Shown here: positions 1-64,000 of the stretch, one piece after another
Layout: the number at the start of each line of letters is the position of its first letter
Numbering within the stretch: the stretch's first letter is position 1
Source of the DNA: Chiloscyllium plagiosum
Taxonomy: Eukaryota
DNA: 64,000 nt
Direction: 5' to 3'
Assembly: GCF_004010195.1 (NCBI RefSeq)
Contig: NC_057749.1
Location: 7,213,416 to 7,277,415 of the forward strand
Position numbers and translations under genes: made by a program
Notes under the pieces: model-generated
Databases searched by the model: none
What the model was told of the DNA's origin: nothing
Seen by the model: the letters and a program-made list of their open reading frames with translations, nothing else

Positions 1-119
1 AGTCAACATTGTTTGTTTGAGATTTTGCCATGGAGGATGTACCAGGAACTCTTATTCCAAATTATAATTAAAAAAAAAAGCACAATGGTAGGACTTGTTC
101 TTTGTGCTTGCAGAGGATA

Positions 120-205
120 GGTCACTGTGCAGTATAAGCTATTGTTCCCTTTGAAATTTGGCACTCTTGCATCTGTCCTGATGAGTACAAAATGAAAAAT
201 TAAGA
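120..205 (+). mobile_element. Old Penelope-like terminal fragment with degenerate hammerhead motif
   Basis: tgttccctttgaaatttggc...ctgtcCTGATGAgtacaaaatGAAA; same family in reverse orientation at 13040-13300 and 51935-52130. Confidence 0.5.
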
Positions 206-1106
206 TCATAACGAAAAGAATAAAGGATATATATTATATACATATATTACACATATACAGCACACCTGAGCATTACATCTCTGTAAAGTAGTATGTTCAT
301 AATACATACATGATGTTGTGTTCAAAGTATATAAGCATTATAGAGTGATTATTAACGTGGGAAAAGGTGGTGGGGAATTTGGTTTGAGTGAAAAGAAAAA
401 CATGCTCTCTGAAGCTTGATACTTCTGCCAATTTTAATAAAACATTTTTCTTCCGTTTCTTGGCAGTAGTCAACCGCAGTTGATCGAGAAGTTGATTGAC
501 TTCTCAGGACTTCAGTACCAGGCTGGGATTGTGAAGCAGAAAAGACTGAGGAAGGCAATAAAGACTGGAGTAGAGATCAATAGGGAATTGGAGCCAGGAA
601 ACACTGGTGAAACCAAGGTCAGAGTAGATCAGAAGTCTGGAGGTCAGGGGATTGATACATGAATCAGAGGAGGTAGATGAAGCAGGTATGCTTGGCTCTG
701 ATTGGCTAAACCATTTACCTCCTGGATCTTTGCCTCCCTTTAACTGGTGAGATTCCTGATGCTTGGAAAACTGAGTTGACCGAGTTTAAATTTAAAATGG
801 TCATGAGGTATGAGCCATGCAGTCTCAGTACAATATTGAAACTGATAACCCACTTCCTGGGAGCACGTTAGTTTCCTGTTCCCAGTTAAACTCAGAAGTG
901 ATTACGTTTAGATTTTATTGTCGCATGTTGTTGTGTCACCATGGTCTTACCAGACCATAGGGGCTGCTCTCTCAGAGAGAAGCAGCTGGTGGTGATTTAA
1001 CCTGAGGGCCAGCAGATTGCAGGCGAGGGAAGAGGTTGAAAAGGAGAGTCCTTCATGGTAACCTCAAACTGGTGATGGGAATTGAACTCATGCTGTTGGT
1101 ATCATA

Positions 1107-1374
1107 AGGAGAAAGTGAGGTCTGCAGATGCTGGAGATCAGAGATGGAAATGTGTTGCTGGAAAAGCGCAGCAGGTCAGGCAGCATCTAGGGAACAGGAG
1201 AATCGACGTTTCGGGCATTAGCCCTTCTTCAGGAATGAGGACAGTTTGTCCAGCAGGCAGCCTGCTGGACAAACTGTCCTCATTCCTGAAGAAGGGGTAA
1301 TGCCCGAAACGTCGATTCTCCTGTTCCCTAGATGCTGCCTGACCTGCTGCGCTTTTCCAGCAACACATTTCCAT
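1107..1374. mobile_element. Young fold-back Penelope-like insertion
   Basis: Arms 1142-1258 and 1260-1376 are reverse complements with one mismatch; exact 14-bp TSD ctgttggtatcata (1093-1106, 1375-1388). Confidence 0.9.
1286..1313 (+). ncRNA. Minimal type I hammerhead ribozyme motif (mirror copy on minus strand at 1205-1232)
   Basis: CTGAAGA-a-GGG(G/C)-taat-GCCC-GAAAC-GTC; stem III reduced to ACGT palindrome, as in PLE ribozymes. Confidence 0.75.
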
Positions 1375-1619
1375 CTGTTGGTATCATAGTGCGCTGCATA
1401 CCAACAATCCAGCCAACTGAGCTAAACCGATTCCCTGTTGCATGTACTCAAATACAGAAATGCAGGCGTACAGTGAAATGTGTACAATGTCACCATGCAT
1501 AGTGCCATCTTAGATACAAATGTATCTATGTAAAAAAGCTTAGGTACAAAGTGATAAGGCAAACAGAGTTAAAGCATTCCCTCATAGAATAAGTAGAAAA
1601 ATAAAGAAATAAGGTAATA

Positions 1620-1830
1620 CAGTCTGTGCGCATATAACGCAATAGTTTTGTTCCCATGCGATCCCGCGTGGTCAGAATATTGTGTAATAGCAGCACCGTT
1701 TAAATTAACGAGACCGGAATCGCGTTCTAGCCAATACAGGTAAGGAAAGTTCATGTTCTACAAATAATGGCCTAAATTCTTCAATCACTTTAAAGCCAAT
1801 TCGTGTTGAAGAAACGCGTCAAACCTACTG
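1620..1830. mobile_element. Tc1/mariner (Tigger-like) non-autonomous DNA transposon
   Basis: TA|CAGT...ACTG|TA ends with degenerate terminal inverted repeats; no ORF. Confidence 0.6.
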
Positions 1831-2137
1831 TAGTTAATATCAAAGTCTTCCTTAATTTAAACTTGAAGGAATTAAGTTATCTATTGTTATTTCGTAATGT
1901 ATGATATTCCTTTGCTTATCTCACTCTATGGGAGACCTCAGCTGCCTGTTCTCAACAGCTTGGGGTGGGGTTGGGATTCAAGTTTTTAAACATCCCACTC
2001 GACTCAAACCAGCCTATACAAGGGGATTAAAATTCCATCTATTTATCTGCAAAAACAGAAGTATGTCTCTGGTGTACATAATTGTACTACATCTCTGTAA
2101 AACAGGAAACTTAAGAATAGACATAGGAGAATCAATG

Positions 2138-2681
2138 ACAAAAACAGAAAGTGCAGGAGAAACTCAGCAGGTCTGGCAGAATCCGCAGAGAGAAAGCAGA
2201 GTTAACGTTTCGGGTACAGTCACCCTTCTTCAGAACTGGTTGTAACCGTTAAAGGTTGGTTGGTATCTGTGAAGATGTGCTGGGGTGGGGGTGGGGAAAG
2301 CAGTAAATGATGGGTGGAGATGCAACCCAGAGAGACTGAACAGTTGGACAGGCAAAGGAATGGGTAAAGGTTATCGTGGAAGAATTAATAGCTGCTAATG
2401 GGGACCATTGGTGGTTGACAATGGGTTGGTTGTAGTAGCAGCCCCTTGTGATGACAGGACCTGGGTGTGAGGGTTGGTAAAGGAGAAGGAAGAAAGTGCA
2501 TGGGCCCTAAAATTATTGAACTTGATATTGGGTCCTGAAGGCTGCAGGGTCCCCAAGTGGAAAATGAGATGCTGTGCTTCCAGCTTTGCTGCAGCAAGCC
2601 CGAGGCAGAAAGGTTGGCCTGGGAACACGGTGTTGTGCTGAAGGGACATGCGACTGGAAGCTCAGAGACATTTTTGTGGAC
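2138..2681 (-). mobile_element. 5'-truncated Penelope-like retroelement (GIY-YIG C-terminus plus terminal repeat)
   Basis: Minus-strand peptide KLEAQHLIFHLGTLQPSGPNIKFNNF; degenerate TSD aggagaatcaatg/aggagaattactg (2125-2137, 2682-2694). Confidence 0.85.
2200..2237 (-). ncRNA. Minimal hammerhead ribozyme motif with intact core
   Basis: Minus strand AGTT-CTGAAGA-a-GGGT-gactgt-ACCC-GAAAC-GTT-AACT: 4-bp stem I, 4-bp stem II, GUU triplet. Confidence 0.75.
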
Positions 2682-4139
2682 AGGAGAATTACTGTGGTTC
2701 TGAAAAGCACAGGGGCCTATTTAACTCTGTACCAGAATTATTTCTCTGAAAAAAGAATGCATATTAACAGCCATGACATGCTCTGCTCTCGTCATACTCT
2801 CCTTAGACATGACAATAACTCTGAGACAGTACAAAGGATTGCTCTTGATGCCATTTAGAAGAAACCTGTCAAAAGAATTGGCCTTTAGACGAGAGAACAT
2901 TGTCAGTATTTTTTAACATGCACCGTCCAACGACCATAAACCTTTCTACAAAGATTAAAAATTGAAAATTGAATTTCAAGATGCTCTAAAGCTTTGGAGG
3001 TGTAAACAGGAGGCTGATCGCTCCGACTCTCTTTTAGAAATTAGCGCATTCTTGTCCCAGACTTCTGTATTTGTGCTTTGCCAGATGTGAGGGAAACTTG
3101 TTCCTTCCTCGGAGAAGTTTTCCCTCCTGACCTTCTCCAGTGAAATGAGTTCAAATGTTTTCCATATTCACCTGCCCAAGTGGTATGTGAGAAATGCCAC
3201 ATAAAGGTGAAACGGAATGAATTGCAGCAAAAACGGATGAGGCTGTTACACAGGTGATTGCGGTTCAATGTCATTGGAGAGACCCCAGGGAGAATTAGAA
3301 AGAGACAAACTAATTGTCTGTACCAACATTTAAAATATGCATCTCAGAATATATCCGGGAGCTTTACACTGCACTTAAAGCAGCAGGATTACAATGTATG
3401 TAAAGGAGCATTAAACTTCTGTAAAACAAATGTAAGTAAGTGTTAGATCTCGGTGAAATAGGAATGCAGAAGTATTTTGACTCTGTAATTAAAGGAGGAC
3501 TATAATGTGAGCAGTTGTCAGAGCTGCACCTCTGTAAAACTGTGCAATTTTAATATTACATCTCCTGTGAAATTGACATGCATGAGAATATCATACATTA
3601 CGAAATAACAATACATATCAAAGAGGAATACTTGTTTTAAAGGTCGTGGCCAAGAAACTGCGCAGCAATCAGCTAATTTTAATAACTAGCCCAGCAACAA
3701 TATCCAGCTATTAAAAGGTTGTCTTAAATAAACATATTTGGATTCAGGACTTTTAATCAGAACCTTGCTGCAGAGTTTAAAATACTGTTTTCCTTGCAAT
3801 ATTTCTGTAGACCATTAAGCATTCATTCATTGACCCTTCATAATACTCGAATATTACCTGCAAAACACTCATTAACTCCACCTATTGGTCCTGCTCTGAA
3901 CAATTCTTACGCTGTACTTTCCATTGATACACAATCTTTCAAATAAAAATTAGAAGTAGCAACCATAAATGCTGGATGTCAACCTGTTGAAACTCTTTGC
4001 TCGACCCATGATCAGTTTGTCCATTTTCTTCAGAGAATTTACATTGAGTGACATTGAATGAACAGCAGAGGACTAGACCATTTGCCCTAAGTGATCCTTA
4101 TTGCCATATTAACACTATTTTGGTTCTTCTGCTGGGTTA

Positions 4140-4470
4140 TAGGTATTCCTGGCAAGGCTGGCATTTGTTTCCCATCACTAGATACCCTCTCTAGATCATT
4201 TGAGAGTGTAGTTAAGAGCCAATCGCATTGCTGTGGGTCTGGAGTCACATTTGGGCCAGACTGGGTAAGGATGGCAGATTCCTTCCTTAAAGGATTTAAG
4301 AAAACCAGATGGTAATTGACACTGCTGACATGGTTATAAATTGGCTAGCTTTTTTTTTCAAATTCCAGACTTTTGTTGAATTCGAATTTCACCAACTGCC
4401 ATGGTGTGATTCGAACCCACATCACCAGAACATTAATCAGGGGCTCTACATTGTAGTGCAGTAATAACCC
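4140..4470 (-). mobile_element. DeuSINE/SacSINE1-like SINE (family C)
   Basis: Core gctgtgggtctggagtcacat...ggtaaggatggcagatt shared with copies at 31.7k, 36.2k, 40.3k, 53.4k, 56.4k, 59.3k, 60.5k. Confidence 0.65.
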
Positions 4471-4943
4471 TATATTGACCCTTATTCTTTAACCACACAA
4501 AACTCCTTCCGCCACTCTTTGCTTCAGTCTATCAGCTTAACCTTTGACTGCCTATCCCTCCTCCCCTTAAATACATCTACACTCTTTGTCTCAAACATTC
4601 TACATTATGGTGAGCGCCAGACGCTTACTTACCCTTTGCTAAGGGGCAGCATGCACAAGCAAAAGGATGCTCCTATCTGAGTGAATGAGGAAGGAAATGC
4701 AGTGAAGTAGTCTTTCCCAGAAAGTCTTACATTATCTGGTGGGGACACAAGGAGCACCATCACAGCTATCCATCAGAGTCAATGGGGGTGAATGAAATCA
4801 GTTGGCGTTTGTTACTCATAGGCCCAATGTATTGTGTTTCTGTTGAGGTCGGAAATGGAGGTGAGTGGGTCCTGTTACTCTGGCTTCCTTCACCACCAAC
4901 CCCTCCCAAATCAGGAGGGGAGCGGGTGGTTGATTACATTAAC

Positions 4944-5172
4944 AGGAGAAAGTGAGGACTGCAGATGCTGGAGATCAGAGTCGAGAGTGTGGTGCTGGAA
5001 AAGCACAGCAGGTCAGGCAGCATCTGAGGAAACTGTGGTGCTGGAAAAGCACAGCAGATCAGGGAGCATCCGACGAGAGTGTGGTGCTGGAAAAGCACAT
5101 GAGATCAGGGAGCATCCCAGGAGAGTGTGGTGCTGCCTGACCTGCTGTACTTTCCAGCACCACACTCTCGAC
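4944..5172. mobile_element. Rearranged PLE terminal repeat: three tandem ~45-nt copies, then fold-back
   Basis: gtgtggtgctggaaaagcaca...cag(g)cagcatc repeated three times, then inverted copy; flanked by tacattaac (4935-4943, 5173-5181). Confidence 0.8.
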
Positions 5173-5181
5173 TACATTAAC

Positions 5182-6015
5182 TCACATCACCAGACCATAG
5201 CAACACGACGGCTGGAGGAAGAGCGCCTCATCTTCCGACTAGGAACCCTCCAACCACAAGGGATGAACTCAGATTTCTCCAGTTTCCTCATTTCCCCTCC
5301 CCACAGCTTGTCTCAGTCAAATCCCTCGAACTCAGCACCGCCTTCCTAACCTGCAATCTTCTTCCTGACCTCTCCGCCTCCGCCCCCACCCCCACTCCGG
5401 CCTATCACNNNNNNNNNNNNNNNNNNNNNNNNNNNNNNNNNNNNNNNNNNNNNNNNNNNNNNNNNNNNNNNNNNNNNNNNNNNNNNNNNNNNNNNNNNNN
5501 NNNNNNNNNNNNNNNNNNNNNNNNNNNNNNNNNNNNNNNNNNNNNNNNNNNNNNNNNNNNNNNNNNNNNNNNNNNNNNNNNNNNNNNNNNNNNNNNNNNN
5601 NNNNNNNNNNNNNNNNNNNNNNNNNNNNNNNNNNNNNNNNNNNNNNNNNNNNNNNNNNNNNNNNNNNNNNNNNNNNNNNNNNNNNNNNNNNNNNNNNNNN
5701 NNNNNNNNNNNNNNNNNNNNNNNNNNNNNNNNNNNNNNNNNNNNNNNNNNNNNNNNNNNNNNNNNNNNNNNNNNNNNNNNNNNNNNNNNNNNNNNNNNNN
5801 NNNNNNNNNNNNNNNNNNNNNNNNGCCCCTCCCCCAAGTCCCTCTTTCCTACCTTTTATCTTAGCCTGCTGGACACACTTTCCTCATTCCTGAAGAAGGG
5901 CTCATGCCCGAAACGTTGATTCTCCTGCTCCTTGGATGCTGCCTGACCTGCTGCGCTTTTCCAGCAACACATTTTCAGCTCTTGATCTCCATCATCTGCA
6001 GTCCTCACTTTCTCC
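5182..6015 (+). mobile_element. 5'-truncated Penelope-like element spanning the assembly gap
   Basis: Peptide TRRLEEERLIFRLGTLQPQGMNSDFSSF (GIY-YIG C-terminus); hammerhead motif 5890-5917; ends ctgcagtcctcactttctcc followed by tacattaac. Confidence 0.85.
5409..5824. other. Assembly gap
   Basis: Run of N. Confidence 1.
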
Positions 6016-6454
6016 TACATTAACCAACAGCCAAGTAATGCCAGTCAAAGGAGGCAACTGGAATTTTCCACTGGGCCTTCAGCCTCCTGCAGGAGCTGGG
6101 GAGGCTGGTGATGATGGTGGTGGTGATGCTGGGTCAAGTTTATTTGCCTGGAAATGGCCCCGTTCATGCAGCAGACTGGAGTGAACAGCTCAAGCCAGAT
6201 CTGGAGACCCTTCTTGGCTTCCCTGGGCATTACATGAGTCACAGGCTACCCTGCAGAGGAGGCCCTGTTAATCACTTATCTTCCTCACACAACAATGGCT
6301 GCAAACATGGCAACTCATCTCCTATTCTCAATATTAAAAAGTTGCAGAGAGGGTACCCACATTTTAAAACCACCCTTGACTGCCATCACTCTCCTCCTTT
6401 CAAGCCTTTGACTGGCCTTTTCCAGCTGAGTCCATCCACCATCCTTACTGAACG

Positions 6455-6785
6455 GATGGCTCAGTGGTTAGCGCTGCTGCCTCAGGGACCTAGGTGCGAT
6501 TCCAGCTTTGGGCGACTGTCTGTGTGGAGTTTGCACATTCTAACCCCATGCCCCCCACGTCTGAATGTGTTTCATCCGGTGCTCCAGTTTCCTCCCACAG
6601 TCCAATGATGAGCAGGTTAGGAGTTGACCATGCTAAATTACCCATAACGTGCAGGGATGTCCAGGTTGGGTGGGTTAGCTGTGGGAAATGTGGGTTTACA
6701 GTGATAGGGTGGGATGCTCTTCAGAGGTTCGGTGCAGACTTGATGGGCTGAATGGCCCATTTCCGCACTGTAGGAATTCTATGAT
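6455..6785 (+). mobile_element. HE1-type V-SINE (older copy)
   Basis: tggctcagtggttagc A box, gactgtctgtgtggagtttgcacattct core, CR1-like tail. Confidence 0.8.
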
Positions 6786-7209
6786 GAGTAAGCCCACACT
6801 CTGGCCAATAATTGGCTACTCAGGGAAAAATCATAACTTTCTGTCTGTCTCTCTCACACAGCCTGTTGTTAAGTCAATGGCAAGTAAATCAGTCAAGTAT
6901 GAAATTAGGCGTCAATAATTTTCACGATAATTCATTTATAGGAGTGGTCCCCGTTGTAAGCTCACACGTACAAAAATGATCCCATACAGTGGTGTAATTT
7001 AAAATATCCGATGCATAAACATTTCTTGTACCTACAAGCAGCTATTTTATATTGTCCTGCATTGTGTTCCATCTTGTGTACAAATTGACTTATGAATGGC
7101 CACGAGAACAGAAGGCATTTACAACACACGGACTGCCTGTGCCTACAGAATGTGGCATTTGATGTCTGCTTCCTAACAACTAATCGCTGTGACACAGCAG
7201 ACTCACTTT

Positions 7210-7310
7210 CTGAAGAAGGGTCACCGGATTCGAAACATTAACTCAGCTTTCTCTCTCCACAGGTGCTTGCCAGATCCGCTGAGTTTCTCCAGCAATTCCT
7301 GTTTCTGCTT
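7210..7310 (+). mobile_element. Short PLE terminal fragment starting at hammerhead CTGAAGA
   Basis: ctgaagaagggtcaccggattcgaaacattaac...; flanks ctcacttt/ctcatttt. Confidence 0.7.
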
Positions 7311-7461
7311 CTCATTTTAAATTATTTGAATTAAAACAATTGAACTCAAATCAGTCCAAAGTAAAATGTGACAGCCCCTGTAGGAGGTGCTGCACCAACA
7401 GTCAAAATTTCACATGAAACTTAAATTAAATTCAAATTTCTTTTTGTGAGGTGATGATGTG

Positions 7462-7493
7462 CTGCAGTACTGGCAGTGCCCACCAGGAGGCAT
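7462..7493 (+). promoter_or_regulatory. Candidate CTCF site with upstream module
   Basis: cTGCAGTAC-tggca-gtgcCCACCAGGAGGCA resembles the CTCF core plus the TGCAG upstream motif. Confidence 0.45.
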
Positions 7494-7659
7494 AAAGCGC
7501 ACCAGCAACCACCATGTGTTCCTTCTCCAAGGTTCTGAATGTAACCACTGAAGAGAGACAGGGTGTTCTGAACCCCTCCTGGACCTGTTAATGGCCACAA
7601 TCTCCCTTTGAACTATTTTAATAAATCACTGAACCCAAATGAAACCCTAATCCAGCTTT

Positions 7660-8573
7660 TAAGTTTGCAGATGACACCAAAATTGGAGGTGTAGTGGACC
7701 GCGGAGAGGGTTACCTCTGAGTACAATGGAATCTTGATCAGATGGGCCAATAGGTTGAGAAGTGGCAGATGGAGTTTAATTCAGATAAATGTGAGGTGCT
7801 GCATTTTGGGAAAGCAAATCTTAGCAGGGCTTATACACTTAATGGTAAGGTCCTTGGGAGTGTTGCTGAACAAAGAGACCTTGGAGTGCAGGTTCATAGT
7901 TCCTTGAAAGTGGAGTTGCAGGTAGATAGGATATTGAAGAAGGTGTTTGGTATGCTTTCCTTTATTGGTCAAAGTATTGAGTACAGGAGTTGGGAGGCCA
8001 TGTTGCAGCTGTACAGGACATTGGTTAGGCCACTGTCGGAATACTGCGGGCAATTCTGGTCTCCTTCCTATCGGAAAGATGTTGTGAAACTTGAAAGGGT
8101 TCAGAAAAGATTTATAAGGATGTTGCCAGGATTACAGGATTTGAGCTATAGGGAGAGGTTGAATAGGCTGGGGCTGTTTTCCCTGGAGCATCAGAGGCTG
8201 ACCTTATAGAGGTTAATAAAATCATGAGTGGCATGGATAGGATAAATAGACAAAGTATTTTCCCTGGGGTTGGGGAGTCCAGAACTAGAGGGCATAGGTT
8301 TAGGGTGAGAGGGGAAAGATATAAAAGATACGTATGGGGCAACTTTTTCATGGAGAGGGTGGCACGTGTATGGAATGAGCTGCCAGAGGAAGTGGTGGAG
8401 GTTGGTACAATTGCAACATTTGAAGGCATTTGGATGGGTATATGAATAGGTAGGGTTTGGAGGGATATGGGTCAGGTGCTGGCAGGTGGGACCAGATTGA
8501 GTTGGGATATCTGGTTGGCATGGATGAGTTGGACCGAAGGGTCTGTGTTCATGCTGTACATCCCTATGACTCT
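7660..8573 (+). mobile_element. CR1/HER1 LINE 3' fragment (RT C-terminus and 3' UTR)
   Basis: KFADDTK at 7661; ORF MEFNSDKCEVLHFG...LVRPLSEYCGQFWSP...LERVQKRF; stops and frameshifts; (tatgactc) tail. Confidence 0.95.
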
Positions 8574-8679
8574 AAGTGAATGGATGACCATCTCTCAAAG
8601 GGGCACTGTCATGAATGATGTGGTTTTTCATTCCACACTGCCAATAATTAACTCCAGTGGCTTGGTGATGAGCACTGTT

Positions 8680-8918
8680 GTCTCATAGTGCTAGGCACCC
8701 AGGTTCAATTCCACCCTGTGGGCAACTGTCTGTGTGGCGTTTGCATGCTCTCCCTGTGTTTGCGTGGGTTTCCTCCCACAGTCCAAAGATGTTCAGGTTA
8801 AGTGAATTGGCAATGGAAAATGCAGGGTTACAGGGTACGGGCGTGGGTCTGGCTTGGAGGGTCAGTGTGGACTTAATGGACTGGATTGCCCCTGGTTCCA
8901 TCCTGTAGGGATTCTACA
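8680..8918 (+). mobile_element. HE1-type SINE, partial
   Basis: ggttcaattcc B box and V-SINE core. Confidence 0.7.
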
Positions 8919-10454
8919 GGCAGATGGGGGTGGGTTAACCCAAATAACTGGCTTGCGATACAGAGTGCAGGCAACAACATGGTTTCAATTCCTGGGTCAC
9001 TATGAAGGCCCTACCTTCTTAACTTCACCCCTCACCTGAGGTGTGATGACCCTCAAGTTACACCACTATCAGTCATCTCTCTTGAATGAGAGAGTGGGAC
9101 TATGAAACTTTACAGTTTTATTGACCCATGGGTAAAATCAAGCAGGATTCAAAGCTGTGTGGAGAAACTCCAAGAGAGTTTCAAGTCCATTTGTTTAATC
9201 ACATGACCTTGAATGTAAGTCTTTCCTTGCAAGTGCTCTCGATATTTTGTAATCAACCTGTTCAGAGAAATTATACATTTATCAAAGAGGTGGGACTTGA
9301 ATTTGGACTCTCTGGTTCAGAAGTAGGAGCTACCACTGCACCATAAGTGTCCCTAAAAGTGCTATAGATACCTATTTAAACAGTGCCTTTTACTGTGTGT
9401 CTTAACAGTAGCATTGATGTACTAGTAAGAGGCGTGAGCCTGTGAGTCTCACAGAGGGGAGTTCAGGAATGCATGGGGAACTTCCAGCCCCAGGTGACGT
9501 CCCACAGACCCTTATCGGAGAGAGGGTACACCTGGAGCTCATGAGAGCATGGCATCTGCGGATCATGCATACCACCCATTCCAATTGAACAGCACATCAA
9601 CATGCACTCTCTAAGGAAAGATATGAAAAGCCTGGCAACTGAATTATAAAACTCCTCCTCCCACCACCTTCTCAACCACAGGGTACCTGTTGCCACTGCC
9701 AAACGGCAAGAGAAAGACCATGAGGCACATATCAGCCCTTCAAGTTCCATGACCGTAGGTTCATGGAGATATCATTGCAATGGAGGCCCTGAGATTTGAG
9801 GAGGAGGAAGTGGATGAGGTTATGGGAAAGGGGTTGGTGCCTGGGCAGCGGGGGTGGAGGGGGCGTTAGAGGGCTGGGTCTGTACTCTTGCCAAGTGGCG
9901 GGCTGGTTAATTGAACGGCTGTCACACAGTGCTGCTGTCAGCCTCACAGACAGGCTTAGCATCTTCATCAGATGGAGACGGGATGCAAATGTCAATCAAT
10001 CCTCATTGCAGGAGAACCCGAACACGACGAGAGGTCACGTCCACTTTCCCGCCGATCAAAGTGAGCCATCCATCAATAGTCTCGCTCGTCAACTGTCACA
10101 TTAAGCTGCACGCAATTGCATTGCTTTATCAAGCTCTCAACCAGCTCTGAACAGAGTTGCTATCTCCCACCGCAAACATAAGGTAACCAAGTTTGTTTGG
10201 GGGGCTGTTGGGGGAAGGGATGGAAAAGCTTCTCCAATAGGCTTTATGTCAACAAGAATTTCCCTTCCCAGCCCAGCGAAGATGGCTTTTGAAGTTGCTT
10301 GCTAATAAGGCACTGCAGTATTTACTGCATGGTTGGCCCTGACTGTGTTTTTCTCACCTGGGAATACATGTAATTAGTATAGAATAATAGTATATGGAAG
10401 ACCGTTTGAAGCAAATCATCTCCCTGCCAGTGAGCTGGAGGCTCAAAGGAATAG

Positions 10455-10741
10455 AATTATAGATTAGATTACTTACAGTGTGGAACCAAGCCCTTCAGCC
10501 CAACAAGTCCACACCGACCCTCCGAAGAACAACCCACCCAGACGCATTCCCCCCTTCACCTAACGGGCAATTTAGCACGGCCAATTCACCCAAACTGCAC
10601 ATTTTTGGACTGTGGGAGGAAACCCACGCAGACACGGGGAGAATGTGCAAACTCCAAACAGACAGTTGCCCAAGGGGGGAATTGAACCCGGGTCTCTGGC
10701 GCTGCGAGGCAGCAGTGCTAACCACTGTGCCACTGTGCCAC
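10455..10741 (-). mobile_element. HE1-type V-SINE
   Basis: (tagat)n tail at left; minus strand begins gggtggcacagtggcacagtggttagc. Confidence 0.9.
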
Positions 10742-11439
10742 CCATATATAGAGAAACTGGTTGGGAAAAAGAAAAGGAAACTGCCCCCAGCTTCCACTCA
10801 GCGTGCCTAAGCTAGAATGCCGACACTGCAATGGACTTCATTGGGTTGTGTGGAGACAGCGAATCAGGAATCACAGGCTAGCACAGACTTGAGAGAGGCC
10901 ATTTGGCCCACAAAGCCTGTGCTAGCTCTTTCAACGTGTAATTGAAGCCTAACTCTTTTCCTATAACCTTGCATGTTTTTTTTAAACTCCTTCAAGCAAT
11001 TACTTTGAATGTGACTGAGAATTTCTTCCCGTAAGCCTATGTACTATTGCATTCCAATTCAAACTGCACATTATGCAAAAAGTAAATTTCTTAATGTCTT
11101 TGGTAGGACAAGGGCAACATCAGCACGGCCAGCATCTGTTTTAAAACATTTACATTTACCAATCCTGATGTGTCATCCTGCCACAAAGATTTTACAAGAG
11201 AGGAAAAGGTCATTCAGCCCATCATGTTCCACATTAGTCATCAAGCGTCTCTCTATTCTAATCCCATTTCAAGTGTTGCTTGAAAAGCTTACTAAATGTC
11301 TTGGGCTCCTTTTGTTGGCTGGAGCTACGAAAAGGCAGAGTTTAAAAACTGGGGCATTTCTGTGCAGAGTTTTTAAATTTCCAAGCATTGACTCAACTTG
11401 AGCAGCAACTCTTGTGAAGCAATGGCTCTTGATTCTGTG

Positions 11440-11797
11440 ATGAGGAGGTAGACAAGGTCAGAAATCACATGACACTTGGTTTTGGTCCAACAGGTTTATT
11501 TGAAATCACAAGCTTTCGGAGCTGAATTTAGGTATGTAAACTGTCACAATGCAGCGCAATTTAATGGCCATTAAATGGCTCAATTAATTGAGCCCGACCA
11601 ATTCCCTTGTCATCTGCTATCTATTTATCTCCCTGCACAAAGGCACAGCTCGCTTGGTAATACAAAACGTGAGTTTTGCTATCAGAGTGTGCTATCAAAG
11701 GTTTATGCCCTGCATTCATCAGGACAAAGGGGCGAAAGGTTGTGATTTCAAACAAACCTGTTGGACTACAACCTGGTGTTGTGTGACTTTTGATTTT
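11440..11797. mobile_element. Fold-back PLE insertion enclosing a copy of local DNA
   Basis: Inverted arms ~11453-11518 and 11733-11797 of the family seen at 17.1k, 50.3k and 63.3k; centre 11522-11727 duplicates 12872-13078. Confidence 0.85.
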
Positions 11798-13039
11798 GGA
11801 TCTGTGTTCGACCAGAAACCCTAGGTCTCACTCCAACAGATTACAAGCACATCACTTGCCTATTCCTTGCGTTGCAAGGTGTGAGCGAAGAAGAACATTC
11901 TATTAGCCAGCATTTATATTATTCCGTTTATTAGTTTAGCTCGAATAGCGAGGGCTGATGGCATGATCAGCAGACGCAGTTCAGGAAAAAAAAGTGATCG
12001 AAACTGATGGAGCAACTGAAGAGAAATTAACATGCAGAGTGGAAATGATACAATTGCTCGAGTAGTATGGGGTTAATGAGTCTATCTGCCGATGTTAATT
12101 CGGGGCCCTTGCACTGCCAGTCTCAGTAATTCCTCAAAGCCAGCCTGTCTGATGATACTGTCAGGTCGTGGAGGCAAAAACACAAACCTACACATCTGTA
12201 TAGGTACGGTTGATAAGCAACGGAATCACACTGCAAAAAAAAAGGTCATTAATTACAATTTTTCTTATTCCAAGCAAGCCTGATATTAAATGTCTTTATT
12301 TAAACAATTGTAATTAGTGTACTCATTACTGCATTAATATTAATAGGAGTGCTAATACTGCATGCGTCCTACTCCGCTATCTCTCGAATCTTTTGATAGC
12401 AACCAGAACTTCCAAATTACTGGAAAGGTGTCTATTTCCCGCCCTGAATTCCTAGGTGTGCGTTTGTAATGCAAGCTGCCTAAGTAGGTTTGTCATTCTG
12501 TAATTGCAGCTTACCCCTCAAGAGGAGGGGCTCCATCCACACCGCTGACAGCCAGGTCTAATTAAAGCCGGGCAGGTTTGCAGAGGCAATGCTTCCATTA
12601 TAACTAGGGGACAGAGGCATTTGGAAGGTAGATCAGAAAACAAGAGGGGAATGTGTAATGTTAAAATGGGAGCCAAATTACTTCTGGTTTTACTATCCAT
12701 GAGCTTCTAATGTGAAGGCAACACTTTATCGTGAAACCCATGTGCAATGTCAAAGAAGAACAAGCAGATTATCAAAAATTCTGACGTACATGCAATTGCT
12801 TTCCACAGACCTTATTCCTGTTACGCTTTCAGTTAACACATACCATTGCAAATTGCTGTCAAAATTTCCCACTGAATTTAGCTATGTACACTGTCACAAT
12901 GCAGTGCAATTTATGGTCACTAAATGGCTCGATTAATTGAGCCCCAAACAACTCCCTTGTCATCTGCTATCTATTTATCGCCCTGCACAAAGACACAGCT
13001 CGCTTGGCAATACAAAACTTGAGTTTTGCCATCAAAGAG

Positions 13040-13300
13040 TATGTTATCAAACGTTTGTACCCTGCGTTCATCAGGACAGAAATACCAACTTTCAAAGGGA
13101 GTAACAATTTATATGCGTGAGCCTCAGGTGTTGATTGAATGGCAAGTTTACTCTGTTCAAGACAGTACCAGAAAACTATTGACCTCCATACTTTATATCA
13201 ATTCAAAACAAAGCACAATGCCTGGACGTGTTTTTTTTCTGCTTGTAAAGGAGAGGTCACTGCATTTGGTTATATGTAGCTTGTGGTAAGACTAAGTGAG
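13040..13300 (-). mobile_element. Old Penelope-like fragment
   Basis: ttcatcaggaca...tttcaaagggagtaacaatttata, homologous to 120-205 and 51935-52130. Confidence 0.55.
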
Positions 13301-13424
13301 TCACATTGTGAACATCTCTTTTTCATCAGCAATATATAACAGCAGGTATAATGTACTGATTAGAATATGCTTTCCATGCTATTGCCCTTTTGCCTGCTTT
13401 CTTAAAGGCAGAAGGCTGTTGTGT

Positions 13425-13590
13425 TTGAGTGATCTGGTCCAGGTATGAGTGAGCTGGACTGGATGTGAGTGAGCTGGTCCCAGTGTGAATAATCTGGACG
13501 CAGTATGAGTGAGTTGGATTGACTGTGAGTAATCTGCACACAGTGTGTGAGCAGTAGTGAGTTGGAGCAGGGAGCAATTGGACTGAACTG
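13425..13590. repeat. Degenerate 20-bp minisatellite
   Basis: Units such as gagtgagctggactggatgt / gagtgagctggtcccagtgt / gagtaatctgcacacagtgt, about 7 copies. Confidence 0.75.
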
Positions 13591-13819
13591 CATCCAGAAG
13601 GGCAAACTAGAATGGAGGTGAGGGAGCAAGCTGCAAAAGATTCCAGGACTCGAGCTTCTAATGTAATCAAAAGTCTGATTGAGGGGCATTGAGGTATATC
13701 CACTTCATAAGTGTTCAGGATAAGCAATTACTGTATATTTCTGATTGAAGGGGATACACACAAGAGGTACAGTGAGGACTGAGGCATTGAACATAAACTT
13801 ATATTGAAGCATTGAAAAC

Positions 13820-14390
13820 CTATGGCACAGAATGTAGCCATTTACCCCATCCTCTATGTGCTGGCTGAAATTACAATCAAGTGTAATCTCCATATCCACC
13901 TCTTAGTCCAATAGACCTAGGAGTTATGGCACTTCACATGCTAATGTGAATCCTAGAGATTTTTAAAAGTGTTTTGAGGGTTTCTGCCTGCAGTAATAGT
14001 TTTTCAGGCAATGAATTCCACACCTTGTCCTTCTCTGGCCGAAGAAAAGTCTCCCCAACTTCCTTTTAATTCTCTAACCAATAGCTTTTAAAATCCATCT
14101 CCCCCTGGTTACTGACTTACCCACTAAGGAAAACAAGTCCTTCCTATTCATTCCATCTAAACCCCTCATCATAGTTTACGTGGAATAAATCTTTGTAAAT
14201 CTCTTCTGCGCGTTCACATCCCTCCCATAAAGTGCAGCCATAACTGAACACGGTGTTTTAGTCAGCTCTAGAATGACAATCCTGCTCTTCATTGATCAAC
14301 CTCAGTTGACGTATGAAAGTATCCCATCGAATCTCTCAAGTAATTTTTCTACCTGTTTTGCAACCCTTGGATTTCTGTGCAGATATACTC
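13820..14390 (-). mobile_element. Old CR1 LINE fragment
   Basis: Degenerate similarity to the CR1 3' ends elsewhere in the window. Confidence 0.5.
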
Positions 14391-14567
14391 CTAGCTCCCT
14401 CTCCTCACATTAACTTTTTTTATTGGCTGGGATTTAAGTCCATTGTCTTGCTGGGAGAGCCAATGAGAGACCCACATTAGCCTGATGAATGAAGGTCTAA
14501 CAACACTCAAGAAGCTTGAAACCATCTGGTTCACTTGATTGGCTCCCCATCCAAAAACATCCATTCC

Positions 14568-14714
14568 TTTCCTATCTTCCTGGTGGTGGAAATTGAATAA
14601 AGATTCGTGCACTTTGTGTCTTTCACTGTGTCTCACACCTGCACACACACACCATGGGTGCTGGGGAAAAAGTAAGCACTACCGCACTTAGGTGGTAGTG
14701 TGGAGGTTAATAAA
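14568..14714 (+). mobile_element. Tx1-like (L1 clade) 3' end inserted in a LINE fragment
   Basis: AATAAA, (CA)n, hairpin cactaccg-cacttagg-tggtagtg, A tail; TSD aaaaacatccattcc (14553-14567, 14715-14729); homologous to 41290-41380. Confidence 0.7.
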
Positions 14715-14978
14715 AAAAACATCCATTCCGTCCACCTGCAACACCCAATAACAGCAGTGTGTACCAATCACAAGACTGTTGGCATTCACCACATTTAAAT
14801 TACGTTTCAGTTTTGACCCTGGTCAGTCCTGAACAATAATACTTTGGACATTAGAGACAGAGTAGCATTCCATTAACAGGGTGTAACCACGGTATAGTAT
14901 TAATGATGGATAGTTCGTGTAGGTTCATTCCTGTAGCTGCAGCTACCACGACAGTCAATAAGACTGGTGACAATGTAA

Positions 14979-15166
14979 TTAAATCAGAAAGTGCTGGAGA
15001 GACTCAGCAGGTCTGTGGAGAGAAAGAAACAGAAGTTCTGAAGAGTTACTTTGGACTGTTAACTCTGTTTCTCTCTGTCTCCACAGAGACTGCCAGCCTT
15101 GCTGAGTCTCTTCAGCCCTTTCTGTTTTTATGTCAGATTTCCAGAATCCACAGCATTTTGCTTTTA
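14979..15166. mobile_element. Old fold-back PLE insertion
   Basis: Inverted arms cagaaagtgctggagagactcagcagg / ccttgctgagtctcttcagccctttctg; degenerate TSD ggtgacaatgt/ggtgatgatgt. Confidence 0.7.
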
Positions 15167-15189
15167 GGTGATGATGTGAAGTGGAAATA

Positions 15190-15830
15190 CATAGAGTCAT
15201 CGAGTCATGCAGCACGGAAACAGACCCTTTATCCCAACTCGTCCACGGTGACAACTTCCCTAAAGTGAACTAGTCCCACTTGCCTGCATTCGGCCCATAT
15301 CCCTCTCAACATTTCCTGTCCATCGATCTGTCCAAATGTCTTTTAATTGTACCCCTCCACCACTTTCTGTGGCAGCTCATTCTGTACAAGCACCACCCTC
15401 CGTGTGAAAAGATTGCTCTCAGGTTGCTCTTTCCCCTCTCACCTTAAACCTATGCCTCCTAGGTTTGGACTCTCCTATCCAGCAAAAATACCTTGGCTAT
15501 GCACTTTATCTATGACCTTCATGATTTTATAAACCTCTAAAGGTCACCCCTCAGCCTCCCGAGCTGCAAGGAAACAATACCCACCTGATGCAGCCTCTGC
15601 TTATAACTCTAACCCTCCAGTCCCAGTAATACCCTTGTAAATCTTTCCTGCACCCTTTCCAGTTTAATAACATCCTTCCTATAGCAGGGCGACCAGAATT
15701 GTATGCAGTACTCCAAAGTCTTGTACAGGTGTATCATGGTATCCCATCTCCCGTACTCAGTGCTCTGACCGATAAAGGCAAGCATGCTAAATGCCTTCTT
15801 CACCACTCTGTCGGCTTGTCTACATTTACG
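15190..15830 (-). mobile_element. CR1 LINE 3' fragment
   Basis: Minus peptide VVKKAFSMLAFIGQSTEY...LEYCIQFWSPCYRKDVIKLERVQERFTR. Confidence 0.9.
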
Positions 15831-17097
15831 AATGTGAGGCTTTACAAAGTACCACCTGTGCCACCAAAGTGTCTTCAAGAACTTTCCCTCACATGACGTG
15901 TGTGGGGAAGGGTATTCCTGACTAGCAGAGGTTCGCCTGATACACGGTTGGGACAGGTGGAGGAAATCCAGGAAGATGCCAACTTTGCTGAGTACTCCAG
16001 TTGGCTTGTCAGCACCATAACGTGAAGGCAGCATCGCAGTGGTACAAGGTGGACAGCAGAGAACGGCACGAGATAACTCGCCAGAGCTCACAGAGAGAAA
16101 CCTTCCATGAAACTGGCCAATTCTCTGGTGAAATTGAGCCCACAGTTGATGTATTTAATTTTGTGCAGGTACACATTGTAATTCTAGACACAATTCTTTG
16201 TGTAGTGCACCACACACTGCTTCACAGTTCCTGGAAATAGGAAAAGAGGACTAGACTCATGTAAAATAGGGGTGAGAAACAAGTTTGGAGTAAAGGAGAC
16301 AAAAAGTTGAAATATGGGAATTCCAGAAACAAAAGGGTTAATATTTGAATTTAAAAATAGCTTTTGTATGCTGGATGCAGACCTGCATTTGGAAAAATAA
16401 ATAAGGCAGCACATAATCCCATTTTAGATCCTAACCCTTCAGGATTTCTTGTTTAAAAATCTGGACAATGATGAGCGTCCTTGCAAAATAAGAAAAGTTG
16501 ATTCTGTAACAATTAATTCATACTCTTTTTATCCTATTTAAAATTACATGGGGACTCATCACATGGTTTAAACTTCAATAATGTTTATCTACAGCAAACA
16601 AGTCTCTTTGAACTATTTACACTCTAGTTTTTAGCGGAACAAATGAAATTGTTTTCATGAACATTTGAATAATAAAATTTGCAGAGATAGAACCTGTATA
16701 ATTTATTGTGGTATTATCTTTCTGCATGATTATCTCTTTTGCCTAAATATGACATTGAACTTCAACATTTAATTCTTTCACAGATCATGTTTCTGCCAAG
16801 TCTTTACTTATTGTGTTGCAGGACAAAAAATCAGCCGCAAGAAGAGAATGTACAATGGGAGGCGTTGCTGACCTCCTACACGGTGAGTTTGAGGGTCAGA
16901 AGGGCTTTAACTAGGAGGGATACTGACATGCCTGAATGCCTTTATCTTTCGATCTCCTCCAGAATTAAATCCAGCATGACTGGCTGTGGTTGGACATCCC
17001 ACTCTTCAGCGATTTGAGGTTCCTAAGTGACCGTTAAATGACCAATAATGAATGGTATTCATCCAGTGGAGGGTGGTCTATCACCCCACAGTGTCAA

Positions 17098-17592
17098 GGC
17101 AAAGTCACCATAGTCCTGTAAGGATGTGGAGGTGCCGGTGTTAGCCTGGGGGGGATTGAAGTTAAAAATCATCCAATGCCAGGTTTTAGTCCAACAGCTT
17201 TATTTGGAATTACAAGCTTTTGGAGCGCTGCTCCTTTCTAAGGTAGCTAGTGGGGCAGGATCATAGGACTATAAGTTCTGTGTCCTATGATCCTACCCCG
17301 CTGCCTACCTGATGAGGGAGCAGCTCTCCAAAAGCTTGTACTTCCAAATAAACCTGATGGATTATTACCTGGCATTGGGTGATTTTTGACATAGTCCTAC
17401 AAGACTGTAGGGCTGTTCTCTCATTAGAGAAATAGCTGACTAGTATGGTTTAACCTATACCTCAAGCAAGGGGGGGGGATGTTGAGAAGGAGAGTCCTTC
17501 ATGGTAGCTCCAGCTGATGCAGGAATTGAACACATGCTACTGGTGTCATTTTGCATTATAAACCAGCTGCCCAGCCAACTGAGCTAACTGAC
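17098..17592 (-). mobile_element. Family B tRNA-derived SINE interrupted by a PLE palindrome
   Basis: Matches 935-1430; ends cagccaactgagctaac. Confidence 0.7.
17123..17389. mobile_element. Fold-back PLE insertion
   Basis: Inverted arms around ~17270; hammerhead-like ctgatgagggagcagctctccaaaagct; TSD catagtcctgtaag/catagtcctacaag. Confidence 0.85.
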
Positions 17593-18074
17593 TACCTAAC
17601 CACATGGGCAATAGGTGAACATGTGATCCGGTGGTGGAAGCAGGGTAATCCCTCCTACGATGGTGTTCAGAGCCTGATTGGCAGATGCGACTCAGAGACA
17701 TGGGAGTCATTGGAGTCTGTAGACCTCCAATGGCACCCATGGTCCTTGCAGTTGGAAACATACCACTCTGCATCCCCGCTCCCCCCAATTCCTCCCCTAT
17801 CAACAGCCTCCACTCAGCTCCCATCAATCTCTCCCAACATTACTTACCTAAGGAGTAGCTTATTGATTCTGGGCTGTGGGGGCTTAACATCCTAGCAACA
17901 ACCACAGCCTGCCCAGCACCACTGCTGTTGACATGAGCTGCTAACCTCTGGCCAGCAGCACTTGGAAGTCGGAACGTCTGACTCTCGGGGCCCTTGACCA
18001 GGGCAATGCTCCGCCTTTCATCTGAGAGTTGCCTGTGGGACACAATAAGGGTCAGGCCTTTCCGAAGGAGACGT

Positions 18075-18380
18075 TTTTTTAATTCACTTGTGGGACATGG
18101 TCATTGCTGGCTGGGCCCAGCATTTATTACCCATCCCAAGTTACCCTTGAGATGGTGGATGTGACCTGCCTGCTTGAAATGTTGCTGTCCATATGCTGTA
18201 GGTAGAGCCACCCGGGACAGAATTCTAGGATTGTGACCCAGTGACAGTGAAGGAATGGCAGTATATTTCCAAGTCAGGATGGTGTGTGTCTTGGAGGGGA
18301 ACTTGCAGTGGTGAGTGTCCCCGTGCATCTGCATTGTCTTTCTGGATGACAGTGGTCATGGGTTTGGAAGAGGCTGCCTA
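18075..18380 (-). mobile_element. 3' end of a CR1/L2-group LINE (tail shared with family C SINE)
   Basis: gctggctgggcccagcatttatt tail; reverse complement of 44590-44825. Confidence 0.7.
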
Positions 18381-19234
18381 CGATGAAGAGGCAAGGCAAG
18401 ACAGAAGCACAGTGAGCCAGTGAGTTCTGAATAATGTGGCAATGCACAAAAGACAAGGCCAGCAAGGCAAGGCAGGGATTCTATGAGCTTCCATGTAGTC
18501 AGATAGTGAGTGAGGGCTAAGAAAGTGAGTGAAAAGCCCAGAGATGCACTCTGGCCCAAACCATGAGATGGGTGCCTGACCCTGCACCCTGTAATGCTTG
18601 GCACTAGCATTACAATGCAAGGTATTCCATATTGCAGGCTTGAAGTGGATGGACTGCAATCTGAGTGAGGTGGAATGATGATGCAGTGAGATTGACGCTT
18701 GCCTAATACCAACCTCCAAGGGTGGTGGGGGGGTAGGATTCAGGTAGTCACTACCCATGGAGGACTCCCTGAGGTGTCAGGGACTGCTGGCCCAGAGTAT
18801 GGCCTGGCAGAGCTAGTGGGGAGCTGGAGCTGCTATGTACCCTCTGCAAAACGTAGATAATGCTGAGCTGTTAATACATGCAAACTGACCCCTTACTGCT
18901 CACAAGTGGAAGATTCTCATTTTGCCATTCAAACATTGGGTACAAAGTTGGATTTTCTGTCTGGACACTGAGATCCCTAGTTTTTCAATCTTGCCATATT
19001 TTTCCACAGACTCCCCATGGTCCAGGGTTTGGTGCTAGGCTATGTTCCTCAACCACTATCCTGAACTCTATCTGACCCCCTCATGAAATGGGCACAGGAT
19101 GACAGAAAGCATTTGGTAGTAATTTAAGATAGAATATTCCCCAAGCTGATGCACAATGCCTTAGGGCGGTTCCGAGCTGGGAAAATGATTCATTCAATTA
19201 AAAATCATTTTATGAGGCACGTATTGGCATGAGA

Positions 19235-19615
19235 GGGAGTATATAAGCAAAATACCTTGACTTCAGGGGTTAGATTATGAGGAGAGACTTTGCAAATTAG
19301 GCCTGTTTTCTCTAGAATTTGGAAGATTAAGGGGTGATGATTGAAGTCTTCAAGACATTTACAGGTCATTCATCTCATAGAATCATACAGAGGAGAAGAG
19401 GCCCTTCAACTCATCAAGTATGTCCTGCCAAAAGTACATTCTTACTTACACTAATCTCACCTTTCAGCACTAGGTCCACAACTTTGAATGTTATGACACT
19501 TCAAGTGCTCATCCAAGTATTTTCTAAAGGTTGTGAGGGTTCCCACCTCAACTATGCTTCCAGGCAGTGTATTCCAGACTCCCACCACTCCCTGGGTGAA
19601 AAAGCTTTTCCTCTT
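19235..19615. mobile_element. Two abutting CR1 fragments in opposite orientation
   Basis: Plus LDYEERL.KLGLFSLE...LRGDDD-like stretch to 19360, then reverse CR1 3' UTR. Confidence 0.55.
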
Positions 19616-19649
19616 TGCTGCTTATGGAAACTTGTAGTGCACAAAAGCA

Positions 19650-19980
19650 GGTAGCTCAGTGGTTAGTGCTGCTGCCTCACAGCATCAAGGACCCAGGTTC
19701 AATTCCAGCCCTGTGTGACTGTCTGTGTGGATTTTGCACATTCTCGCCGTGTCTGCATGGGTTTACTCTAGGTGCTCTAGTTTCCTCCCACAGTTCAAAG
19801 ACACGTGGGTCAGGTGGATTCGCCATGCTAAATTGCTCACAGTGTTCAGGGATGTGTAGATTAGGTGCATCAGTCAGGGGTAAATGTAGAGTAATAGGGT
19901 CTGGGTGGGATACCCTTCGGAGAGTTGGTGTGGACTTGGGAGCTAAATGGCCTGTTTCCACACTGTAGGGATTCTATGAT
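19650..19980 (+). mobile_element. HE1-type V-SINE
   Basis: A/B boxes, V core, CR1-type tail. Confidence 0.85.
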
Positions 19981-20500
19981 TCAAAAGGTATAATCATGTC
20001 ACAGCTGCCTATATGGTTAAGGTATACTTATACACGATTCATTTTGTGTTCAGGGACGTTGCATTGCAGAAAGATTGAAAGAATAAGTTCAACTTCATTG
20101 CTCTGTGATAGCGCAACTGAACCTGATGGAATTTATACCATGTGCATGCTTACAAACTAATTGATACACCAAGAAAAATTTCCCAGGAAGATGTAAAGCT
20201 GACCAAAGTTAGGGCTTTAGTGATGGATTGTTGAGTAAATCTGCCTGTGTTGCATTTCAAAATGTGTGCATTTACATCCTGAGCAGTCAAACGAGGTTGA
20301 CAAGCCAAAATAAATGGAAGGTGACACCTTCATGCGACAGGAGCCTGCAGTGGCATTAATTTTCCAGTATCTTAGGCAGTGGCCCATGGAAAAGGTCCCA
20401 AGGTGTTGTGGTCTGGTGCATCCTTGCTATGGGAAAATATTTCTCATAGACAGGATTTAAAGAAAAAAACACCTGCTGTCTTGAATTGCTGTTACCAGAG

Positions 20501-20800
20501 ATTAGATTAGATTAGATTACATTACAGTGTGGAAACAGGCCCTTCGGCCTAACAAGTCCACACCGACCCGCCGAAGGGCAACCCACCCATCCCCCTACCT
20601 AACACTATGGACAATTTAACATGGTCAATTCACCTGACCTGCACATCTTTGGACTGTGGGAGGAAACCGGAGCACCCGGAGGAAACCCGCACAGACACGG
20701 GGAGAATGTGCAAACTCCACACAGTCAGTCGCCTGAGGCGGGAATTGAACCCGGGTCTCAGGTGCTGTGAGGCAGCAGTGCTAACCACTGTGCCACCGTG
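20501..20800 (-). mobile_element. Young HE1-type V-SINE
   Basis: (attag)n tail, CpGs retained, near-identical to 60704-61012. Confidence 0.92.
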
Positions 20801-20964
20801 TCGCAGATGTAACAATTCTGTAAAAATGTATGCCACCAATTGTGGAAAATTCCTAAATACAATGATTCCTGCACCAAATATTCTGTGTTATGTTAAATCC
20901 AGAGGTGAACATTTCCTTTTGCCCATGGGTTGGTCTCCTTTGCTTTGAAGGATTTGGGGTGAGT

Positions 20965-21295
20965 TCAGGAACCCTTCTGTTAATTCAACCAAACACTCAG
21001 AAAAGCTCACCTCGCCTCATAATCTGTCAAAATATGAGTGACAGAGAACTCCCAAATTCTACTATTTAAAGAAAAAATATCAATTTATTATTTAACTCTA
21101 AAAGTGAACATTAAACAACAACTATTCACAACTCTAAGCCCCCTTTCTCTTAACTGCTTATCACTTGCCTCCAACTCTATAACAATACACTTTTCCAATA
21201 AAACCCTTATTAAATTACATCAACTTAATTTCAAAACCATACAGCGGCTGTTGTCTTCTGTGTCTTTCTTCCTTTGGCTGAAGATCTCCCTGAAT
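20965..21295. mobile_element. Probable LTR fragment
   Basis: Composition and reverse AATAAA resemble fish Gypsy LTRs; no TG..CA ends or TSD found. Confidence 0.35.
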
Positions 21296-21379
21296 CATCA
21301 TCCCTGTGAACCTCAATTCATTTCGCACCCAAAAGCATCATGTTTTGAGACAGCAGTAAAGCAATGATTTATGTACTAA

Positions 21380-21612
21380 AAATCTGAAACAAAACAGGAG
21401 GTGCTGGAGAAACCCAGTAGGTCTGGCAGTGAGAAAGCTCAGCTAACGCGGGTAAGTGGCGTCGAAATGCTCATCAGCCATGATTGAATGGCAGAGTGGA
21501 CTCGATGGGCCGAATGGCCTTACTTCCACTCCTATTTCTTATGGTCTTATGGAGTCCAAGTCACACTTCTTCAGAACTCAGATGCTGCCGAGTTGCCCCA
21601 CAATTTTCCAGA
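21380..21612. mobile_element. PLE terminal fragment interrupted by a CR1 3' tail (21449-21550)
   Basis: PLE arm ...cagctaacg | CR1 tail ending cttatggtcttatg | gagtccaagtcacacttcttcagaac. Confidence 0.65.
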
Positions 21613-22713
21613 CCATGGCAAAAATGAAGTGGAGGGCAAGTTTAACTTTTACATGAGTATTACTTTTGAAGGGCTGTGCTGAATACCACAGGGCCTGTCT
21701 GTCTGGGGTTATCCATTGATATTTCTCACGCTTAAATGCGAAAAGAACATTTGTGCAAATAAAAGACTGACTGGACTATTTCTGGTTTCAAAACTAGCTC
21801 AAGGTAGATGAAAAATGAGGGACTTTTGTTCTAAAAATCAAGGATCAACTTATAAAGGGGGTGGGAGGGGCCAGAAGTCAGAGTTTGTCCCGCACATTAG
21901 ATTGACTATTGCTCCAGTATGTCTTACCACAGGCAACTAGCAAGTCTGGAATTAAAAACCTGTCTCAGAGATCGTGACCATGAGGAAATATGTGAACCTT
22001 ACTTGGTCTGGCCGACATATGAGTCTGGACCCACAGCAATGTGATTGATTCTAAAACAACCACACTGTAAAGGGCAGTAGAACAGGTTACAAATGTTTGG
22101 CCATGTTTGCATTGCATTAGAGAATAACAGACAAAAAAAAGAACTCAATGAATGAGCACTTACTGATCTTCAGGAAAGAGAATTCCAAAGATTCACAAGC
22201 CCTTGAGTGAAGAAATGTCTCTTTGTATCAGTTTAAATCACTGGCTTCTTTAATTAAGCCTATGCACTCTAATGTGTGGACTCTCCGAAAATTGTATTAG
22301 TTTGAATGCAAACATACATACGAACCATTAAGCTAGGAGCAAATGTAGGCCTTGCTGAGTAGGTCTGCCATTCAAAAATTACATGGCTGATCTCATTGCA
22401 TTTGGAATTTCACATTCCAAACAAATACCAATTTTGATTAGACTCTCCTGTCTTCCAGCAACCTATCTAACTCTACCTTAAAAATATTCAATGATCCCAC
22501 CAGCACTGCCTTCTGTGGAAGGGTGTGTTGCACTATCCTCCCAGGGTTAAAACTTCTCATCCCTGAATTAAATGAGCGTAGCCTAATTTTGAATAAGAAT
22601 CATCTCTAATTTTCCTAAATACTGGAGAATGTTAACATTTTGTTTTGGAGCAGTGAGGGGGCTTATTATAACTACTACTCGATATAGTTGCCACAGAGTG
22701 CATAGTTATTAGG

Positions 22714-23014
22714 GGCGGCAGTGGTTAGCACTACTGCCTCACAGCACCAGGGTCCCAGGTTTGATTCTAGCCTTGGGTGACTGTCTGTGTGGAGTTTGCA
22801 CGTTCTCCCCATGTCTACGTAGGTTTCTTCCGGGTACTCCGGTTTCCTCCCACAGTCCAAAGATGTGCAGGTCAGGTGAATTGGCCATGTTAAATTGCCC
22901 GTAGGGGAATTAGTCAGAGGGAAATGGGTCTGGGTGGGTTACTCTTCAGAGGGTCGGTGTGGACTGGTTGGGCCAAAGGGCCTGTTTCCACACTGTAGGG
23001 AATCTAATCTAATC
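22714..23014 (+). mobile_element. HE1-type V-SINE
   Basis: Full head, core and (aatct)n tail. Confidence 0.9.
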
Positions 23015-23484
23015 TGAAGAAAGCAGAATTGTTTTGAAAGCCTAATGAGTCTGCAAAATCTGATAAAAGAAATGCAACTATGCCATAACATTACCAACTC
23101 TGCAAGAGTCAGTTATAAAGGATGACACTTCCATTCAAGTGAAATCTGAATGGTTCTGTCCATCTAACTTGACATAGATTATAAATTTTACACTGTATGC
23201 TGATTTAACAAATCTATATTGCCTATTGGAACACTCTCATTACTGACAACTGACGAAGTGTTAAAGTTTCAGGTTATTTGGCTGCTTAACAAGTTATTTC
23301 AAATTTTCCCTAAGTATAAAATTGAACCATCATATTTGTATTCAGCATCACACTGCAAACATCAGGCTATTCAGTCTGCTTGCCTATGCCAGCTCTTTTG
23401 AAAGATCCACCACATTACTTCCATTTCTTTGCTTTTTCTCCAAATGAAAGGAATTTTCTTTTCCTGTCAGTCATGCTAACTTTC

Positions 23485-24120
23485 ACACAAAAACAGGACA
23501 AGACCATTTGGCCCATCAAGATTCCTCTCCCATTCAATATGATCGTGGTTGTTTGTGAGCTGCAACACCAGTTTTTCACCGATTCTCCATTCCCTTGACT
23601 CCCGTGAAAGACTAAAAATAATCTGTCTGTCCTAGCCTCCAAATGGCTGATGTTTAACAATTGATCAACCACAACACTGTGAGATGGAGAATTGCAAAGA
23701 TTCACAATGCTTTGAGTGAAGGAATTTCTCTTTATCTTAGTTGTAAATGATCATTGCCTTTACCTAAATTTTAACCCCCACCTGACTTAGATTTCCCAAT
23801 CACCAGGGGAAAAATAATCTCTCTGTCTCAATCCTGTCAAGCCCCTTCCAAGTCTTGGATGAGATTCCGCCTGATTCCTCTAAGTTCTACAGAACATTGC
23901 CCCAACTTATCCAACCTCTCACCATGGGACAACCTCCTCATCCCATGGACTAAGTGAGTCTTTGCTGTCCTATCTCCAATGTGGGTATATCCTTCCTTAA
24001 ATATGGAGCTGAAGACTGCATGTAGAGCTCCAGATGTGGTCACACATCAATGCCATATACAATTGAAGAAAGACTTCTTTATACCTGCATTCCAATTTGC
24101 TTGTGATAATGGCCAACATT
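23485..24120 (-). mobile_element. Old CR1 LINE fragment
   Basis: Minus peptide MRRLSHGERLDKLGQCSVELRGIRRNLI. Confidence 0.75.
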
Positions 24121-26074
24121 ACACAACAAAGGTCAACATGCGAGATGAGAAGTTAAACTGAGGTTCCTCAGCCCTCTCAGAATGAAGTCAGGTGTCCCAT
24201 AATACTCTTTGAAGAAGAGGAGAGGAATTTTCTTTCTGGTGTGCAGGTCAATGACCAACCTTCCACCAACATTGCATAGAAAAAGGACAATCTCATTTGG
24301 TGGGTCAGACAATGAGATGTTGCAAACCTATTGTCTCTGCAATGCAATAGTGACTACCCCTCAAAAGGTATTTAATTGGCTGCAAAGAAATTTGGCATGA
24401 TGAAACTTGACTTCAGTGCTACAATATGATATCCTTTTATTCATTCACTTGTCGGATGGTAAATGCGGGGTTACAGAGGTAGGGTAGAGGCTGGGTCTGG
24501 GTCGGATGCTCTTCGGAGGGTCATTGCAGAATCAATGCACCGATTAGTCTTTTTCCGCACTGTAGGGATTCTACAATGGGGGTGTCACTGGCTGGGCCAG
24601 CATTTATTGTCTGTCTCCACTTGCCCTTGAGAAGGTGATCATGAGCTGCCTTATGGAACCGCTGCAGTCCATGTGTCAGACTCTTGGTACTCTCTAAATT
24701 AATCTGACAAGCCATTTAGTTAAGATGAGCATTAAAAGCAGTTAAGCTAAGAAGTATAAAAACTATAGTTGTTTAACCATTAAATCAAGGGGTTCATTGA
24801 AACGAAAGGTTAAGAACTCCATTTGAAAGCAGATATTGACATTATGTTTCACAATTCCAGCTGAAATGTGTTTTATATTAGTGAATCAAACCAAATCATT
24901 ATTAAACCTTCACTACTAGCAACATAATAACATGTGAATAAACCCATCTTGGTTAGAGGTTCATATCTTCCCCTGGGGTGAGATCCCAGTAAGGGAGTCA
25001 ATGTCATCAGAAAAACAGAAGGGGAATTTGAAAGACATCTATCATCAGGTTTCTATTTGAGCGGGTCAGTATTGACAACCGTTATTCTAGATGTGACAAA
25101 ACTTTTGATCAATGGGTATCATTAGTGAACTTCAATGTAAAGTTGATTCATCAATCAGCTAATGGGTAAACCATTGGGTCATCATTGATTACTTAACATT
25201 GCTTGAAGGTTCATCTTGTGTTCAGGGTGGAAGGTCAGAGAGGGGGCTACTGGAGGGGGAATATGAGAAGAAACGGAGTTGGGAGAGAGAATACAGAATG
25301 AAGTAAAACCACAATGAAAAAAGAGCTGTTCCACTGAGCTGACAGGTAAACAGAAGCGCAAAGTCTTGTGTCCCTTCAACATCATTAATTGATCATGACA
25401 CAGCAGCAAAAGACGGGGCAGCTATCTAAATCTGCTGGTGCATTCAGTGTCTCACAGAAGAAGAAAAATGAGGTCTTCGAAGACATTAAAGGCTGGTATC
25501 ATTCTCGTGTTGACACCAAGCTGTGTTTGAATCTTGTATGTTCCTTTTAAATGTTCAGAGAAGTCGATTTCAAAAGAGTATGATTCCTTTAATGAGCTGT
25601 GGCAGGTGCAAGCAATGTCACCAAAGCACAAGATTTAGTCATTGTTTTATTATTGGGATCTTGCTCTCTGCAAACTGGCTGCAGAGATAGAGGGAAAGGG
25701 TGAGTAATGGTATTGTGAAAGAGCTGGCACTCATTCAGTGGGCTGAATGGCCTTCCTCTGTGCTGTAATTTTCTAAGATTCTATCTTTCCAAGGGCAGCT
25801 ACACCTTGTTATCATAGCATCCCTACAGTATGAAAGCAAGCTATTCAGCCCCTTCAAAGACCATCCAACCTAAACCCAACCCCCTGCCCATAGACCTACA
25901 ACCCCGTATTTCCTTTGACCAATACACCTAGCCTGCGCAACCCTCAACAGCATGGGGCAATTTACAATCATTGAAGTATTCAGCGTGGAAACAGACACTT
26001 TGCTCCAATTCGTCCATGCCAACTAAGTTATGAACTACCCTCTATCCTTAGTAGTAGTGTAATTTGACTGGGAA

Positions 26075-26500
26075 ACCCACTTCCTGATCCCCCGAAGCCC
26101 ACCCACCACCTCCAAGGCACAAGTCAGAAATACAATGGAATATTCTCCAATATCCTGGATGAGTGCAGCTCCACACCATCCAGGACAGAGCAACCTGCTT
26201 GATTGGTATCTGATTGACATTCACCCTCTTCACCACCAACACAGTACCTTGGTGTGCACCATTTACATGATGGACTGTAACAATTGACTGAGGTTCCTCT
26301 GACAGCACAAAGGCATGGTACATGGGAACGCCACCAACTGCAAACTCCCCTCCAAGCCACATGCTATCTTGATTTGAAAACATAAGACCATTCCTTCAGC
26401 ATTGCTGGGTCAAATTCCTACCCCTGACAGCATTGTGGGCATAGTTTCACCATAATGAATGCAGCAGTTCAGGAAGACCAGGCATATGCATGTGGGGATA
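26075..26500 (+). mobile_element. CR1/L2-group LINE 3' fragment
   Basis: Homologous to 44310-44825 (caaggcacaagtcag...tggaata...ggatgagtgcagctcca). Confidence 0.7.
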
Positions 26501-26514
26501 AAGTCTTCACAGAT

Positions 26515-26674
26515 CCAAAGATGTGCAGGTCAGGTGAATTGGTCATGCTAAATTGTCCATAGTGTTAGGTGCATTAGTCAGAGGGAAATGGGTCTGGGTG
26601 GGTTACTTTTCGGAGGGTAGGTGTGGACTTGTTGGGCTGAAGGACCTGTTTCCACACTGCAGGGAATCTAATCT
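26515..26674 (+). mobile_element. HE1 SINE 3' half
   Basis: Matches 22855-23014. Confidence 0.85.
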
Positions 26675-26724
26675 CAGAACTAAAGGTAAAGCTTAAAGAT
26701 CAACCAACAAAATAGATAGAAGTC

Positions 26725-26936
26725 CTGAGGAAGGGTCCTGACCCGAAACGTTGACCCTGCATCCTTAGTCATAGAGTAATTTCACTGGGAAACCCACTTC
26801 CTGACTCCCCAAAGCCCACCCACCACCTACAATGCACACGTTTCCTGGTCCTCCAATGCTGTCTGACCTGCTGTGCTTTTTCCAACTCTACATTTTATCG
26901 CTTCTGACTTTCAGCATCTGCAGACTTTACTATTTC
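26725..26936 (+). mobile_element. PLE terminal fragment with hammerhead and captured local DNA
   Basis: CTGAGGA-a-GGGTC-ct-GACCC-GAAAC-GTT; 26754-26841 copies 26037-26124; TSD caaaatagatagaagtc/caaaatagctaggagtc. Confidence 0.85.
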
Positions 26937-27848
26937 CAAAATAGCTAGGAGTCGCTTTCTTGAAATAAAGTCATAAACACCTTTACAAAATACTACACAC
27001 AATTAAACCTCAGGCACTGAAGGTGAAGTGAATAACAACCACACAAAATCTGTTTGCTTGAGGACTGCTATCAGAAGCTCCCTAGTCCATCTAACCTGCA
27101 CATCTTCAGATTGTGGGAAGAAACTGGAGCAGACAGACATGAGGAGAATGTGCAAACTCTACAAAGGGAGTGGCTGACGGTGGACTCAAACTGGGGTTCC
27201 TGGCACTGTCAGGCAGCAGTGCTAACCAGTATTTGGATCCTTTGAATGGAAACTTTGGCCACCAGCAGGAGACTTAGATTCTATGCATTATCCAAAATAA
27301 TCTGACAGTTGCAACCATTTTACCATGCAAATTCCACATTTCTTTTCTGACCGCACTAATATCACTAGGGTGGGGAAAATGGAAAATACATCCATCCATT
27401 GTTCATTGGAATCTTGGAAAGGTGGTTCCCACCCTGTTTTGAGAAAGAAAAATCGCATTGCCAAGTTAAATCTGACAGATGACAGGAAAAGTGTTGATGT
27501 CGATCAATACACCTTTGAAGTTAGCGATGTCTAGGAGTCAACCAGGGGACATCATACATATAAGCTTGGCCCAAATCCAAACCATAAGCCTAGCAATGTG
27601 GAATATGCAGAATCTATACAGTGTACAAGTATAGTTTTCTTGGTTAGTGAACGTATTGTACAATGGCTTAAGGCTCTCATATACCACATACCTTGCATGC
27701 TATTTTTAAGCAGGAGTTAACATTTATTTAAAATAAGCTCAAATGTCAAGATCCAAAAATACCATCTCAGATCATTAAAGCTAAGCAACTTTATCATGTT
27801 TTACTGGTCTTCACTTGTTTGGACAAACCTGACACTTTATGTTACCAG

Positions 27849-27983
27849 GCTCATTCCTGATGAAGGGCTTATGCCCGAAACGTCGACTCTCCTGCTCCTT
27901 GGATGCTGCCTGATCTGCTGTGCTTTTCCAGCATTACACTCTTCGACTCTGATCTCCAGCATCTGCAGCCCCCACTTTCTCCT
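27849..27983 (+). mobile_element. Young PLE terminal fragment
   Basis: Exact 15-bp TSD actttatgttaccag (27834-27848, 27984-27998). Confidence 0.9.
27857..27884 (+). ncRNA. Minimal hammerhead ribozyme motif
   Basis: CTGATGA-a-GGGC-ttat-GCCC-GAAAC-GTC, canonical core and GUC triplet. Confidence 0.8.
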
Positions 27984-28321
27984 ACTTTATGTTACCAGTG
28001 GTGTGCCTGATAACATTATGACAATCACTGTTTCTGTATGCTGGCAGAAGTCTTCAAATTCTAGCTGAGTTCTTTCTGCAGTCAAATACAGTGTCTAGGA
28101 ATTAAGCTAATGAGCAAGTAAACTCCCACATGAAGGAAGAACAGGAGGGGCTGTGATGAAGGCCTACTGGCTATGTTGGCACCAAAGGGTTAGGTCCACT
28201 ATCCTGGCAGGGATGTGAATTGATCAGCGTTGGAAAAGAAGATAAGCAAAAAAAAAACCGTTGAGCCTCTGCAACAAAACTTTTAGTCAAAATGTAGCTG
28301 GTCAGGTTTTACATGTGGCAT

Positions 28322-28604
28322 AAGAACTAGGAGCAGGAGTATGCCATCTTGCCCATCGAGCTGCTCCACCATTCAATAAGATCATGGCTGATCTTTATCA
28401 TGGACTCAGCTCCATTTACTTGCTTACTCACATAACCCTTAATTCCATTACTGTTCAAACATTGACCTATCGTTGCCTTAGAAACCTCCAATGAGGTATC
28501 CTCCACTGCTTCACTGGGCAGGGAATTCCACAGATTCACAACCCTTTGGGTGAAGAAGTTCTTCCTCAGCTCAGTCCTAAGTCTGCTTCCCCCTTATTTT
28601 GAGG
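28322..28604 (-). mobile_element. CR1 LINE 3' end
   Basis: Minus peptide NLWNSLPSEAVEDTSLEVSK. Confidence 0.85.
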
Positions 28605-30042
28605 CCAAGGCCCGTATTTCAGACAGATTGAAGTCTTCCCTCTCCCATTACCTTGCTATCGTAGGGTCTGCAGGTCAAAGACTGTCCCTGCTAACCCCAT
28701 CCCTAAATGTAGCACCAAAAGGACCAAAACTATGTTTAATAATGCAGTATGCTATGGGTCAATCAACTCGGTTTGTACCAGGGTAAGTTTGACTTCAAAG
28801 GCAAGCGGGTGGTCCATACAAAGTGTTCAGACTTTTGGGGCAAATGTTGGGGGTTGATCTATGAATGAGCTGTTTATGTAAAATGATTGATTTTTGTCCA
28901 AAAGTCATGGGTCAACTCTAACTTGAAATTGTCCACTATTCGATTATGGCACAGTATTGCAGTCCAGTCTTCAATGTATTCCCTCTTCCCAGAATTGGAG
29001 AGACATTAAACAAAGATCTTCTGCCCTCTCAAATGGACCTGAAGAATCCTATGATGTTATTTTGAAAACGAGCAAGGGATTAATCCCCTGGTGTCCTAGC
29101 CAATCATCATTTATTGATCAACTTGAAATGAGGGTTTCGTCATTGCTTTCTATGGGACCTTGCTGTGGGCAAGTTGGTTGCTACATTTCTTCTATTCGCT
29201 CGACTTCATTTATTGCAAAGCACCTGAGGCATTGAATGTTGCTGTTTAATAATACTTTAGTTCTATTCCTCTAATTCCTTGCTGGAAAAGGGATGAGATA
29301 AAACATCCTGCTGATATCATCATAAATCTGTGGGGGCAAGAGCGAATACAAGAGCTACAAAATCAAGTGGGGAGGGAATAAACCCTCTCACCAATGCTCT
29401 TGTGGAATTGAGGCATGTTTATAAAATCGATTTGCTGTGCCGAATAAAATCCAGCCACTTCCAAAATGGCTACTCAGAACTGAGTGGGGTGGAGTGGGGT
29501 GGGGGTCATCTCTGTGCGTGCTGCTCCACAAACTCAGGCTGTTCTCCAGCTGCAGTGCTGCCCTTTTCATGTAACCTCACACGTTATCTTGTGCAGAAAA
29601 GGTCTCTGCACTTTCAATCAGGCTCCCAGTGGAGAGGCGCCCGCAGCATTGAACCAGGCTAATTGGTGCCAATCTCGTTTGAGCTGAGAGGCCATGAATA
29701 TTATATGCATATGAGAAAGAGATGTCACATTAACGCAACACAGGAGGGTTCCTTCAGAGGTTACAGCTCGGCAAAGGCACCCTTGTCAGCATTTTGTACA
29801 AAAGCCATACAGTGCCTGTACTACATTCGACCAGGTCACACGGCGCCTTGGGAAAGTTCCTACTGGTTAAATGCCTCTCATTATGAATACATTTTTCATC
29901 ATTTCACTCCTCCATTCTCGTCAAGAGGATGCCAAGCTGAAAGGTAACTTGGGTCGACAGCTTGGTTCCTTTATTTTGCCGCAATCATTTAATTCCTGAT
30001 TGTTTCAAAACAGCTCTCCACCATTTCAATCAAGATGTACAG

Positions 30043-30062
30043 CCCCCCCCCCCCCCCCCCCC
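30043..30062. repeat. Poly(C)/poly(G) run of 20
   Basis: Direct observation. Confidence 0.95.
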
Positions 30063-30334
30063 GGTTCAGACACTCTGAGAAATGTTGAACCAGGTTGTAA
30101 GCGCCGACTCAGTGAACAGATTGATGTGCGCTCGTGAGGGAGAGCTGAGCTGTGGGAAATGGCCAAGGCTTTAGTGGCAGACCCAAACAGATTCCGATCC
30201 CTCATCCTACACCCAGTTCACCTCCAGCGTCGAATATCCGCTCCCCCAAGTAACGTTTTGTGGGGTTTTATGGACTCCACCCAGCGTGGGTTTTCTGGAA
30301 TCCATAACAGAGCCTGTCTCAAGAACCCCTCGGG

Positions 30335-30421
30335 GAGACAAGCAGGAGGCTGGAAGAACACAGCAAGCCAGGCAGCATCAGAAGGTGGAGAAGTCAACAT
30401 TTCGGGTGTAACCCTTCTTCT
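30335..30421 (-). mobile_element. Short PLE terminal fragment
   Basis: Ends inside the reverse hammerhead motif; TSD tcaagaacccctcgg/tcaaaaacccctcag. Confidence 0.75.
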
Positions 30422-30956
30422 CTTCAAAAACCCCTCAGGTCAGGGTGCTTTGACATGACCCAAGGAGACCAACTTGCGCACAGCAAGGTCCCATACAAAG
30501 CAATGACCAAACACACATTTCAAGTTGATCAATAAATCTTGGCCTCCTGGCCTCCTCACCCCAACAACTAACAGCCTTATATCAAAACCATGAAATTCAA
30601 GGCTCCAATTCCTAATAAACTTTCTGTCCTCCAACTGCCAGAAAAATGGAGACAACATGTCGAATAAACCAAATACTCAGTATTTGATCAAAGAATTTCT
30701 CATTTCTTCTGCTTGTGAAGAAAATCTGGAGATTTACATAATTTCTCTGGAATTTTCTTCAATTCACAAGGGTTTGCAACCATCTCATAGTGAAATTGCA
30801 GTGAACATTCAGAAGAAATGCCTATGGAAAGCCTCTCCCAAATGCATACCCTATTCCTCCTTCTCATACTGCTATCCTATTGAAGTCAAAAAGCCAACAC
30901 CTTATAGTCAACTTCTACTCATTCACTGATTAGAAACTGAAAGAACTGCTGTAAAT

Positions 30957-31116
30957 TTGAAACAAAATCAGAATTTGCTGGAAAAGCTCAGCAGGCCTGG
31001 TAGCATCTGTGAAGAGAAATCAGAGTTAACATTTTGGATGCAAAACGTTAATTCTGATTTCTCTTCACACATGCTGCCAGACCTGCTGAGCTTTTCCAGC
31101 AACTTCTGTTTTTGTG
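30957..31116. mobile_element. Fold-back PLE insertion
   Basis: ~75-bp inverted arms meeting at ttttggatgcaaaa, at the ribozyme GAAA/stem II position. Confidence 0.8.
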
Positions 31117-31749
31117 CACCCATTCAGTGTTGTGGTCTCACTTGCTAATACTCATGTCCTGGCAGTAGTGAGCTCAATTATCACTCCAGAACTTGTGCCC
31201 AATAAACATTCTAGTCGACATACTACGTGCTATGCCATCACAGTTGCCAGCCTTTGGATGAGCTATGGAACTAAGGCCCTGGCTCAGAGGCTGTCAGTGA
31301 AAGATCCCATGACACGATTTCAATGAAGAACAGGTGAGGTTATCTCTGCACCCTGACCAATGCTGAACCTGCTATCAATAAATTGAATCAGATTATCTGG
31401 TCATTATCATATTGTCATTTATGGGAGCTTGCTGTGAGCAAATTGGCAACTTGTGACTTGTATTGCCTTAAGTTTTGTAGCTCAAGGGTTCCATTCAGCA
31501 CATTGGAGAGACACCTATCCTTGTACCGAGCAGTGGTTTGTGGTCTGTACTCTTCCTTATCTGTGAGTGACTGCAGTCTGACCCCCATAGACTTCTTCAA
31601 ACTTTTTATTTACACTATCTCACAGATCACTATTCTCTGTAAATACAGGTCTCCCTCAAACAGACTGTTCCATCTATTCTTCACAATCCCTTGTATGTGA
31701 CCATTGATATAACAGTTACACAAATAATCAAATTTAATTGTTTAAAGAA

Positions 31750-32072
31750 TTCATTCAGAGTGCTGAGGGCAAGGCCAGCATTTATTTCTCATCCCTAATT
31801 GCCCAGAAGGCAGTGAAGAGTCGACTATGTTACTGTGGGTCTGGAGTCACGTGTAGTCCATACAGTTGTGAGCAGTTTCCTTCCCGAAAGGGCATTAGTG
31901 AACCAGATGGGGTTTTCCCCAGCAATCAATTTACAGCCATCGTTAGACTTGTAATTCCAAATATTTATTAAATTCAAATTCCCCGTATCACCATGGCAAA
32001 ATTCGAGCCCAGGTTCTCAGGACATTCCAGGGACTCTGGATTAACAGTCCATGTTGTACATCACTAGGCCAT
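31750..32072 (-). mobile_element. Family C (DeuSINE-like) SINE
   Basis: Homologous to 4140-4470 and 56370-56715. Confidence 0.7.
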
Positions 32073-32482
32073 CTTCCCTCCTCATTTAGTGAACCAAATT
32101 CAAGTTTAAGCATGCACTGTCATTCAAGGGGTTAAAACAGTTTTGGTTATGTAGGAATTAAATTTTTAATTATTTGTAAAAGTAACTGGGAACCTCAGAT
32201 GTACAACGGCAGGTTAAAAGTATTGGAGCTGCACTATTAGCAAGGTAGAGCTGACCTTGGGTAAAAGGACAGACAATGCTTATGAAAGACTGTGGGAAAA
32301 CAAAGATAATCTGAGACACATGAAGTGTGGGAATGCAATACGCACGCTGTAATCTGTGTAAAGTTTGAAGGTGTTATGAAACCCACCAGCTTGAGCTTTA
32401 TACTTCACATTGTTAAGGCTTCCTCTCTGTGCATTCACATGAAAAATGACCATCATCCTATTTTCCTGAAGTCCCTTATTAA

Positions 32483-32543
32483 TTTGTGCCCATAATAATC
32501 ATGTTAATTATTTGCGCCCATAATAATCATGTTAATTATTTGC
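32483..32543. repeat. 28-bp tandem duplication
   Basis: tttg(t/c)gcccataataatcatgttaatta x2. Confidence 0.9.
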
Positions 32544-32596
32544 ATGGAAAAATCTTACCCAAAGGTGGGTGTGAAACCAGGAATGTTATTTCAATG

Positions 32597-32945
32597 TGAC
32601 CACCTTATAGAGGTTTATAAAATCATGAGGGGCATGAATAGGGTGAATAGTCAAAGTCTTTTCTCCAGGGTGGGGGAGTACAAAACTAGAGGGCACAGGT
32701 TTAAGATGAGTAGGGAAAGATTTAAAAGGGACCTAAGGGACAACTTTTTCATGTAGAGGATAATGTATGTACGGAATGAGGAAATGGTGGAGGCTGATAC
32801 AATTACAACATTTAAAAGGCATCTGGATGAATAGGAAGGGTTCAGAGGGATATGAGCCAAGTGCTGGCAAATGGGGACTAGATTAATTTAGGATATCTGG
32901 TAGGCATGGATGAGTTGTTTCCATGCTGTACAACTTTCTGACTCT
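32597..32945 (+). mobile_element. CR1 LINE 3' end
   Basis: LIEVYKIMRGMNRVNSQSLFSRVGEYKTRGHRFK. Confidence 0.9.
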
Positions 32946-33454
32946 GTCACTCTACGCCATAGTTGAATCATATGGTTTAGCTTATCCTGTTGTGAAGTTA
33001 ACAGACAACAAAAAGACTTGTTAACTGTTTCTGATGCCTTTAGAATCACATGTTGCATTTACTACAGCAATAACTCTCACGACATTTTGAGAGTACTCAT
33101 GGTTGTAAAGCACTTTAGGGCATCCTACGATTGTGAGAAGTGCTATATAAACACATCTTCTCTTCTAGTTGCTACTTTCTGGTGCTATGTTTATTTTGCA
33201 CACTTTCAAGTGCTAAGGAAATTTAGTCCTAAAACTGCAATGGACTCGTTAATACTGGGTTGGTACTGTTGTAATCAAGAATAATTATAGATCCTACTCA
33301 GATATCATTCACCACAGTCTTTCTCTGAGCTCAGTCAAATACAAGACATAATTACATAACACCAACAGTAGTTAGAAAGAGGTAGAGAAACTAACTCAGA
33401 TGTATTTAGGGCAAGTTTCACACAAGAGATCTCCCATTGTCTTGCTCTCTTGAT

Positions 33455-33865
33455 ATTGCGAGTTGGATAGTGGATAATTTAGCTATGAAGAGAGGCTGTG
33501 TAAGCTCAGCCCATTTTCTTCACAGCAGAACATGCTGAGATATGACCTAATTAAGATGTATAAGGTTATGAACGGCAAGGACAAGTTGGACAGAATTAAG
33601 CAGTTTCCCCTCGTTAAGGGTCAGTGATGAGGAGCATAATTTTAATGTGAAGGGCAGGAGGTTGAGAGGAGATTTGAGGGAACATACTGCCTCGGAGGAA
33701 AAGAAGCCTCACAACCTTATGAAAGTATGTGGATGAGCATTTGAAATGTCATAACATTCAAGGCTATGGGCCAAGTTTTGGACAGTGGGACTGGTGTAGA
33801 ATTAGAATAGATCTGTTGGTGCAGACTCTGTGACCCTCTTCCTAAAGTGCATGATTCTAGGATTC
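33455..33865 (+). mobile_element. Old CR1 LINE 3' end
   Basis: Degenerate SYEERL.KL..FS and DLIKMYKVM motifs plus 3' UTR. Confidence 0.7.
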
Positions 33866-34009
33866 CATAACAGAATGGAGACTGCTTTTGATTCTGTAAT
33901 AACTGAAGTCTATGATCTACAACCGCTACCTGAAGAGTCAAAAGGTATTTTTCACCCACCTCTCGAATTGCTGGGAAAGTCTACCCTCCATGCCCATCTC
34001 TTGTTTTAC

Positions 34010-34097
34010 CTGAGGAAGGGTCACTCAACCCTAAAACGCTCTCTCCACAAAACCTGTCAGACCTGCTGAGCTTTCACCAGCAAATTTTGTTTATGTT
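34010..34097 (+). mobile_element. Short PLE terminal fragment
   Basis: Begins CTGAGGAagggtcactcaaccc; TSD tcttgttttacct/tcttgctttgcct. Confidence 0.7.
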
Positions 34098-34934
34098 TCT
34101 TGCTTTGCCTCACTTTCTCACAGTCATGTCTTGTCAACAGCCACTGAAAGAGGCTATTGGCCCATTAAGCACATGCCAGATCTTTAATGATTTAGTAAGT
34201 TCCAGCCCCAACTGTCCAATTATTTTATCCTTCAGGCACTTTCCCAATTTCATTTTCCAAGTCACAAGTGAATCTGCCACCACCATTCTCTGGAAATCCA
34301 TTCCAGGTCATAACAGCCGCTGCATAAGTAACATTACCCTCTGGTCACCTTTGACATTTTTCCGATTCATGTTAAATCATTGACCTGTAGTAATTCAAGC
34401 TCTTCCATCCGTAGCAACTATTTCTCTGTGCCTACATCTAGAACCTTTCTTAAATCTCTCAACCTTTTGTGTGGAGGATGTCAGGAAGGAAAATGGTCAC
34501 GAATCTACGAAAAGAGACTGAAAATGGAAGATAGAGTGAGACAAGAAGAAAGGCAGGAAATAAACAGAAGGCATATGTGGGATTTGATAAGATATCTATA
34601 TCTGAAACATTTATTCATCTTTGCTTTCTTCAAATGTTGTGCATCTTTCAGATTTTTCCATTTTAAGGCATCAACGATGTTATTCTGAACTTGGTCACCC
34701 ATATAACAAAACACAGCACACTCTTGCTTCAGGTGCAAGTCAACAAATCAGATGTATATTCCATGACTGAAAGTCTCACATCTAGCATTTGACCAATGGC
34801 ACTGGTTCTTAACTCATTCCTAGCCACTGTTGGGTTTTAAACTGTCTCTGAGTTACTCACTCGATAAACAAACTGCCCACATTAATTCGCTCCAAAGTCT
34901 GTTTCCCGTACCACCGAAAGAAGAGCGTAAGCAG

Positions 34935-35440
34935 TAGGAAAGATGTTGTGAAACTTGAAATGGTTCAGCAAAAGATTTACAAGGATGTTGCCAGAGTTGG
35001 AGGTTTTGAGTTACAGGGAGAGGCTGGATAAGCTGGGGCTATTTTCCCTGGAGCGTTGGAGGCTGAGGGGTGACCTTATAGAAGTTTAAACAACTATGAG
35101 GGGCATGGAATAAGGTGACAAAGTATTTTCCCCAAAGTGAGGGAATCCAGAACTAAAGGGCATAGGTTTAAGGTAAGAGAGGATAGATTTGAAAGAGACC
35201 TAAGGGGCAATATTTTCAGGCAGGGGAAATGTGTGTATGGAATGAGCTGCCAGAGAAAGTGGTTGAGGCTGATTCAATGACACCATTTAAAAGGCATCTA
35301 GATGGGGCATATGAATAGGAAGGGTTTAGAGCGATATGGGCCAAATGCTGGCAAATGCGGCTAGACTAATTTAGGATATCTGGTTGGCATGGACGAGTTG
35401 GACCAAAGAGTCTGTTTCCATGCTGTACATCTCAATAATT
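34935..35440 (+). mobile_element. CR1 LINE 3' fragment
   Basis: High similarity to 8070-8570. Confidence 0.9.
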
Positions 35441-36159
35441 CTAAGCACAACTTTAGTATGAGTGAGTAGCTGGAGGGAAATGTAAGCTTAGAACATCTTT
35501 TCAGAATTCCCCAATAGACTCACTAAATCCTTGGAGCTGGAGATCTGCTGCCCTGCACAGTCTGATATGTCCATAACTCCAGACCCACACCAACCAATTT
35601 GACTCATAACTATTCACTTAAGGGAGTTAGCAAGCATTCTGGCTGCATCGGATAGAGAGCTGAGAGCACTAACAGTGACACACAACCGAGGGTTAAATGA
35701 AACAGACAGTCTCCAGATTATTCAAAGAATGCAAAGGTTCTGAAACAGGTGCAGTGGGTACAAAAGGTACCAAAATTGAGAGATTCGGACTGTCTGAAAA
35801 GATTGAATAGATTAGGGATTTGACATTGAAAAGCACAAAGATTGAAGGTTGACCTGACAGCTGTCTTTAAGTTTGCCAAAAGGATATAATAAATGTAGAT
35901 ATAATGAAGATGTTTCCACTGTGGGAAAGACAGAAGTAGGGACCATGACGATAATATAATCCAAGGGAATTGGAGCAGGAATAGGATATTTAGTCCTCCA
36001 AACTTACTCCACCATTCAACCAGATCACAGCTAATGTCACTTCAGTGCCATTTTCCCACACCATCACCGTAGCATTTAATCATTATTAACAAAGAATTAC
36101 AAACTGACATTTATATCATTAATATTAATGACTTATAAATCCGATTAAATACTGCACGG

Positions 36160-37050
36160 AAATATATTTTGTTGTGAGATGTGGGCCAGCATTTGTTGCC
36201 CAGTCCTAACTGTGCTGAGTGATGAGGTGTGGTGTAGTGGTAATGTTACGGGACTGGTCATCCAGGCTCTTTGGCTAATGTTCTGAGGACATCGGTTCAA
36301 AGCCCACCAAAGCAGACGGTGAAATTCAAATTCAATAATACCATGCTCTTTGTTGCAAAATCCCAACTGGTTCACTCATGTCCTCAAGGGAAAGAAATTT
36401 GCCATCCTTACCTGGTCTGGTCTAATGTGTCCAGACCCACGGCAGTGCTCAAAAAGTGTTCATCTGTCTGCTTGAGCTGTTACAGTCCTGGAGTTGTAGA
36501 GACGGTTACAGTTCTATTAGGAAGGAAGTTCCAGGATTTTTCAACTCAGAACAATGATATAGTTCCAAGTCACAATGGTATTTGGCTTGCAGGGAAATTT
36601 GCTGCTGGTGGTGTGCCCTGTGTCTGCTGCCCTTCTCCTTCTAGGTGGTCGGTTTGCATGATGCTGATAAAGGAGCCCTGGTGAGTTGCTAGAGTGCACC
36701 TTGTAGATGCTATACACTGCAACTAATCTGTGTCAGTGGTGGAAGGCATGAACTTTTGAGGTGGTGGGTATAGTGCCAATCAGTAGGCTGCTTTGTCATA
36801 GATGCTGTTGAACCTCTTGCTGTTGGTTCAGCGATAACCTTAACCCATTCAGACAAATGGAGAGAATTGCATTACACTGCTCACTCATGCCATGTGGATG
36901 GTGGGCAGATTTTGGAAATTCAGGAGGTGAGTTATTCATCACAGAATTCCCAGCGTCTGTCTTGCTCCTGTATCCACAGTAATTACACAGTTAGTCAAGT
37001 TGAGGCTTTGATCAATGATAACAACCAGGATATTGATGGTCAAGGTGAAC
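36160..37050. mobile_element. Family C SINE (36225-36445, +) nested in a minus-strand CR1/L2-group LINE remnant
   Basis: SINE head ggtgtagtggtaatgt; flanks are the reverse complement of 44310-44825-type sequence. Confidence 0.55.
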
Positions 37051-38779
37051 TGCAAAGGGGAAACTATGTAAGCAATTCCAAAAGAAAGGAATAGCAGGTA
37101 ATGCTGATAAGGTGAAAGAGATTGAGTATACTTATGGAATGTAGGCACTGGCTTGGGCTGGATGGCTAATTTCTGAGCTACCAATTACAGAATGCAAAGC
37201 AAGGAGCAACTAGAACAGCCCTGACTGAACATGATTCAATTCAACTAATACCACTCATAAGCAGATTAAAATATTTTCTAAAATTCAAATTTGAAATCCT
37301 TTCTCATCCCACTAATTGGAGTTTCTCTGTGCAGCACACTGCATTAATCACAACATAGGGCACAAACAAACACAGTGCAACAACACACAAACAAGGTTTT
37401 CACAAGCATCCTACAGCTTATTAACATCTAGTTCAAGAATAAAGAAATCACTTGTGATCACTCTACCTTAATACCATTGTGATAGTGCCAGCTAATGGAA
37501 ATATGATGCAAGTCAGAACCCGGAGAGAAACTTGGCTTGATAGATCATGCATTTTAGTGACGCCCGCAGTATTTTTTTTAGAAAGGGAGCTCAAGGGCTT
37601 TGACCCAGCAAAAGTGAAGGAACAGCAATTTGGTTCCATAACTGGATGATGAGTGGTTTAGAGAAGAGTTTGCAGGAGGGCGGTGTTCCCACATTAATGC
37701 TGCCCCTGTATGTTTAGAGGTTGTGGGTATGAGCAGTGGCTATCAGAAAAAACCTTGGCGACTTCCTGAAGTACACACTGTCCTAGATGGTGCACAATGC
37801 TGTTACTGTACATCAGAAGTGAAAGGAGTGTATGCTGAAGCTGGTGAACAGGGTGCCAATCAAACAGGATGTTGTATTCTGGATGGTGTCTAACTTCTGA
37901 TGTTGTATGGACTGATGGTAATAATTGATAAGTCCAATTGCAGAGTGTAACTGGCTTGATAGACCACAAGTTTTATTTTTACAATTTGGTTACCACGGTC
38001 GTCAATGGTTGAACATTTTCACATCAGATTGTCAATATACTTTTAATAAAAGGACATAAATTCATTACAAAAAATGAAAACATATGAAGCTATAAAATAT
38101 AAAATATTTAAATTATATACAATATATAAAAACAGATCATCGGGGAACAAAATCTTTACTCTTTTCCCTAGCAACATCCTTTACAGATGCTTAAACCTGA
38201 CGAATTATCAATATTTCCTTCATTTAAAATTTCTTGCCAAATTGACAAGGTCAGAAATTTTCTACACATTCACCAGATATGGTCTTTTTTCAAGAACTAT
38301 CTCTGCCATGCCTTAAAAACAAAGACCCACCGAGGCTAACCCACTGGCATTTGTCACTGAACCTTCAGAAGTAAACTCAAACTGGAGTGACTTTTAAGCT
38401 GCTACTCAATATTTCTGCTGGTGTGAATCACTTAATCTAAAGTGCAACCCACTTCAGGCCCTTGGTCCCTGGTTAATCTCTCAACAGGAGATGCGTTGTG
38501 TTACTTTGATAAATCACATAATTTCTTGGAAAAACTTCCAAGTAACTTTCTGACTCTTCCTTAAAACAAAAGTCAGACCTTCTCAGCATGGAAATCCAAA
38601 ACACATTTACCTTTAATTTGAAATCCAAACTCCCAAATAATATTATGAATCTTCATTAGACACCTAACCAGGCAACAGACCCTACTTTGTGCTTTGTGGA
38701 TTGTGCATAAGGTATAGAGAGGCAGGAGAGCCATAGATTTCTCAGCTTGTGATCTGCTTGTGTAGCCACACTAGTTATA

Positions 38780-40260
38780 TACCTTAATCCAGTTCAGCTA
38801 CTGGGAATACCCAATATGTTGACAGTGGGCAGTTTAGTGATAGAAATGGCACTGAATATGAAGAGGCAATATCCAGATTATCTCTTATTGGAAGTGGTAA
38901 CTGTGGTACAAATGTTACTTCAGAACAAGCTTGGATAATGTCCAGGTCTTGCTGCCTTTCGACACGGATTTTTTTCAGTATCTGTGCAGTTATGAATGGT
39001 GCTGGATGTTGTGCAATTATCAGCAAAGATCCCACTTCTGACCTTATGATGAAAGGGAGAGCATTGATGAAGTAGCTGAAGATGTCTGGGTCTAAGACAC
39101 TATCTTGAGGAACCTGCAGTGAGCTGAACTAACTAACATCCAATGACCATAACTACTTTCCATTAGGCCAGGTATGATTCCAAACAGTAGAGATTTTCCC
39201 TCAACTCCAGTTTTGTTTGGTCTTCTTGCAGCCAAACTTGGTTAAAAGCTGTCTTGATATCTTGGGCAGTCATTCTCACTTCTCTGGGACTCGGCTTTTT
39301 GTCCATGTTTGGACTAAGGACATAATGAGACCAGGAGCTGAGTGGTCCTGAGCCACTGAGCTGCCTCACAGTATTGTCAATGATGAAAAGTCAGCCCTGT
39401 AAATACAATGGACAGAATTGCTGATACACAGCTCCTCCAATCGCAGGTTCTTCTTTCCCACGTCAGCTGATCGCCTCATAGTGAGTCTTCCAGCAGCAAA
39501 TCTTGGAGCAGAGTCTGTGACTGGAGAATCAGTGAGCCGGAGAGTGCTGACAGGGTCTGACACTACCAGAAGTGAGGTTCGAGGAGATGGATGAGGAAAG
39601 GACTTTGCTTCAACATTGAGTGTGTGGAAGTCACTCCAATTGACACTGTTATCAACAGGTGCATCTGCGATTAGTGGATAATGTCCATTATGCTTTTCCG
39701 TCTTGTTGGTTCCCTCACTCATTGACACAGACCCAGTCGAGTAGTTACATCCTTTTAAGGTTCAGCCTTTGATTGGTAATGATGCTACCACACCAGTCTC
39801 GGTGGTGGTTGCTGAAGTCTCCCAATCAATAGTGCATTCTGCACCCTTTCCTCCCTTAGTGCCTTTTCCAAATGTATTCAACATGCAGGTACGCTAATTC
39901 ACCAGCTGGAGGTGGGGCGAGGAGCAACTGAAAGTTGGCATGGTGGGTGGTAATCAGGAGGAGCTTTCCTTGCCCGAACATGAGCTGATGCCATGACATT
40001 TTATGGGGTGTGAAATCAATGTTGAGGATTTGCAGGGTAATACTCTCCCAATGACTGCTGCTGAGACAGTACACACCTAGGGCTGGTGATGGGGCTGTCA
40101 GGAATGTTGCGTACAAGGTATGATTTTGAGAGTATAATTGTGACAGGCTGTTATTTGACTAGCCTGGGACAGCTCTCCCAATTTTGGCACAAGATGTTAG
40201 CAAGGAGGACTTTGTAGGATTGGGTTAACCTTTGTTGATGCTAGCAAGCCTTATCCCTTT
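38780..40260 (-). mobile_element. Degenerate CR1/L2-group LINE, endonuclease-to-linker region of ORF2
   Basis: Frameshifted remnants reading ..VGDF..HH....GSITNQ.., EGT..., DA.V.NS...SD.H, typical of LINE AP endonucleases. Confidence 0.6.
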
Positions 40261-41020
40261 TTATTGACTTTGAAGCACTTTGAAACCACTGAGTAGCTTG
40301 CTGGACCCTTTCACAGGGCAGTTAAGTATGTGGGACCTGGAGTTACATGGAGGCCAACCCAGTAAAATGGCAGATTTCCTCCTGACAGGGGCATTAGTGA
40401 ACCCAACTGGTTTTCAGGACAATTGGTAATGATTCCATGGCCACCATTTCAGCTCACATTTTAATCCAGATTTTAATGAATTCAAATTTCACAAGCTGCC
40501 ATTTGAACCTATTCCCCACTGGGCTCTGGATTACCGGTCAAGTGTCATCACCATTGTTTCTCCAAATATGTAATCTTTTTTATTCTGACCAAGTCAAAAA
40601 AAAAACAAAATCTCTCAATAAATTCCAAAAACCTGTTGAAAAATAGGAGTAAACTCAAATTCAGCACACAAATCCAATAAGATTAATCAGGTCAAATTTG
40701 CTATGATTACAATACATTCATTTTCAATAAGAGAAGCTAGTATCAGATAATTGTGTGCCCATTGATCCTCTGTTTTTCTCAAGACAGTTGGCAGTTGAAG
40801 TAACTGAGAACTAATCCATTCAAAGTGACGCACAGGTTGTGCTGGCTGGGTAGCTGGTTTATAATACAGAGTAATGCCAACAAAGCAGATTCAGTTTCTC
40901 AGCTGAGGTCACACAAAAACCTCATCTTCTCAACTTTGCCCATCGCCTGAGGCATAGTGACCCTCAGAATAACCTCACTACCAATCCTCCCTCCCTCCCC
41001 CTCTCTCTCTCTCACACCTC

Positions 41021-41616
41021 TGTAGTGATTGGAACCAGGGCCAGGTGATCTCAGTGACTGTAAGATCCTTGATTGGGGTTGTTAACCTGGTTCAATCAGG
41101 GAGCCCTGGCTAACAGATATGAACAGGATATTAAAACTCTGGAGTTGTTCAGGGAGAGGTGGGTGCCGCAGGGAGTGGAGTGCATTATTTCCCCCTCCAA
41201 CTCTATTTTGATTTAATCCCTGTCCTCCCCTTCACTGTTTGATCACACAGCATTTGATGTGAAGGGCACTGCTTGTCACTGGCCACTCGGGTGTTTTCTT
41301 TCTTCGTGGTGGTGGAAATTTGAATAAAGATTTGTGTACCTTGTGTCTTTCACTTTGTCTCACACCTGCACACACACACAAAAAAAATGAACAGGATATT
41401 TACCACAGTGAAACGGTAGTGTGGAAAAAAAAAACAGGAATGTCAAAAGAAGAGATATAAGAGAAATAAAAAAAGTTTTAAAAAAAAACAGATTATTCAG
41501 AAGGTCTCCTTAGTCTCGGGACTGGCTTTGAACTAGCTGCTCAGAGTCCATGCACTATGCACATTAAATAAAGGGTGACTTATTGATGGGATGCCAGCCT
41601 TTGTGCTGTTATTTCA
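41021..41616 (+). mobile_element. Gypsy-type solo LTR with nested insertions
   Basis: TGTAGTG...ATTTCA termini; AATAAA at ~41567; lies in a CT tract, so TSD is ambiguous. Confidence 0.7.
41133..41386 (+). mobile_element. Tx1-like non-LTR retrotransposon 3' end
   Basis: ORF end TLELFRERWVPQGVECIISPSNSILI* (41136-41216), AATAAA, A tail, exact TSD atgaacaggatatt (41119-41132, 41387-41400). Confidence 0.75.
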
Positions 41617-42570
41617 CTCTCTCTCTGTGTAACAAGAGAGCAACTTATGGTCCTCTGGGACCATGATTTTACATAAGTGTTTCATTATTACAAAGGAACA
41701 CTCATCCCTTAATGGTCAGCTCCGCTATTTATTCTGATCACTGTTTATCTGCAACTTGACCCCACTGACTCGACTTGGTTCCATAACTCTTCACGGCCTT
41801 CCCTGGCAAAAACAATCCATTAATCTCCATTTTTGATGGAGGAAATGGACTAAAACATTTCCTGAGAACTGCAAGTGCACACACACATGACATTTGAAGT
41901 GGATGAAGGCTTGGGAATGATGGAACGCAAGGCAGAATTCTGCTTTTCAGTGCTTTGCCTCCCTACAGTCAATGAGCTGCAGTTGCAGAGGACAGAAAGT
42001 GGTTTCAAATAAACAATATGCGACACGCCATAAAGTAACATGCCAGAAGCACTGTGTTGTGTGAGTTGTATTGGGGCTCAGGACAAATGAGTTCACAGTG
42101 TTGGGAGCATGTTCTCTGTCACCATCAAAGCTGACAAAGGGTATTAAAGAAAGGAAACAATTTCAGGTCTCGCCGATGCACGAATTGGTTGACAGGATCG
42201 ATGGATGGCATGAACTTGATTTCTTTTATTCTTGCGACACATCTATTTTTGCCCTTCTGTTTTTGCCCTACTATCACCACTCCATTCTGTGAAGATGTTC
42301 TTGCACTGCCAAAGAAGGCGAAAGCCATGGTTCTTTAATCCGACTCAGTCAAAAGTCACTCCCATTGCAGTGACACTGAAACCCATTGCAATTGTTCTGT
42401 TGTTTCAAAGTTCCCGTAGACCCAGGGTCAGAACGCAGCAAATTGAAACAGTTACACTTGCCCAGGAGACCAGAAAGCCAGGATATCGATTATAAAAACT
42501 GCTGCTAATAAATCAAGAAAGGAACTTGGGAACACCATCTTCACCCAGAGAACTGCAGAATGAAGAGGTT

Positions 42571-42667
42571 AGGTAAAAATGATGACGGGCTTTTGCCCGA
42601 AACATCGATTTTCCTGCTCCACGGAAGCTGCCTGACCTGCTGTGCTTTTCCAGCAACACTGTTATCT
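42571..42667 (+). mobile_element. Short PLE terminal fragment
   Basis: tgatgacgggcttttgcccgaaacatc hammerhead remnant; exact TSD agaatgaagaggtt. Confidence 0.85.
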
Positions 42668-42684
42668 AGAATGAAGAGGTTGCA

Positions 42685-43172
42685 GAGTCATAGAGATGTA
42701 CAGCATGGAAACAGATGCTTCTGTCCAAATGGTGAATGCCAACCAGATATCCCAAATTAATCTAGTCCCTCTTGCCAGCATTTGGCCCATATCCTTCTAA
42801 ACCCTTCTTATTCATGTACTCATCCAGATGCCATTTAAATGCTGTAGCTGTACCAGCCTCCACCACTTCCTCTGGCAGCTCATACCACACATGCACCACT
42901 CTCTGCGTGGAAAAAATGTCCCTCATGTCCCTTTAAATCTGTCTCCTCTCACATTAAACCTATGCCCCTGAGTTGTGTATTCCCCTGCCCTGAAGAAGAG
43001 AGCTTGGCTGTTTATCCTATCATGATTTTATAAACCTCTATAATAAGGTCACCTCTCAGCCTCGGACGCTCCAGGGAAAATAACCCCAGCCTATTCAGCC
43101 TCTCCCGATGGCTCAAACCCTCTAACTCCAGCAACACTCTTGTAAATTTTTTCTGAGCCCTTTCAAGTTGCA
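42685..43172 (-). mobile_element. CR1 LINE 3' fragment
   Basis: Minus peptide LERAQKKFTRVLLELEGLSHRERLNRLGLFSLE. Confidence 0.9.
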
Positions 43173-43484
43173 CGTTGTCATTACTACAAGTATTCAATGT
43201 GAATGGCATGGATGGGTTTAAGGGAAAGTTAGATAAATACAAGGGAAAAATAGTGAAACTGATTGGTGAGACGAAGTATGTTGGCATGTTATATTGGTGG
43301 TCCTCAAAGTCCATCATTGATTTGTTGGGCAATGACCCAACTGGAATCTAATTACTATGTAATCCTCCATTATTTCCATTGATAGGGCAAATTTCATGGC
43401 TTCACAGGGGAAGAATCAGAAGATGAGTTAGGAAAGGGGAGTTAAGAAAAGGCTTAGTTGTAGAAGTGAGGATGTTTTCAAGGA

Positions 43485-44266
43485 AAATGTATTGCATTTT
43501 GGTACAACAAACAAGGTTAGGGCTTTTCCAATTAATGGGAGGGCCTTGCGCAGTGTTGTAAAACAGAGGGATCTAGGGGTGTAGGAGGTACATGATTCTT
43601 TAAAGTTTGCACCAAATATAGACAACATGGTTAAAAAAGCATTTGCCACACTTGCCTTTACTCAGTCCTTTGAGTATAGGAATTGGGACGCCATGTTGAG
43701 GTTGCACAAGACAGCCATGTGGCATCTTCTGGAATATTGTGTCCAGTTCTGGTCACCCAGTTATAGGAAGTATGTTATTAAGCTGGAGAGGATTCAGAAG
43801 AGGATAGTGCCAGGTATGGAATCTTTGAGGTCCAAAGAAAGGTTGGATAGTCTGGGATGTTTTTCACTGGAGCGCAGGAGGTTGAGAAGTGACCTGATCA
43901 ATGTTTATAAAATTGTGAAAGGTATAGATAGGGTTGATGTTAGTTGTCTGTTCCATAATGTGGGGAATTTCAAGAGTAGTGGGCACATTTCTAAGGTGAG
44001 AGGAAGAGATTTAAATACAATATAAGAGGCAATTCTTTTAATATAGCAGATAGTTTGCGTATGGAATGAACTTTCTGCGCAACTGTGGATATGGGTACTT
44101 TTGCAATGTTTAAAAGACATTTAGATGGATATATGAAAGGGAATGTTTGGGAGGAATTTGGGCCTGTAGCAGGCAGGTGGGACTAGTTTAGTTTGAGATT
44201 ACGGTCAGCGTGGACTAGTTGTACCGAAGGGTCTGCTTCCATGCTGCATGACTCTATGACTCTATG
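43485..44266 (+). mobile_element. CR1 LINE 3' fragment
   Basis: LLEYCVQFWSPSYRKYVIKLERIQKR; (atgactct)n tail. Confidence 0.9.
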
Positions 44267-44309
44267 ACCAATTGGGATGCTGCCCTTGCAAACAGGCAAG
44301 AGTCTAAAC

Positions 44310-44825
44310 CCTGCCCACCATCTGCAAGGCACAAATCAGGAGTGGTATGGAATACTCCCTACCTGCTTGGATGAGTGCAGCCCCAGCCACACTCAAGAAG
44401 CTCAACACCATCCAGGATGAAGCAGCCCATTTGATTGATACCACATCCACTCCCTCCGCCAATGATGTTCAGCAGCACCAGTGTGTCCAACTCACATGAT
44501 GCACTGCAGAAATTCACAAAAAGCCCTTTGAGAGTAGCTTCCAAACCCACAACCACTACAATCGAGAAGGAGAAGCAAATAAACAAGAACAAGATCACCT
44601 GCAAGTTCCCCTCCAGGGCACTCACCATACTGACTTGGAAATTTCCCACTGTTCCTTCAGGGGTGCTGGATCAAAATCCTGGAATTCTGTCCCTAACAGC
44701 ATTGTGGGTAAACCACAGGGACTGCAACGAGATTATGAATGCAGCTCACCACCACCTTCTCAAGGGTATCTAAGGGCAGGCAATAAATGTTGGCCCAGCC
44801 AGTGACATCCACAGGGAATAAAAAA
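44310..44825 (+). mobile_element. CR1/L2-group LINE 3' fragment
   Basis: TICKAQIRSGMEYSLPAWMSAAPATLKKLNTIQDEAA; tail caataaatgttggcccagccag. Confidence 0.8.
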
Positions 44826-45239
44826 ACCAATTGAGACCTTACTAGTCTGTGCAACTAGTGCACTGTGTGAAACTATTGACTGGGGCAATTAAAAGATCTC
44901 CAAGTAAAAATTTGCCTGCAACCTTTATCATTTTAATTAGTCACCTCTCCTGCGGCACAGGAAGAACATGTTCGGAAGAACTGTGGGACATGATTTACAT
45001 CTCACTACATGGCAATAACGATAGCATGCAATGCAATCGCTTGCATTAGACCAGCTCACCCATTCAATTTAAATCCTATCTCGCAGCTTCTCATCCTGCC
45101 TCCTCGACTTTATTTATCTCACACACGTCTTTGTGCAGTCACAGAATTTTATAGCACAGATGCAAAACAATTTGTCATCCCAAACCTCTCCCCTCAGCCC
45201 ACATACCCTCACAATCATGTCAATCATTGGTAATCACAA

Positions 45240-45870
45240 GATGTTGTTACAAAGGCATTTAGCACACTTGCCTTCATTGCTCAGACCTTTGAGTATAAGA
45301 GTTGGGATGTCATGTTGAGGTGGTGCAGGACATTGGTAAGGCCTCTTCTAGAATAATGTGTCCAGTTCTGTTTCAGGGAGGATGTCATGAAGCTGGAAAG
45401 GATACAGGAAAGATTTACAGGATGTTGCCAGGAATGGAGGATTTTAGTTATAAAGGAGAAGCTGTTTAGGCAGGGATATTTTCCACTGGAGCGTTGGCTG
45501 TTGAGGGGTGACCTTATAGAGGATTATAAAATCATGAGGGGCATAGATAAGGTGAATAGCAAGTGTCTTTTCCTTAGGGTGAGGGATTTCATGTTTAGGA
45601 GGCAAATGTTTAAGGTGAGAGGAGAAAGATTTAAAAAGGACATCACTTTTTTACTCAGGGCATGGTTCTTGTGTGGAATGAACTTCCAGAGGAAGTGATG
45701 GACGCAGGTACAGTTACAACATTTAAAAGACATTTGGGTAGGTGTTTGAATAAGAAATGTTTGGAGGGATATGGGACAAGCACAAGGTAGATGGGACTAA
45801 TTTAGTTTGGGATTATGATCGGCATGGTCTGGTTGGATCGAAGGGTCTATTTCCATGCTTTCTGACTCTT
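45240..45870 (+). mobile_element. CR1 LINE 3' fragment
   Basis: KLERIQERFTG...LRGDLIEDYKIMRGIDKV. Confidence 0.9.
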
Positions 45871-47416
45871 TAATCATTTGTTAATAGCATAGAAGGAGGC
45901 CATTCAGCCCACTGCATCTTTACTGGTTCTCTGCAAGAGCACTTAACCAAGTGACACTCCCCTTCCTTTTCCCTGTCAGCCTGAACATTTTTCCTTTTTA
46001 GATAATGATCTAATTTGCATTTGGATGCCTCAATTGGACCACACTCTCAGGCAGCACATTCCAGACCTTAACCACTCGCTACGTTATAAGAAAGGGCTTT
46101 CCTTTGTTCACCATTTCGCCAACCGCTTTAAATCAATGCCCTCTTATTTTTGATTCTCCCAACAATGAGAATAATTTCTCCCTATCTACTCTGTTAGGAC
46201 AGGTCATCATTTTAAAAACCTCACTCAAACCTTTTTTCCTCCAATTAAGCTGTCCCAAACTCTCCAAGTTACCTACACAATGGATGTTACTCATCCTTTT
46301 TGATTTTTAAAAATGTATTTGTTGATGGGATGTTTCTCTTGCTGGCTTGGCTCGCATTTGTTGCCCACTCGTAGAATTTTCTGCATCTTTCTAATGTGTC
46401 TTTGCATCTTTGCTAAACTGTGGACAAAATTCTCCAGCTGTGACTGAATCAGTGGTCTATACTTATTAGTAATAATGAATATTTAACAAGTAATTAATGC
46501 ATTGCCAGCCTAAATCATATCCCACTGCTCCTTGCCACGAGTCCTTAACTTAAATTATATCCCACTGCGTGTATACTGTACCCTGTTTAAATAGGCAACA
46601 ATCCGTCAGCATACACCATCCCCTTAAACTAAATCCAACAGCTCTTGATCAAGTACTGACCACTTGCACACACATCATTTTTAACATGTACTCAATCTTG
46701 GAATTCAGTTTTGGAGTGCTTAGATTGTGCAGAAACCCATTTCTTTTCATCAGAACAGTCAATCTTGGAATCAAATGAATTAGTCCAATAAACACTGACA
46801 TTCAAGAGTTGCAGAGAAATGGCAAACAACCAAACAATACAGGCACAAGCTAATTGGCACTAACGATTGTGTTAGCAGTGCAGAAGTGCCATTATTCAGT
46901 TTGTTTCACTGGAATATGTCAAGCTCTTCTGCTGACGGTTTCGGTCACAATGGCGTGATATAAGACGCAGCTCAAAAGGTTTCTTTCTTCCTCCAGCAGC
47001 TTAGAGATGCGAATTAGCTGCTCTACAGTGTGCTTTTTCTGGATTTCCAACCTTTTGAATGCACTGTCACCTTATTTTTCCTGGGGATTTTGTGGATTTA
47101 CCGAAGAGGCAAGTATATAAAACAAAGGGCTCGAGCGGGATGATTTCGAGGAAATGTTTCCATTGTACTCCCCTACCCTCCATTCTGACCCCATAAACCT
47201 TCATTAAAAAACAGGAATGCTTGTGAAAATTCCCTGTGCAGCATTGTGATCGTCAATGCTGAATACTCACTGATTAGACTGCTAAAGGTTCTGACACTAC
47301 CCCTATTCACTGTGCTATTAAACTTGTAGGATTCTAATATCATCTAATAAACATCATGAGATGGTACAGATTTAAGGTGAGAACCAAAGCAGCAAGAGTA
47401 AATTCTTTATTACATA

Positions 47417-47796
47417 GGTTGAGAGGTGACCTTATAGAGGTTTTTAAAATCATGAGAGGTATAGATAAGGTGAATAGCAAATGTCTTTTTTCCTGGGGCA
47501 GGGGATTTTAAGACTAGGGGGCATTATTTTTAAGGTGAGAGGAGAAGGATTTTAAAAAGACATAAGGGACAACGTTTTACACAGAGAGTGGTTCATGTGT
47601 GGAATGAACCTCCAAAGGAAGTGGTGGAGGCAGGTACAGATACAATATTTTCAAGACACTTGGATAAGTACATGAGTAAGAAATGTTTGGAGGGATATGG
47701 GCCAAGTGCTGGCAGGTGGGGCTAGTTCAATTTGAGATTATGGTTAGCATGGACTGGTTAGACCAAAGGGTCTGTTTCCGTGCTGTATGACTCTAT
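47417..47796 (+). mobile_element. CR1 LINE 3' end
   Basis: LRGDLIEVFKIMRGIDKV and 3' UTR. Confidence 0.9.
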
Positions 47797-47858
47797 GGGT
47801 GGTTAAGATTTGAAAGTTGCTGCCTGATAGGTTGGTGAACACTGTTTTGGTGACCGTT

Positions 47859-47958
47859 CTGAGGTAAGGTCACTGGACCTGAAACCCTGAGTCTGATTTC
47901 TCTCCACAGATACTGCCAGACCTCCTGAGTTTTGCCAGCAATTTTGGTTTTTGTTACA
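47859..47958 (+). mobile_element. Short PLE terminal fragment
   Basis: Starts at CTGAGG; TSD gttttggtgaccgtt/gttttggtgacggtt. Confidence 0.8.
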
Positions 47959-48176
47959 GTTTTGGTGACGGTTTTCAAAAAGGAATTAGGTAAATAATAA
48001 AGAAAAAGTCATTACTGACAAGAGACAAAACACTGGGGGGTGGAGGGTAACTGGATTGCTCTTCAACTGAGCTAGTACAGTGTCAATGGCATCCTGGCAT
48101 CCTTCTGTGCTGTACTACCTGCAACAGCTGAGGTAAGCATGAATGTCTCTCCTTCTCAACATCACCTGGGGTGTGG

Positions 48177-48797
48177 TGTGACGATGCTTCCCCTTTAACA
48201 AGGTTATGTTGTCCTTGTTTATTTTTCAAGAAGGGTTGTAAAGGCAAAGGTACTGATATGTCTGGAAATTTCTACTTGAAAAGGCTTTTAAGTATTTTTT
48301 TAAAATAAAACATTTGTACAATAAAAGTGGCCAATTCTCCCAGTTGAGGATTGTTTTTCTGGTTTGGTTTTAGCAAGCAGTCTGTTTTGAAATTGCAGGT
48401 CAAAGAAAGCTGCTGGGGGAGAAGGTTCCTCAATTCAACAGAGGTTTTCTGGCTGACTCTCTCTCTCTCTCTCTCTGACATCTATCTCCTGTGAGAACCT
48501 ATGTTTGAATTGACCTTTTTGCCAAAGGGGTGTTATCAGATGTTGCAGGAAATCGGAACAGCTCTTTGTTAAGCTGCGCTTTCGTGTTGGTTGGGTTTTC
48601 AAATAGTTATGTTATTCTAAATTTGATTTTCTTTTGTCTGTGTGTAAATATATTTTGTTTAGTTTAAAATTGAGTGGTTTCACCAGCTATGTCCCTCCTG
48701 AAATATTCACCTTATATCTGCTTAGAACAATGAGCAAAGTTAGGGTCTGGGCTACCTTCTTGGAATGTTTTGAGGGATTTTGGCCTGGTCCATAACA
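48177..48797 (+). mobile_element. Gypsy-type solo LTR (621 bp) inserted in a family B SINE
   Basis: TGTGAC...ATAACA termini with exact 4-bp TSD GTGG; SINE sequence continues on both sides. Confidence 0.85.
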
Positions 48798-49905
48798 GTG
48801 GTGACCATTAGGTTTAACCACCATCAGTTGTCTCTTTCTAATGAAAGAGTAGCTTTACGGTCCACTAAAACGATACGTACTTTGATATGTGGCAAATCTT
48901 GAGTTCATGGACAACAGGACTGCTAAGTGAACACAGAAACACTTATTCTGACTGCTGAGGAGCTGCTGATTCATACGAACACAGGAGGGTTCTTGTATCA
49001 CAGTGGTAGTGTCCCTACCTCTGAGCTGGAAGGCTTAGGTTCAAGACCCACCTGCTCCAGAGGTGTGTCTGAACACGTAGATTAGAACACACCAACACAA
49101 GTGTAGTAGACATTTTAATCTGAAGCTAGATTTTCTTAATCAATTATGATACACCTCTAGGTTGGGACTTGAATACAAAGGTTAGGGACACTACCACAGC
49201 AGTGCACGTGCCTCATTTGGAAGCTACAGATAACAGGTTGATACTCACGTACTGCCATGGAAATCTAAATGTGTATATAATGCTATTTCTATTAAAGAGA
49301 ACCTCAGTTCTCAAAAGAACAAGAAAACCTTGATTGATTTTTGATCCAATACCAAGACCTTAAGAGAATTTTCATCTTATCAGATATGTTACAATAACTC
49401 GCGGCATGATACAGAATTGGCGAGGGACAGGTTTCATCACCTCACCACTTGACCCTGCCTGAATGTGAAAACGAAGTGGAAAACACTAGTACACAGGAGT
49501 GAGGACTGGGACAAGCTCCTACTCTGTGAAAGTGAAGTCATACCCAGGGGCTAGTCAGGTTTGGCAAGGGCCAAAGAACCTGGTCAGCAGGCTTTGGGAC
49601 CTTGATATGTGGGTCAATTGGGGTCAGAAATCCACGCTTTGAGGGAAATGGTCTCCCATCATTGCTTTGCACCAAATTGACCAATATGAGGTTAGAGGGG
49701 TTGCCCCTAAAGCTGGAGGGTCAATGAGGAGGCATTGAAGAAGCAACTTCATTACCTTTTCCGTTAAGTAAGGGAGAGCATGCCTCTAGATGGAGGCAAC
49801 AATTCTCCAACCTGTTGGAATTTTACAAAATCATAGAATGTGACAGTGCCTGCATGGGTTCTGTTACCTAGCGCCTATCTCTTGCCTTTTCCCCGAGTCC
49901 CTGTA

Positions 49906-50079
49906 CAGAGAAACCTCAATTATCCGGCGTTTGATTATCCGAATATCGGATTATCCGGCATGGTCGCAAGGTCCTGATGCTCAGCTAAACTATGTTATCT
50001 GGCATTCGATTATCCAGAATTCGATGAACCGAACAAAATACTGCCCACCTGTAACATTTGGATAATCGAGGTTCCTCTG
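49906..50079. mobile_element. Tigger/pogo-like MITE
   Basis: TA-CAGAGAAACCTCAATTATCC...GGATAATCGAGGTTCCTCTG-TA; internal (cgattatcc) repeats. Confidence 0.9.
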
Positions 50080-50255
50080 TACATCTCATCCCACACCCTC
50101 TAGAATGCCTCAGTTAAGCCTGCCTCTGCCACATTTCCAGGCAGTGAATTCCACACCCTAACCACTTACTGCACGAAGGAAAATCAAATAGTGGCCACAT
50201 CACCATGATGGAGAGGGAGATCCCTCCAGAAGGTGGTGCAAGACTGAGGGAAGAC

Positions 50256-50376
50256 ATGATGTGGAGATGCCAGTGTTGGACTGGGGTGGACAAAATCAGA
50301 AGTGACGCAACACCAGCTTTTAGTCCAACAGGCTTAGTTGAAATCACAAGCTTTCAGAGCACTGCTCCTTTATCAT
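50256..50376 (-). mobile_element. PLE terminal fragment
   Basis: atgatgtggagatgccagtgttggactggggtggacaaa... ending in the reverse hammerhead motif. Confidence 0.75.
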
Positions 50377-52699
50377 AGAAAGACAGACAATGAGGGCATC
50401 CAAACCTGCTTGGAAAGGTTCTAACTGGGAGGTCATCTCCAGGTCACAGACCTAGCTGCTCTTTGTTTTAATATGCTTGCATCAACTTATTCAATGATGT
50501 CATTGCACACCTCTGGAGGAAGTGGGACTTGAAGCTAGGTTGTCAGTTCTAGAGACAGAAACAGAGACACTATCCCTGCACAATTGACCCAGCCCTCACC
50601 AGTTTGGCAAATTCCAGTCAGCCTTTGGCAATAGTCCTCAAACAGCCATTAAACATACTTAATTGGCTACTCACGGCTGGTGGATAGGTAGCCCTGCACC
50701 TTATCCCTTCACAGCAGATCTCCAAGAAAATAACACGAGGGTGGGATGGTATTGGCAAACTATCAATGTGCATCTGCTTAGAATTCCACCAAACAGTCTC
50801 TGTACTCAGCCCCATTAGCACCTAAACATCAGCCCTAAGTTGTTCCATCCTTCAGTCGAGCATCAGCATCAAGTGATTTAAATCAATTGAGAAATCAATT
50901 ACTGCCTCAGAAAAACATGCTCCCTCAAAGGAACATCTCCATCAATCAAAATCCCATTATGCAATGTTGATTTTATCGCTGAATATTAAAGTACATATTC
51001 TTTAGATTTTCCTTAAGCTGATCTTCTGAGTCTGATTAAACAACAACTAATTGAGTCCAATATTATGGCGATAAGATGCTGATGGAGAGTATAAAAGAGT
51101 AGCAACATTAACCGTGAAGCAGCAGAAAGCAATCTTCTTTGTCAGTCTTCCCCATGGGAGAAGGTCACTTATCACAGTACACAAAGTAAAGCTTCACTAT
51201 CAGCCTTGAGTATCTCACCTTAGTAATGCGAAAGACAGGATTAACTTCCATGTATGTCATGGCTTGGCAGGTTGGTAGCAATCTCACCTTGGAACCAGCA
51301 AGCTCTGTCCTGTGTGACGATTCGCACCTACAATTTGGAGGTTACATCATTCAGCAGCAGACATGAAACCAACCTGCCCACTTGCTCTGGCATAGACCAA
51401 GTGGCACAATGCAAGAAACACCACCAGGAATGCGTCAATAATATCTTCTCAAAGTTAACAAAGTCAGGCTCATCTGTCATTTGCCTGACTAGTCTTTGTG
51501 AAATTCTGCTAAACACAATGTGGCTGCCACTTTTTTCAACCTGACTCTTCAAATTCATCCATTGTTTGTGAAGTGTTAGGTGAATTGATGATGCTAAATT
51601 GCCCACCGTGTTCAGGGATGTGTAGAGTAATACAATAAGGGAGTGGGTCTCGGTGGGATACTCTTTGGAGGGTTAGTGTGGACTTGTTGGGCCAGTGTGG
51701 ACTTGTTGGGCTAAATGGCCTGTTTCCACACATCTATGATACTTTTAGATGTTTCTAAGTGCAGAAGTGTGACATTGTTGCAAGTCCATTTTTCCAAAAC
51801 TGTTGTTTTAACTAGATCCATGAGTTCAATGATATATAAATTGTCGAAGGTAACTCAAAGTTAAACATTAATTTCACAGGTTGACCAAACCAAATTTCTT
51901 GGTGGTTCAGAACTTGAATATTGATGAAAAAAGAGAGATACTTTTGAAGCTTTTTATCTTGTGCTCATCAGGATACATGTAAAGATACCAAATTTCAAAG
52001 TGAGCAATAATTTTAATGCATGAGCAAAAACTTGCTGATTGGTTGGCAGGTCAACTCCATTTGGTCAAGGTGTTGTTATGAAGAATGTACCGGGCAACTC
52101 CAGTCCCCTAAGCTTTGTTTAATTCAATGAAAGGAATTAATGCCTTTTTTCAGCCTAACCCTAACCCTGTATTTTTGAAAAGCTTACAATAGGCTGTTTC
52201 TGGCAGCAAGATGCTTTGACATCACACTTGGCATTTCTAATTCAATACACAAGATGTAACCGCGTGGCATTTTGCAAGAATATGAAAGCTTGAAACGGCC
52301 CTGAAATAGTTCATACCCTTCCACCCAAATGGCCAATTCAGTCTAAATCCACATAATACCAACAGCAAGTAAGTGCATTCAAAACAGAATTTCAAGAGTC
52401 AGTAGGCTTTATAAGGTATGTAAAATATTGATGTAAAAAATTCTGACAACCGAGGCGCTGAAGGGAAAATGAAAGAACAATAAAACCGCAGATTTTATTT
52501 AGAAGATGCACAACCAAAGTAAATCAATGAGGTGTCACATCTTATATCTGAAGAAAGCTCTGAAATAAGAGAATTGTGGCTGGAGGTTTCTGAGGGACAT
52601 GTTAGTTCATGTACCCCATGGCTTTATAATAGTACAAAAAATGATGGCCTCTGACTGTTCCTGCTTTGTTGGGCAAGGTGGACCTCATCCTACTGGAAA

Positions 52700-52869
52700 C
52701 AAAAAAATGCTGGAAAGCACAGTGGGTCAGGCAGCATCCATGGAAAGACAGCTCATGTTTTGAGTCCAGATGACTCTTCATCAGATGTGATGTGGAGTGT
52801 GGAGGGAGCAGCATTTATGCAATAGTGGAGGGCTGGGGAGAAAGACTTTGTCTTATCATCTGCATCAAG
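52700..52869 (-). mobile_element. PLE terminal fragment
   Basis: Reverse CTGATGAagagtcatctggactc motif; TSD ctactggaaa. Confidence 0.7.
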
Positions 52870-53584
52870 CTACTGGAAAATAACAGGTAGTTACACTGGT
52901 AATTATTCACTAAACATCAGCAGAAAATGGGCAACACGTGAAAATGCTCATGCCCCATGAGGAATTTACCCATTATCATTTCTCAATATGGATAATCAGG
53001 AATCTCATTACTTACGTGCATGTGTTGGCAAGATACGGGAAGAAGCATGCCCTTGCTGAAATTACGACTGTTAAACAAAAAGTTAGCAACACGTTATTGA
53101 ACATCGGCTGTATACTGCAAACAGCCTCAAAGTCCTGTGCTGGAGAATGAGAAGTTGGCTAGTGCTCCAAACATGCATGCAAGACACTTTGAGGTGCAAA
53201 TGCTTACTCAAAACATATTTCATGTTCAAATGGCCCAGCTAACATCCATGATCTAAAAGCAACAACAACTTGTACTCCATAGTCTCTTTAATAGGCTATT
53301 AAACACCCTGAAGACTCCCAGGGTGTTTCACGTGAGCACAGTCCAACAATGTTTGACAATGAGATGATAGCATAGTGATATTGTCATAGCTGCTTGTAAG
53401 CCAAAGATCCAAGCTGTTGCTAGTAGAAACAAAAAACAGTCTCAGCAATGACAACAATGACCAATTGTTGCAAGAACCCATCCGGTTCACTAATGTCCTC
53501 TTGAGAAGGAAATCTGCCATCCTTACCTGGTCTGGCCTCCATGTGATTCCAGATGCATAACAACGTACTAGACCCTTAACCCCT

Positions 53585-54295
53585 AGATGTAGGTTTGCTC
53601 GCTGAGCTGGGAGATTCATTTTCAGATGTTTCATCACCATACTAGGTAATTTTCGCAAGGTTTGTGAAGGTTTGCAGCTCAGATTGAGGTTTAGGGTGTA
53701 GGTTTGCTTGCTAAGCTAGCCAGGTAATGAAACGTCTGGATATCAAACCTACAGCTCAGTGAGCAACCTACACCTGATACTAGGTAATATCTTCAGTGAG
53801 CCTCCGGCTGAAGCAGTGGTGGTGAAGCCCGCTTTCTATTTATATGTTTGGGTTTTCTCGGGTCGGTGATGTCATTTCCTTTGGTGGTGTCATTTCCGAT
53901 TGTGATGTCACTTCCGGTTCTTTTTCTTGGGGGTGGTAAATGGGATCCAAGTCAATGTATTTGTTGATAGAGTTCCTGTTGGAATGCCATGCTTCTAGGA
54001 ATTTTCATGCATGTCTCTGGCTCGTCCTAGGATGGATGAGTTGTCCCAGTCAAAGTGGTATCCTTTCTCATCCGTATGTAAGGATACTAGTGAGGGTGGG
54101 TCATGTCTTTTTGTGGCTAGTTGATGTTCATGTATCCTGCTGGCTGGTTTTCTGCCCGTTTGTCCGATGTAGTGTTTGTCACAGTTCTTGCAAAGTATTT
54201 TGTAAATGACATTAGTTTTGCTTGTTGTCTGTATTGGGTCTTTCAAGTTCATTAGCTGCTGTTTTAGTATGTTGGTGGGTTTGTGGGCTATCATA
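53585..54295 (-). mobile_element. Penelope/Poseidon-type retroelement 3' part (GIY-YIG endonuclease pseudogene)
   Basis: NVIYKILCKNCDKHYIGQTGRKPASRIHEH; TSD cttaacccct (53575-53584, 54299-54308); inserted in a family C SINE. Confidence 0.92.
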
Positions 54296-54527
54296 ACTCT
54301 TAACCCCTTTCTGAAATGGTCCAAGCAACCATTAAGTTCAAGAGCAATTGGAGGTCGGCAGGAATTGCTGAGCTGGCCAGAAGCACCCACAACCAGTGAG
54401 ATCATAAAGAAAAAAGAAACATTAGGAGCTATTGAGGCAGGTGATAAAAAGCTTGGTCAAGGAGGAAGATATAAGGAGTAACGTAAAGACTGAAAATCAC
54501 TTGTTTCCAAGACAGTGCGTAACAATC

Positions 54528-54750
54528 ATAGAATCATTCAATCCCTACAATGTGGAAACAGGCCCTTCAGCCCAACAAGTCCACACCAATCCTCCGAAGA
54601 GCAACCCACCCAGACCGACACCCGCACCCCACTATCCTATACTTGCCCCTGAATAATACACCTAAGCTACACATCCCTGGACACTATGAGCAATTTAGCA
54701 TGACCAATTCACCTAACCTGCACATCTTTGGACTGTGGGAGGAAACCAGA
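54528..54750 (-). mobile_element. HE1 SINE 3' part
   Basis: Matches other HE1 copies. Confidence 0.8.
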
Positions 54751-54876
54751 GCTCTGGTTCTTCTCAAGAAAATTTCACAATGGAACAAGCTGCTAAAGGA
54801 TATAGTCACAGTTCCACTTGAAATCTTCAAGACTCACTTTTTGATTATTTTATTAGTATTTCCTTTATCAAGTTAG

Positions 54877-55100
54877 GAGTCAGCTAGCTCGGTTGGCTGG
54901 ATGGTTGGTTTATAATGCAATGTGATACCAATAGCGTGAGTCCAGTTCCTGCACCGGCTGAGGTTACCATGAAGGATTCTTTTTTCTAAACGTCTCCCCC
55001 CACCTGAGGCATGGTGACTGTCAGGTTTAAACCACTACCAGTCACCTCTCTGAATAAGAGAGCTGCTCCATGATTTGGTAAGACTATGGTGACTTTAACT
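54877..55100 (+). mobile_element. Family B SINE, uninterrupted copy
   Basis: tagctcggttggctgg head through ggtaagactatggtgacttta tail. Confidence 0.75.
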
Positions 55101-55236
55101 TATCAGAACTACTACATCAGCAGGTTGAAATCCTTAGTTTTAACTTTTCAACAACCCTAATTCCACCAACACCATACTTTCTCCAATGTCCATCCAAAAT
55201 AGGAAGATAAGGAGGTGGTTTATGAGGTTAACTAGT

Positions 55237-55445
55237 GATTAGATTAGATTAGATTGCTTACAGTGTGGAAACAGGTCCTTCGGCCCAACAAGTCCACATC
55301 GACCCTCTGAAGAGTAACCCACCCAGACCCATTTCCCTCTGACTAATGCACCTAATACTATGGGCAATTTAGCATGGCCAATTCACCCGACCTGTACATC
55401 TTTGTGACTGTGTGAGGAAACCAGAGCACCCTGAGGAAATCCACA
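55237..55445 (-). mobile_element. HE1 SINE 3' part
   Basis: (gatta)n tail and core. Confidence 0.85.
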
Positions 55446-55605
55446 ATACTCCATAGTATTTGACACAGCTGACAGAGTCAAAGTCCTTAATGAGGTTAAG
55501 GAAGACTAGGTTTCGATATTGCTGCTGCTCTGGGCATTTTTCTTGGACTTGCTCAGTTGTAAAGGTCATGGTCACTGTGTATCTTGATGGGAAGAAGTGA
55601 CTCAG
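55446..55605 (-). mobile_element. RTE/BovB-like LINE RT fragment
   Basis: TVTMTFTTEQVQEKCPEQQQYRNLVFLNLIKDFDSVS resembles the RTE RT motif QLQEKCREQ...FIDLTKAFDSV. Confidence 0.65.
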
Positions 55606-55609
55606 GAGT

Positions 55610-56350
55610 TCACCAACACCGCTCCCACCCCCACCCCTCACCTCCATCCAAGGCCCCAAAAGAGCACTCCACATCCATCAGAGATTTACCAACACTTCCA
55701 CACACATCATCTATTATAACCGTTGCTCCCGATGTGGTCTCCTCTACATTGGAGAGACAGGATGCCTACTTGCGGAACATTTCAGAGAACATCTTTGGGA
55801 CACATGCACTAAACAACCCCACTGCCCCGTGGCCGAACACTTTAACTGCCCCTCCACTCCGCCAAGGACATGCAGGTCCTGTGCCTCCTCCACCGCCAAA
55901 CCCTTACCACCTGATGCCTGGAGGAAGAACACCTCATCTTCCACCTTGGGAATCTCCAGCCACATGGGATCAATGTGGATTTCCCCAGTTTCCTCATTTC
56001 CCCTCCCACCACCTTATCCCAGATCAAACCTTCCAACTTGGCAATGCCCTCTCGATCTGTCCTACCTACCCATCTTCCTTCCCAACTAACCGTTCCACCC
56101 TCCTCTCTGACCTATCAACTTCACCCCCAATGTCACCTACCTATTGCATTCCCAGCTACCTTCCCCCCAGCCCCACTTCCCTCCCATTTATCTCTCAGTC
56201 CCCTTGGGCCACCCCCTCATTCCTGATGAAGAGCTTACGCTTGAAACATCAATTCTCCTGCTTCCTCGGATGCTGCCTGACCAGCTGTGCTTTTCCAGCA
56301 CCACACTCTTCGACTCTGATCTCCAGCATCTGCAGTCCTCACTTTCTCCC
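55610..56350 (+). mobile_element. Penelope-like element 3' part (GIY-YIG pseudogene plus terminal repeat)
   Basis: Frame reading IYYNRCSRCGLLYIGETGCLLAEHFREH...PVAEHFN; hammerhead remnant at ~56223-56250. Confidence 0.9.
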
Positions 56351-56369
56351 TGTCCTGATCAGCTGAGCA

Positions 56370-56716
56370 GATGGAGAGGTGATGACCTCGTGGTCTAACC
56401 ACTGGACTATTAATCCAAAGACCCAGCAAATGTTCTGGGATCCTGGGTTTGAATCTGCCATGGTAGATCATAGAATTTGATTTCAATACAAATCTGGAAT
56501 TAAGGATCTAACCATGACTGTTGTTGATTGTTGAGAAAAACCTAACTGTTCCAGTCATGTCTTTTAGGAAAAAAAAACTGCCATCCTTACCCAGTCTAGC
56601 CTACATATGACTCCAGACTCACAGCAATGTGGTTGACTCTTAACTGATTTCTGGCCAATTAGGGATGGGCAATAAATGCTGGCCTGGCCAGTGATGCACT
56701 CAACCCATGAATGAAC
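56370..56716 (+). mobile_element. Family C (DeuSINE-like) SINE
   Basis: tRNA-like head, ctgccatccttacc...gactccagac core, caataaatgctggcc tail. Confidence 0.75.
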
Positions 56717-58103
56717 AATACAAAAAAAGATGGGAACCTCAAGAAAGCAATGCGACCCTCTGTTGAACATACAAATGAGGCTGAACGTCTATCCCAGGCA
56801 GCTGACAGCAACTCTGAACATCTGCACAACCTGCAGGAGGGTCAGATATCTACTCGGAGGACCCTCGCCCACCCTAGTCTGCACCAATTTCATGCAGAGA
56901 AACTTCAAACAGAAGGCATTCGAGGAAAAGAAAGCTTTACACATCGTTACCCTCTCAGCAAGCTCTTCACCTTTGAAGTAGACGAGAATTTATTAACTAC
57001 TAGGAACTTCCATTGGGCCCATATGACTGCGCTCTCTCCTTATTTCATGCAGTGTCAATCATTGCCTGTCTAACTTCAAGAGCTGCGAGTTAACAGCACT
57101 GTCTCTGACCTGATCTGACAGCAGGGAGATTTATTTTTAAAAATCCACTGAATGCACCTGACCATTATACTATATTTTGAGATCATTCTGTCTAGTGCTG
57201 GTGCTTCTGGGTAGATGTTTTTCTTTTATTCTTTGTGTTGTTTGCTTGGCTTTCCCGTGGAATTTTGCTATCAGTTCAGAGAAGGGACTTTGGACCTTAT
57301 CCATATGGATATATGATATAAACAGCATACAGGCAGGAGTACTGAAAACAAGAGAAGATCTCCAGCCAGACAGATTCTTCAGCACTCCCAGAGTGTGTTG
57401 GGGTGTTTAAATGAGCAACTAACTTTCATTAAACCAGTGCTCCAAGAAACTCACTCAGCACTGACTTCTCTACTTAAGTATGTACAGAGAAGCAGTAGGT
57501 GTTGGAGGAAGAAGAAAATTGTTCTGACTATCTTCTCAGAGGCTTGAAATTCTGCAGCTCTTGATGTTGCATATTCTTTTGTGCGTTGGTCCTAAGTTTG
57601 CTGGAAAATAAAGGCAACTCCATGCGCATTCCATTATTATTGTGTATAATTGGCCAGTTTATTCAGGCATAGGAGGGATATGTCATTTGTTTGTGCATTG
57701 CTATATCTTGCTGAATGACTTATACCATTTCCAGTTCGTAACTCAATGAATACAACAAGGCATGATCTATGCTACTTAGGCACAGAGACTAAGAGGTCCC
57801 AGTTAGATACCTGGTTTGTTTTAAGTTATTGGACTCAGGAAAGAAATGTTGTTTGCTTTTATGTAAAAGCTTTCATGATTGCAAGATGCGCCAAAGTGCT
57901 TTACAACTAATGAGCTGCAGTCCTGAAATGCATTGACTGTTGTAGGAACCATCGAGGCTAACTTATACACAGAAAGATCCCATAAAACAACTGTTTTGAT
58001 CCAGTCGTGAACCGTTAGCTTTTTAAAAATATTCAACACTTTGTTTTAATGAATAGAGCTAAAACACAATATTTCACTTCTTCATAAAAAAAATTGTAAA
58101 TAA

Positions 58104-58268
58104 AAGATAATGTTCATTAGAATTCAATTGCACTTAAATTACAGATGGCTTGTGCTTCTGCTTTCAGCTGTGGGAATCCTTTGTGATACCTATAGAGCTC
58201 TTCAGACAAATGCAATCAGTTCATCCACAATACAGTGATTACTTTACAATAATTTATTGAAAGTAACT
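58104..58268 (-). repeat. Inverted local duplicate of 59674-59834, flanked by a 13-bp direct repeat
   Basis: About 90% identity over ~160 bp by manual alignment; aaattgtaaataa at 58091-58103 and 58269-58281. Confidence 0.9.
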
Positions 58269-59202
58269 AAATTGTAAATAAGGAACAAAACATGCACTGG
58301 TAATCTATTAATATGGTTAATAACTATATTTTGCACAGTAAGGTACATTTATCATTTATTTTAGCTGAATTTTCTAAGCAAACTATAAACCATGCAATAG
58401 CCAAATCACAAGTAAAGCTTCTCCCAACAAACACCCATATAAATTGAAACTAGAGAGTTTTTCTAAGCTCCACCCATCTCCATGACAACACAATATGCTC
58501 TGGGCTGACTTTCAGGTTAATTATCCCCCACTTATAATTTCTTCTTTGATCCGATGAAGTCAAAAGTCTTCATAACCTTTCAGGATTTACTGTCTTTACC
58601 TCACAAAAGAAAAAAAAAATCGGCGTACTATATTTATTTGCATGTATAGAACATGCCACATCTCTGATTCTTGAGCTAAGGAAACTCTCCTGCTCTTTCA
58701 TAGCTCTATCTTTCGGTAAACCTCTCAGTCCAAATGTTTAAGAATTATGAGTTCCAAGTTTGCTTTCATTGCAGTCTCGACATGGTTAATTCCTAAAACT
58801 AGGTTTATGCTAAACACTTGAATCCTGCCTGAGGTATTCATAACAAAGCAATGAGCAAACGATCTTTCTTTTTGAAATTATTGAGGTATTAAACGGGATA
58901 TCGAGGGGAGAATATTTGGCGCTTTGAAATATAGTCCACAAAGATGTTTTTCATTTTTTCTGGGAGGTAGACTTTGAAATAGTGTCATGAAATCTTTTAC
59001 ATACATTTGAGGTGATAGATGGGCCTTGACGTGAGGCCTGATCCAGGAGACAACATCTTTAACAGAGTAGCACTCCCTCGGGACTGCACCACGTCTTAGG
59101 GGTTTTGCTGCTCAAGTGTCAAGAAGTGGGTCTTAGAGCCATGATCTTCAGTTTCAGAGGTGAGAGTGCTACCCATTAAGTCATAGCAAACAATGGAGGA
59201 AC

Positions 59203-59265
59203 GTACAAAGTTAAGAATCACCCAACTTTGTACACCCCAGTCCAGCACCGACATCTTCAAATCAT
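59203..59265. mobile_element. Very short fold-back PLE insertion
   Basis: gtacaaagtt...aactttgtac then PLE terminus; flanked by aatggaggaa repeats. Confidence 0.7.
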
Positions 59266-60069
59266 GACTATAATGGAGGAATGGTTCGAGTTTCGCAATG
59301 GCAACTGGGAGAGTTGGAATCCAGTTACATGTCTGGAATTGAAAACTAGTTTCAATAATGGTGACCACCGCTCATTATCAAAGTCTATTTGCCCTTTGGA
59401 GAGTAAATCTGCCATCTTTCCCCAGTCCGGACTACATGTGACTCCAGACCCATAGCAATGCTGTTGACTCTTAACCACCCTCTGAAATGGCTCATCTATT
59501 CAATTAGGGATGGGTCACAAATTCTGGCCTTGCCCACTGATGCCCATATCCTATGAAAGGATTTATTACAAAAGTGAGGGGGGGAGGGGAGCGGGGTCAG
59601 TGTGGGGCTGTGAGCTCTCCTTTAAGCAGATGAGAAACGTTAGCTCTCAGGTTGCCACCAACATTATTCAAACACTTGCAATAAATTGTCGTAAAATAAC
59701 CACTGTACTGTGGATGAACTGATTGCATTTTTCTGAAGGGCTCAATAGGTATCGCAAAGGATTCCCACAGCTGAAAGCAGTAGCACAAGCCATCTGTAAT
59801 TTAAGTACAATTGAATTCTAACCAACATCGTCTTCTTAAAATTAAGCTAATCTGATTGGGTGTCTCTGGCCTGCTTCAATTGTTTTCCACTGCAGTGAGA
59901 ATTCCAATAAACACATACTCCCTCCACAATTTATCAGCTTTGAATTGAATGAGCTCAAGGTGTTGATAGGCCTAATGTGGTGCATTCATTTGCTTCAAGT
60001 CAATGAAACTATCTGACAACCACAAACCTAAATTACCTCATCTCTCTGGAGCCTGCCTTAGTTGCTCTT

Positions 60070-60315
60070 GTTTTCTCTCACACACAAATACACAGATCTC
60101 CATTTTTCATGCCTTCTCTTTCTCTCTTGCTTGTACACACGTCTCCATCTCACTCTCTCACACCCAAATCTTCTGCGTTCACATATAGAACCATTCCTGA
60201 CTCTCTATTTCACACGTATAGATCCCTTCATCTCTCTCTTTTCATATATATACCTCCATCTCACTCACTCATCTCCTTCCCTGACTCCTTTTCACATATA
60301 ACATTAAGCTGTCTT

Positions 60316-60350
<35 letters not shown>

Positions 60351-60497
60351 TACACATGCCAATCCATACCCTCATCTCTTTCTCATTCATATACACATCT
60401 CCATCTCAGATCCTCTAACACACCTCCTTCCCTGTCTCTCTTTTACACACACACACACCCACACCCACACAGACACACACACCCACATACACACATA
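60070..60497. repeat. Degenerate (CT)n/(CA)n low-complexity tract
   Basis: G-poor plus strand with pure (CT)n and (CA)n runs. Confidence 0.9.
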
Positions 60498-60703
60498 ATG
60501 TTCTGGGGACCACTTTCGAAATCAACTTGACATGATGGGTCTAATGGTGACCATGAATCCATTATCAACTGTTGGAAAAAAACCCATTTGGTTCACTAAT
60601 ATCCTTCAGATAAGGAATCTGCCATTGTTACCTGGTCTGGCCGCCATGTGACTTCACACTCACAGCAATATGGCTGACTCTCAACTGCCCTCTGCGGAAT
60701 TAG

Positions 60704-61012
60704 GATTAGATTAGATTACTTACAGTGTGGAAACAGGCCCTTCGGCCCAACAAGGCCACACCGCCCCGCCGAAGCGCAACCCACCCATACATTTACCCCT
60801 TACCTAACACTACGGGCAATTTAGCATGGCCAATTCACCTGACCCCTGCACATTTTTGGACTGTGGGAGGAAACCGGAGCACCCGGAGGAAACCCACGCA
60901 GACACGGGGAGAACGTGCAAACTCCACACAGTCAGTCGCCTGAGGCGGGAATTGAACCCGGGTCTCTGGCGCTGTGAGGCAGCAGTGCTAACCACTGTGC
61001 CACCGTGCCACC
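60704..61012 (-). mobile_element. Young HE1 V-SINE inserted in a family C SINE
   Basis: Full length, CpG-rich; host SINE 60495-60695 resumes at 61016. Confidence 0.92.
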
Positions 61013-62510
61013 CACAGGGATGGGCAATAAATGCTGGCCTAGCCAGTAAGACCCTCATCCCATCAATGAATATATAAGATATACATCAAGCTTATTTACA
61101 CAAAGCTCAACTTCCCAAAAAAAAATGAAGAAAGATATTTTTCTCCTCCTGAAATAAGTATTCCGTTCAGAATACATTTGTGATATTGAAAATATTTTGT
61201 TTTGGTCCCCGATTTTTGAGGTTGTAAAAATCCACATGCCAAGGATATCACCAGCTTTTTGGATGAAGCTATCATGAAACCTGAATGAATAATGATGAAG
61301 GACTCCGTATCAGGAGCTGAATAATCTATTCACTTCTCCGCCATTTGATGAGATCCTGGTTGATCTGATTGTGGCCTCAGTTCCACTTTCCCGCTGACCC
61401 CTCCATAACGCTTTGATTCTTTTGTCAATTAATAAGATATCTCATTTAGCCTTAAGCATATTTGCTAGCCCAGCCTCCACCAACTTCTGGGAATAAAGAA
61501 TTCTACAGGCGAGCACCCTCTCAGAGAGAAATTCTCCTCACTTCCAGTTACAAAGAAGAGATGCCTTGTTTTCAGTTGTGTCCACTGGGCTCTTTTGTAT
61601 GATGAAACCTCCCTTTAGTGTCCATCCTGTCATGCCTCTCAGAATCTTAAATAGAATCAGAGTATCCCAACAATGGCAGGCCATTCAGCTCATTGAGTTC
61701 ACACTGACCCTCTGAGGAGCAGCCCACACAGACCCGCTCCCACATCAAATAAACATCTGTGAACTCTTCCCAATGCTATGATATCCTCCCTCAAGTAAGG
61801 AGGCCAACATCATATATAGGAACCACATGGTTAGATCACTGGACAGCTGGCTATGCCTAATGACACTATAAGCACTGGAACAATTCCTGTATCAGCAAAT
61901 GTTGTTATGAAGGCCTTGCCTTCTCAAATGGACTCTGTGTCTGAAGTAGGTGTGACCCCCAGGCTAAATTTGTCACCCATGGTCTATAGGACAAAGGCAA
62001 TTTTCACTTCATATAATGGTCTTACCAACACCTTTTACAACTGTTTCATTTTTCTTGTTCTGCAGTTATTGAAAACCTTAACAACTGATGCCTTGGCAAC
62101 ACACTAAGACAAGAAAAACACAATGGAAACATGGTGTTGTATTTTCCAAAATCAAACAAGCCTTTGGGTGTTTGTTTTATAATTTTGAAGCTGCAGAATG
62201 AACAGCAAAGAAATAAGCCATTCAGTCAACGCCACTGCCTCTGCTCCATACAAGTCCCTTCTCATCCATTGGATGCAATGTCCTCCCCGTGGGAGCAGTG
62301 AATACAGTAAGGAGGACAAATAATCGTGCACAGTGATCCTGGAGAGATACCATCTCAATTTACATCACTTCATCAATCAGCAAGAAGGTCCACAGGGGTC
62401 TTTTTCAACTCATCCACGGTTAAGACCCTTAAGCCATCGATTAATGATCACTTAAAGATGCTAACTCATCACATCCCAATGTCATCCCTTCTTGGTAGTG
62501 CGAGTTGAGC

Positions 62511-62750
62511 CATAGAGTCATACAGCACTGAAACAGACCCTTCGGTCCCAATTCGTCCATGCTGACCAAGTTTCCCAAACTAAACTAGTCCCACCCGTGT
62601 CTGTGTTTGGTCCATATCCCTCTAAACCTTTCCTAAACACCTATGTACCTGTCCAAAGGTCATAGACTCATAGAGTCATAGAGATGTACAGCTCAGAAAC
62701 ATACCCTTCGGTCCATCTCGTTCACTGTACCTGCACCTACCACTTCCTAT
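62511..62750 (-). mobile_element. Two tandem CR1 3' tails
   Basis: catagagtcata...gaaacagacccttcggtcc occurs at 62511 and 62670. Confidence 0.75.
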
Positions 62751-63318
62751 GATTAAAAAAAGACTACCAGAAGCTGATAAGCCATCTTCTCAAAGAAAAT
62801 AATAACAATGGCTAGCAATGCCTATAAATAGACTTTTCGTTCTACAGAACTTGAATATTGCAGTAGAAAAGACACATTCTACCAAAACGTTTTGTCAGCG
62901 TGACCTGCTCGTCAGCTTTGGGGGTTCATTTGCCCCACTCAGTGACAGGGATGGAGGGGAAAATGTGCAGATGCTGAAAGCTATGGCCTGTTCTTGCCTC
63001 CCAATTCACTGACCCCCTCCCTCAGACTCACAGGCCATGATACCTGAAAGAAAACAGCATCGTGGTGTTGGTTCTCCTAAAGACTTGGCTTCCGGTGATT
63101 TCTACCACTCAGAAGCTGCGGGCTTTCCATTGTTCAGCAATTGTTGAGTGAGACAGGACATCAGAGGCGAGGCCTGTGATTGACCTCGAAATTCACTGTC
63201 AGTTCTTACTTGCTGTCCATGAGGGTGAAGGAGAGAGGGGAGAGTTGACACCTCCTGGCCCCCGACACTTAGACTGCAACATGGAAATGTGTATGTTCAT
63301 CTAGCTTCCTCTAAAATG

Positions 63319-63503
63319 TTAAAAATTCATACAACATCAGATTATAGTCCAACAGGTTTATTTGGAAGCACTAGCTTTCAGAGCGCCGCTCCTTCATCAG
63401 CTGGTTGAACTAATGTTTCCAATTAAACCTGTTGGACTATAATCTGGTGTTGTGTGATTTTTAACTTTGTACACCCCAGTCCAACACCTGTTCCTCCACA
63501 TCA
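63319..63503. mobile_element. Fold-back PLE insertion with minus-strand hammerhead motif
   Basis: Inverted arms; minus strand CTGATGA-a-ggagcggcgctct-GAAAG-CTA; TSD ttcctctaaaatg/ttcctcgaaaatg. Confidence 0.85.
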
Positions 63504-64000
63504 TTCCTCGAAAATGCATCTACACTGCCTGCCTCAACTACTCCACCATTTGCATTCTAACCTCTGCCTCAGTAAAGACATTTCTTCTGAATTCCCTACT
63601 TGCTTTTTACTTGATTTTTTTTAAGAATACCAGAACTGTTACCGTGCAGCAGTCCATTCAGTCCATTGTCTCTGCTACTTCATGTCAATCTCCTGCCTTT
63701 CACCCATACCTCTGCACACCATTTTGATTGAAATAATCATCCCATGCCTCTCTTAACTGTCTCAATTGAACATGCCTCCAGTGTGCATTTCCTGTCCTAA
63801 CTGGCACAGTGGGCTGGGGGTTGGCTTGTGAAGCAGTGTGATGCCAACAGCATGGGTTCAATTCCTACACTAGCTCAGACTGCCATGTAGGACACTCCTC
63901 CTTAACGTTTCCTGAGGTATGGTGACCCTCAGGCTAAACTCACCATCCTATTTACCAGCACTTGGCCATATCCCTTCCTATTTATATATCCATGCACATG

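Follow-up and report, generated by a model that had tools for sequence, protein, structure and literature searches.

How did 205 nt of host DNA come to lie between two inverted arms that bear the marks of a Penelope-like element (PLE), as a direct copy of sequence little more than a kilobase downstream? The structure lies in the 64,000-nt stretch of DNA analysed here (hereafter the window), where the initial annotation described inverted arms around a direct copy of downstream DNA and supposed that a reverse transcriptase or a repair polymerase had jumped onto nearby sequence during integration and then returned to the element. The arrangement itself is borne out in both its parts, the arms and the copy. 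Template switching onto local DNA at this locus is supported by the analyses below, and we infer that the polymerase was that of the host and that it acted after integration.

A two-copy segment and its parent

A repeat search and local alignment of the window identify 11522-11726 as a direct-orientation copy of 12872-13078, both on the plus strand, with four collinear direct-repeat blocks joined by the local alignment into a single match. The two segments agree at 184 of 204 aligned bases, with 20 mismatches and three indel events, which gives 90.2% identity without gaps and 88.5% with gaps, close to the 85-90% that had been judged by eye. Fourteen of the substitutions are transitions and six are transversions (K2P 0.106). 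The parent begins at 12872, 1073 nt past the end of the right arm, and the distance from copy to parent is approximately 1.07-1.35 kb. The genome-wide uniqueness check proposed in the initial annotation gave a simple answer: in the 3.56-Gb assembly a 206-nt query returned two of two first-look candidates, the copy and the parent (E = 1.6e-66). The annotation had allowed that the segment might turn out to be a multicopy repeat or a part of the element; the captured 205 nt is present in only two copies in the genome, lies outside the PLE family and is not multicopy.

The direction of copying can be read from an older multicopy repeat that the parent enters. The parent consists of unique DNA from 12872 to about 13002, followed by about 75 nt of the start of this repeat (13003-13170, plus strand), which runs unbroken across the parent's right end at 13078. 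A genome search with 12700-13300 returned, besides the query and the upstream copy, 29 weak matches (67-83% identity), all of which begin at query position 301 or beyond and 23 of which cross query position 379, equivalent to 13078. The copy of the older repeat at window positions 51898-52057 likewise aligns from 13003 to about 13153, through 13078. In the arm-flanked copy the repeat is interrupted, so that the upstream copy ends inside it and an arm stands next. Because the older repeat continues past 13078 but breaks off in the copy, 12872-13078 is the parent and 11522-11726 is derived from it. This direction is shown, as is the origin of the template at this very locus, which the annotation had likewise preferred to a circulating repeat. 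The junction between unique DNA and older repeat that it saw within the copied segment is also real, but the repeat starts at or before 13003 rather than at about 13040.

The older repeat, which we leave unnamed, is found in the window at 13003-13170, 51898-52057 and 39-184, with approximately 66-83% identity between copies and at least 29 weak matches genome-wide. It has a TCATCAGGA motif of its own, and no match was found between it and the PLE arms in the fetched loci. A degenerate minisatellite with a 20-nt period lies nearby at 13423-13542 (at least four units, 68-73% identical to the reference unit), and the window contains a run of 416 N at 5409-5824.

The fold-back arms and their family

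The paired cores of the arms, 11453-11518 and 11733-11798, are 66 nt each and 82% complementary (54/66). The left arm (11437-11521) has its element sense on the minus strand, and its core pairs with the right arm; it continues about 16 nt past the right arm's end point, and this outer part (11437-11452) is the family's extra tail, about 35 nt in length, less some 19 nt lost by internal deletion, which places the start of the element near 11437. The right arm (11723-11798) has its sense on the plus strand and its short-tail end at 11798. According to the initial annotation both arms stop where stem II of a hammerhead meets GAAA. The inner end of the left arm reads CTCC-GAAAG (minus strand) and reaches four bases into the 3' strand of that stem. 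The inner part of the right arm is GACAAAGGGGC (11723-11733), followed by an 8-nt deletion that removes the loop and 3' strand of stem II, and then by GAAAG. GACAAAGGGGC is a mutated CUGAUGA box with the 5' half of stem II, and this variant or a near form of it occurs in at least six other loci. The inner stops of the two arms differ, because the right arm, when read with the 8-nt gap, extends inward to 11723. The locus therefore carries hammerhead remnants only: a left arm that begins at CTCC-GAAAG, and a right arm that has GACAA for GATGA and no 3' half of stem II.

Each end of the copy meets the inner end of an arm to the base. At the right junction (11723-11726, plus strand) parent (13075-13078) and right arm share the tetramer GACA, a microhomology of 4 nt, and at the left junction the overlap is just 1 nt. 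Arm-exact bounds together with these 1-nt and 4-nt microhomologies indicate template switching. Nine fold-backs of the same subfamily, compared by eye, share a short common centre in which an antisense and a sense box stand a few nucleotides apart. This canonical centre of about 35 nt is absent from 11437-11798, and the 205-nt copy occupies its place. The 9-mer TTCATCAGG at 11715-11723 (parent 13067-13075) is equal to the antisense hammerhead box that canonical fold-backs have at the same spot; it is present both in the last bases of the parent and in the canonical centre that was lost here, and may have guided the choice of template. The flanks yielded no clear target-site duplication: they match best over 6 nt (p=0.12) or over 4 nt (p about 0.8).

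The structural hallmarks of the arms support their assignment to a multicopy, hammerhead-bearing repeat family of Penelope-like type. A 25-nt core of the arm occurs five times in the window against an expectation of 0, in the two arms and in three other loci, and three of the four arm loci in the window are inverted pairs with heads in and tails out. Genome-wide, an arm query gave 1370 first-look candidates; among the 29 best matches, 15 lie no more than 200 nt from a heads-in partner. Exact 13-mer anchors in fold-back arrangement recovered 1625 places with an anchor gap of 200-450 nt and 1095 with a gap of 120-199 nt, at least 2,720 in total, while control searches with reversed patterns recovered 0. 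The heads-in fold-back is the ordinary form of this PLE family, and only the captured centre is unusual. The remaining arm loci in the window are heads-in fold-backs at 17179-17387 and 63310-63487 and a solo arm at 50270-50375; one of these two fold-backs has arms that run past the hammerhead with a loop of about 11 nt between them, and the other has unequal arms.

Copies of the family read CTGATGA-A-GGAGC..GCTCC-GAAA-GCTT, with one extra A and a 5-bp stem II. This fits the minimal PLE hammerhead as set out in the available part of PMC4209133: a CUGAUGA box, an extra nucleotide before stem II (10.1), a G10.1-C11.1 pair, GAAA and a palindromic 15.2-16.2. A tail of about 35 nt is carried by one arm only, both here and in 12 of the 15 fold-backs inspected by eye, and the PLE signature given in the accessible portion of PMC8557442 is an adjacent inverted 5'-truncated copy with a one-ended tail of 30-40 bp. 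Reverse transcription by a purified PLE protein, which cuts both strands and extends them, begins at two internal sites that bracket the tail (PMC11167929). The earlier view of the arms as a hammerhead-bearing PLE thus agrees with the family's hammerhead, its inverted truncated partner and its one-sided tail.

Rfam returned no hammerhead match in the window (gathering score), in 11000-15000 (E up to 10) or in five loci with intact-looking arms (E up to 10), and no other credible family in the window, that region or the five loci. Since minimal PLE hammerheads have no closed helix III, this result does not exclude a hammerhead. Among 52 ORFs from the loci and the window compared with Pfam, no pair of reverse transcriptase and GIY-YIG domains of PLE type was found next to any arm. 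A stop-free segment on the minus strand at 53998-54456, 3.6 kb from the nearest arm (50270-50375), gives the only GIY-YIG match, below threshold (E 6.9e-4; 20.3 bits, cut-off 22.6), and could be what remains of a PLE endonuclease.

A second capture and the relative ages

We surveyed 40 fold-backs including this one, taken from 54 fetched loci and three pieces of the window, and compared 24 of the centres with shuffled controls. In this sample, which is biased in that 25 loci were picked for wide spacing, and with flanks mostly of +/-1.4 kb (+/-4.8 kb for ten), a unique local copy occupies the centre in one of the 39 other fold-backs, L054, for a total of two of 40. The first anchored search contributed 25 of its 50 listed places to the survey and the second none.

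Locus L054 (fold-back at L054:4724-5251; G000:C1:129267576-129277575), which is known from the assembly only, contains a filler of 42 nt (44 nt if a shared TC is counted) that is 100% identical to DNA 55 nt past its short-tail arm. The donor lies just downstream in direct orientation, on the same side as for 11522-11726, an agreement in side and orientation that could be chance (1 in 4) with n=2. An exact direct duplication of 87 nt flanks the filler and takes in the turning point of the fold-back itself. A clear target-site duplication of 12 nt (4724-4735 and 5155-5166) frames the element, and the junction microhomology is 2-3 nt at one side and 0 at the other.

Other candidate captures were rejected. 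The 115-nt centre of L028 was considered as foreign DNA, but 241 first-look candidates identify it as element-internal sequence. Local matches to other centres proved to be a microsatellite (L037), neighbouring copies of the element (L035, L039 and L050) or multicopy repeats (L041 and L052). For the fillers of 20-50 nt in L013, L025 and L038, no nearby sequence matched better than the shuffled controls.

If the arms of a fold-back begin alike, they offer a clock against which a captured centre can be set. In 29 of 32 fold-backs the within-pair arm identity is higher than the median between loci, and in some pairs (L056, L042, L021 and L035) it reaches 98.3-98.9%, with L042 at 100% in another comparison. 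Pairs at 98-100%, taken with the within-pair excess, imply that arms are alike at their origin. At arm positions equivalent to 11778-11783 and 11468-11473 we often see GTTGTG in one arm and GTCATG in the other (L009-L032), with GTCGTG in some copies. GTTGTG and GTCATG are two decay products of one CpG, and raw divergence between arms therefore overstates age.

At the locus under study there are 12 differences in 66 positions between the arms and 20 in 204 between copy and parent, which is not a significant contrast (one-sided Fisher p=0.057; p=0.066 without CpG-type changes). At L054 the filler and its linked duplication show 0 differences in 131 positions, while the arms show 8 in 122 together with two indels (Fisher p=0.0026), and the left arm's closest match is its own right arm, ahead of 69 other arms. 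With arms initially alike, this contrast makes the L054 rearrangement younger than its insertion. Moreover, since the 87-nt duplication includes the turning point of L054, its template was the DNA of that insertion and not element RNA. These observations point to a template switch at L054 by host replication or repair after integration, and not by the element's reverse transcriptase. Of the earlier proposal, template switching stands, but the timing at integration and the role of the reverse transcriptase are unsupported, given p=0.057 here and a capture at L054 that is younger than its insertion.

Mechanism, relatives and wider meaning

The reading we prefer, with a probability of roughly 0.5, is a template switch after integration, primed by microhomology, at the hairpin-prone centre of an existing fold-back. 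The starting point would be an old heads-in insertion of the PLE 3' module, with two inverted 5'-truncated arms of which one carries the extra tail. A host polymerase replicating through the inverted repeat, where the fork may stall, or repairing a break at the hairpin tip by synthesis-dependent repair, would leave the element, prime on GACA approximately 1.3 kb away on the same chromosome, copy 205 nt from 13078 back to 12872, and return to the other arm with an overlap of 1 nt. The net outcome would be a hairpin tip of about 35 nt lost and a second, dispersed copy of local DNA acquired in direct orientation. The replacement of the subfamily's canonical centre by the copy, the GACA junction and the presence of TTCATCAGG in the parent's last bases all favour this reading, as does L054 as an independent and younger case. 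Direct-orientation templated insertions at quasi-palindromes are, moreover, already described in the available part of PMC8421209.

Several points weigh against a switch after integration. The age gap at this locus falls short of significance; arms made from two different RNAs would be unequal from the start, and the copy could owe its apparent youth to gene conversion with the parent. Described insertions of the MMBIR type are mostly shorter, with templates within about 100 bp, in the portion of PMC8421209 that treats them, against 205 nt and 1.07 kb here. The overlap at the left junction is a single nucleotide, and the cases number two, with L054 taken from the assembly.

The main rival, less probable but still substantial, has the capture occur during integration itself. 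The PLE enzyme would cut and prime on both strands and yield two opposed 5'-truncated cDNAs, the tailed one from the distal start site and the other from the proximal site, and the reverse transcriptase or a repair polymerase would bridge them by way of the exposed single-stranded right flank. The two-strand activity of the purified protein and its two internal start sites, which define the tail (PMC11167929), agree with this, as do the one-sided tails of this and most inspected fold-backs, the exact bounding of the filler by the arms' inner ends and the variable inner truncations that are frequent in the family. In both cases, too, the donor lies in direct orientation on a flank that resection would expose. 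The contrast between an unchanged filler with its duplication and diverged arms at L054 speaks against it, however, and so does the duplicated block with its turning point, which calls for a DNA template; the trend at our locus runs in the same direction as at L054.

In a minor version of this capture at integration, the reverse transcriptase passed from the element's RNA to a nascent host transcript made at the locus and then returned. Template jumping is a general property of such reverse transcriptases, and nothing specific at the locus favours the idea. The copy bears no splice or poly(A) mark and the L054 duplication requires a DNA template, so that we regard an RNA-templated jump as improbable.

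Still less probable are two independent PLE insertions in opposite orientation around a duplicate that already existed, or copying in reverse with the arm-flanked copy as the original. In their favour stands the great abundance of the family, by both the first-look candidates and the anchored fold-backs counted above. Nevertheless, the copy ends match the arms' inner ends to the base, the arms are the family's standard pair of one long-tail and one short-tail member, and the older repeat is continuous at the downstream copy and cut off in the arm-flanked one. The initial annotation had also raised the chance that the duplication predates the arms. Among the contigs of public sequencing runs that we compared with window positions 10800-13600, no orthologue with the duplicate but without the arms was found.

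The same contigs show that the structure is present in relatives. An independent contig from the same organism (run X1) covers 11496-11769 with one difference. In related organism B (run X7) a contig spanning 11485-11763 with nine differences crosses both junctions and extends 37 nt past each of them; further contigs cover 11014-11505 and 11803-13425 (62 differences, 3.8%). In related organism C (run X8) a contig over 11758-12976 passes from the right arm through the flank into the parent with 49 differences; a 130-nt contig (11496-11626) has only 26 nt on the arm side and, under a 31-nt rule, was not counted as evidence. Run X12 gave no cover over 11552-11645 and was left out. The insertion with its captured centre is older than the split from organism B, and very probably older than the split from organism C. 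Measured by K2P distance, 0.106 for the event and about 0.04 for these splits, it is about 2.7 times as old as they are. The empty site expected in orthologous loci did not appear among the contigs over 10800-13600: organism B has the filled insertion and organism C has the insertion in part. Contig joints that skip 211-247 nt were considered as empty alleles and rejected, as they contain letters of the canonical centre and so belong to other fold-backs in the genome. An assembly artefact has next to no probability: inverted PLE structures are known to trouble assemblies (PMC8557442, in the part available), but the copies here are 10% different, the arms are 18% different, and both junctions are bridged by independent contigs from the same and from a related organism.

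Set beside insertion units of endonuclease-positive PLEs, as far as the accessible sections of PMC8557442, PMC4209133 and PMC11167929 describe them, the locus has the same heads-in, inverted, 5'-truncated arms with a tail of about 35 nt on one arm, and family copies have the same order of CUGAUGA, one nucleotide, stem II and GAAA, with a palindromic AGCU after GAAA. It differs in its centre, which is unique host DNA from 1.07 kb downstream, in having no complete hammerhead in either arm, and in having no linked ORF for a reverse transcriptase or GIY-YIG domain. With MMBIR/FoSTeS, MMB-TI and synthesis-dependent MMEJ it has in common that the insert was copied from a template close by on one chromosome and that the site is an inverted repeat able to form a structure; the microhomology here is 4 nt at one junction and 1 nt at the other. 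The lost hairpin tip here and the flanking duplication in L054 also have counterparts among microhomology-mediated templated insertions. Templated insertions at quasi-palindromes, with direct-orientation templates and tip deletions, form a described class (PMC8421209), and synthesis-dependent MMEJ is the subject of PMC2943611, PMC5728401 and PMC5068794. The MMB-TI tool targets insertions of at least 10 nt with templates within 100 bp, according to the accessible text of PMC8421209; L054 fits this scale, with 42 nt and a donor 55 nt past the arm end, in contrast to 205 nt from 1.07-1.35 kb at the present locus. Unlike the somatic templated insertions that have been described, the events here are germline, fixed and ancient.

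LINE-1 elements offer a further comparison, in that twin priming yields inverted 5'-truncated halves by priming on two strands, and template-jump chimeras join host sequence to cDNA. In twin priming, however, different parts of one element are inverted, while here a single 3' module makes up each arm; the donor is local DNA, and the capture at L054 is younger than the insertion. We found no report of host DNA captured inside PLE fold-backs in the open-access literature searched by title and the start of the abstract, which is no proof of absence. The mechanism class is ordinary and the fold-back is an ordinary PLE form; the captured local DNA is a real but small example of template switching.

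The locus nevertheless provides a clean and datable case in which a few hundred non-coding bases were duplicated over about 1 kb without unequal crossing-over or transposition. Abundant PLE fold-backs can seed such local duplication events, and their arms serve as an internal clock that bears on the late steps of PLE integration. The initial annotation saw here a route for short-range duplication; L054 supplies a second case, but generality has only two of 40 fold-backs to draw on. In this sample the effect is rare, its biological weight is small, and it is probably an error of host replication or repair. It is tempting to speculate that, when a two-strand-primed PLE intermediate is resolved, host DNA from the vicinity, or nascent RNA, is regularly copied into the junction between the two cDNAs. 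We consider this unlikely; if it were true, PLE activity would systematically generate dispersed duplications over short distances in PLE-rich genomes, and thousands of fold-backs would form a readable archive of them.

The neighbourhoods of two surveyed fold-backs yielded observations of their own. At L038 a homeodomain exon (L038:1086-1535, minus strand; Pfam Homeodomain, E 5e-21) lies within about 100 nt of the PLE fold-back (1501-1781). At L054 the 3.4 kb from 6601 to 10000 is a GA-rich simple repeat that is stop-free in all three frames of each strand.

Follow-up and report, generated by a model that had tools for sequence, protein, structure and literature searches.

A local 85-nt copy beside the predicted hammerhead cut of a Penelope-like element: a possible template-switch detour during integration

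How does a piece of neighbouring sequence come to lie inside a retroelement, a few bases from the predicted cleavage site of the ribozyme that the element carries? The question is raised by one old, short copy of a hammerhead-bearing Penelope-like element (PLE) in a 64-kb window, the whole stretch of DNA that was analysed. The original prediction had described within this PLE an 88-bp piece copied from 0.7 kb upstream. In-window BLAST recovered it as a direct repeat of 88 nt (26037-26124 and 26754-26841; 76/88 identical, E 6e-26), both members lying in the same orientation on the forward strand, 717 nt apart, with the source upstream. These are the only two full copies of the 88-mer in the window. 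The copied piece is real, but the insert itself is shorter than claimed, as 2 nt on its left and 1 nt on its right also match the element. The net insert is 85 nt (26756-26840), copied from 26039-26123, with source homology reaching 26754 and 26841. Microhomology amounts to 1-2 nt per junction (AC at the left one, T at the right), and 0-1 nt of the PLE was lost at the insertion point.

The interrupted unit (26725-26936, forward strand) is a 5'-truncated terminal unit comprising 127 nt of the element, and it was inserted by target-primed reverse transcription. A 17-nt target-site duplication lies outside it (26708-26724 and 26937-26953), identical at 15 of 17 positions and thus carrying the two mismatches that had been claimed. 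The left part of the unit (26725-26755) holds the hammerhead core CUGAGGA, helix II, GAAAC, the GUU triplet (26750-26752) and element positions +1 to +3, counted from the predicted cut. The right part (26841-26936) covers +4 to the 3' end and matches nhmmer profile positions 40-133 (E 1.2e-13). At the corresponding point the insert is missing from 8/8 other copies (alignment A1), and in a motif scan of the window all nine other hammerhead-bearing copies pass from the NUH triplet directly into element sequence. Sister copies do run straight through, as had been stated, one of them being the uninterrupted 135-nt unit at 27849-27983 (forward strand) with its own 15-nt target-site duplication (27834-27848 and 27984-27998).

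One explanation dispenses with local copying: the 88-mer would belong to a multi-copy repeat or a PLE subfamily, or would be an artefact of assembly. The right ~51 nt of the piece do lie in a repeat with hundreds of read-equivalents. At the source, this interspersed-repeat fragment (26075-26439, forward strand, with a decayed ORF on that strand) was recognised by colinear matches, weak protein-level matches and a read depth of several hundred; in the in-window comparison, 26102-26173 is colinear with 44314-44385 and 26335-26439 with 44596-44708. Its open frames gave no match in protein databases, and we take the repeat to be LINE-like, as the original prediction had it, from a motif resembling the C-terminus of LINE ORF2. 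In raw reads the family depth ends at about 26074-77 in the source (260 reads at 26094 versus 47 at 26077, and ~12 per strand class in the bin 26024-26060) and at about 26791-94 in the insert, where it drops from 393 at 26794 to 17 at 26790. All 17 of these reads carry the family letter T, 0 carry the A of the focal copy and the source, and they end there. Because the family depth stops at these positions, the 88-mer is made up of ~37 nt of low-copy sequence (26037-26073) and ~51 nt of interspersed repeat. The piece therefore spans the edge of the repeat, as the claim of a junction inside the source had it, although read depth puts this boundary near 26074-77.

Further evidence against a mere family resemblance comes from four minority letters common to source and insert: both have C at 26077/26794, 26100/26817, 26102/26819 and 26109/26826, positions at which the letter is T in 85-94% of family reads. 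Private changes are found at 26094 in the source and at 26833 and 26839 in the insert, the partner keeping the family letter at each. The left 37 nt, besides being without family depth, are not significantly similar to the upstream part of the other, longer repeat copy, as the alignment scores were reached by 30/500 and 205/500 shuffles. On the same grounds we rejected a 38-nt deletion within the repeat, shared by source and insert, as an origin of the piece. An artefact is countered by independent contigs that span the junctions, other organisms included (records 7 and 8 of run X1, with 0 and 2 differences, record 15 of X5 and record 24 of X9). An origin other than local copying is thus hardly credible, the claim of a locus-specific piece of local origin is borne out, and the insert is very probably a template-switch copy of local sequence. 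The interspersed repeat runs on beyond the copied piece at 26075-26439, which identifies 26037-26124 as the original. Between the source and the PLE copy lies a 5'-truncated, very high-copy SINE-like repeat (26508-26677, forward strand), with at least 7 copies in the window and a raw-read depth of 8,500-42,000 per strand class.

The composite locus is also present in orthologues of two related organisms (record 15 of X5 and record 24 of X9). As these already hold the composite, they cannot place the insert in time, and no allele or orthologue without the 85 nt was seen among the contigs and reads examined. A joint from 26755 to 26841 that skips exactly 85 nt does occur in 15 contigs (4, 5 and 6 from runs X1, X5 and X9, respectively) and in 4 raw reads of X19. 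On the short side these joints cover at most 33 nt, all within the element part, and we therefore regard them as paralogues and not as empty alleles. Likewise, 8,548 raw reads with loose ends at 26841 continue leftward as element, reading GAT directly before TTTCCTG.

In its core and helix II the predicted ribozyme fits the minimal type I hammerhead form known from PLEs (Cervera and de la Pena 2014). Ten copies in the window carry the core CUGANGA, GAAA and UH in this order, and the focal copy reads CUGAGGA and GAAAC-GUU. In the core descriptor for minimal PLE hammerheads (PMC8557442, PMC4209133), position 7 is free and U is allowed as H17. Helix II, in this form a stem of 4-6 bp whose 5' end has a bulged base, is paired in 92.5% of 40 cells across 10 related sequences. 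Two of its four pairs change on both sides, with C-G to U-A in 3 copies and G-C to A-U in 1, and the overall covariation score was reached by 2/500 shuffles, a figure that rests on only 10 related sequences. Helix I is weaker: 70% of its cells are paired, usually only 3 of its 4 pairs are formed, pair 1.1-2.1 changes from C-G to U-A in 2 copies, and pair 1.3-2.3 is unpaired in 7/10. The focal DNA copy is without the 5' strand of helix I, owing to its truncation. The Rfam hammerhead models matched nothing at the gathering score anywhere in the window, nor, in 26600-28100, anything at E values up to 10. Minimal hammerheads, having no helix III, would be expected to be missed by such models.

With the GUU triplet at 26750-26752, the left junction falls 1-3 nt 3' of the predicted cut, just where it had been placed, and an alignment of the hammerhead copies puts the switch point at the 3' edge of helix I. 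A random position would lie this close to the cut in about 7 of 126 cases (about 5.6%, or 1 in 18). The original prediction took the position as a sign that the reverse transcriptase had come to the 5' end of an RNA cut by the hammerhead, passed onto local sequence and then continued on the other cleavage product. Nearness to the scissile bond agrees with this, as does the conservation of the core and of helix II with its compensatory changes; moreover, the reverse transcriptases of non-LTR elements and those of group II introns can jump from 5' ends to another template and add untemplated bases (10.1101/792986, PMC8857657). The same logic is known from the HDV-like ribozyme of R2, the one well-studied case of a self-cleaving ribozyme that sets the RNA end reached by the reverse transcriptase (PMC3774820, PMC3414825). 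In R2, however, the junction is the cut, whereas in the focal copy it lies 2-3 nt away and element sequence runs unbroken over the cut. A 3' cleavage product would place +1 to +3 to the right of the insert, but positions +1 to +2/+3 are found on its left, contiguous with GUU, and +4 is the first position of the right half. Since the sequence resumes at +4, the two PLE halves derive from one continuous template, and the claimed jump between self-cleaved products does not fit the locus. To rescue it, one would have to assume together a shortfall of 3-4 nt at the RNA end, the addition of a single G without a template, and agreement of G, A and T with the element by chance (about 1/64). In addition, minimal PLE hammerheads are described as cleaving weakly in vitro and as dimers only (PMC4209133). 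For the one PLE studied biochemically, Frangieh et al. 2024 describe in vitro insertion that does not need hammerhead cleavage, and 0 RNA-seq reads ending at the cut in their data (PMC11167929). We thus consider a jump between cleaved RNA ends very unlikely.

A much stronger competitor is a later event of DNA repair or replication. A double-strand break or stalled fork in the resident PLE, after integration, could have been mended by synthesis-dependent MMEJ or an MMBIR-type switch. In this scenario a 3' end would anneal to the resected partner strand at a point 0.7 kb upstream, copy 85 nt and re-anneal at the other end. The focal insert has a local template, microhomology of 1-2 nt at either junction and retained flank bases, which is exactly the signature described for templated insertions made by SD-MMEJ, polymerase theta or MMBIR (Yu and McVey 2010, PMC2943611; PMC8421209). 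The exact complementarity of the PLE halves would also follow directly from the two ends of one break. Local copying may moreover be common in this region, as four further low-copy local repeat pairs within 5 kb were found in the window, although these may be members of unrecognised repeat families. In size and distance the fit is poorer: published templated insertions, whose templates are nearby and whose microhomology is mostly 2-12 bp, are for the most part short and templated within ~100 bp (Osia et al. 2021, PMC8421209), as against 85 nt from 630-717 bp here, and they have no link to retroelements. Nor does repair give a reason for a break within 3 nt of the hammerhead cut. Sequence alone cannot separate a templated insertion at a break or fork from a copy made by a reverse transcriptase, and we regard the repair or replication scenario as a serious though somewhat less probable explanation, nearly equal to copying at the time of integration.

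Our preferred explanation, to which we assign a probability of roughly 0.45, is that the 85 nt arose as a microhomology-guided template-switch detour while the element itself integrated. Minus-strand cDNA would copy the PLE RNA from its 3' end to +4, at the outermost pair of helix I. The cDNA 3' end would then detach and anneal by 1-2 bases to a plus-sense local nucleic acid, which may have been the upstream top strand at the broken target, resected or unwound, or else a nascent local RNA. After extension by 85 nt on this template, the cDNA would pair again, through the dinucleotide AC, with the PLE RNA that it had left, still uncleaved, and synthesis would pass over GUU and end at the 5' truncation point. 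Ribozyme cleavage would not be needed for any of these steps, and a folded hammerhead would act at most as a pause site.

Several observations favour a detour at integration. The insert lies within the unit bounded by the duplication, and the switch point meets the 3' edge of helix I. Divergence between insert and source (12/88) matches that between the two target-site duplications (2/17), figures too imprecise to separate integration from a later event. Template-switch scars are also frequent here: PLE-on-PLE rearrangements are found at 3 of the 16 PLE loci in the window, namely inverted pairs at 1108-1375 and 30975-31103 and a tandem triple with an inverted piece at 4945-5171. They agree with the complex tandem and inverted insertions known from PLEs (PMC8557442). 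Against integration-time copying stands that it is a single case and that the sequence has no feature by which to date the insert against integration. That the element resumes at exactly the next template base is easier to understand if a DNA break left two ends than if a reverse transcriptase had moved off its RNA. The weakness of helix I and the chance figure for nearness to the cut likewise count against it.

A bolder reading makes the hammerhead, folded or briefly cleaved and held, a hot spot at which the integrating PLE reverse transcriptase loses its template, so that the cDNA samples upstream target DNA or nascent RNA. We consider this improbable. Among the nine other hammerhead-bearing copies in the window no second capture beside a hammerhead cut was found. 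A 70-nt pair (29109/30537) near the PLE at 30428 was considered as one and discarded, since it lies outside the target-site duplication of that copy. The role of the hammerhead, which every canonical PLE carries, has been called unclear (PMC8557442), and it is reported to be dispensable in vitro (PMC11167929). Short copies bounded by duplications number in the tens of thousands in this genome and amount to a natural experiment on this role, for which the focal copy provides a precise, testable signature, i.e., a clean local filler at +3/+4. If the hot-spot reading is true, short local fillers should cluster a few bases from NUH across these copies, and they would constitute the first trace in vivo of a PLE hammerhead acting in retrotransposition. 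A pile-up of foreign inserts at the cut site would mean that the ribozyme region matters during reverse transcription, which a single copy does not show. If local fillers are not enriched in PLE units, the focal insert would be an ordinary templated insertion that chanced on a repeat.

Among known systems, the complex insertions of PLEs, including partial tandems, inverted 5'-truncated copies and 'tail' extensions (PMC8557442, PMC11167929), involve the same type of element and the same sign of a polymerase changing templates at integration. Their second template is another stretch of PLE, whereas here it is non-element sequence of the neighbourhood with a return in the same register. We found no literature report of a PLE switching to sequence of the target neighbourhood and back in register. 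Chimeras made by LINE reverse transcriptases (U6/L1 or other L1 fusions; PMC4476161, 10.1101/2025.02.02.635956) likewise hold foreign sequence within one target-site duplication owing to a template switch. In those, an abundant cellular RNA is joined at the 5' end by one switch, while the focal insert is internal, involves two switches and stems from the insertion locus.

One coding remnant in the window may come from an EN+ PLE. Among 30 window ORFs, Pfam gave nothing besides a weak GIY-YIG match on the reverse strand (53998-54456; 20.3 bits, E 6.9e-4, under the cut-off of 22.6), and no reverse transcriptase domain was found in 52600-57999. The translation of the remnant has a CxxC that lies between GIY and YIG, and two cysteines at this place are described as a feature of EN+ PLEs (PMC8557442). 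It is tied to the 135-nt units by position only, through a unit at 52789-52706 that shares its strand. The PLE units end 99 nt past the cut. For an element of Anolis, the reported start of reverse transcription, at 111-118 nt of the ORF, and a cut 26 nt after the start codon (PMC11167929) place its 3' end, by subtraction, ~85-92 nt beyond the cut. Four PLE copies have target-site duplications of about 10-17 nt. The units in the window fit the terminal-repeat pattern of EN+ PLEs, since they carry a hammerhead, end ~100 nt beyond the cut, vary in their 5' truncation, show target-site duplications and include tandem or inverted compound insertions.

BLAST within the 64-kb window aligned 26037-26124 with 26754-26841 as an 88-nt direct repeat (76/88 identical, E 6e-26) and returned no third full copy. 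A short element spanning 26725-26936 contains the downstream copy. It is enclosed by a 17-nt direct repeat (26708-26724 and 26937-26953, 15/17 matching) and derives, with 5' truncation, from a ~135-nt unit found repeatedly in the window; a profile made from four full copies of this unit retrieved 22 pieces at E<0.01, which fall into 16 loci. A sister unit at 27849-27983 has a 15-nt target-site duplication (TSD) of its own. Between 26838 and 26874, each strand class is covered to a depth of approximately 10,000 reads, which implies tens of thousands of unit copies. Upstream of the element, 26508-26677 carries a SINE-like repeat, 5'-truncated and with an AATCT-type tail, which is extremely abundant (depth up to ~42,000 per strand class in ~1.9 Gb of raw reads; at least seven further window copies).

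Each unit opens with a hammerhead-like motif in the order CUGANGA, helix II, GAAAC and G-U-H. Across ten copies from the window, 92.5% of helix II cells are paired and compensatory changes occur (C-G to U-A, G-C to A-U); helix I is weaker (70% paired). The covariation score was reached in 2 of 500 shuffles, and Rfam models gave no hammerhead match in the window. A bulged base precedes helix II and only a palindromic ACGU is present, without a real helix III, a layout consistent with the minimal hammerheads that the excerpt of PMC4209133 describes as dimer-dependent in Penelope-like elements (PLEs). The unit ends 99 nt past the predicted cut, close to the geometry of an Anolis PLE, for which the excerpt of PMC11167929 places the RT start 111-118 nt into the ORF and the cut 26 nt past the start codon. 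The PLE identity of the units is well supported by architecture and weakly by the protein evidence of the window, because the GIY-YIG remnant at 53998-54456 (minus strand), with CxxC between GIY and YIG, is decayed and, at 20.3 bits, falls short of Pfam's cut-off of 22.6. Upstream of this remnant, no RT domain was found; ~1.2 kb downstream, also on the minus strand, is a hammerhead unit (52789-52706).

The source of the copied piece, 26037-26124, extends rightwards into an interspersed repeat whose plus-strand ORF is decayed. Protein-database searches gave no match that would name this repeat, a putative LINE as labelled in the original prediction. Family depth in raw reads of the same species (X19) ends inside the 88-mer, being 393 at 26794 versus 17 at 26790 in the insert copy, where all 17 reads carry the family letter and none the focal one, and 260 at 26094 versus 47 at 26077 in the source; moreover, the left ~37 nt show no significant likeness to the upstream stretch of the window's single longer copy of the repeat. 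The 88-mer is therefore a locus-specific join of low-copy sequence and repeat, and the family depth, with a boundary at ~26074-77, bears out the earlier proposal that the copied piece spans such a junction. Source and insert share a C at four positions where the family reads T in 85-94%, and each has private changes where the other retains the family letter. Together with independent contigs that cover the junctions with zero or nearly zero differences (records 7 and 8 of contig run X1), these letters rule out an assembly artefact or a multi-copy composite.

No insert is present at this point in the other copies (0/8 in an alignment of the focal unit with other window copies), and the triplet is joined directly to element sequence in 9/9 other hammerhead-bearing window copies. 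Paralogue sequences placed on the region, i.e., 4, 5 and 6 contigs from three runs and 4 raw reads, omit exactly 26756-26840 (85 nt). Since the 8,548 raw reads aligned from 26841 rightwards continue leftwards as ...GAAACGTCGAT, the uninterrupted element order is GUH, G-A-T/C, T-T-T-C-C-T-G. In the focal copy, GUU (26750-26752) and G-A-C (26753-26755) precede the 85-nt insert, which is followed by TTTCCTG from 26841. Source homology overlaps the left element part by two bases (AC) and the right part by one (T), which indicates microhomology at both junctions; element loss is zero, or a single T should the C at 26755 derive from the source. Because positions +1 to +3 past the predicted cut lie left of the insert and +4 onward right of it, the junctions show a template switch in which synthesis left a continuous element template, copied the source and then came back to it.

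The mechanism in the original prediction, RT switching templates on reaching a cleaved end, requires the RNA to have been cut between U (26752) and G (26753). This is not borne out by the position of +1 to +3, and we consider it very improbable: the 3' cleavage product begins G-A-T, which run-off RT would put right of the insert, whereas G-A-C is observed on the left, joined to GUU, with the right half starting at +4. Rescuing the model would take RT stopping 3-4 nt short of the RNA end, a single untemplated G and three chance base matches (~1/64). Published biochemistry agrees: poor cleavage by minimal PLE hammerheads is reported in the excerpt of PMC4209133, and that of PMC11167929 describes insertion of the Anolis element without need of cleavage, and RNA ends that failed to map to the cut.

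We favor, at roughly 45%, a switch during integration, in which the cDNA 3' end would get as far as +4, where helix I has its outer edge, detour onto plus-sense local nucleic acid and come back to the element via the AC microhomology. Template changes are visibly frequent in PLE integration in this window, with 3/16 loci compound, and compound PLE structures are described in the excerpt of PMC8557442. The divergences of insert from source (12/88) and between TSD copies (2/17) agree and argue for the same reading, both being too imprecise to show simultaneity, as does the switch point at the edge of the predicted hammerhead fold. A break or stalled fork arising later, once the copy was resident, with synthesis-dependent end joining or an MMBIR-type switch (excerpts of PMC2943611 and PMC8421209), would leave the same scar, so that the scar does not tell the two settings apart. 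This alternative, only slightly less probable, makes the exact return to register natural, given the two ends of one break, and the scar is a textbook templated-insertion signature; four other low-copy local repeat pairs in the window may likewise reflect local copying. The chance of an insert this near the cut is ~5.6% (7/126 positions).

At the same locus, contigs of two related organisms contain the composite, across the left junction in X5 (record 15) and across both junctions in X9 (record 24); the event predates the divergence of these organisms. The source is also present in the organism of X9 (record 17), and no insert-free allele was seen in contigs and reads of X1, X5, X9 and X19.

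Our literature search found no report of locally templated inserts in PLE copies, nor of inserts concentrated at the hammerhead. For now the event counts as a further example of polymerase template switching, of a known kind, not previously noted in this type of element. A hammerhead-linked hot spot for such inserts, the bolder reading, is unlikely.

At the compound PLE locus 4945-5171 (minus strand), the profile search found positions ~47-95 three times head to tail (5123-5075, 5076-5029 and 5030-4945, the last extending as far as the 3' end) and, after them, an inverted piece (5129-5171); the pattern resembles the outcome of slippage or repeated template jumps from one fixed point of the unit to another. 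Head-to-head inverted PLE pairs occupy 1107-1375, with arms that reach past the hammerhead on its 5' side and join at ~1259, and 30975-31103, where each arm begins ~8 nt 5' of the cut site, around 31036-31042. An N run at ~5400-5815 (416 N in the window), directly upstream of PLE copy 5883-6016, is an assembly gap at a compound PLE locus, the same kind of problem as noted at compound PLE insertions in the excerpt of PMC8557442.

Three repeat pairs with two copies each in the window, spaced 1.1-1.4 kb apart, may have arisen as local duplications, or may belong to repeat families or be the terminal repeats of elements that went unrecognised: 11522-11726 and 12872-13078 (direct, 208 nt, 88.5%), 22178-22238 and 23687-23748 (direct, 62 nt, 84%), and 58104-58264 and 59834-59674 (inverted, 161 nt, 90%). 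A further inverted pair, 29109-29178 and 30537-30468 (70 nt, 93% identity), presumably resembles a common repeat. One of its copies lies ~40 nt outside the 5' TSD of PLE copy 30428-30334, which places this copy outside that insertion.

Follow-up and report, generated by a model that had tools for sequence, protein, structure and literature searches.

The DNA analysed here, a 64,000-nucleotide stretch of the Chiloscyllium plagiosum genome (the window), is repeat-rich and non-coding, with one gap of 416 N. A Pfam scan of 225 open reading frames of at least 55 amino acids (224 outside the window repeats, and one in the spacer of the inverted pair described below) found no host exon, at a length limit that would miss exons shorter than 55 amino acids. 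The two hits that it gave, both below the curated cut-offs, belong to mobile-element families: GIY-YIG (53998-54456, E 7e-4) and HTH_Tnp_Tc3_2 (28330-28593, E 0.009). Rfam gave no matches over the whole window at the gathering threshold.

The feature under study is an inverted pair of segments: 58104-58264 (left copy, minus strand) aligns without gaps to the reverse complement of 59674-59834 (right copy, plus strand), with 16 mismatches in 161 nt (90% identity; 11 transitions and 5 transversions) and 1409 nt between the arms. The exact 13-mer AAATTGTAAATAA, 92% AT, occurs exactly twice in the window, both times on the plus strand: at 58091-58103 (TSD1, the original target) and at 58269-58281 (TSD2), the latter separated from the left copy by four filler bases (AACT, 58265-58268, plus strand) which are unlike both the continuation of the right copy and the target. 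The longest exact direct repeat lying no more than 10 nt from both interval ends was 13 bp for the left copy and 8 bp or less in all 2970 random 161-bp placements (188 of them AT-rich), indicating that the twin 13-mers are far above chance; the same score was 4 for the right copy and 6 for the whole 1.7-kb unit, both at background level. Neither insert end has a poly(A) of 5 bases or longer, only the four filler bases being present there, two of them A; a decayed short tail may lie behind these four bases. A run of eight A (58086-58093, plus strand) overlaps the beginning of TSD1. Three observations of the first-pass annotation agree with these counts: an inverted duplicate of about 160 bp with about 16 mismatches, an exact repeat at the left copy only, and the lack of a poly(A) tail.

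No clear exact microhomology was found at either junction of the left copy. Close to one end of the right copy, 59683-59699 (plus strand) contains the whole 13-bp target with one 4-nt gap, a possible tethering or snap-back microhomology. This gapped match, scored in a way picked after the match was seen, is equalled by 0.8%, 4.5% and 0.3% of three null sets, and its exact 7-nt core is not significant (10-36% in the null sets); as a junction detail, the likeness of the two sequences is suggestive only. A snap-back hairpin at the right junction is at most a conceivable detail: when today's junction sequence is folded as DNA, the structure of lowest energy leaves the insert end unpaired with TSD2.

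The copy number of both arms was assessed by matching contigs or reads to 57650-60050 at 82% likeness, in 4 of the 24 listed runs: X1 (own species, 84% of the run read), X9 (relative B, 64%) and X17 (relative C, all of it), which are DNA runs searched as filtered contigs (the filter removes some records), and X21, a raw single-cell RNA run. Copies of less than 82% identity fall below the detection of the contig matching. Depth over the left arm (58136-58297) was 20.8 in X1, 12.1 in X9 and 4.7 in X17, and over the right arm (59675-59836) 20.8, 12.2 and 5.5, in every case the depth of the single contig spanning the arm; no extra contigs covered either arm in these filtered runs, and the window holds no third copy of either. 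Depth increased about 2- to 7-fold over the neighbouring old repeats (57812-57973, 58460-58621 and 58946-59026) and by orders of magnitude over 59189-59593, indicating that the matching is able to detect dispersed families. The left-junction bin (58055-58135) showed a small depth excess in X9 (17.2). The X1 contigs differ from the locus by 2 substitutions in 1596 bases (left contig) and by none (right contig); X1 may be the source sample of the assembly, and consequently the two related species provide the independent check. On the question of copy number, raised in the first-pass annotation, the outcome is single-contig depth over both arms in three DNA runs at 82% likeness.

Relatives B and C are about 3.7% divergent from the window and both carry the insert of the left copy. 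The first-pass annotation expected outgroups with a single 13-mer and no insert; there is no such empty site among these two genomes, both of which share the insertion. All 28 gap letters in the left contig of B lie outside the TSDs and the insert, one of them being an extra base just before the A-run; the run also carries a single substitution in B. Among the 38 listed of the 58 substitutions of this contig, two fall in the left copy (58152 and 58207, B carrying the base of the right copy at the latter) and none in TSD1, TSD2 or the filler. In C, depth at 58055-58135 is 4.3 versus 4.74, indicating that some bases are missing there, possibly within TSD1. The divergence of the pair (K2P 0.108) compared with that between C. 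plagiosum and B (K2P 0.037) makes the event about 3-6 times older than the split from B, the range corresponding to change in both copies versus change in the acceptor alone. An old, fixed, one-off insertion, predating the split from B and C, is the supported reading of the left copy.

Because both relatives carry the insert, the direction of copying rests on the TSD, on CpG polarity and on constraint. The right copy retains three CpG, whereas the left copy has lost them all, and 4 of the 16 mismatches are CpG decays, all of them in the left copy (the polarity, at three sites, has a two-sided p of 0.25 taken alone). Since the TSD position and the CpG polarity agree, the right copy, a single-copy non-coding segment without a full-length open frame in any of the six frames, is likely the donor, and the left copy the acceptor.

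The donor lies in a block of low divergence spanning at least 59446-60050, a candidate constrained non-coding element. The right contig of B (59431-60050) has 4 substitutions in 620 bases versus 58 in 1595 in the left contig, and that of C (59446-60050) has 4 in 605 versus 59 in 1604, with 7 in 213 (B) and 9 in 208 (C) in the intermediate stretch. The substitution rate of the block is thus about 5.5-fold lower (right versus left, Fisher p about 4e-5 for each relative; right versus middle, p 0.008 for B and 0.001 for C), in two comparisons which are not independent, as both contain the C. plagiosum lineage. The word share predicted by two rates is 0.42 (B) and 0.41 (C), and by one rate 0.32 (B) and 0.31 (C); the shares observed (0.38-0.41 in 8 runs of B, 0.38 in 4 runs of C) are nearer to the two-rate prediction. 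The gap letters of the right contigs (21 in B, 15 in C) derive from few events, and the signal is weaker when every gap letter is counted as a difference (p = 0.23 for B, p = 0.03 for C). Judging from these substitution counts, the donor block is probably under purifying selection as a non-coding element; a mutation cold spot or introgression may alternatively lie behind the low divergence. A 19-base donor motif searched for deep conservation in metagenome contigs was found at five loci, all five matching the motif alone. A coding exon (159 bp between a minus-strand AG and GT) was discarded, with stops in all six frames.

The focal pair is one of five two-copy pairs in the window (at least 50 bp, at least 80% identity, no third window copy), four of which lie within 1.5 kb; this short spacing (p about 2e-5 versus uniform placement) indicates that local copying operates in this genome. 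The genome-wide copy check covers the focal pair, the other local pairs being two-copy within the window. With 4 local pairs in the 64 kb of the window, their density amounts to about 60 per Mb (Poisson 95% range 17-161), tens of times or more above the 0.08-0.65 duplications per Mb of transposable element (TE) DNA given in Table 3 of Pace, Sen, Batzer and Feschotte (2009, PMC2671141), a figure ascertained differently and not to be compared like for like.

The account to which we give most credence, as a reasonably probable one, is that DNA repair produced the left copy by locally duplicating part of a probably constrained element. To judge from the TSD, the DNA would have broken at the AT-rich 13-mer, with a stagger of about 13 nt between the ends (a replication-fork template switch returning 13 nt upstream would give an identical product). 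One 3' end would then have invaded or annealed to duplex 1.4-1.7 kb away, where a host polymerase would have copied 161 nt of the opposite strand; the inverted product is observed in the sequence, and the enzymatic route would be synthesis-dependent strand annealing (SDSA) or polymerase-theta-like. The new strand would next have been freed, extended with four filler bases and joined to the other end, fill-in duplicating the 13-mer; the product is again observed, and the order of these events is presumed. The copy would have been fixed before the split from B and C and then decayed with loss of CpG, the donor staying nearly unchanged because it lies inside a probably constrained element. The left copy can be explained without an element, and nothing points to a function of the pair. 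Among the findings that count against a repair duplication, both relatives carry the insert, the junctions show no clear exact microhomology, a TSD is a minority outcome in such duplications (6 of 39, PMC2671141), and a perfect 13-bp TSD pair would survive with a probability of only 5-12% if all 16 changes occurred in the acceptor (24% if shared equally).

The size, distance, filler, TSD and missing tail of the left copy fit the proximal repair-mediated duplications of Pace et al., which, in the text of the survey available to us, average 162 bp with a distance peak near 1.2 kb, have poly(A) in none of 39 proximal cases, show TSDs of 4-21 nt and commonly carry fillers; conserved segments are present in 82 of 824 donors, and the examples include one exon copied in inverted orientation. 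The focal duplicate is likewise present in two copies only, is 161 bp long, inverted and 1.4 kb from its donor, which is possibly conserved, and has a filler, no poly(A) and a TSD within the 4-21 nt range. The survey took duplications of at least 50 bp with a donor more than 50 bp and less than 5 kb away on the same chromosome, one other genomic copy, no poly(A/T) tract of at least 5 bases at an insert end and a repair signature at the junctions; here the length is 161 bp and the distance 1409 bp, both arms have single-contig depth (X1, X9 and X17, at 82% likeness), and the junction carries the 4-base filler, the microhomology being merely suggestive. The duplications of the survey were found as interruptions of annotated TEs, many with an empty-site check, whereas the focal acceptor lies in unique DNA; the combination of TSD and filler without deletion or clear microhomology has no counterpart among the 39 cases as tabulated in the available text (no 'Filler+TSD', two 'MH+TSD+Filler'); and no cartilaginous fish figures among the species which that text names.

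Other described systems resemble the locus in part. The 'doublets' of Thomas et al. (cited via PMC2671141) are also short, unique, local duplications ascribed to imperfect break repair, but near-identical and shorter than 100 bp, whereas the focal duplicate is 161 bp long and 10% diverged. Templated sequence insertion polymorphisms (TSIP; Onozawa and Aplan 2016, PMC5110952) are likewise genomic patches copied into a break, and the focal TSD is as in class 1, the non-templated bases and lack of tail as in class 2; as far as the accessible description goes, TSIP donors are distant, class 1 requires poly(A), a polyadenylation signal and a TTTT/A site, and class 2 has no TSDs, so that the locus fits neither class fully. 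Captures by Penelope-like elements (PLEs; Arkhipova 2013, PMC3846280) also put DNA foreign to the element between TSDs of comparable length (8-10 bp), but frame it with pLTRs, which the focal insert lacks. The titles and abstract openings returned by a literature search contained no report of repair-mediated or Penelope-driven local duplication in sharks. The event class is already described; what is new here is the donor's low-divergence block and the CpG asymmetry between the copies. The first-pass annotation was silent on the AACT filler, on the low-divergence block and on the prior description of this event class. The locus is most likely a clean case of a repair scar of known type, rather than a new element.

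The first-pass annotation proposed a staggered endonuclease cut filled from a nearby template, with a TSD of the length of the local PLE insertions; the one-off insertion from a local template is supported. We consider it rather unlikely, if still worth weighing, that the GIY-YIG endonuclease of a PLE made the cut, that the cDNA of the element failed to be added or disappeared again, and that the gap was wholly filled from nearby DNA or nascent RNA; that the filling was done by the reverse transcriptase of the element or by host repair is held at the same low level. The TSDs of PLE-like segments in the window measure 12-15 bp (6 of 27 segments have a plausible TSD), and the 13 bp of the focal TSD agree with the match in length noted in the first-pass annotation; this length is not diagnostic, being equally that of L1 TSDs (12-18 bp, PMC11702581) and of repair duplications (4-21 nt). 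One more PLE-like segment has an 8-bp TSD hit, which is chance-like. The acceptors of two of the four local duplicates lie inside Penelope minis (11522-11726 and 26754-26841), compared with about 7.5% PLE-like cover (p about 0.03; 0.05 if the cover is taken as 10%), whereas a third (30468-30537) is 31 bp outside the TSD of a PLE, the focal acceptor has no element sequence, and insertions of the type surveyed by Pace et al. are in any case easiest to recognise in old repeats. In purified form, the PLE protein of an anole cleaves both strands of AT-rich DNA at ATT motifs and extends them (PMC11167929), and breaks made by L1 yield templated insertions and junctions without element sequence (PMC11702581); insertion by the anole enzyme required the element's own RNA, from the first 172 nt of the ORF (PMC11167929), and rotifer PLE captures, as described in the available text, retain pLTRs around the captured DNA (PMC3846280). 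No pLTR or hammerhead framing of the focal insert was found in comparison with 11 PLE-like pieces of the window, the focal TSD is 92% AT versus 46-69% for the local PLE TSDs, and the junctions are without PLE sequence: the best match, 9 nt between an insert end and a PLE piece, was rejected as chance (E 0.38-1.2).

A broader proposal, that PLEs in this lineage drive short local duplication genome-wide through staggered cuts often filled partly or wholly from about 1 kb away, is doubtful; so is its extension, in which the fills would include conserved regulatory pieces and the series would run up to the focal case as its extreme without any element.

An improbable explanation is target-primed reverse transcription of a local RNA by an L1/Tx1-type element, with a T/AAAA cut and a TSD of 17-18 bp. 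On that reading, equally improbable, the filler would be a decayed A-run or short tail (or the decayed front of a longer TSD2), and the insert a class-1 TSIP-like or tailless retrocopy beside its source. The 8-A run opens the target, extension of the TSD into it costs about 2 substitutions and 1 gap, the run is mutable in B, and the minus-strand segment begins right after AG and ends on GT (each about 5-7% by chance). The low survival odds of a perfect 13-bp pair, which a longer, decayed TSD would ease, give some weight to this reading of the A-run, and a 5'-TTTT/A-3' site would agree with the locus only under a TSD of 17-18 bp in which the A-run has decayed. On the other side, the 10-40 A tail and, in that orientation, the upstream AATAAA that characterise class 1 in the available text (PMC5110952) are both missing, as is the tail in all 39 proximal duplications of PMC2671141; random retrocopies are unlikely to land only 1.4 kb from their source; and the donor has no RNA reads in one single-cell run, about 2% of which was searched.

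It is very improbable that the pair has been kept as an RNA duplex, a substrate for A-to-I editing or back-splicing, or that the acceptor is a retained enhancer fragment. As RNA, the arms form Watson-Crick pairs at 145 of 161 positions on either strand, in duplexes of -226 and -239 kcal/mol, as any inverted duplicate would pair; the window holds 15 other inverted pairs (at least 70 bp, no more than 5 kb from each other), and three of the five nearby ones that were folded form stronger duplexes. In B the acceptor has two listed substitutions where about 6 would be expected, a borderline deficit (Poisson p 0.05, Fisher p 0.12); the acceptor would have a lower mutation rate as no CpG is left there, and differs from the donor at 10% of positions. 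No reads were found on either arm among 12.96 million records of X21 (a shallow sample, about 2% of one run); the 402 records which matched 57650-60050 were all partial, none at 99% or more. This is weak evidence for little transcription of the pair, and the editing or back-splicing substrate suggested in the first-pass annotation finds no backing in it.

Least credible of all is that the copies come from a dispersed repeat family or form the two terminal inverted repeats (TIRs) of a 1.7-kb DNA transposon, the two readings named in the first-pass annotation as its own refutation: inverted 161-bp arms would suit TIRs, and family members below 82% identity would escape the contig matching, but both are largely removed by the single-contig depth that three DNA runs show over each arm, by the lack of a third copy within the window, by the absence of an outer TSD around the 1.7-kb unit (best 6 bp, background) and by the absence of a transposase family among the spacer ORFs scanned, and the 13-bp repeat brackets one arm only.

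Taken alone, the locus is an ordinary old repair scar, and a clean example of one in a lineage outside the 2009 survey. If the density of four pairs in the window, two of them inside Penelope copies, holds genome-wide, Penelope activity would be tied to short local duplication and the question of the cutter would become directly testable; a Penelope engine of this kind, if true, would offer a way for pieces of enhancers to be copied next to the originals. The probably constrained donor beside a decaying copy flags the stretch at about 59446-60050 as a candidate regulatory element that had not been annotated before.

The five pairs in the window that share at least 50 bp at 80% identity or more, with no third copy there, are mostly local, the copies being separated by 630-1410 bp in four of them. 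These four close pairs correspond to a density of about 60 per Mb over the whole 64-kb window, far exceeding the published densities of repair duplications (0.08-0.65 per Mb of TE DNA; Pace 2009, PMC2671141), although the two values were ascertained differently.

Several local duplicates were found in or beside short Penelope-like elements (minis). One is a direct 205-bp pair (11522-11726 and 12872-13078; 88% identity, spacing 1146 bp), whose acceptor, or pasted copy, is located between the two arms of the mini at 11447-11798. Its donor, the source copy, lies in AT-rich DNA rich in homeobox motifs (about 12200-13100), a region which looks like a candidate conserved element; a stretch at the donor end resembles a hammerhead core in reverse complement. 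A direct 88-bp duplicate (26037-26124 and 26754-26841; 86% identity) is within a mini flanked by a 12-bp target site duplication (TSD) with one mismatch. The third, an inverted 70-bp pair (29109-29178 and 30468-30537; 93% identity, spacing 1290 bp), has its second copy outside a mini, beginning 31 bp past the TSD of that element; no TSD of at least 6 bp was found around this copy.

Other repeats were also present. An 86-bp pair of 91% identity (14568-14652 and 41294-41379, 26.6 kb apart), which we take to be LTR-like in appearance, probably represents fragments of a dispersed repeat. The Penelope-like remnant at 53716-54456 has terminal pieces in inverted orientation; its match to GIY-YIG is weak, with E 7e-4, and does not reach the Pfam cut-off. 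The spacer separating the focal copies, the 161-bp inverted duplicate, harbours a short Penelope-like insertion (about 59202-59269, within 59190-59281; 12-bp TSD, one mismatch) nested in an older repeat. A 19-bp inverted match (57860-57878 and 58985-59003; 95% identity) joins two old repeat remnants, with raised contig depth over both.

Around the focal donor, substitutions relative to the related species B and C were about 5.5-fold fewer across a block spanning at least 59446-60050, its right limit falling beyond the compared stretch. Judged by this low divergence, the block is a candidate unannotated conserved element.
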